IMG/VR virus record: IMGVR_UViG_2675903352_000008
Origin: a virus
Taxonomy: Duplodnaviria > Heunggongvirae > Uroviricota > Caudoviricetes
Length of the DNA: 6,420 bases
Reading direction: 5' to 3' (one strand)
This document shows positions 1 through 6,420 of the stretch, piece after piece (positions within the stretch are counted from its first letter, which is position 1; every line of letters begins with the position of its first letter). The notes beneath the pieces are model-generated. The model saw only the letters and a list, made by a program, of their open reading frames with translations, ran no database searches and was not told the DNA's origin. The translations under genes were made by a program, and so were the position numbers.

Positions 1-45
1 TTAATGCACGCGAGAAATTCGGGTGTCCTGAAGTGGAAAGCATGA
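1..45 (+). CDS. 3' end of an upstream nin-region gene (partial, ...LMHARNSGVLKWKA*)
   Basis: Open frame runs from the window edge to TGA at 43-45, directly abutting the rusA ATG at 46. Too short to identify. Confidence 0.25.
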   Translation, partial: LMHARNSGVLKWKA

Positions 46-411
46 ATGACTGAACGCATAGAATTTGTTTTGCCTTACCCGCCGACGGTGAATACTTACT
101 GGCGACGTCGTGGCAACACATATTTTGTGTCAAAAGCCGGTGAGCGTTATCGCCGTGATGTGGCGCTAATTGTTCGCCAGCAGCGGCTGAAATTAAACCT
201 GTCCGGAAGGCTGGCGATAAAGATTATTGCAGAGCCACCGGATAAGCGCCGTCGTGACCTGGACAATATCCTGAAAGCACCACTGGATGCGCTGACGCAT
301 GCCGGACTTCTCATAGACGACGAGCAGTTTGATGAAATCAATATTGTGCGCGGTCAGCTCGTTCCTGGTGGGCGGCTGGGGATAAAAATCACAGAACTGG
401 AGTGCGCATGA
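46..411 (+). CDS. rusA: Holliday junction resolvase RusA (crossover junction endodeoxyribonuclease)
   Basis: 121-aa ORF. Size, the RRDLDN acidic motif and overall similarity to E. coli RusA as recalled from memory; sits at the classic position just upstream of Q. Stop TGA 409-411 overlaps the next ATG (ATGA). Confidence 0.85.
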   Translation: MTERIEFVLPYPPTVNTYWRRRGNTYFVSKAGERYRRDVALIVRQQRLKLNLSGRLAIKIIAEPPDKRRRDLDNILKAPLDALTHAGLLIDDEQFDEINIVRGQLVPGGRLGIKITELECA

Positions 412-1097
412 ATAGCCAGTATTTACAGTTTGTGCGTGAGCAGCTCATTATCGCCACCGCTGATTTGAGTGGGGCAACAAAAGGTCAGCTTGAAGCCTGG
501 CAGGAGAATGCCATGTTCGATACAGGGCGTTACAGGCGTAAAAAAATCCGGTACCGGGATGAGGTGACTGGAAAAATGATAACGCGGGATAATCCACCAA
601 TCCCGGGAAAACAATCACTGGCGAAGGGGACGTCAATTCCTCTGGTCAGTCCGGTTGAGTTTTCGACATCATCGTGGCGGCGGGCTGTTCTGTCTCTTGA
701 AGAACATCATAAAGCCTGGTTGTTGTGGTGTTACAGCGGGAATATTTGTTGGGAATATCAGATCGCGATAACACAGTGGGCGTGGAATGAATTTAATACT
801 CAATCCGGTACCAGAAAAATTGCAGGGAAAACGCAGGAACGCCTGAAAAAATTAATCTGGCTGGCGGCGCAGGCAGTAAAAGCAGAACTTTTTGGTGGGG
901 AAGGTTATGAATACCAGGAGCTGGCATTACTGGCGGGAGTGACAACTAAAAACTGGTCCAAAACATTTACTCGTCACTGGGTTGCAATGAAACACATTTT
1001 TTACCGACTGGATAGTGAGGCTTTATTGTTTGTAATGAGAACACGTTCAAAACAAAAGGTGGCATTTTCAAAGCAAAGTGTTGCAAAAGTAGATTGA
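408..1097 (+). CDS. Putative late-gene antiterminator (Q-like), family unassigned
   Basis: 230-aa ORF starting at ATG 408 (GGAG at 399-402, 5-nt spacing), overlapping the rusA stop. Assigned by synteny: immediately after rusA and immediately before a strong promoter, a terminator and the lysis genes. Trp-rich with only 2 Cys, so no lambda-Q-type Cys4 zinc finger. The track start at 402 is an in-frame GTG with no better RBS. Confidence 0.55.
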   Translation: MNSQYLQFVREQLIIATADLSGATKGQLEAWQENAMFDTGRYRRKKIRYRDEVTGKMITRDNPPIPGKQSLAKGTSIPLVSPVEFSTSSWRRAVLSLEEHHKAWLLWCYSGNICWEYQIAITQWAWNEFNTQSGTRKIAGKTQERLKKLIWLAAQAVKAELFGGEGYEYQELALLAGVTTKNWSKTFTRHWVAMKHIFYRLDSEALLFVMRTRSKQKVAFSKQSVAKVD

Positions 1098-1109
1098 AAG
1101 GCATATATT
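1081..1109 (+). promoter_or_regulatory. Putative late promoter (pR'-like): TTGCAA-N17-TATATT
   Basis: -35 TTGCAA at 1081-1086, 17-bp spacer, -10 TATATT at 1104-1109; predicted start near 1116. Overlaps the last codons of the Q-like gene. A -10-like TGATATTTT at 1121-1129 lies in the initial transcribed region, where a sigma-dependent pause element would be expected. Confidence 0.5.
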
Positions 1110-1130
1110 TCATGCAAATCTGATATTTTG

Positions 1131-1184
1131 CCGATTTTGCCGATTTTGCCGATTTTGCCGATTTTGCCGATTTTGCCGATTTTG
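1131..1184 (+). repeat. Tandem direct repeat, 6 perfect copies of CCGATTTTG (9 bp), preceded by a degenerate copy TGATATTTTG at 1121-1130
   Basis: Read directly: six perfect head-to-tail units at 1131-1139, 1140-1148, 1149-1157, 1158-1166, 1167-1175 and 1176-1184. No spacers, so not CRISPR. Confidence 0.95.
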
Positions 1185-1207
1185 TACGTGATGGCAAAAG
1201 CAAACAA

Positions 1208-1232
1208 AACCCGCCCACAAGCGGGTTTTTTT
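1208..1232 (+). terminator. Rho-independent terminator (tR'-like) ending the short late leader
   Basis: Stem AACCCGC (1208-1214) / GCGGGTT (1221-1227), loop CCACAA, followed by a run of 7 T (1226-1232). Confidence 0.8.
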
Positions 1233-1314
1233 GTGCCACTTATCTCGGATAGATATGGTGAATGCGCTGGTGGAGGAAGTAAGGGTGATTTTTAATCAGG
1301 TGATTTTTGAATGC

Positions 1315-1343
1315 TTGCAACATTGATTTCGTAACGTTATTAT
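1315..1343 (+). promoter_or_regulatory. Putative sigma70 promoter of the tRNA array: TTGCAA-N17-TATTAT
   Basis: -35 TTGCAA 1315-1320, 17-bp spacer, -10 TATTAT 1338-1343, GC-rich discriminator CCTGCACCC, predicted start 2-3 nt before tRNA 1. Upstream AT-rich direct repeat GGTGATTTTT x2 (about 1284-1308) resembles an UP element. Confidence 0.5.
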
Positions 1344-1352
1344 CCTGCACCC

Positions 1353-1428
1353 GGCCCTTTAGCTCAGTGGTGAGAGCGAGCGACTCATAATCGCCAGGTC
1401 GCTGGTTCAAATCCAGCAAGGGCCACCA
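1353..1428 (+). tRNA. tRNA with anticodon CAU, ileX/ileZ-like (tRNA-Ile2 lysidine type, or Met)
   Basis: 76-nt cloverleaf: acceptor GGCCCTT/AAGGGCC, D-loop with GG, anticodon loop CTCATAA, T-loop TTCAAAT, encoded CCA. Strong similarity to E. coli ileX as recalled. Confidence 0.85.
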
Positions 1429-1429
1429 A

Positions 1430-1506
1430 CCGCCACTAGCTCATCAGGAAAGAGCGTCAACCCTTTAAGTTGAGTGTGCGAGGTTCGAGTCCCCGGTGGC
1501 GGTCCA
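1430..1506 (+). tRNA. tRNA-like gene with atypical anticodon loop CCTTTAA (formal anticodon UUU, C at position 33)
   Basis: Perfect 7-bp acceptor stem CCGCCAC/GTGGCGG, D-arm GCTC/GAGC with GG in loop, anticodon stem TCAAC/GTTGA, T-arm CGAGG-TTCGAGT-CCCCG, discriminator T, encoded CCA. Only the anticodon loop is non-canonical. Confidence 0.6.
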
Positions 1507-1508
1507 GT

Positions 1509-1584
<76 letters not shown>

Positions 1585-1587
1585 TAT

Positions 1588-1662
<75 letters not shown>

Positions 1663-1769
1663 GTATTTATCTGCATATTTCCTTTTGAGTCCCGTTTTGT
1701 TAGAGGTATTGGGCTGTTGACGGGGCTGATATCCACTCTCCACCTTTCAGGGAGATAGGATTTAAGGAG

Positions 1770-1807
1770 CCAACCGGTTAGAGTCTGCTTTGTTCCTAAC
1801 CAGTTGG
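1770..1807 (+). other. Inverted repeat / hairpin between the tRNA array and the 3' end of the convergent moron
   Basis: CCAACCGGTTAG (1770-1781) pairs with CTAACCAGTTGG (1796-1807), 11 of 12 bp, 14-nt loop, then T-rich TTATGTTATTTGAG. Could terminate tRNA-array transcripts before they run antisense into the moron. Confidence 0.3.
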
Positions 1808-1825
1808 TTATGTTATTTGAGATGG

Positions 1826-2389
1826 TTAGTTTTTATTCGCCGTCCATTTACCACAAATTGGTCTGGAGAAGATTGCCAGAATGGCAATAAAGGATATTTC
1901 AATTGAAACAGACCAGCATATATGTCCAATCAGTTCGCTCCAGAATTCATAGCCGTTTAGATTCCATAGCCACCCTCTTTCATGGCCGGGAAGATACGCG
2001 GGAAATCTGAAGCCCAGTGCGGGTATTAAAATACCATGCATGACTAATGTAATAAGAATTCCATATACAGCCCCATACCACATGCGGACTCGTGGAATAA
2101 AAACAGACAGGTATATGTATACAAAGGCAAAAATGAAACTAAAAAGCCAATGATAGAGCATAACAGCTCCGGGAATTGTTACTCCCTGGTAAATGTAATC
2201 CAGCGAGTGTGAATTTATTCCCAGAAAACCCAACCAGGCGTCGATATTCATTGCTGGTGGAGAAATTTCTCCGGCCATTCTTGGGGGCATGTTAGCTTCA
2301 GTTCCTGATTTCACCAGAGAGCTGATCGCGCCACCGACCAGTGTTGCCCAAAGTATGATTTTTAGATTTACACTATTCCATTTACACAT
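1826..2389 (-). CDS. Inner-membrane protein moron, about 4 TM helices, possibly DUF1440/YagU-like
   Basis: 187-aa ORF from ATG 2389..2387 with a strong SD (AGAGG, 6-nt spacing) to TAA at 1826-1828. Four hydrophobic segments. Motifs (VKSGTEANMPPR, SELIGHICWSVSIE) resemble my recollection of YagU/DUF1440, but this is unverified. Transcribed opposite to the late operon. Confidence 0.7.
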   Translation of the reverse strand: MCKWNSVNLKIILWATLVGGAISSLVKSGTEANMPPRMAGEISPPAMNIDAWLGFLGINSHSLDYIYQGVTIPGAVMLYHWLFSFIFAFVYIYLSVFIPRVRMWYGAVYGILITLVMHGILIPALGFRFPAYLPGHERGWLWNLNGYEFWSELIGHICWSVSIEISFIAILAIFSRPICGKWTANKN

Positions 2390-2672
2390 AAACAACCTCT
2401 TGTTTGTTGGGTTGGGGTTATCATACATGACTGCTTGTTGCGATTTTGTATTGTAATGTTTCTGTTTATTGTCTTTTGTGTTGTTTGTCTCTTTAGTGTT
2501 CAGTGTGTGACTATGTACACTCTGTATAGTGGGGGCTCCCGTTGGTGCAGAGAATAACGAAATCTGAAAATAACCGTTTTCAGTTGTGGCGCTCGCAACA
2601 AAAGCGCATGCTGACTGTGCGAAGATAATCTCGCTGTGACGAGTAATCTCGAACGTCATTGTTTTCATTTAT

Positions 2673-2699
2673 GCCAGCTACCCAAAGCTGGCTTTTTTT
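2673..2699 (+). terminator. Rho-independent terminator, plus orientation
   Basis: Stem GCCAGCT (2673-2679) / AGCTGGC (2686-2692), loop ACCCAA, then 7 T (2693-2699). Confidence 0.7.
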
Positions 2700-2702
2700 G
2701 AG

Positions 2703-2725
2703 GTCTGCTCCGGCAGGCTTTTTTT
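2703..2725 (+). terminator. Second tandem rho-independent terminator, plus orientation
   Basis: Stem GTCTGC (2703-2708) / GCAGGC (2713-2718) with one G-U pair, loop TCCG, then 7 T (2719-2725). Confidence 0.55.
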
Positions 2726-2743
2726 ATTCCGGCATATATAACT

Positions 2744-2920
2744 ATGGAGTATTGCGACAACCTGATAAAAGTCTGCATATCGCGATCCAACGGTAGAAGC
2801 GATAAACGGGCTGAGCGATATGTTTCCAGAGGAGAAGAGGTTGAGCGATACGAAGAAACAGCTAAGTATATTAAGAGAATGTTAATGTGCTTCATTGCTG
2901 ATCAGAAGCTATCGGGATAA
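2744..2920 (+). CDS. Hypothetical small protein (58 aa), not in the ORF track
   Basis: My own translation, ATG 2744 to TAA 2918-2920: MEYCDNLIKVCISRSNGRSDKRAERYVSRGEEVERYEETAKYIKRMLMCFIADQKLSG. Charged and hydrophilic. No clear SD upstream, so weakly supported. Confidence 0.2.
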   Translation: MEYCDNLIKVCISRSNGRSDKRAERYVSRGEEVERYEETAKYIKRMLMCFIADQKLSG

Positions 2921-2940
2921 TCATCAGTTTTTTGTATTGA

Positions 2941-2963
2941 GGCTCGCTACGGCGGGCCTTTTT
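2941..2963 (+). terminator. Terminator-like hairpin, plus orientation
   Basis: Stem GGCTCGC (2941-2947) / GCGGGCC (2952-2958) with one G-U pair, loop TACG, then TTTTT (2959-2963). Confidence 0.45.
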
Positions 2964-3043
2964 CACATCCGCGTCACGCCCGGCGCACATCACATCAGAT
3001 AACGCTATACAAAAGGCATCTTCGGGTGCCTTTGATGGGGGGG

Positions 3044-3065
3044 CGGGCCGCTGGTGGCTTTTTTT
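3044..3065 (+). terminator. G/C-rich element followed by a T7 run immediately upstream of the holin RBS (weak terminator-like)
   Basis: GC-rich GGGGGGGCGGGCCGCTGGTGGC followed by TTTTTTT (3059-3065). Only a short stem can be drawn, so assignment is tentative. Confidence 0.3.
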
Positions 3066-3104
3066 GTTTCCATTACACAGCACCCGCATCAGCGAGGTGG
3101 GGTT

Positions 3105-3320
3105 ATGAAATCCATGGATAAGTTAACAACGGGTGTCGCCTATGGCACCTCAGCAGGTAGTGCCGGGTACTGGTTTTTACAGTTGCTCGATAAAGTCACG
3201 CCCTCACAGTGGGCGGCAATAGGTGTGCTGGGTAGTCTGATATTTGGCTTGCTGACGTATCTGACAAACCTTTATTTCAAGATTAAAGAAGATAAGCGTA
3301 AGGCTGCGAGAGGTGAATAA
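3105..3320 (+). CDS. S: Phage-21-type pinholin/antiholin (S21-like), 71 aa, dual-start motif MKSM
   Basis: SD GAGGTGG upstream of ATG 3105; second in-frame ATG at 3114 gives the Met4 (68-aa) form. Sequence [26 protein letters not shown]...[16 protein letters not shown] closely matches S21 as recalled. The track start at 3054 lacks an RBS. Stop TAA overlaps the R start (TAATG). Confidence 0.9.
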
Positions 3321-3817
3321 TGTCGCCATCATTACGCAAGGCTGTTGCTGCTGCTATTGGTGGTGGGGCTGTTGCCATAGCGTCTGTGCTCATCACTGGT
3401 CCGAGTGGTGACGATGGTCTGGAAGGTGTCAGCTACATACCATACAAAGATATCGTTGGCGTATGGACTGTATGTCACGGACACACCGGAAAAGACATCA
3501 TTCCCGGTAAAACGTATACCGAAGCAGAATGCAAAGCCCTCCTGAATAAAGACCTTGCCACGGTCGCCAGACAAATTAACCCGTACATCAAAGTCGATAT
3601 ACCGGAAACAACGCGCGGCGCTCTTTACTCGTTCGTTTACAACGTGGGTGCTGGTAATTTCAGAACATCGACGCTTCTTCGCAAAATAAACCAGGGCGAT
3701 ATCAAAGGCGCATGTGATCAGCTACGGCGCTGGACATACGCTGGCGGTAAGCAATGGAAAGGACTGATGACTCGCCGTGAGATTGAGCGTGAAGTCTGTT
3801 TATGGGGGCAACAATGA
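3320..3817 (+). CDS. R: SAR (signal-anchor-release) endolysin, T4-lysozyme-type muramidase (R21-like)
   Basis: 165 aa. N-terminal Gly/Ala-rich weakly hydrophobic segment [18 protein letters not shown] typical of a SAR domain, followed by an E-(8)-D-(5)-T catalytic arrangement ([18 protein letters not shown]). Matches R21 as recalled. Start overlaps the S stop. Confidence 0.9.
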
Positions 3818-4281
3818 GCAGAGTTACCGCGATTATCTCCACACTGGTTATCTGCATCATCGTCTGCCTGTCGTTGGCGGTCAATCATTACCGTGATAAT
3901 GCCATCGCCTACAAAGAACAGCGTGATAAAAAAGTCAGTGAGCTGAAGCAGGCGATCGCCACCATCGCTGACATGCAGCAGCGTCAGCGTGATGTTGCTG
4001 CGCTAGATGCAAAGTACTTGAGAGAATTAGCCAATGCGAAAGCTGAAAATGAAACTCTGCGCGCTGATGTTGCCGCTGGTCGTAAGCGCCTGCGGGTCAA
4101 TGCCAGTTGCTCCGCAGCCGTGCGTGAGGCCACCGGCCCCACCCGCGTGGATAATGCAACCAGCCCCCGACTGGCAGACACCGCTGAGCGGGATTATTTC
4201 ACCCTCAGAGAACGGCTGATGACAATGCAAAAGCAACTGGAAGGGGCACAGGAATATATCCGTACCCAGTGTATACCGTGA
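3814..4281 (+). CDS. Rz: Rz i-spanin (inner-membrane spanin subunit)
   Basis: ATG 3814 overlaps the R stop (ATGA) with a G-rich SD upstream. N-terminal TM segment [18 protein letters not shown], then charged coiled-coil-like periplasmic region. The track start at 3802 is an alternative in-frame ATG. Confidence 0.85.
4034..4219 (+). CDS. Rz1: Rz1 o-spanin (outer-membrane lipoprotein), fully nested in Rz in the +1 frame
   Basis: 61 aa: signal peptide with lipobox LVVSAC, proline-rich mature domain ([16 protein letters not shown]), nested inside Rz; the hallmark Rz/Rz1 arrangement. Confidence 0.75.
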
Positions 4282-4746
4282 TGTTTTGTTATAAAGGTGT
4301 TGATGGTTGTGTTAGGGGGGATTTAACAAAAAGCCAGTTCCGGACTTTATAGTGTGCTCAGATCATGGCCAAAAACGATTTCTGTGATAAATATTTTGAA
4401 TATTATTTACAGGTAAATGACGTGGGTCGCATGAATGAAAATATTACAATAGAGTATTAAGTATATGTTCATATTGTATGGGCTGAGAAGGCAAAACACG
4501 GTAATTCCTTATGTTGCTATGATACTTGATTGGCAGAATAGTTATTTGGTCTTGAGTATATAGTCAGCGTTTTTTGTTCAGTAATAGTTCTTTCAGTAAA
4601 AAACAATAAATAGCGTGATTATTTCTGTTTGTTATTTATATTTTTGTTTGTTGTTTTATTGTCTTTCTGTGGAGGGGGGAGTATTGTTCCCTTATTAAGG
4701 GCAGGTAAATTTAGAATGGTAATCTGTAGATAATTGGAGGTCACTT

Positions 4747-5061
4747 ATGCTACATGATCACCTGGCTGAATGTCTGGAGAAAAAAGGACTGTACCGGAGA
4801 GCGGCTGAACGATGGGCAAAAGTGATGGTACAGCTAAGTGATGATCAGAAAAGAAAAATCGCGGCACAGAAACGAGCAGAGTGTTTGCGTAAGGCGCGCC
4901 GGACTTCGGTTGCACCGGTGAATCTGACAGAAATAAAGCAAGCGGTCAACAGACTACATTCTGAGTTGGGAATGGGATTTGAAGAGCGGCGGATATTCCG
5001 ACGATATAAAGGGACAGGAGAACAGAATACGTCCGGAAACGCGCGGTCAAAAAAATGCTAA
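4747..5061 (+). CDS. PerC/Pch-family small transcriptional regulator (prophage moron)
   Basis: 104 aa. SD GGAGG (4736-4740) 6 nt before the ATG. N-terminal motif LEKKGLYRRAAERWAKVM resembles the PerC-family signature as recalled; basic C-terminus. Preceded by about 460 bp of AT-rich DNA. Confidence 0.55.
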   Translation: MLHDHLAECLEKKGLYRRAAERWAKVMVQLSDDQKRKIAAQKRAECLRKARRTSVAPVNLTEIKQAVNRLHSELGMGFEERRIFRRYKGTGEQNTSGNARSKKC

Positions 5062-5096
5062 AAAATATCTGAGAAAGTTATTGCCTGTTACCATAA

Positions 5097-5125
5097 TAAA
5101 AAGCGACTTTAGTAGTCGCTTTTTG
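5097..5125. terminator. Bidirectional rho-independent terminator after the PerC-like gene
   Basis: Perfect stem AGCGACT (5102-5108) / AGTCGCT (5114-5120), loop TTAGT, flanked by an A-run upstream and a T-run downstream. Confidence 0.75.
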
Positions 5126-5564
5126 TGTCATATATACGTCGTTTAAGTAAACCTGTCTGAACAGGTGCTCTGGTCGTGTTTGTTTTTGTTGGGTACAAAT
5201 TGAGAATGTTTTTCATTAATTAGTCTTCTTCAGCAGACTTCAATAATCCACGCTGAAAAAATTCCTGAACCTTTCTGACCAAAAGCGATGTTAATTTGTT
5301 CAATCATCTGGTTTGGAAATCGGATGTTGAGGGCTGTTGTTCTGCGGGTTCTGTTCTTTGATGACATAATGTTGCCCCATATTCAGTGTTGCTGGTTTGT
5401 ATTTTCTGAAGTTGCTTTTACGTTAATTTGATGTGGATCAATTGATGCAATGCCTGCGTCATAATTGATCATTTCTTGTGGTTAGATTGCGTACACACAC
5501 GTTCTGATGAGTCATCATGCAGATGATAACTATTCTCATTTTTTGTGGGTCCTTTCCGGCGATC

Positions 5565-5760
5565 TGACAGGCTACGGGGCGGAAGGCGCGCGGATTTTCG
5601 CTATTTATGAAAATTTTCCGGTTTAAGGCGTTTCCGTTCTTCTTCTCCGTAACGTCATGTTTTTATTTAAAACCCCCCCTGAAAAGAAAGGAAACGACAG
5701 GTGCTGAAAACGGGCTTTTTGGCCTCTGTCGTTTCCTTTCTCTGTTTTTGTCCGTGGAAT
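5565..5760 (+). other. Lambda-type cos site: cosN (variant 12-mer at 5577-5588) plus cosB with Nu1/IHF-binding elements
   Basis: Near base-for-base match to the lambda genome ends as recalled (right end ...CCGGTGATCCGACAGGTTACG, left end GGGCGGCGACCTCGCGGGTTTTCGCTATTTATGAAAATTTTCCGG...). Here the cosN-equivalent reads GGGCGGAAGGCG. Inverted R-element pair GAAAGGAAACGACAG / CTGTCGTTTCCTTTC is conserved. Confidence 0.8.
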
Positions 5761-5765
5761 GAACA

Positions 5766-6311
5766 ATGGAAGTCAACAAAAAGCAGCTGGCTGACATTTT
5801 CGGTGCGAGTATCCGTACCATTCAGAACTGGCAGGAACAGGGAATGCCCGTTCTGCGAGGCGGTGGCAAGGGTAATGAGGTGCTTTATGACTCTGCCGCC
5901 GTCATAAAATGGTATGCCGAAAGGGATGCTGAAATTGAGAACGAAAAGCTGCGCCGGGAGGTTGAAGAACTGCGGCAGGCCAGCGAGACAGATCTCCTGC
6001 CAGGGACTATTGAGTACGAACGCCATCGACTTACGCGTGCGCAGGCCGATGCACAGGAGCTGAAAAATGCCAGAGACTCCGCTGAAGTGGTGGAAACCGC
6101 ATTCTGTACTTTCGTGCTGTCGCGGATCGCAGGTGAAATTGCCAGTATTCTCGACGGGATCCCCCTGTCGGTGCAGCGGCGTTTTCCGGAACTGGAAAAC
6201 CGACATGTTGATTTCCTGAAACGGGATATCATCAAAGCCATGAACAAAGCAGCCGCGCTGGATGAACTGATACCGGGGTTGCTGAGTGAATATATCGAAC
6301 AGTCAGGTTAA
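5766..6311 (+). CDS. nu1: Terminase small subunit Nu1 (lambda-type)
   Basis: 181 aa, nearly identical to lambda gpNu1 as recalled (MEVNKKQLADIFGASIRTIQNWQEQGMPVLRGGGKGNEVLYDSAAVIKWYAERD...), including the N-terminal winged-HTH region. Confidence 0.95.
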   Translation: MEVNKKQLADIFGASIRTIQNWQEQGMPVLRGGGKGNEVLYDSAAVIKWYAERDAEIENEKLRREVEELRQASETDLLPGTIEYERHRLTRAQADAQELKNARDSAEVVETAFCTFVLSRIAGEIASILDGIPLSVQRRFPELENRHVDFLKRDIIKAMNKAAALDELIPGLLSEYIEQSG

Positions 6312-6420
6312 CAGGCTGCGGCATTTTGTCCGCGCCGGGCTTCGCTCACTGTTCAGGCCGGAGCCACAGACCGCCGTTGAATGGGCGGATGCTAATTACT
6401 ATCTCCCGAAAGAATCCGCA
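6286..6420 (+). CDS. A: Terminase large subunit A (lambda gpA), 5' partial, GTG start, runs off the window
   Basis: GTG at 6286 overlaps the Nu1 3' end by 26 nt as in lambda. My translation, MNISNSQVNRLRHFVRAGLRSLFRPEPQTAVEWADANYYLPKESA, matches the gpA N-terminus. Absent from the ORF track because only 45 codons fall in the window. Confidence 0.85.
   Translation, partial: MNISNSQVNRLRHFVRAGLRSLFRPEPQTAVEWADANYYLPKESA

Follow-up and report, generated by a model that had tools for sequence, protein, structure and literature searches.

Clusters of tRNA genes are known from the late region of Stx phages, which hold ileZ, argN and argO between the Q antiterminator gene and the lysis genes. The argN family is already known, and the member of it that is considered here has been annotated in many genomes. 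Phage tRNAs have also been studied as targets and evaders of anticodon nucleases, of which PrrC, RloC and PARIS AriB attack tRNA-Lys(UUU). PrrC cuts the bond directly 3' of U33 (PMC2610378) and reads the anticodon, its base modifications and the base pairing of the anticodon stem-loop (PMC2610378; PMC1950546); according to the work on AriB, the nuclease of PARIS, PrrC needs ct6A37 (PMC12409363). AriB itself needs the sequence U36-A-A-U-C|A41 together with U16, so that U39A abolishes cleavage and A41C or U16C impairs it (PMC12409363). Position 33, a near-universal U, bears on modification as well: the E. coli TsaBCDE enzyme does not place t6A37 on a U33C tRNA, for which C33 is an anti-determinant (PMC8887486; PMC9654439). 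C33 alone is not lethal to a tRNA, since yeast tRNA-Leu(GAG) carries it naturally and works about as well as its U33 version (PMC13492127). We analysed a 6,420-nucleotide stretch of DNA from the IMG/VR virus record IMGVR_UViG_2675903352_000008 (the window), in which the second gene of a four-tRNA cluster (slot 2) combines C33 with the anticodon UUU. The features of the window are as follows.

402 to 1097, + strand: open reading frame whose position agrees with that of the Q antitermination gene annotated in the matching RefSeq chromosome.
1206 to 1229, strand not assigned (the scan reported the - strand): G+C-rich hairpin with A and T runs on its flanks.
1315 to 1343, + strand: predicted sigma-70-type promoter TTGCAA-17 nt-TATTAT from the promoter scan, ending 9 nt before the first tRNA.
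1353 to 1428, + strand: first tRNA, anticodon CAU, a homologue of ileZ (ARAGORN, Rfam; labelled tRNA-Ile by PGAP).
1430 to 1506, + strand: tRNA-like gene in slot 2 of the cluster (ARAGORN; Rfam, 44.4 bits; alignments).
1462 to 1468, + strand: its anticodon loop, CCUUUAA (sequence, alignments).
1509 to 1584, + strand: third tRNA, Thr(UGU), copied from host thrU and differing from it only by G57A.
1588 to 1662, + strand: fourth tRNA, Gly(UCC), identical to host glyT.

The part of the window from 1300 to 1700, which contains the whole four-tRNA cluster, was 100% identical to part of the E. coli 377323_2f chromosome. The RefSeq gene order there is RusA, antiterminator Q, the four tRNAs, YagU on the opposite strand, holin/lysozyme/Rz, PerC and terminase, and this gene content places the cluster in the late region of a lambdoid prophage of E. 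coli. The position of the Q open reading frame puts it in the same late-operon slot that ileZ, argN and argO occupy with stx in the Stx phages. The four tRNA genes are separated by spacers of 1, 2 and 3 nt in that order. In K-12 the genes thrU and glyT belong to the tufB operon and have tyrU between them, and in the window only 3 nt separate the two copies. It seems that the prophage cluster either took up the host thrU and glyT genes or exchanges sequence with them. Although the modules upstream of the cluster were otherwise unrelated from locus to locus, both promoter hexamers and their spacing were kept across loci (-35 TTGCAA, TTGCAG or TTGATT, -10 TATTAT, 17 nt apart), so the tRNA cluster probably has its own dedicated promoter besides any Q-dependent read-through. 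Another promoter-like sequence, TTGCAA-17-TATATT, was observed at 1081-1109, at the end of gene Q, with a strong hairpin about 100 nt further on; we take the interval 1081-1236 to resemble the lambda pR'/6S RNA/tR' unit on which Q acts.

The slot-2 gene is 77 nt long and has an argN-family backbone with anticodon UUU, C33, U73 and an encoded CCA. Its 5' half reads CCGCCAC UA GCUC AUCAGGAAA GAGC G UCAAC CCUUUAA and its 3' half GUUGA GUGUG CGAGG UUCGAGU CCCCG GUGGCGG U CCA, and its acceptor stem (7 bp), D stem (4 bp) and anticodon stem (5 bp) are all perfect. In the loop, C32 is base 1462, C33 base 1463, U34-U36 bases 1464-1466, and A37 and A38 bases 1467-1468. An earlier note on this DNA had described a 7-nt loop CCTTTAA with C33 and anticodon UUU, and this description was borne out by ARAGORN, by the Rfam model RF00005 and by a register scan. 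ARAGORN, a check that the note had itself proposed, called tRNA-Lys(ttt) at exactly 1430-1506. RF00005 aligned over its full length (bases 1430-1503, model positions 1-71 of 71) with the same 7-nt loop CCUUUAA and a score of 44.4 bits against a threshold of 29, compared with 64.9-73.8 bits for the three neighbouring tRNAs. In the register scan, in which every 5-bp stem with a 7-nt loop was enumerated across the slot-2 region, 5/5 stem pairs were obtained in the C33 register alone. Registers with U at loop position 2 reached at most 3/5 pairs; the alternative U33 fold was rejected on this count, and with it the better-scoring U33 fold that the note had named as its possible undoing. The cloverleaf had an energy of -25.5 kcal/mol, about equal to the unconstrained minimum of -25.0 kcal/mol. 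The unconstrained fold was not a cloverleaf and was set aside as uninformative, since tRNA sequences without their modifications commonly behave in this way and the energy of the cloverleaf equals the minimum. The note had slightly overstated its case in calling the cloverleaf canonical with all arms well formed: the fold stands, but the T stem contains an A51.C63 mismatch, which is common to argN of the Stx phages. The other near-universal positions of the window copy (U8, A14, G18G19 and the T loop UUCGAGU) are present, with C in place of U at 33 as the exception. Among 111 distinct predicted tRNA sequences from all the loci fetched, a base other than U33 was found only in 19 alleles of the slot-2 gene and in two calls from an unrelated metagenomic tRNA array, so that C33 is rare. 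Hundreds of E. coli genomes, and isolated phages as well, contain the identical 77 nt, and C33 is therefore not a sequencing oddity.

Alignments to argN, host tRNA-Lys and tRNA-Arg, which the note had also asked for, showed 84.4% identity of the slot-2 gene to argN(UCG); among host genes the figures were 51.9% for lysT and 64.9% for argU. Identity was 85.7-88.3% to a set of Arg(UCU) alleles that fill slot 2 of the same ileZ-X-Thr-Gly cluster in other prophages, and reference genomes of E. coli and Shigella flexneri contain the arrangement ileZ-Arg(UCU)-Thr-Gly together with the C33 allele. These Arg(UCU) sisters have the same anticodon stem (UCAAC/GUUGA) and the loop CUUCUAA, from which the window loop differs by two changes, U33C and C35U; from the loop CUUUUAA of host tRNA-Lys it differs by U33C as the single change (6/7 positions the same). 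Stem differences from argN(UCG) keep the pairing or better it: pair 30-40 went from G-C in argN to A-U in the window with both sides changed, and pairs 27-43, 7-66 and 3-70, which are wobble pairs in argN, are Watson-Crick pairs in the window gene. Covariation across the family backs all four helices, with 96.4% of cells paired and four pairs in which both partners have changed; none of 500 shuffles came up to the observed score. By homology and by its slot after Q and ileZ the gene belongs to the argN family, and its identity to lysT does not bear out common descent with host or phage tRNA-Lys genes. As judged from these alignments, the gene is arginine by descent and lysine by anticodon alone, and the Arg(UCU) alleles of slot 2 presumably represent the ancestral state. 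The earlier note had weighed three options, a Lys-like tRNA, a degenerate Arg-like tRNA and a tRNA-derived RNA of some other function, and had held that its identity could not be settled from sequence. For ancestry the comparison did settle it: the option of a degenerate Arg-like tRNA is supported as to origin (84-88% identity to argN and the Arg(UCU) alleles, in the same slot), and the Lys-like option holds for the anticodon UUU and fails for descent (52% identity to host tRNA-Lys). As to charging and decoding the note was right that sequence does not decide.

The gene is widespread in E. coli. Of 5,426 complete E. coli genomes, 2,132 contained an argN-family gene and about 750 had a best copy at least 95% identical to the window gene; the arrangement of slot 2 plus thrU was found in about 630 genomes. 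The window haplotype was matched at 99% or more in 240 complete genomes and the Arg(UCU) version in 29. In an unbiased IMG/VR sample, anchored on the flanking tRNAs alone, about 113 of 121 loci had the C33/UUU allele in slot 2 and 5 had Arg(UCU). All UUU alleles of the slot-2 gene have C33. Single-step intermediates between the two loops were searched for in both orders. The U33-UUU form gave no match in IMG/VR with tight flanks and two matches with loose flanks, neither of them a tRNA; in JGI metagenomes it gave three matches, one an unrelated tRNA-Lys in a large tRNA array and two that were not tRNAs. The C33-UCU form gave one match in IMG/VR, which was not a tRNA. A scan of GTDB found the family to be essentially limited to Escherichia and Shigella, with single matches in Serratia, Edwardsiella and Citrobacter, a confinement that makes deep comparative tests impossible. 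In seven IMG/VR contigs (L140, L156, L032, L047, L059, L063 and L087) the third tRNA, derived from thrU, was found to carry G35U and A26G. This variant of the Thr backbone has the loop CUUUUAA with anticodon UUU, A73 and 74.2 Rfam bits, and it adjoins either Arg(UCU) or a recombinant C33/UUU allele in slot 2. The cluster thus contains a second shift of anticodon to Lys(UUU), independent of the first.

Slot 2 was more variable than its neighbours. In the flank-anchored sample its diversity (pi) per site was 0.038, compared with 0.005 (ileZ), 0.012 (thrU copy) and 0.016 (glyT copy), or 3-7 times that of the neighbours. This comparison may be biased, since homogenisation against their host counterparts could have affected the copies of thrU and glyT. 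Segregating sites made up 47% of slot 2 and 16-26% of the neighbours. Counted as mutational events per site, slot 2 exceeded the neighbours by a factor of only 1.1-2.5, much of the extra diversity coming from one old haplotype. Intergenic flanks failed as a neutral yardstick, being mosaic modules with a pi of about 0.3, and within one shared downstream module the divergence was lower than in the slot-2 gene; the diversity comparison is for these reasons only indicative. The window sequence was found in 59 of 112 full-length C33 copies, and about half of the slot-2 copies carry further damage. U8C was present in 32 of the 112, together with C4U and C11U, and G18A in 4; a 1-nt deletion in the D stem characterises a PPompW-type clade, and in a single copy 7 nt of the anticodon arm are missing. 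The frequent lesions (U8C, the D-stem deletion and G18A) gather around the D arm, where C11U keeps its pair, and among stem variants seen more than once pairing was kept in 7 of 8 cases. The damaged variants scored below the Rfam threshold of 29 bits, while neighbours in the same loci scored 57-74 bits. The major haplotype, that of the window, has an intact cloverleaf at 44.4 bits, against 43.0 for Stx-phage argN. The loop CCUUUAA was kept even in copies with a decayed D arm; from the overall density of events about 2.7 loop changes would be expected and 1-2 were seen, a deficit that is not significant. A sequence of the same family in Edwardsiella hoshinae (L172, 1226-1302) has a scrambled anticodon arm, a 2-nt 'anticodon' in ARAGORN and 30.8 Rfam bits, and its sequence indicates that the anticodon arm of a slot-2-type gene has decayed elsewhere too. 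One from Citrobacter amalonaticus (L174, 2-75), matched by the same T-arm pattern, likewise gave a 2-nt 'anticodon' in ARAGORN. The neighbours are not entirely lesion-free: in a minority ileZ haplotype, present in 6 IMG/VR loci, GGGTCAAAT replaces GGTTCAAAT at the start of the T loop (position 54), and the anticodon stem is changed as well.

The identity elements of the gene suit neither synthetase well. Arginine identity in bacteria rests on A20, C35 and U/G36, A20 being the main determinant for E. coli ArgRS, and lysine identity on the UUU anticodon and A73, any change at 73 lowering charging (PMC9976931). The slot-2 gene has A20, U35, U36 and U73. The lysine anticodon U34-U35-U36 is there, as TTT at bases 1464-1466; the arginine set is broken at position 35, and position 73 holds U in place of A, with G there in a single rare haplotype. 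Because of U35 and U73 the RNA is predicted to be a poor fit to both ArgRS and LysRS, and the gene, while descended from the argN family, would not qualify as a bona fide tRNA-Arg. Its U36-A37-A38 would make it a substrate for t6A37 if U33 were present; with C33, by the sequence rule, it would not be one.

The best explanation, in which our confidence is about even, is that the slot-2 gene is a non-decoding relic kept inside the tRNA operon. It builds on the observed ancestry, the two-step loop difference, the prevalence of the allele, the extra damage in many copies and the conservation of the promoter; a loss of charging and decoding and a role in processing are what it would add to them. 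U33C and C35U would have turned the loop CUUCUAA of a tRNA-Arg(UCU) into CCUUUAA. Decoding would most probably have been lost, with the ArgRS determinant C35 gone, A73 for LysRS absent and the U33 of the U-turn replaced, and C33 would block the formation of t6A37 by the E. coli enzyme. Transcription would continue from the cluster's own promoter in a four-tRNA precursor, and the gene would persist because it is closely linked to three tRNAs that are of use. In E. coli, the tRNAs of closely packed operons are separated by RNase P. We infer that the acceptor/T-arm shape may still be needed for RNase P cuts between tRNAs that lie 1-3 nt apart, and release of the 3' end of the ileZ homologue would depend on cleavage at the 5' end of slot 2. 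A retained RNase P shape would explain why the lesions gather around the D arm while the acceptor and T stems still pair. The reading also leans on the PGAP annotation, which leaves the copies of 96-97% identity without a label, and on the wrecked anticodon arm of the Edwardsiella relative. Counting against it, the C33/UUU allele greatly outnumbers its Arg(UCU) sister (about 113 against 5 loci, 240 against 29 genomes), the intact major haplotype scores as well as argN, which is generally taken to be functional, and its loop agrees at 6 of 7 positions with that of host tRNA-Lys. The working C33 tRNA of yeast and the modest excess of 1.1-2.5 in event rate weigh in the same direction.

The main rival, which we regard as plausible but rather unlikely, is a working lysine tRNA that would be charged by LysRS through its UUU anticodon, read AAA and AAG, and resist the anticodon nucleases PrrC, RloC and PARIS AriB. 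A nuclease-proof tRNA-Lys would sustain translation of the prophage or host once host tRNA-Lys(UUU) had been destroyed, a benefit that we consider doubtful to the same degree. The loop equals that of host tRNA-Lys save at position 33, C33 adjoins the point of cleavage by PrrC and is expected to preclude t6A37 in E. coli, and the elements that AriB needs are absent, slot 2 having U36-A-A-G-U-U41 and C16. The prevalence of the C33/UUU allele over its presumed Arg(UCU) ancestor, the failure to find a single-step intermediate (in IMG/VR, and for U33-UUU also in JGI metagenomes), the conserved promoter from which the cluster could be expressed in lysogens, and the second independent UUU shift in the neighbouring thrU copy at 7 IMG/VR loci all favour it. 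Loss of t6A37 should, however, weaken decoding by a tRNA-Lys(UUU), which counts against a nuclease-proof lysine tRNA. Lesions at near-universal positions in about half of the copies, which bring them below the thresholds of the tRNA model while the linked tRNAs stay above, would be unexpected under selection for decoding. The missing AriB site and C16 were inherited from the Arg backbone and did not newly evolve, and the adjacent Thr(UGU), the other main target of AriB, is host-like and presumably cleavable. In that Thr(UGU) copy the AriB site is complete and U16 is present, and the idea of the whole cluster as a coherent anti-PARIS set was ruled out on this ground. Phage variants of tRNA-Lys that overcome PARIS or a PrrC system are known (PMC12409363; PMC11555353; hypothesis in PMC10264068), but U73 in place of A73 is unfavourable for LysRS (PMC9976931), and our literature search found no data on C33 and cleavage by PrrC. 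The more specific form of this reading, in which the prophage would have 'armoured' a lysine tRNA by converting a spare tRNA-Arg into a UUU decoder, with C33 blocking t6A37 and altering the PrrC junction and the Arg-type stem and D loop lacking the AriB site, we think unlikely. A tRNA-shaped RNA with a non-decoding job, either a decoy or competitor for an anticodon nuclease or for LysRS, or a slippery near-cognate tRNA that tunes frameshifting on A-rich sequence, appears improbable. The AriB study raises inhibition through competition from overexpressed viral tRNAs (PMC12409363), and the loop CCUUUAA is kept in copies with a decayed D arm; a single origin and recent spread would explain that invariance equally well, given the 2.7 changes expected and 1-2 seen. 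Tuning of frameshifting, for which the lambdoid tail-chaperone slip site would be an example of a target, is no less improbable. Gly and Lys tRNAs decode GGGAAAG, the classic G-T slip site of lambda, and the cluster also holds Gly(UCC). It is least probable of all that the RNA still accepts arginine through A20 and delivers it at lysine codons as a low-level mistranslating tRNA: the gene has U36 and A20, on which E. coli ArgRS chiefly relies, but C35, also a major determinant, is lost (PMC9976931), C33 and the lack of t6A37 would limit decoding anyway, and a mistranslating tRNA of such prevalence would probably be counter-selected.

The descent of the gene has consequences for annotation. Sampled copies at least 98.7% identical to the window are labelled tRNA-Lys by PGAP/RefSeq, and the sampled copies of 96-97% identity are those left unannotated. 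The PhiR47_1 record also labels the identical gene tRNA-Lys, the phage records ON470580.1 and ON470583.1 list Met, Thr and Gly only (ON470580.1 holds the identical 77 nt), and the U8C and D-stem-deletion variants are unannotated in RefSeq, with PPompW GenBank records calling the D-stem-deletion form tRNA-Lys. The label covers an Arg-derived gene of doubtful function, and tRNA counts or codon-supply models for E. coli prophages that include slot 2 may be wrong. The locus is also a clean example from nature of how an anticodon shifts within a cluster of phage tRNAs; in the literature, as far as our incomplete coverage of it went, we found no description of an Arg-to-UUU shift with C33 or of its prevalence or decay pattern. 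If the nuclease-proof reading were true, about 1 in 7 E. coli genomes would carry a temperate-phage lysine tRNA that survives anticodon nucleases. The story of T5 against PARIS and PrrC would then extend to prophages and position 33 would gain a new role; no counter-defence tRNA of this kind from a temperate coliphage, and no use of C33 to this end, would have been described before.

The gene shares features with several known systems. Like argN of the Stx phages, a tRNA-Arg(UCG), it follows Q and ileZ and precedes the lysis or stx genes, and the two are alike in C1-G72, U73, A20 and an identical T arm including A51.C63, at 84.4% identity. They differ in the loop, CUUCGAA (U33, anticodon UCG) in argN against CCUUUAA in the window, in pair 30-40, which is G-C in argN against a compensatory A-U, and in what lies downstream, argO in the Stx cluster and the thrU and glyT copies in the window. 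The Arg(UCU) alleles of slot 2 share the cluster context, the anticodon stem and 85.7-88.3% identity, but have the loop CUUCUAA (U33, C35), a perfect T stem and 52-56 bits, and show compensatory changes among themselves. Host tRNA-Lys of the lysT family has the same anticodon and 6/7 loop positions, and differs in overall sequence (52% identity), in A73 and U33, and in the AriB site UAAUCA that it retains. Natural C33 also occurs in functional tRNAs such as yeast tRNA-Leu(GAG) and the initiator tRNA-Met of multicellular eukaryotes (PMC13492127; PMC8887486). Those C33 tRNAs, unlike the slot-2 gene, are conserved under clear selection, and in the case of the initiators co-evolution has made the t6A machinery tolerant of C33, which that of E. 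coli is not. [quoted passage not shown] The T5 molecule is, however, a variant of tRNA-Lys(UUU) whose rescue from PARIS was proven experimentally (PMC12409363), whereas the window gene has an Arg-derived body with C33 and U73.

Follow-up and report, generated by a model that had tools for sequence, protein, structure and literature searches.

The interval that is bounded by the Q gene and tRNA genes on one side and by the holin gene on the other is the slot in which the stx genes lie. There stx has the same orientation as the late transcript, on which its expression depends; in the record of Stx2a_F349 the gene order is Q, ileZ-argN-argO, stx2AB and holin, and stx2A/B are read in the late-transcript direction. 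A different arrangement is found for bor of phage lambda, a small gene that encodes an envelope protein and adjoins the lysis genes in the late region; it runs opposite to late transcription, is expressed in the lysogen and alters the host phenotype (serum resistance). The gene described here belongs to the DUF1440 family, for which we know of no mechanism or structure. The family member of E. coli K-12, YagU (b0287), has 204 amino acids and is encoded by a fixed chromosomal gene by paoABC (the paoABC-ykgJ locus).

In this study we analysed a window of 6,420 nucleotides, by which we mean the whole stretch of DNA at its full length. The DUF1440 gene that it carries (1826-2389, minus strand) is an accessory gene (moron), gained by horizontal transfer, that sits in the leader of the late operon of a lambdoid prophage. 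The product is an intact, selectively maintained inner-membrane protein with four transmembrane (TM) helices, a short-form DUF1440 protein; the prophage occurs in both E. albertii and E. coli.

The locus resembles each of the described systems in part. With stx it shares the slot, with Q and tRNA genes on one side and holin on the other, and the ileZ region of Stx2a_F349 is ∼90% identical to the first tRNA region of the window. However, the stx product is unrelated to the DUF1440 protein. Unlike stx, the DUF1440 gene is antisense to the late transcript (Q, the tRNAs, holin, lysozyme, Rz and Nu1 are all plus-strand genes, the DUF1440 gene a minus-strand one), so that it does not have the co-orientation with the pR' transcript of a Q-dependent stx-type cargo and its regulatory logic would be the opposite. 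With bor it has in common that an envelope-protein gene on the opposite strand adjoins the lysis cassette; here the gene is also absent from close relatives and deviates in GC content. There is no kinship in sequence or family with bor, however: Bor is an outer-membrane lipoprotein, whereas the DUF1440 protein is a polytopic inner-membrane protein, and bor lies downstream of Rz whereas the DUF1440 gene lies upstream of holin. Expression in the lysogen has been demonstrated for bor, whereas for the DUF1440 gene it is the orientation that points to it.

K-12 YagU belongs to the same Pfam family, both proteins scoring far above the gathering threshold, and has the same four-helix inner-membrane architecture. 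However, it is only 30% identical to the 187-aa prophage protein, with 21% gaps, and it has an insert of ∼24 residues in the first periplasmic loop that the prophage protein lacks, the third loop of the latter being longer. While yagU is a fixed chromosomal gene, its relative here is prophage cargo. Identity, loops and context all differ from what orthology would lead one to expect, and on these comparisons the prophage protein and K-12 YagU are paralogous subfamilies, not orthologues. The first-pass annotation, which had called the protein ‘YagU-like’, was thus right about the family but not if the term is taken to mean orthology; its statements on the insertion, the stx slot, the orientation, the DUF1440 call and the artefactual open reading frame (ORF) stood up and are taken up below.

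Architecture of the locus

The window (6.4 kb) covers the part of a lambdoid prophage that holds its late-regulatory and lysis genes; a prophage in E. coli 377323_2f matches it at 98.5-99.6% identity. On the plus strand it contains RusA (46-411), the late antiterminator Q (402-1097, Pfam PF06323) and a pR'/tR'-like unit (1081-1233). This unit consists of a pR'-like promoter (TTGCAA-17-TATATT, 1081-1109), a 9-nt tandem repeat of 6.7 copies (1125-1184) and a strong GC-rich hairpin followed by T7 as terminator (1206-1233). By analogy with lambdoid phages we infer that it acts as pR'/tR'. An array of four tRNAs follows on the same strand (1353-1662), with a CAT anticodon, Lys-TTT, Thr-TGT and Gly-TCC; the CAT-anticodon tRNA is assigned to Met by ARAGORN and to Ile (like ileZ) by PGAP. 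In an Rfam search over the whole window only these four tRNAs reached the threshold, and nothing was found in the leader or the 3' region of the DUF1440 gene. Between the convergent tRNA array and DUF1440 gene, folding gives a hairpin with a 13-bp stem (1770-1807), and the 172-nt region that contains it has a folding energy of -41.7 kcal/mol (z = -3.45).

Upstream of the DUF1440 gene on the minus strand lies an A/C-rich 5' leader or upstream block (2390-2488), delimited by megablast and alignment, that is conserved with the second carrier prophage (L002). Towards holin there is a piece of lambdoid late-leader backbone (2551-2731, plus strand), which also sits upstream of holin in prophages without the DUF1440 gene. 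It contains two tandem intrinsic terminators (2673-2699 and 2700-2725), and with a terminator-like hairpin and T-run just 5' of holin (3045-3066) there are three plus-strand terminators between the gene and holin. The lysis cassette (3105-4281, plus strand) is made up of a P21-type holin (3105-3320), lysozyme (3320-3817) and Rz (3802-4281) with the embedded Rz1 (4034-4219). Beyond it are a PerC-family protein (4747-5061, plus strand), a small DUF3950 ORF (5230-5367, minus strand) and the terminase small subunit Nu1 (5766-6311, plus strand).

The Q and Ile-Lys-Thr-Gly tRNA module recurs in many E. coli prophages with 97-99% identity, and in these only 280-475 bp separate tRNA-Gly from holin. 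Two of these empty-site relatives are L004 and L005, in which Q and the tRNAs match the window at 97-99%. Homology of the empty-site relatives to the window breaks at 1663/1664 and restarts at 3094, and a variable segment (1665-3093) thus takes the place of their short tRNA-to-holin spacer, the DUF1440 module proper covering about 1665-2488. The gene hence lies between elements that are adjacent in close relatives. It is also distinct from the surrounding phage genes in composition: the coding sequence (CDS) has a GC content of 42.2% and a GC3 of 39.9%, compared to 46-54% GC in RusA, Q, holin, lysozyme, Rz, PerC and Nu1. Neither direct repeats nor a target-site duplication were found at the flanks of the segment. 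When we searched for a donor, there was no nucleotide homology outside the CDS to any sampled chromosomal or plasmid copy and the best identity within the CDS was ∼72%; the donor is therefore unsampled. The first-pass annotation had described a moron-type insertion on the opposite strand, between the tRNA array and the lysis cassette, in the slot where Stx phages carry stx. The gap in homology, the strand of the gene against that of Q, the tRNAs and the lysis genes, and the gene order in Stx2a_F349 all agree with this description.

Gene model and DUF1440 subfamily

Two start codons are available for the gene. The minus-strand ORF that is uninterrupted in the window runs from 1826 to 2668 and would give 280 aa from an ATG at 2666-2668, while an internal ATG at 2387-2389 gives a CDS of 564 nt and a product of 187 aa. 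At the internal start a near-consensus Shine-Dalgarno sequence AAGAGG (2396-2401, minus strand) lies 6 nt 5' of the ATG and is invariant in the window, L001 and L002. Exactly this 564-nt CDS is annotated by RefSeq/PGAP in E. coli 377323_2f, which has 99.4% identity to the window, as ‘YagU family protein’ (WP_024246368.1), and PGAP makes the 187-aa call in both L001 and L002, two E. coli chromosomes. A search of the protein against the NCBIfam HMMs gave zero matches, hence the RefSeq name does not come from that library.

It is extremely improbable that the true product is instead the 280-aa form, in which the DUF1440 core would be preceded by a soluble N-terminal domain. The open frame with its upstream ATG is present in the window and some automated gene callers give 280-aa versions (P0001, P0122 and P0134). 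However, the homologues have 181-188 aa and can be aligned from the MCKW start, and the DUF1440 domain begins at residue 22 of the short form. In L002 the in-frame upstream region contains a stop codon and a 10-nt indel (a deletion in L002), and the indels of the extension region are not multiples of three, while the CDS itself is intact. The start codon of the long ORF falls within 2551-2731, where the backbone is ∼90% identical to prophages without the gene. The extension (2390-2668) is low-complexity and rich in T, N, S and K, and it has no Pfam match; the strong ribosome-binding site at the internal ATG and the PGAP call of 187 aa also argue against it. We take the extension to be spurious and non-coding, and the 280-aa ORF is by all these comparisons an artefact, as had been proposed in the first-pass annotation.

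The 187-aa protein matches Pfam DUF1440 (PF07274) with E=8e-38 and 130 bits, against a gathering score of 34.7 bits, over profile positions 2-135 of 135, and because of this match a chance ORF is ruled out. Four hydrophobic 19-residue windows (aa 7-25, 81-99, 107-125 and 157-175) were found, and the AF2 model (mean pLDDT 81, pTM 0.77) shows four long helices at 6-33, 74-97, 103-124 and 146-173. Length and number of hydrophobic segments fit the ∼180-205 aa and four TM helices of DUF1440 proteins. The first-pass annotation had read the gene as encoding a protein of roughly four TM helices with a strong ribosome-binding site and had proposed a tentative DUF1440/YagU-like call as well as a check of the TM topology; profile score, RefSeq name, hydrophobicity and structural model now bear this out. 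It had also named a gene fragment or pseudogene as the outcome that would speak against it, and this was not seen: the CDS is intact, the DUF1440 match covers the profile and the family-invariant residues are kept. A Cys at position 2 raised the idea of a lipoprotein or signal peptide, which we rejected, there being no lipobox and TM1 starting at about residue 7. The predicted fold had no similar entry among solved structures or viral predicted structures.

Full-length alignments show 60-81% identity between the prophage protein and stand-alone proteins, 181-188 aa long, that are encoded in Enterobacterales, Vibrionaceae, Pasteurellaceae, Neisseriales, Burkholderiales and Rhizobiales. These short-form DUF1440 proteins (e.g. 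those of Cedecea, Photobacterium angustum and Klebsiella michiganensis) have the same N-terminus, length and conserved residues, but they are chromosomal or plasmid-borne whereas the prophage copy sits inside a lambdoid late operon. The short-form subfamily is otherwise missing from E. coli. Every invariant column is retained in the window protein, both in an alignment that includes K-12 YagU (33/33 in A1) and in a second one (54/54 in A2). Residues K27, E31, P35-P36-R37, H80, H118, E148, E152, H156 and E164 are invariant across both subfamilies.

The charge distribution, with two Lys at the N-terminus, RVR in loop 2, R/K/K at the C-terminus and a net acidic loop 1, together with the AF2 helix boundaries suggests an N-in/C-in topology. 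In this orientation the invariant polar residues would gather in that half of the bundle which faces the periplasm: TM1 would contribute K27 and E31 at its end, TM2 H80, TM3 H118, and TM4 E148, E152 and H156, with E164 deeper. Such an arrangement would create a His/Glu pocket that is titratable or binds metal.

Carriers, maintenance and mobile-element links

Copies of the gene are rare in E. coli. Any copy was present in only 2 of 5,426 complete E. coli genomes (blastn at ‘distant’ sensitivity, reaching to ∼65-70% identity), in both cases in this slot. The two carrier prophages have Q, the tRNAs and DUF1440 in common and differ in their lysis and terminase modules. The identical 187-aa protein is indexed in ∼600 assemblies as ‘MULTISPECIES ... 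[Escherichia]’, covering E. coli and E. albertii, and sequence diversity among the carriers is very low. All ten long contigs that we inspected have the gene order Q, DUF1440 (antisense), holin, lysozyme, Rz/Rz1, PerC, DUF3950 and Nu1. Five of them are chromosomes of stx2f-positive E. albertii strains of human or wild-bird origin (PMC10673567). Among 50,697 phage records no close copy was found, only five remote matches of at most 33.5% identity, and in PHROGs there was a weak match to a single family of ‘unknown function’. As the protein is already annotated in RefSeq, the contribution of our analysis is its context, its boundaries, its subfamily assignment and the correction of the gene model.

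The comparison with L002 bears on maintenance. Between the window and L002 the CDS has 7 synonymous and 2 non-synonymous differences (dS 0.057, dN 0.0046, omega ∼0.08, an estimate based on 9 substitutions only), and both replacements fall within the last four residues. The CDS appears on this comparison to be under purifying selection. The ∼100 nt of the leader (2390-2488) are almost invariant between the two prophages; the megablast match ends at 2488, and beyond it there is sharp divergence with indels.

Members of the family are often found on mobile elements. DUF1440 genes occur in 75 plasmid records, and one has been reported on an ICE (PMC8895235). An IS3-type transposase adjoins the homologue in Enterobacter, Erwinia and Cedecea, and the IS3-adjacent copies in Enterobacter and Cedecea have the same low GC content; the homologue in Photobacterium stands in a plasmid-like parAB/BrnTA/hok context. 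In 28 homologue loci we found no neighbour common across genera and no clue to a pathway, the recurrent neighbours being an IS3-type transposase (3 loci) and an MFS-like protein (4 loci: three Erwinia and one Propionivibrio MAG). The mgtE/nikR context in K. michiganensis was considered as a functional clue and set aside as it is not general among the loci.

Expression and possible roles

The gene has a strong ribosome-binding site but its other expression signals are less evident. In the minus-strand region 2380-3100 a consensus scan found no sigma-70-like promoter, and the best score of a PWM scan there was 5.7 compared to a median best of 7.8 in shuffled sequence. Any self-contained promoter should lie in 2390-2488. 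A TACAAT at about 2447-2452 was rejected as a candidate: the spacer to AAGACA is only 14 nt, and the hexamer reads TGCGAT in L001 and TACGAT in L002. On the 3' side the hairpin at 1770-1807 lacks a U-tract when read on the minus strand; only the plus strand shows a T-rich tail, and a weak one, and there is no canonical terminator. For a promoter and terminator of its own, the gene thus offers no site above shuffle background and a 3' hairpin without U-tract.

The geometry fits the antisense late transcription that the first-pass annotation had put forward. Having started at pR', Q-modified polymerase would pass over the tRNAs, continue antisense through the DUF1440 gene and past the terminators and reach the lysis genes, while in the lysogen the gene would, judging from its orientation, be transcribed on its own. 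Since the gene converges with Q-antiterminated transcription, induction would drive antisense polymerase through it and probably silence it. Orientation would thus point to expression in the lysogen and shut-off on induction.

As to function, we tentatively regard as the most likely role that of a lysogen-expressed inner-membrane protein that aids tolerance to external acid or envelope stress, by analogy with relatives of the protein. Such tolerance would be a lysogenic-conversion function of benefit to a gut pathogen. In K-12, yagU ranks among the genes most strongly induced by acid and reacts to the external pH, and its deletion reduces survival at pH 2 from 70% to 19%, an effect of only ∼3-fold (PMC1626474, PMC2270276). 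The K-12 gene is directly targeted by CpxR (PMC7657598) and carries a site for OmpR (PMC5217608), and in L. lactis the predictors of how fast milk is acidified include a DUF1440 gene (PMC7959382). With 30% identity and without the ∼24-residue insert, the prophage protein differs enough from K-12 YagU that the acid-resistance phenotype transfers only weakly. The link to acid and envelope stress comes from distant relatives only, the acid phenotype itself from the 30%-identity paralogue. The lack of a recognisable promoter, of a canonical terminator and of a conserved neighbourhood counts against this role. In a more specific version, which is a rather doubtful idea, the periplasm-facing His/Glu pocket would make the protein a device for handling or sensing protons or metals that raises the acid or envelope stress tolerance of E. 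albertii and E. coli during gut passage; the gene would then be an ‘inverse stx’, on in the lysogen and off at induction. If this were true it would provide a first phenotype and mechanism for short-form DUF1440 and would make strand orientation a cargo switch in the stx slot.

Three other explanations have to be weighed against a role in stress tolerance. The gene might be a neutral passenger, neither expressed nor useful, that was carried along into the variable Q-S interval in an illegitimate recombination event and is intact only because it arrived recently. The missing promoter and terminator would agree with this, as would the flanks without target-site duplication or repeats, the very low diversity among carriers and the rarity in E. 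coli. It is nevertheless unlikely that nothing maintains the gene, given that synonymous differences outnumber non-synonymous ones by 7 to 2, that the leader was conserved while the adjoining non-coding DNA decayed with indels, and that a near-consensus ribosome-binding site was retained; the gene has also been kept in two prophages whose lysis and packaging modules differ and in ∼600 assemblies of E. coli and E. albertii. Conservation of the coding sequence, not merely of the DNA, likewise speaks against a cis-acting function, in which convergent transcription, or the insert with its hairpin, would dampen leaky read-through from pR' or the tRNA promoter into the lysis genes of the uninduced lysogen and the protein would be secondary. 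The arrangement as such would suit this purpose: the gene is convergent with the tRNA array and the late operon, the 13-bp hairpin stands between them and the lysis genes follow directly downstream. But holin is already insulated by three plus-strand terminators, two of which (2673-2725) are present in insert-free prophages as well, and no promoter was found for an opposing transcription, which makes a cis-acting function very improbable.

Several prophage-encoded inner-membrane proteins block the entry of incoming phage DNA, and superinfection exclusion or defence at the inner membrane might be the task of this protein too. It is a small polytopic inner-membrane protein of a prophage, encoded opposite to the late genes, so that its synthesis in the lysogen is plausible; its infrequent and patchy occurrence among related prophages is a pattern that defence cargo often shows, and the weak match to a PHROG family indicates that DUF1440-like proteins recur in some phages. 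However, the phage records gave only the five remote matches. No PADLOC-DB family was hit at E <= 0.01, PADLOC having incomplete coverage of exclusion proteins, and the subfamily is overwhelmingly chromosomal or plasmid-borne in diverse Proteobacteria at 60-81% identity, which fits a physiological role better than an arms race. We hence consider exclusion distinctly unlikely, and tolerance to acid or envelope stress remains our tentative preference.

The gene is a fairly ordinary moron; such genes are commonplace in this interval, and no unusual mechanism is evident. Should the gene be silent, it would be one more uncharacterised moron in the most variable lambdoid interval. If it is expressed and useful, E. 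albertii and occasional E. coli would gain a subfamily that E. coli otherwise lacks, and a stress-tolerance trait would join the fitness factors borne by phages. The locus would in that case also offer a tractable, stand-alone handle on DUF1440, a widespread and highly conserved family, and on the cargo of E. albertii prophages. E. albertii is an emerging LEE-positive, often stx2f-positive enteropathogen. The PerC-family regulator is carried by the same prophage.

Repeats, terminators and tRNA genes of the late leader

At window 1125-1184, after the pR'-like promoter and before the tR'-like terminator, the 9-nt unit ATTTTGCCG is repeated perfectly in tandem (6.7 copies), and this repeat would lie within a putative short leader RNA that is the target of Q. 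Alignments of the window to two prophages that carry the DUF1440 gene (L001 and L002) and to two empty-site relatives (L004 and L005) all break inside this repeat, at 1139-1170, and these interruptions suggest that its copy number varies among strains. As such the repeat could alter the spacing or the structure of the Q-utilisation region.

The tRNA array begins at 1353-1428 with a gene bearing a CAT anticodon, which ARAGORN called Met and PGAP annotated as tRNA-Ile. Given the PGAP annotation, and since this region shares ∼90% identity with the ileZ region of Stx2 phages, the gene probably encodes a lysidine-modified Ile2 tRNA. Stx phages carry an Ile-Arg-Arg array, whereas the window reads Ile2-Lys(TTT)-Thr(TGT)-Gly(TCC).

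Upstream of the holin gene lies a 180-bp late-leader element (2551-2731) with two tandem intrinsic terminators and, at ∼2563-2582, a perfect 7-bp inverted repeat (CTGAAAA-N6-TTTTCAG). This element is ∼90% identical to sequence within the tRNA-holin interval of two lambdoid prophages without the DUF1440 gene (L006 and L007), the Q and lysis genes of which are unlike those of the window.

Insertion sequences near DUF1440 genes

IS-adjacent DUF1440 loci were noted in Enterobacter sp., Erwinia amylovora and Cedecea (L012, L033 and L039, respectively), and these copies, at 75-76% identity, are among the nearest chromosomal homologues of the window's DUF1440 protein. In L012 and L039 an IS3-family (rve) transposase ORF is located ∼340 bp upstream of the DUF1440 gene on the same strand; in L033 a related ORF, encoded on the opposite strand, lies ∼2.3 kb upstream. 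In Enterobacter and Cedecea the DUF1440 copies show the same N-terminus and the same low GC content (∼42%), which suggests that they are part of an IS-associated mobile unit. One E. albertii carrier (L049, chromosome CP117678) bears an IS with an rve-family transposase at ∼6000-7118 of the locus, in the tRNA region between the DUF1440 gene and Q. Late transcription of this interrupted prophage is probably defective, and its DUF1440 gene is still intact.

Genes downstream of the lysis cassette

Directly 3' of the lysis cassette, the prophage that carries the DUF1440 gene also encodes a PerC-family transcriptional activator (4747-5061; Pfam PF06069, E=1e-42). PerC/Pch homologues activate the LEE. 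As this prophage is present in LEE-positive E. albertii, the PerC-family gene may be cargo of greater consequence than the DUF1440 gene. Between Rz and perC extends an AT-rich gap (4282-4746, 33% GC) without an annotated gene, inside which a degenerate 19-nt tandem repeat is found at 4619-4660. A 45-aa DUF3950 ORF on the minus strand between perC and nu1 (5230-5367), the second small opposite-strand ORF of the window, is kept in every carrier prophage inspected.

Follow-up and report, generated by a model that had tools for sequence, protein, structure and literature searches.

Between the antiterminator gene Q and the lysis genes of a lambdoid prophage lies a series of hairpins that, as read from the sequence, did not arise as a unit but is what remains of three or more accessory-gene modules, of which two are truncated and one is missing. 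The stretch of DNA analyzed (6,420 nt, hereafter the window) represents the late regulatory and lysis region of such a prophage, according to gene calls and Pfam matches. The best explanation, which we hold to be probable, is that these hairpins are intrinsic terminators inherited from morons that underwent insertion, replacement or truncation in the interval from Q to the lysis cassette, combined with a mechanism in which the lysis genes are insulated by way of Q. Morons are accessory genes with their own promoter and terminator that lie between phage genes, and they were first described for HK97 and HK022. The interval between Q and S is a classic moron site, the morons located there carry their own terminators, and downstream terminators are read through under Q (PMC8065619; Tree et al. 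2014). The segment 2400-3120 as a unit was present in 1 of 5426 complete E. coli genomes and also in a few IMG/VR prophage contigs.

The layout of the window is that of a Q operon, in which Q is followed by a promoter-like site, a promoter-proximal terminator-like hairpin, and then the lysis and packaging genes on the same strand (Table 1). Downstream of essD the plus strand carries a lysozyme gene annotated rrrD, Rz/Rz1, a PerC-family gene and the gene for the small terminase subunit. For typing of the Q protein, a search against solved structures returned no informative match. The promoter scans were simple consensus searches, with match numbers about equal to those in shuffled sequences; no sigma-70-like site was found by them on the plus strand between 1603 and 5069, so the lysis genes appear to be without a promoter of their own. 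The promoter-like site ahead of the tRNA genes is a possible source of transcription not modified by Q. The long hairpin at 1770-1807 may terminate transcripts arriving both from the tRNA cluster and from the yagU gene, and it may already halt much of the transcription from the tRNA promoter ahead of T1. The yagU gene is the sole intact moron near the terminator stack.

Table 1. Features of the window, in order of position.
Feature	Position	Strand	Description
RusA	46-411		First gene in window order
Antiterminator Q gene	402-1097		Intact; full-length PF06323 match, E = 1e-91
Candidate late promoter pR'	1081-1109	+	TTGCAA-17-TATATT, overlaps Q gene end; consensus scan
tR'-like hairpin and T7	1206-1236	+	dG -12.4; would be first terminator past candidate pR'
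Promoter-like site	1315-1343	+	TTGCAA-17-TATTAT, 10 nt upstream of four-tRNA cluster; consensus scan
Four tRNA genes	1353-1662		Directly after the 1315-1343 promoter-like site
Long hairpin	1770-1807	+	dG -13.1, tail TTATGTTA; between tRNA cluster and convergent yagU 3' end
yagU-family (DUF1440) gene	1826-2389	-	Convergent with tRNA cluster
Gene A remnant	2536-2566	+	Last ~10 codons and stop TGA 2564-2566; alignment to E. coli 2015C-4136CT1
Gene A 3' untranslated tail	2567-2672	+	Alignment
T1	2673-2699	+	Stem G2673-C2692, 6-7 bp, loop 6-8 nt, T7 at 2693-2699, dG -11.5 kcal/mol
T2	2700-2725	+	Stem 2700/2702-2719/2721, UCCG loop, T7 at 2719-2725, dG -12.4 kcal/mol
Gene B 3' fragment	2732-2920	+	ORF 2744-2920 = C-terminal 58 residues of 173-aa E. 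coli GE3 protein
T3	2941-2963	+	7-bp stem 2941-2958, UACG loop, T5 at 2959-2963, dG -13.3 kcal/mol
TerB/DUF3927 moron site, left flank	2964-2994	+	Comparison with related loci
Small hairpin	2971-2986	+	dG -7.4, without U tract; in the 2964-2994 left flank
TerB/DUF3927 moron site, right flank	2995-3043	+	Holds UUCG hairpin 3012-3033 and G7 run 3035-3041
UUCG hairpin	3012-3033	+	9 bp, dG -11.4 kcal/mol; followed by GAUGGGGGGG
Last terminator	3045-3067	+	Stem 3045-3060, three G-C pairs and G.U pairs, T7 at 3059-3065, dG -5.1 kcal/mol
essD, phage-21-type class II holin	3105-3320	+	PF04971; Met1/Met4 dual start

Other features flank the stack on both sides. A -10-like sequence (TGATATTTT, 1121-1129) was noticed by eye in the presumed early transcribed region, and within the presumed short leader RNA, from the candidate pR' to the tR'-like terminator, a perfect 9-bp tandem repeat (ATTTTGCCG, 6.7 copies) occupies 1125-1184. 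The leader-RNA region of related phages aligns over 228-242 nt compared with 288 nt in the query, so the copy number of this repeat probably varies. Of the tRNAs, two lie at 1353-1428 and 1430-1506; the first tRNA, which has a CAT anticodon, is called Met by ARAGORN and tRNA-Ile, presumably of the lysidine type, in the RefSeq homologue; the tRNA-Lys(TTT) of the cluster has a low score (44 bits). On the other side, a hairpin at 3083-3116 overlaps the essD Shine-Dalgarno sequence (CCCGCAUCAGCGAGGUGGG) ahead of the Met1-Lys-Ser-Met4 dual start, a combination that we take to resemble the way in which the S gene of phage 21 controls holin and antiholin through a dual start. In 4747-5127, the PerC-family regulator gene (PF06069) lies between the Rz and terminase genes, is followed by a terminator-like hairpin and T run at ~5099-5127, and looks like another moron whose terminator is still present. 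A long inverted repeat (5682-5745; GAAAGGAAACGACAG ... CTGTCGTTTCCTTTC) is placed just upstream of the small terminase gene, where cos is expected.

On their anatomy, T1, T2 and T3 are predicted to be strong, compact intrinsic (Rho-independent) terminators. The pairing of T1 reads GCCAGC(U)-loop-(A)GCUGGC followed by U7, and that of T3 reads GGCUCGC-UACG-GCGGGCC followed by U5. These three have a GC-rich stem of about 5-10 bp with a short loop, whereas the stem of the last element reaches only -5.1; at least five U in the 8 nt directly 3' of the stem are found in T1, T2, T3 and the last element but not in the UUCG hairpin, which is not a canonical terminator because it has GAUGGGGGGG and no U tract behind it. 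The last terminator is weak here, and its version in related phages (GGGCCGCUGGUGGCCC) attains dG -9.4. An earlier note on this DNA had listed five elements, and in a check of the sequence all of them were located where it had placed them. It had described two strong adjacent hairpins, which agrees with the energies and U7 tracts of T1 and T2, and an extra stem with a UUCG loop, which is indeed there with 9 bp. Its two further terminator-like elements fared differently, given that T3 is strong and the last one weak; of the five elements, no more than three are thus strong terminators. This point is absent from that note, as are the mosaic origin of the stack and the possible earlier stop at 1770-1807.

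The number of these sites was compared with chance expectation using two scans. A loose consensus scan listed T1, T2 and the last element and missed T3; over the whole window it gave 9 sites against 6.8 +/- 3.0 in shuffled sequences, which is not above chance. With a strict scanner (compact hairpin of <=26 nt, dG <= -8, >=5 T among the next 8) the plus strand of the window yielded 4 sites, namely the tR'-like site at 1210, T1, T2 and T3, and the minus strand a single one, which is the same tR'-like hairpin read in reverse; 120 dinucleotide shuffles gave on average 0.37 sites per strand. None of these shuffles placed three sites within 400 bp, the maximum being two (in 4/120). The stems hold G.U pairs, which are A.C mismatches on the minus strand, and no hairpin has a T-rich tail on that strand, so the plus orientation proposed before for all the elements is real. 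When the ~730 nt preceding the holin gene were examined in 30 distinct related loci, a mean of 2.2 plus-oriented and 0.3 minus-oriented compact terminators was obtained, and therefore serial plus-oriented terminators before the lysis cassette recur in this prophage group. RefSeq carries a minus-strand 'hypothetical protein' over window 2892-3089 (4493-4675 of locus L001), spanning T3, the UUCG hairpin and the last terminator; it is very likely spurious since it sits wholly over conserved plus-sense hairpins.

Comparison of related sequences points to the hairpins being maintained as RNA. In eight variants of the T2/T3 hairpin, 100% of the cells were paired, as against 30-57% in slid controls, and the variants include compensatory changes from C-G to U-A at two pairs, wobble changes at three, and six different tetraloops; this pattern suggests selection on the structure of the plus-sense RNA. 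The T1 stem is invariant in six homologues (72-100% identity), the loops of which differ in sequence and length, and a C2678T variant (loci L023 and L025) retains a G.U pair. The UUCG hairpin and the last hairpin are retained by one-sided wobble changes with almost no further covariation. From 11 variants of the leader, RNAalifold predicted separate hairpins only, with a covariation term of -0.64 kcal/mol and one pair changed on both sides. Four of the related loci (L003, 2700-3000; L054-L056, 1620-2800) have 0.4-1.2 kb without annotation between the last tRNA and the holin gene; in these stretches there are conserved hairpin and T9 terminators (AACCGCC...GGCGGTTTTTTTTT) with compensatory variation in their stems, and these are candidates for undescribed small RNAs.

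As in other lambdoid prophages with morons, each terminator of the stack can be assigned to a module that is intact elsewhere. Gene A is intact in E. coli 2015C-4136CT1 (L053; CDS 2036-2530, 164 aa). Given that its stop codon there corresponds to TGA 2564-2566, the segment 2567-2672 is the 3' tail of gene A, and T1 and T2 are its terminators. Homologues of the segment 2536-2731 occur in 13/5426 complete E. coli genomes, and a search of the phage database with 2551-2731 gave no match. No convincing promoter was found within 2551-2672 or 2964-3011 by manual and automated searches. T1 and T2 are two full terminators placed essentially back to back, like the tandem terminators that close strongly expressed operons, for instance T1-T2 of rrnB; in contrast with these, the gene served by the pair has been deleted in the window, and related loci share the T2 position with other modules. 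In E. coli E9 (L002), the T1-T2 pair is joined without a gap to what stands behind T3 in the window, and a different holin gene comes next.

The second module is represented by 2732-2920, which aligns with the C-terminal part of a protein of 173 aa encoded by E. coli GE3 (L052), with 69% identity (E = 8e-27). The intact gene B precedes the T3 hairpin in GE3, and T3 can be assigned to gene B as its own terminator; elsewhere, the T3 hairpin ends an AraC-family moron and other modules. ORF 2744-2920 was considered as a real small gene and rejected, since it has neither a Pfam match nor a Shine-Dalgarno sequence and aligns to the C-terminus of a longer protein; it is a gene stump that is probably not expressed. 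A repeat search revealed that T2 and 2932-2963 form a 32-nt direct repeat (75% identical) flanking this stump. The position of the T3 hairpin after gene B in GE3 implies that T2 and T3 are two alleles of one terminator, which were paired up when the stump was joined behind T2.

The third module is absent from the window. A TerB+DUF3927 moron splits the leader of the holin gene in phage vB_Apl-pPE4 (L051) and in GE3, and the right part of this leader, from the UUCG hairpin onward, comes after DUF3927 genes in many genomes, that of ETEC H10407 among them. The joined form, as found in the window, is complete in 109/5426 genomes, and a leader of ~110 nt is kept upstream of two unrelated holin types; a literature search with the exact sequence of the conserved leader retrieved no paper. 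The conserved left edge of the essD module (~680 genomes) starts at the T tract of the last terminator. Phage Ayreon has a different stem at the essD junction, which its annotation gives as the terminator closing a methylase moron. On this comparison the last terminator is best described as a hybrid hairpin that marks the junction of leader and essD module. The G7 run at 3035-3041 is G8 in the near-identical prophage of E. coli 377323_2f, where slippage or a sequencing error is possible. The vB_Apl-pPE4 record (PP818812.1, 'Actinobacillus phage vB_Apl-pPE4') has at 1760-2600 a series of elements (T3 hairpin, TerB/DUF3927 moron, leader and holin) that are ~90% identical to those of E. coli lambdoid prophages, and its assignment to an Actinobacillus host looks doubtful.

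A gene that is missing from relatives at the same site and that brings its own terminator was thus found three times: gene A in 2015C-4136CT1, gene B in GE3, and TerB+DUF3927 in vB_Apl-pPE4 and GE3. In contrast with these morons, the window keeps of gene A ~10 codons and of gene B 58, and its TerB/DUF3927 site is empty. Between 2536 and 3043 there are only stumps instead of an intact, expressible coding sequence with a promoter, and no promoter-like site; for this reason the modules are remnants of morons and not morons, and since the genes are gone or truncated the terminators of the stack are orphans.

The most likely function of the stack is to shield the lysis cassette from any polymerase that lacks the Q modification, with the Q-modified polymerase from pR' reading through, and it probably holds the lysis genes silent until Q permits this read-through. 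A polymerase without Q, coming from the promoter-like site of the tRNA genes or from any moron promoter, would meet three strong terminators and a weak one serially, and would stop before the holin gene; a Q-loaded polymerase from pR' would ignore both the tR'-like site and the stack and would transcribe the lysis genes into essD. This role, which the earlier note had already proposed and which is reasonable and conventional, fits the context, that is, an intact Q, promoter-like and tR'-like sites after it, the promoter-like site of the tRNAs, and no plus-strand sigma-70-like site in 1603-5069; it also agrees with textbook accounts of Q antitermination and of moron terminators (PMC8065619). 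Because the 1770-1807 hairpin may stop tRNA transcripts, the stack may be partly redundant for this particular source. In the course of moron turnover, deletions of the coding sequences would be survivable, whereas deletions of terminators would risk leaky lysis; selection against leaky lysis could thus explain that the terminators outlive their genes.

Similar elements are known in other phages. The tR' terminator of lambda and the pR'-tR' region upstream of stx in 933W and H-19B are also intrinsic, oriented with late transcription and located between Q/pR' and the lysis genes, and the window, like them, has a Q gene with a promoter-like site and then a tR'-like hairpin behind it. In contrast to a promoter-proximal tR', the stack is placed 1.5-1.9 kb downstream, past the tRNA cluster and the inverted yagU gene; it also differs from tR' of the lambda type in that four or five elements stand in series, and Q read-through is here inferred.

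A different role, compatible with the explanation given above, would be that the hairpins and the conserved box TCCGCGCCACGCCCGGCGCA mainly serve as shared boundaries at which modules are swapped by homologous recombination. We regard this as possible, although doubtful as the main role. The hairpin and box stand behind at least four unrelated modules, among them gene B and an AraC-family gene as well as the tail of gene A and a tRNA-distal segment without coding sequence, and ahead of two different ones (the holin leader and the TerB moron), the direct repeat formed by T2 and T3 flanks the gene B stump, and the essD junction falls exactly in a shared GGTGGC(C)-T tract. Nonetheless, common descent together with module exchange would give shared boundaries anyway, and the junction of T2 and gene B, where ATTCCG is joined to GCATATATAAC, looks like an illegitimate join that does not lie at the shared box. 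A stronger proposal, to which we give a low probability, is that the T2/T3 hairpin plus the TCCGCGCCACGCCCGGCGCA box is a portable cassette boundary at which morons are preferentially exchanged, the terminators being always kept through selection against leaky lysis; if this were true, terminator stacks would record past moron turnover.

The persistence of the terminators could also be neutral rather than selected. The terminators would then be debris that works biochemically, while the tR'-like site and the lack of promoters keep lysis off. Each element can indeed be traced to a neighbouring module, the full arrangement is confined to a single complete E. coli genome among the 5426, and the last terminator has decayed in the window. 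This is nevertheless unlikely, considering that the T2/T3 stem stays paired in 8/8 variants through compensatory and wobble changes while the loops drift, that a strong orientation bias holds across 30 loci, and that the terminators have outlasted the deleted coding sequences that they served.

Another reading, quite unlikely in our opinion, is that at least one hairpin terminates a gene for a small regulatory RNA, for example one yielding an RNA from the 3' tail 2567-2699. In prophages of pathogenic E. coli, the Hfq-binding RNAs PasD, AgvB and AsxR are encoded in the interval from Q to the lysis genes. Small RNAs are thus documented at this position in EHEC and EPEC prophages, and those of the Q-S interval (AgvB, AsxR, PasA, PasC, PasD, STnc100) share with the stack not only the neighbourhood but also GC-rich hairpins and long U tracts; T1 has a long U tract like those of Hfq-binding RNAs. 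PasD1 in particular has the late-operon orientation and lies near a class II holin gene, ~400 nt upstream of it in E2348/69, and its terminator (GGCTGCGCATGGCGCGGCC) resembles the hairpin at the T3 position of locus L045. In contrast, AgvB, AsxR and PasA are antisense to late transcription, unlike the plus-oriented stack. The stack itself has neither a sequence or covariance-model match to these RNAs nor a promoter-like site, in agreement with the absence of plus-strand sigma-70-like sites from 1603 to 5069. The search with all 4227 Rfam families (window at E <= 1, ten related loci at the gathering score) matched only tRNAs and sok; apart from a chance match to rsmX at 2862-2962 (E = 0.38, 23 bits against a gathering score of 56), no family was found in 2551-3068 at E <= 1, and none at the gathering threshold in the ten loci. 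The covariance models of AgvB (RF02702), AsxR (RF02703), STnc100 (RF02076) and Esr41 (RF02676) had no match in the window or in the related loci. PasA, PasC and PasD1 of EPEC E2348/69 were placed by means of RIL-seq coordinates, and when the PasA and PasD1 regions were read by eye no similarity was seen; the Pas RNAs were therefore discarded as homologues of any element of the stack, the PasD1 terminator being only loosely like the L045 hairpin. The gene A tail element is rare (13/5426 genomes), and its 5' stem-loops are not kept in divergent homologues. The CA-rich stretch 2986-3011 was also considered as a GcvB sponge, that is, an AgvB-like mimic, and rejected: shuffled leaders paired equally well with K-12 GcvB in 13% and 41% of cases, and better scores were obtained for many other segments of the window. 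A further possibility, of low probability, is that read-through or processed RNAs between the terminators are stable Hfq-binding RNAs of an undescribed family.

Finally, it is very improbable that 2964-3104 is a structured cis-regulatory leader of the holin mRNA (attenuator, thermosensor or riboswitch-like), in spite of its conservation ahead of two unrelated holin types and in 109 genomes and of its three hairpins and conserved single-stranded CA-rich stretch, given that RNAalifold found only separate hairpins with little covariation, that the sequence consists of two moron-site flanks joined together, that Rfam has no match to it, and that the predicted pairing with GcvB does not set the CA-rich stretch apart from shuffled sequence.

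The explanation by inherited moron terminators has some practical consequences. In annotation, ORF 2744-2920 should be read as a gene stump, and the 'hypothetical protein' called on the minus strand is almost certainly spurious; in searches for prophage small RNAs, orphan terminators can mimic small RNA genes; and in prophage engineering, deleting the region could give leaky lysis. A terminator stack is a known kind of feature, and what is known of Q antitermination and of terminators is unchanged by it; the added insight is that past moron turnover is preserved in the stack as in a fossil record. At the sequence level, the region shows clearly how a moron site situated between Q and the lysis genes can evolve, in that coding sequences turn over while terminators pile up ahead of the holin gene.

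Follow-up and report, generated by a model that had tools for sequence, protein, structure and literature searches.

The closest described systems to the gene reported here are PchA, PchB and PchC of Escherichia coli O157:H7 (strains Sakai and EDL933), the products of the group-1 pch genes, which are master switches placed above Ler and the LEE-encoded type III secretion system in the regulatory cascade. We take ECs1091 and ECs2182 to be the locus tags of pchA and pchB. The locus tag of pchC is ECs2737 (PMC2241611). Adherence and the full expression of ler and espA require the group-1 pch genes (PMC6265319), and Pch has been found to relieve the silencing imposed by H-NS, StpA and Hha at LEE1, activating the LEE1 promoter solely when it is silenced in this way, to lower H-NS occupancy at LEE1 and at effector loci, and to boost the action of Ler elsewhere in the LEE; the sites recovered with Pch by ChIP are AT-rich, and neither H-NS nor Ler was co-precipitated with Pch (PMC4764244). 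The transcription of pchA and pchB is LrhA-dependent, which defines an LrhA–Pch–Ler pathway (PMC13012123), pch transcripts go up in stationary phase (PMC2241611), and the group-1 genes are strongly induced, together with prophages, by an SOS-inducing antibiotic (PMC6265319). [quoted passage not shown] The gene, its prophage site, its multiple copies, the anti-H-NS action and the post-transcriptional control have all been described for O157:H7 already, in work published since 2004.

More distant comparisons can be made with PerC (also BfpW), which belongs to the same Pfam family as our protein and is encoded in the per operon of the EAF-type plasmid of EPEC together with perA and perB, whereas the gene described here is carried by a prophage. 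PerC activates the LEE1/ler promoter by counteracting H-NS, and LEE expression in EPEC depends on PerC under some conditions only (PMC4764244). The O157:H7 group 2 and group 3 proteins PchD and PchE are also PerC homologues of prophage or prophage-like elements, and these have little effect on the LEE, with PchE repressing curli and biofilm formation (PMC6265319). Both differ from our protein in size and sequence. Finally, the late regions of lambda-type phages are known to carry morons such as bor, which are extra genes with an atypical base composition and their own terminator that benefit the lysogen rather than phage growth. The gene we describe and lambda bor are alike in being moron-like and in sitting between conserved late genes, but the gene itself, its orientation and its function are different.

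The stretch of DNA analysed here, which we refer to as the window, is 6,420 nt in length and covers the late-regulatory and lysis genes of a lambdoid prophage (Table 1). Reading from Rz through pch, the DUF3950/ylcI gene and cos to Nu1, the gene order places the unit between the lysis genes and cos, which is where the first-pass annotation of this DNA had located it. We take 5577–5660 to resemble the left end of lambda. The small convergent ORF also has a weak match to the NCBIfam family YlcI_YnfO_N, and homologous loci have an annotated DUF3950/YlcI-type gene in the corresponding position. In the homologous loci that we sampled, the Rz homologue is labelled 'lysis protein' and the PerC gene follows ~460 nt further on, and the order Rz, ~460-nt gap, PerC, YlcI/DUF3950 and terminase was found in 377323_2f, Xuzhou21, A25, O55:H7 and ML35. 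The pchA, pchB and pchC genes of O157:H7 likewise have a ~460-nt AT-rich leader and lie downstream of Rz, with ylcI and the terminase following, but the window differs from the prophages that carry them in having four tRNA genes and a YagU-like gene downstream of Q. Two traits of a moron are seen here, an own terminator and an atypical base composition, with 32.9% GC in the leader against 51% in the lysis genes.

Table 1. Features of the 6,420-nt window in order of position, with the strand and the basis of each assignment where available.
Feature	Position	Strand	Basis or remark
RusA	46–411		
Antiterminator Q	402–1097		
Four tRNA genes	1353–1662		
DUF1440/YagU-family membrane protein	1826–2668	−	
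P21-type holin	3054–3320		
Lysozyme	3320–3817		
Rz spanin gene	3802–4281	+	Pfam Phage_lysis, E=2.8e-49; upstream boundary of the pch unit
Rz1	4034–4219		Embedded within Rz
AT-rich leader / regulatory region of pch	4282–4746	+	GC 32.9%; co-inherited with pch
19-nt tandem repeat, 2.3 copies	4619–4660	+	Tandem Repeats Finder
Variable leader patch	4672–4700	+	GGAGGGGGGAG here, GTTTGTTTTTT in O157 copies (alignment)
Candidate SD:anti-SD helix, 5' half, AAUUGGAG	4732–4739	+	Pairs with 4904–4911
Shine-Dalgarno GGAGG	4736–4740	+	6 nt before ATG; direct reading
pch gene (group 1, pchA/B/C type), 104-aa PerC-family regulator	4747–5061	+	Pfam, identity, primers, dN/dS
Best predicted site for the DicF 5' end (nt 3–12)	4894–4904	+	RNAduplex; adjoins the candidate anti-SD
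Candidate anti-SD, CUUCGGUU (CUCCGGUU in O157 alleles)	4904–4911	+	In the CDS, codons 53–55
Symmetric hairpin terminator common to pch (+) and the DUF3950 gene (−)	5096–5126	both	Folding
Small DUF3950 / YlcI-YnfO-like ORF	5230–5367	−	Pfam DUF3950, E=1.6e-10; convergent with pch
Lambda-like cos region	near 5577		~190 nt upstream of Nu1
Nu1 small terminase	5766–6311	+	Pfam Phage_Nu1, E=3.3e-100

The 104-aa ORF had been called PerC-like from the letters, with a profile search set as the test of this, and the search bears the assignment out: the translation matches the Pfam PerC profile (PF06069) with 144.4 bits (E=1.3e-42) over profile positions 1–89 of 90, where the gathering cut-off is 22.6 bits, and it matches PHROG 994 as well (E=5.6e-44). 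In an alignment of 40–43 homologues with 25–75% identity, the five residues that are invariant in the family (R17, R18, A19, A20 and W23) are all present in the window protein, as are those that are at least 90% conserved (A7, L10, E11, G14, R22, C46 and G75), and the core motif A..LE..G.YRRAA.RW, the conserved Cys and the MG motif are complete.

The class of the gene can be given more specifically than the original 'PerC/Pch-like', as by its sequence it is a group-1 pch of the pchA/B/C type. The protein shares 95% identity (99/104 residues) with the pchC product of O157:H7 Xuzhou21, from which it differs at five positions (V38I, P54S, S56A, M58V and V83I); the Xuzhou21 locus itself has 0 mismatches to the primers published for pchC deletion and expression. 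Published pchA/B/C primers match the window with 0–3 mismatches overall (pchABC380R, 0/26; pchC380F, 1/33; pchCred50F, 2/50), and the pchA downstream primer pchAred50R pairs at 5135–5184 with 2/50 mismatches. No match in the window was found for the pchD and pchE primers, which have at least 7–8 mismatches in ~22 nt. The O157:H7 PchA, PchB and PchC proteins are likewise 104 aa in length, and their genes have the same SD and start context, 3' end and terminator. We note that plasmid-borne members of the family are ~47–48% identical to the window protein over residues 2–88, and the EAF-type PerC is presumably among these. When compared with seven other copies, the window gene gave dN/dS values of 0.11–0.30, which indicate that the CDS is under purifying selection, and the identical protein is recorded from 485 contigs. 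We therefore consider it highly probable (roughly 0.9) that the interval is a complete group-1 pch copy with its usual leader and terminator, present as a moron between Rz and cos, and that its product is the proposed LEE1/ler activator. Activation of LEE1/ler by the window allele would be as expected from the published O157:H7 Pch work, from which it is carried over. The pch found here is textbook EHEC biology, and represents an ordinary copy in the usual place.

Between Rz, whose stop codon ends at 4281, and pch, whose start codon begins at 4747, lie 465 nt with the lowest GC content of the window (the lysis cassette is 51.1% GC and the pch ORF 48.3%); equally AT-rich 465-nt windows make up 0.2% of those compared, and all of these overlap the leader. 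It contains G6 runs at 4315–4320 and 4674–4679, a T6 run at 4570–4575 and an A6 run at 4598–4603, and agrees with the earlier description of ~460 bp of AT-rich, homopolymer-containing DNA before the ORF. The leader is 86–91% identical to those of other E. coli copies (86–92%, block by block, to the O157:H7 leaders) and the CDS 95–97% identical with dS values of 0.08–0.15, and when the comparison is with the O157-type copies, these values are 86% for the leader and 97% for the CDS with a dS of ~0.08. The leader has diverged further (14%) than the synonymous sites of the CDS and so shows no sign of constraint, and most of the 465 nt may be unconstrained. The most variable block is 4619–4700, which is 73–78% identical to the O157, O55, ML35 and plasmid copies and 96% identical to A25. 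It includes the patch that is G-rich in the window and in strain A25 and T-rich in the O157 leaders, as well as the tandem repeat, of which strain 377323_2f has one additional 19-nt unit, indicating that the repeat copy number varies. A search for repeats over 4200–5200 found a sole short two-copy direct repeat (4401 and 4693), which is probably due to chance.

The leader might be more than the promoter and 5' UTR of pch and form a separate element, such as a small RNA gene, the gene of a small protein (the 31-codon ORF at 4366–4461) or a phase-variable switch based on the G6 runs or the 19-nt repeat. It co-travels with pch in 673 genomes, has a repeat of variable copy number and an allelic patch which is either G-rich or T-rich, and its first ~120 nt are ~90% conserved among the E. 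coli copies. We nevertheless regard this as very unlikely, given the level of divergence noted above and the E. albertii leader, which is unrelated save for the last ~46 nt before the ATG (70% identity). When the entire window was scanned against Rfam with E≤1, no family fell in 4282–4746, and over the wider interval of 4282–5127 the scan returned only a chance-level match to STnc420 on the terminator (E=0.66). The 31-codon ORF was rejected as a gene, as no Shine-Dalgarno sequence precedes it, the O157-type copies have lost its stop codon, and most of its differences from those copies are non-synonymous.

How the window pch is transcribed was considered from both ends of the unit. Scanning the + strand of the leader for the sigma-70 consensus found no site that scored 9/12 or better, and a PWM scan returned weak sigma-70 candidates alone, at 4323, 4530 and 4659. 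A consensus scan found no terminator between Rz and pch, so that pch can also be read in the late transcript. At the other end, the annotation had given the gene its own bidirectional terminator, and here folding is clear. The hairpin at 5096–5126 has a 13-bp stem, AAAAAGCGACU-loop-AGUCGCUUUUU, flanked by A5 and T5, and its folding energy is −16.4 kcal/mol (z=−6.3) for the + strand and −13.8 kcal/mol (z=−5.2) for the − strand. For neither strand did any of 200 shuffles reach the same stability, and the hairpin is kept in all E. coli copies aligned; the simple consensus terminator scan did not list it. With a T-run on each strand and convergent genes on either side, 'bidirectional' is a fair term.

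From the lack of a strong sigma-70 match on the + strand of the leader and of a terminator between Rz and pch, it might be argued that pch lacks a dedicated promoter and is expressed solely by riding on the Q-dependent late transcript, acting only in cells about to lyse, and the strong induction of group-1 pch by an SOS-inducing antibiotic fits with this (PMC6265319). We think this very unlikely to be so, because in O157:H7 the deletion of pch abolishes LEE expression without induction and the transcription of pchA and pchB is LrhA-dependent (PMC4764244, PMC13012123), while the rise in pch transcripts occurs in stationary phase (PMC2241611). The dedicated terminator also suits an independent transcription unit.

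The leader may also be silenced by H-NS, as its AT-richness by itself would suggest. We searched for the H-NS high-affinity motif, which we take to be TCGATAAATT, and found no match with two or fewer mismatches in 4282–4746; across the whole window, matches to the motif were not above chance.

The strong ribosome-binding site noted at the outset is present, with the GGAGG lying 6 nt from the ATG and invariant in all aligned copies. The minimum-energy fold buries the AUG in a local hairpin (4718–4762) whose loop holds the SD, but this hairpin is unsupported, with z=−1.1, no covariation and 81% of cells paired. The long-range pairing of 4732–4739 with 4904–4911, the latter lying within the CDS well past its first five codons, fits the published description of pchA better than the local hairpin does, and is consistent with, but not proof of, the same arrangement here. 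Across eight homologues, 92% of the cells of this candidate helix are paired, and the one compensatory pair, 4735:4908, is C-G in O157, U·G in the window and U-A in E. albertii. It should be noted that the candidate helix is not significant, since 88/500 column shuffles score as well on covariation measures (310/500 on percent paired). The RNAduplex energies, −10.7 kcal/mol for the window and −14.6 kcal/mol for the O157 pchA-type and pchC copies, were no better than those obtained with shuffled CDS (p=0.67 for the window and 0.12–0.15 for O157).

Predictions for DicF were similar in kind. When nt 1–12 of the K-12 DicF were paired with the CDS, the best site gave −11.4 kcal/mol at +148 to +158 with a 12-nt seed, a value obtained without a shuffle control, and the predicted site at 4894–4904 is the same in the O157 copies. 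Full-length DicF and longer segments gave p values of ~0.04–0.12 against shuffled targets, and none of the DicF pairing predictions went beyond shuffles at the 1% level.

Compared with O157, C-to-U changes at −12 and +160 turn two Watson-Crick pairs of the candidate helix into wobble pairs, which suggests that the translational control of the window allele may differ. If the candidate helix is real, weaker auto-inhibition is predicted. The wobble-weakened pairs and the G-rich patch could then make translation less DicF-dependent than that of the O157 pchA, a suggestion that we regard as unlikely.

[quoted passage not shown] In a lysogen, pch would be transcribed from a promoter somewhere in the leader (this transcription is LrhA-dependent in O157), and after prophage induction it would also be read within the Q-antiterminated late transcript. 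Translation would probably be held down by pairing between the SD region and the CDS, and freed when DicF acts under low oxygen. The lysogenic transcript would end at the 5096–5126 hairpin, which would also insulate pch from the convergent DUF3950 gene.

As group-1 pch genes act upstream of Ler and the LEE, any prophage with one is marked as a contributor to attaching-and-effacing virulence. Identifying pch is useful for annotating the prophage and for pathotyping the host, and opens no new question. What interest remains lies in how this allele departs from others in its leader and candidate SD:anti-SD helix, and in the PerC family itself, which is without a solved structure and whose DNA-binding mode is unsolved; a PDB sequence search with the window protein and with a 43-sequence profile found no relative.

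The 846-nt unit, including the leader, is widely distributed in E. coli, where we found it in 673 of 5426 complete genomes at 88–98% identity and with a median of three copies. An evenly spaced sample of 60 records showed the carriers to be mostly O157:H7, O145:H28, O111, O103:H2 and O55:H7, and the same gene type is also present in ML35 (L008), a laboratory strain. The closest genome is that of E. coli 377323_2f, in which a prophage is 98.7% identical to the window over the whole 6420 nt. This strain is an O63:H6 EHEC that is positive for eae, tir, espA, bfpA and stx2f (PMC8534868), and from this nearest genome we infer that the host of the window carries the LEE. A scan of species-representative genomes gave matches in E. 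albertii and one Escherichia sp. only, the single-sequence query used being one that reaches close relatives only. In a phage genome collection, group-1 pch was essentially absent, with two unannotated fragments matching.

That the window protein belongs to some other class of the PerC family, PchD/PchE-like or akin to the many uncharacterised homologues of Salmonella, Klebsiella and phages, with targets in curli, flagella or metabolism and not the LEE, is highly improbable, for while the family is broad (78 cluster representatives at E<1e-3), includes plasmid-borne homologues in Salmonella, Klebsiella, Pantoea and Citrobacter, and has in PchE a repressor of curli and in PchD a protein that barely affects the LEE (PMC6265319), and while the window gene type occurs in ML35 too, the distant members are merely 28–43% identical to the window protein against the 95% of the O157 PchC, the primers that match are those of pchA/B/C and not those of pchD or pchE, and the sampled carriers are overwhelmingly of LEE-type serogroups.

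Fifteen of the places matched by the unit are on plasmids, and one copy, on an IncFII plasmid, lies amid IS elements and what is left of two effector genes, nleH and espS.

Perfect 9-nt tandem repeats of ATTTTGCCG lie between the stop codon of the antiterminator gene Q and a strong terminator, at the site where a pR'/qut-type late promoter would be expected. There are 6.7 copies in the window and only 1.7 in the otherwise near-identical prophage of the Escherichia coli strain 377323_2f, and this difference identifies ATTTTGCCG as a variable-number repeat. The tRNA genes that follow Q carry the anticodons CAU, Lys-UUU, Thr-UGU and Gly-UCC, with the CAU tRNA called as Met by ARAGORN but annotated as tRNA-Ile in the RefSeq homologue. 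Stx phages carry tRNAs together with stx at this same position downstream of Q.

Besides pch, the prophage seems to carry the DUF1440/YagU-family gene as a second moron. The ORF of this gene is listed as 280 aa, whereas the product in the RefSeq annotation of the homologous locus is 187 aa, and for this reason we consider that some 90 N-terminal codons are probably not translated.

Positions in the window of the features described here
Feature	Position	Strand	Remark
ATTTTGCCG tandem repeat	1125-1184		
Strong terminator	~1207-1234		Hairpin-plus-T7, 3' of the ATTTTGCCG repeat
Four tRNA genes	1353-1662		Immediately downstream of Q
DUF1440/YagU-family inner-membrane protein gene	1826-2668	-	Between the tRNAs and holin
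Repeat block, pch leader	4619-4700		
DUF3950 / YlcI-YnfO-like ORF	5230-5367	-	45 aa, convergent with pch
Lambda-like cos region	5577-5660		Upstream of Nu1

The leader of pch, the PerC-family gene, includes a block in which a 19-nt repeat varies in copy number, with 377323_2f having one unit more than the window. This block also contains an allelic patch which reads GGAGGGGGGAG in the window and in strain A25, compared to GTTTGTTTTTT in the O157, O55 and ML35 copies. On the 3' side, a single terminator is common to pch and the convergent DUF3950 ORF, and in the O157 copies the YlcI/YnfO gene at the matching place is longer (74 aa) than the ORF found in the window.

A pchA-type copy with the leader and an Rz fragment is also found on the IncFII plasmid NZ_CP144931.1 (locus L007, 1033-2280), where it is surrounded by IS elements and by remnants of nleH and espS. 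The pchA-type allele in a prophage of E. coli ML35, a laboratory strain (locus L008, 1966-2280), is identical to this plasmid copy.

The cos region is mostly near-identical to what we take to be the left end of lambda, with the cohesive-end segment reading GGGCGGAAGGCGCGCGG in the window and, presumably, GGGCGGCGACCTCGCGG in lambda.

What the first reader, a model, noticed from the sequence alone, without database searches (positions are those of the whole stretch)
5560..5765. Lambda-like cos with conserved cosB but a divergent cosN 12-mer
The region aligns almost base-for-base with the lambda genome ends as recalled, but the 12 bases at the cohesive-end position read GGGCGGAAGGCG instead of lambda's GGGCGGCGACCT; 5 of the last 6 positions differ. 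Flanking bases, the R-element inverted repeat and Nu1 are near-identical. Either this phage has different cohesive ends recognised by a near-lambda terminase, or cosN is damaged and the prophage cannot package itself while still lysing. Smaller differences include a C7 tract at 5675-5681 in the IHF-site region.
Basis: partly seen in the sequence, partly recalled or inferred. Interest (0 to 1): 0.55.

Follow-up and report, generated by a model that had tools for sequence, protein, structure and literature searches.

The report
Lambda-type cos, variant cohesive end
This is an ordinary lambda-type DNA-packaging site whose sticky-end sequence carries a naturally occurring, widespread variant in the half that lambda's cutting enzyme is already known not to read closely, so it is almost certainly functional and not a new kind of system.

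Summary
Window 5577-5588 reads GGGCGGAAGGCG where lambda (J02459) has GGGCGGCGACCT. [quoted passage not shown]

It is not damage. The same 12-mer occurs in 82 IMG/VR viral contigs, 31 metagenome contigs, roughly 190 of 5,426 complete E. coli genomes, an Escherichia sp. genome and two deposited phages. One of these, PhiR46_1, has a recorded propagation host. The allele sits in at least 38 flank contexts and with more than one TerS/cosB type. Intact gpA follows it in 43 of 46 testable loci. Identical gpA proteins sit beside both alleles, so no co-evolved nuclease exists.

Feiss and co-workers have already reported that bp 7-12 of cosN vary naturally (N15, phiD326, Gifsy-1), that right-half mutations are nearly silent, and that lambda terminase is not cosN-specific. 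I found about a dozen right-half alleles, including single-step neighbours of this one.

Verdict: a functional allele of a known polymorphism, with low interest. The cohesive ends themselves were not mapped.

The parts
5547..5553 (+). cosQ heptamer GGGTCCT (packaging termination signal)
   Evidence: Read directly. Identical in lambda, PhiR46_1, YDC107_1 and Stx1 phage and in all 20 Nu1-linked cos sites from GTDB genomes. PMC4669245 states that cosQ is highly conserved.
5575..5590 (+). cosN: 12-bp cohesive-end sequence plus the CG dinucleotide outside each nick. Inferred nicks: top strand between 5576/5577, bottom strand between 5588/5589.
   Evidence: Aligns without gaps to the lambda ends in J02459 and to the annotated 'cos site' of DE3. 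Nick positions are inferred by homology, not measured.
5577..5582 (+). [quoted passage not shown]
   Evidence: Invariant in 20 of 20 cos sites found through Nu1 homologues, a search that did not use cosN. Reported as under selection in PMC4669245.
5583..5588 (+). [quoted passage not shown]
   Evidence: The allele is found in 82 IMG/VR stretches, 31 metagenome contigs, about 190 complete E. coli genomes, and PhiR46_1 and YDC107_1.
5626..5641 (+). cosB R3 (TerS binding site; lambda bp 50-65)
   Evidence: Identical to lambda at the same distance from cosN. The R3 coordinates bp 50-65 come from PMC9026076. The core CGTTTCC repeat was detected.
5650..5667 (-). I1 region (IHF site between R3 and R2), with two substitutions relative to lambda (5654, 5656)
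   Evidence: Consensus scan. One candidate core (5650-5662) keeps 7/9 consensus positions, as in lambda. The overlapping one (5655-5667) drops from 8/9 to 7/9. Which is the true core was not established.
5685..5700 (-). cosB R2 (inverted relative to R3 and R1)
   Evidence: Inverted repeat with R1 and with R3. Identical to lambda.
5726..5741 (+). cosB R1
   Evidence: Direct repeat of the R3 core and inverted repeat of R2. Identical to lambda.
5766..6311 (+). Nu1 (TerS, small terminase subunit), 181 aa
   Evidence: Pfam PF07471 Phage_Nu1, E 3e-100. 178/181 identical to lambda Nu1, with no change in the N-terminal DNA-binding domain (domain limits from PMC9026076).
6286..6420 (+). 5' end of gene A (TerL, large terminase subunit/nuclease), running off the window
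   Evidence: The first 45 residues are identical to lambda gpA. In E. coli 377323_2f, whose cos is 100% identical over 5480-5780, the full gpA is 637/641 identical to lambda gpA.

Best explanation
This is a functional lambda-type cohesive end site (cosQ-cosN-cosB) carrying a natural allele, AAGGCG, of the variable right half of cosN. Inferred mechanism, by homology with lambda: Nu1 dimers bind R3/R2/R1 in cosB with IHF bending at I1. This anchors gpA over cosN. gpA then nicks the top strand between 5576/5577 and the bottom strand between 5588/5589. Virion DNA would therefore carry 12-nt 5' overhangs, GGGCGGAAGGCG on the left end and its complement CGCCTTCCGCCC on the right end. The enzyme depends on the left half (GGGCGG) and the CG pairs flanking each nick, all of which are intact here. 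The right half is tolerated because cosB-bound TerS positions TerL for the bottom-strand nick. Shown here: sequence conservation, allele distribution, and the lack of any gpA co-variation. Inferred: the nick positions and actual packaging.
For: (1) The allele is exact and widespread: 82 IMG/VR stretches, 31 metagenome contigs, about 190 of 5,426 complete E. coli genomes, Escherichia sp. E1V33, and phages PhiR46_1 and YDC107_1. (2) It occurs in at least 38 distinct flank contexts, and some flanks are identical on both sides to flanks carrying the lambda allele. It occurs with at least two TerS families that are under 70% identical, and in both integrating lambdoid prophages and an N15-like telomere phage. 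A packaging-dead allele would not be expected to spread like this. (3) Full-length gpA follows it in 43 of 46 loci with enough sequence, against 39 of 55 for the lambda allele. (4) gpA proteins 100% identical to each other sit beside both alleles, and no gpA residue segregates with allele. gpA beside the window-identical cos is 637/641 identical to lambda gpA. (5) In an allele-blind, Nu1-anchored sample the left half and the flanking CGs are invariant (20/20) while six right halves occur. IMG/VR adds more alleles, including single-step neighbours CAGGCG and AAGGCT. (6) Literature: bp 7-12 differences are 'common'; G2C lowers yield about 10-fold while the symmetric C11G has no effect; lambda terminase shows no cosN specificity between the lambda and N15 alleles; and 'maintenance of bp positions 7-12 is not' under selection (PMC4669245).
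Against: No virion ends were mapped. No viral or metagenome contig starts or ends at the predicted overhang. The published tolerance tests cover 1-3 changes in the right half, not 5 of 6, and position 7 = A is rare among the alleles I saw. PhiR46_1's status as a plaque-forming isolate rests on GenBank metadata (host ECOR13); its source paper is not held. This particular cos also has private substitutions: A at 5594, and 5654/5656 in the I1 region. Their effect is unknown, and the closest relative's integrase is frameshifted, so this individual prophage could be defective for reasons unrelated to cosN.
Confidence: 0.85

Rival explanations
1. cosN is damaged: the five substitutions abolish nicking, so the prophage can lyse the cell but cannot package its own DNA.
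For: Five of six right-half positions differ from lambda. This exceeds any natural variant named in the literature I could read, where the maximum is three (Gifsy-1). The closest relative has a frameshifted integrase, which hints at some decay in this lineage.
Against: The exact hexamer recurs in hundreds of independent genomes, in many flank contexts and with several TerS types. Intact gpA follows it in 43 of 46 loci. It occurs in a phage deposited with a propagation host. The substitutions avoid every position reported as selected: the left half, the flanking CGs and cosQ. Random decay would not hit only the tolerated half, and would not yield one conserved sequence.
Confidence: 0.05
2. A new cosN specificity: phages with this allele carry a gpA nuclease that has co-evolved to recognise the altered right half, forming a separate packaging-specificity group.
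For: Packaging specificity groups do exist among lambda-like phages (lambda, 21, N15), although they reside in TerS/cosB.
Against: gpA proteins identical over 641 residues flank both alleles. At 99% identity, one cluster holds 41 variant and 29 lambda-type loci, and no residue segregates with allele. Nu1 and R3/R2/R1 in the window are lambda's. Lambda terminase showed no cosN specificity in the lambda/N15 test.
Confidence: 0.03
3. The right-half hexamer is not neutral. It acts as an end-compatibility determinant: chromosomes cut from concatemers carrying two different alleles get mismatched ends that cyclise poorly, which partly isolates phage lineages.
For: A 2-of-12 mismatch already lowers the yield of infectious phage (PMC4669245, abstract). 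A lambda/AAGGCG pair would mismatch at 5 of 12. GC content is the same in both alleles (10 of 12), so annealing strength is kept. One contig carries both alleles 12.3 kb apart.
Against: Alleles are shuffled freely across flanks, TerS types and gpA sequences, so no isolation is visible. Single-step neighbours exist, as expected from drift. The published view is that bp 7-12 are not under selection.
Confidence: 0.07

Closest known systems
cos of bacteriophage lambda (J02459)
   Same: cosQ, the left half of cosN, the CG pairs flanking the nicks, the cosN-R3 spacing, and R3, R2 and R1 are the same. Nu1 is 178/181 identical, and the gpA N-terminus is identical.
   Different: [quoted passage not shown] There are scattered substitutions between R3 and R2, and the R2-R1 loop is 1 bp shorter.
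Natural right-half cosN variants: N15 and phiD326 (bp 9 and 12), Gifsy-1 (bp 8, 9, 11), mEp213/LLS (GGGCGGCGCGCT)
   Same: The changes are confined to bp 7-12, with the left half and nick-flanking CG conserved. The terminase is closely related to, or the same as, lambda's.
   Different: More positions are changed (5), including bp 7 (A), which is C in nearly every other allele I saw. This hexamer was not found in any searchable paper. It shares G at bp 12 with N15.
cos of Escherichia phage PhiR46_1 (PV340565.1) and YDC107_1 (CP025712.1)
   Same: Same 12-mer, and lambda-type cosB, Nu1 and A.
   Different: These are N15-like telomere phages (telL/telR, ParAB), not integrating lambdoid prophages. 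They have G rather than A at the position equivalent to 5594, and the lambda-like ACTTAATG in I1.

Membership tests
[quoted passage not shown] | cosQ heptamer GGGTCCT upstream of cosN at lambda spacing | tested here: met
   5547-5553, at the same distance from cosN as in lambda.
[quoted passage not shown] | cosN left half GGGCGG with a CG dinucleotide outside each nick position | tested here: met
   5575-5582 and 5589-5590. These positions are invariant in 20/20 Nu1-linked sites and are reported as conserved.
[quoted passage not shown] | Complex cosB: R3, IHF site I1, inverted R2, and R1, with R3 at bp 50-65 | tested here: met
   R3, R2 and R1 are identical to lambda at the same positions. The I1 consensus match is retained at 7/9, though the true core is uncertain.
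[quoted passage not shown] | Nu1-type TerS and gpA-type TerL encoded immediately downstream | tested here: met
   PF07471, E 3e-100. Nu1 is 178/181 identical and gpA 45/45 identical to lambda.
[quoted passage not shown] | Virion DNA actually carries 12-nt 5' overhangs generated at this site | not testable with these tools
   No contig in IMG/VR or the metagenome collection starts or ends at the site. This needs end-sequencing of virion DNA.
Documented natural polymorphism of the cosN right half (bp 7-12) | Differences from lambda confined to bp 7-12 of the cohesive end | tested here: met
   The differences are at bp 7, 8, 9, 10 and 12 only.
Documented natural polymorphism of the cosN right half (bp 7-12) | No matching change in the nuclease (terminase not cosN-specific) | tested here: met
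   Identical gpA is found beside both alleles and no residue segregates with allele. This agrees with the lambda/N15 experiment.
Documented natural polymorphism of the cosN right half (bp 7-12) | Allele supports normal phage yield | not tested
   Only indirect evidence is available: the allele's distribution, intact terminase genes, and a deposited phage with a propagation host.

The most novel reading that the evidence does not exclude
The right-half hexamers of cosN form a set of end-compatibility types. A lambda/AAGGCG pair mismatches at 5 of 12 bases, so chromosomes cut from mixed concatemers would fail to cyclise. The allele would then act as a weak reproductive barrier, or as an exclusion device against co-resident lambda-type prophages and cos-bearing satellites, and would not be a neutral variant.
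Probability: 0.07. Interest if true: 0.4.

Novelty: new member of a known kind. Interest (0 to 1): 0.12.

Why it matters
It matters little for biology in general. It adds one common allele, present in roughly 3-4% of complete E. coli genomes, to the known natural variation of the lambda cohesive end. It also extends the evidence that gpA does not read bp 7-12 from 2-3 substitutions to 5 of 6, with identical gpA beside both alleles. On the practical side, tools that locate lambda-type cos sites or genome ends by searching for GGGCGGCGACCT will miss these phages. A pattern such as CG-GGGCGG-NNNNNN-CG next to cosQ and cosB would find them. Phage DNA with these ends will not anneal to lambda-type ends.

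Tried and rejected
(1) Physical evidence for termini. I scanned IMG/VR without the ACG prefix and the metagenome collection for contigs starting or ending at the overhang and found none. The 19 extra IMG/VR hits were chance matches in unrelated GC-rich contigs.

(2) Literature search for the 12-mer. It gave only an unrelated plant paper.

(3) The source paper for the PhiR phages. It was not found by name or accession. The probable source, Brenes & Laub 2025 (cited in PMC13190303), is not held.

(4) Vahanian et al. 2017, the dedicated survey of cosN natural history. It is not held, so I could not check whether AAGGCG is listed there.

(5) Co-variation between gpA and the cosN allele. It was tested and rejected.

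(6) Whether conservation of C11 is a rule. It is not: alleles CAGCGG and CAGCGT have G at bp 11, in line with C11G being silent.

(7) Whether the I1 changes destroy the IHF site. This is inconclusive, because two overlapping consensus matches exist and only one loses a position.

(8) Sequencing error. It is excluded because the cos is identical in independent assemblies: L005, L030 and L058 match exactly from cosQ to the Nu1 start.

Full report
**Observation.** The window reads GGGCGGAAGGCG at 5577-5588, preceded by ...GGCTACG and followed by CGCGGATTTTCGC.... The window differs from lambda at 5583, 5584, 5585, 5586 and 5588, which are bp 7, 8, 9, 10 and 12 of the cohesive end; bp 11 (C) is kept. 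Between cosQ and the Nu1 start there are 19 differences from lambda in 219 bp. Five of them fall in this one hexamer (P about 1.6e-5 for a given hexamer, about 0.0035 after scanning correction). The features that are identical to lambda are:
- cosQ (5547-5553)
- the left half GGGCGG
- the CG pairs outside both nick positions
- R3 (5626-5641)
- the R2/R1 inverted repeat (5685-5700 / 5726-5741)

Nu1 (5766-6311; PF07471) differs at 3 of 181 residues, none of them in the N-terminal DNA-binding domain. The first 45 residues of gpA are identical.

**Context.** The window is a standard lambdoid late region:
- RusA (46-411)
- Q (402-1097)
- four tRNA genes (1353-1662)
- a DUF1440/YagU-family gene on the minus strand (1826-2668)
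- P21-type holin (3054-3320), lysozyme (3320-3817) and Rz (3802-4281)
- a PerC-family regulator (4747-5061)
- a DUF3950 ORF (5230-5367, minus strand)
- cos, then Nu1 and the start of A

The nearest complete genome, E. coli 377323_2f, matches the whole window at 98.7%, and its cos is 100% identical over 5480-5780. That prophage lies beside tRNA-Ser/mtfA. It has a full lambda-type head and tail gene set, but its integrase is frameshifted. Its gpA is 637/641 identical to lambda gpA, and all four differences are in the N-terminal part at residues 9, 21, 185 and 350.

**Is it damage or an allele?** The same 12-mer is present in Escherichia phages PhiR46_1 and YDC107_1, while DE3 (lambda) and an Stx1 phage carry the lambda 12-mer. 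A cos-specific 33-mer with the variant occurs in 31 metagenome contigs, mostly from human gut.

Among complete E. coli genomes, 2,575 records cover at least 80% of a variant 48-mer. Of these, 2,388 are lambda-type sites aligned through the five mismatches. That leaves about 190 carriers, against about 4,340 genomes with the lambda allele. This figure comes from subtraction and is approximate.

The allele sits in at least 38 distinct flank contexts. Some flanks are identical on both sides to flanks that carry the lambda allele. It occurs with at least two TerS families that are under 70% identical. PhiR46_1 is an N15-like telomere phage with lambda-type packaging, head and tail genes, so the allele is found in both integrating and linear-plasmid prophages. 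A full-length gpA ORF follows the allele in 43 of 46 loci with enough sequence, against 39 of 55 for the lambda allele. A conserved, widely shuffled sequence linked to intact terminase genes is not what decay would produce.

**Does the nuclease co-vary?** No. Among 93 gpA sequences (45 next to the variant, 48 next to lambda-type cosN), proteins 100% identical to each other flank both alleles. At 99% identity one cluster contains 41 variant and 29 lambda-type loci, and no residue segregates with allele. The same enzyme therefore serves both alleles.

**How the allele fits natural variation.** I sampled cos sites through Nu1 homologues in GTDB species representatives, a search that does not use cosN. 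In all 20 enterobacterial sites the left half GGGCGG and both flanking CGs were invariant. The right halves were CGACCT, AAGGCG, CAGCGT, CGTCCG (the N15 allele), CAGACT and CGGACT. An allele-blind IMG/VR scan gave CGACCT 69, AAGGCG 4, CAGCGG 2, CGTCCG 2, CGTCCT 2 and CAGACT 1 among the 80 listed loci, and further loci from that scan added AGACCG and CGACCG. Two targeted scans found single-step neighbours of the window's allele, CAGGCG in four contigs and AAGGCT in one, and also AAGCGT. AAGGCG therefore belongs to a connected network of right-half alleles. In terms of twofold symmetry, every allele keeps the CG just outside the nick, and most keep the second base inside it.

**Literature.** Feiss et al. 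2015 (PMC4669245) make these points:
- Among lambda-like phages, differences at bp 7-12 are common: N15 and phiD326 at 9 and 12, Gifsy-1 at 8, 9 and 11.
- Many right-half mutations have minimal effects, whereas symmetric left-half mutations are severe. G2C lowers yield about 10-fold; C11G has no effect.
- The asymmetry reflects the closeness of the right half to cosB, where TerS anchors TerL.
- The CG pairs flanking the nicks, and cosQ, are conserved.
- Lambda and N15-hybrid terminases give the same yields with either cosN.

A dedicated survey exists (Vahanian et al. 2017, Virology 509:140; cited), but it is not held here. Another right-half variant, GGGCGGCGCGCT, is reported for LLS/mEp213. 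The exact 12-mer of this window appears in no searchable paper.

**Mechanism (inferred by homology).** Nu1 dimers bind R3/R2/R1, with IHF bending the DNA at I1. gpA is thereby placed on cosN. It nicks the top strand between 5576/5577 and the bottom strand between 5588/5589, giving 12-nt 5' overhangs GGGCGGAAGGCG and CGCCTTCCGCCC. What this analysis shows is the conservation pattern, the allele's distribution and the absence of gpA co-variation. The nick positions and actual packaging are inferred.

**Caveats.**
- No termini were observed: no contig begins or ends at the overhang.
- Published tolerance data cover up to three right-half changes, not five.
- PhiR46_1's viability rests on record metadata (host ECOR13). 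I believe it comes from the temperate-phage panel of Brenes & Laub 2025 (cited), but I could not read that paper.
- This particular cos has private substitutions. They are A at 5594 and 5654/5656 in the I1 region, where one of two overlapping IHF-consensus matches loses a position. The identical cos occurs in three other assemblies (L005, L030, L058).

**Verdict.** It is an instance of a polymorphism already described and explained by the Feiss laboratory. It is at most a previously uncited, fairly common allele, so it counts as a new member of a known kind and is of low interest.

Noticed in passing
L094 4189/4711; L097 3794/4659; L109 2361/3226; L166 11274/12140; L175 427/1184; L186 6427/7293: Six IMG/VR loci carry two lambda-type cosN sites in inverted orientation, 520-870 bp apart. 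In L109 a 50-nt inverted repeat (88% complementary) spans cosN on both sides. It encloses about 800 bp holding one minus-strand gene downstream of the second cos. This could be a junction between a prophage and a cos-bearing island, or a rearrangement.
   Followed up: partly
L029 (IMGVR_UViG_2623620496_000002), 223 and 12488, both minus strand: One contig carries a lambda-type cosN and an AAGGCG cosN 12.3 kb apart in the same orientation. Packaging between them would give a chromosome with ends mismatched at 5 of 12 bases.
   Followed up: no
L305 (PV340565.1, PhiR46_1), whole record: PhiR46_1 is an N15-like telomere phage (telL/telR sites, ParA/ParB, large primase). Its packaging, head and tail genes are lambda-type rather than N15-type, including a complex lambda cosB and Nu1.
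   Followed up: partly
window 1353-1662: There is a cluster of four tRNA genes just downstream of Q: CAT, TTT (Lys), TGT (Thr) and TCC (Gly) anticodons. ARAGORN calls the CAT tRNA Met, but it is annotated tRNA-Ile in the RefSeq relative.
   Followed up: no
window 1826-2668 (minus strand) and 4747-5061: Two cargo-like genes sit in the late region. One is a DUF1440/YagU-family membrane protein between the tRNAs and the holin; its ORF here is 280 aa, but it is annotated as a 564-bp gene in the relative. The other is a PerC-family transcriptional activator between Rz and cos.
   Followed up: no
L214-L222, L227-L229, L233, L240, L242, L245, L246, L250-L253, L255, L256, L259, L263, L265 (GTDB genomes): Many non-enteric genomes (Kitasatospora, Paenibacillus, Bradyrhizobium, Shewanella and others) hold Nu1 at about 96-100% identity on contigs that are mostly short or low-coverage, two of them about 48.5 kb long. 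This looks like lambda DNA contamination of the assemblies.
   Followed up: no
window 5713 (between R2 and R1): The R2-R1 loop is 1 bp shorter than in J02459 (GCGAGGCTTTTT becomes ACG-GGCTTTTT). The DE3 record shows the same length as the window, so this loop length varies among lambda-type cos sites.
   Followed up: no
L306 1722 and L318 3611 (IMG/VR metagenome contigs): Two GC-rich, non-enteric viral contigs contain TTCG|GGGCGGAAGGCG|CGCGGG, with CG on both sides and a hairpin just downstream. This is probably chance, but the flanking CG pairs resemble a cosN.
   Followed up: no
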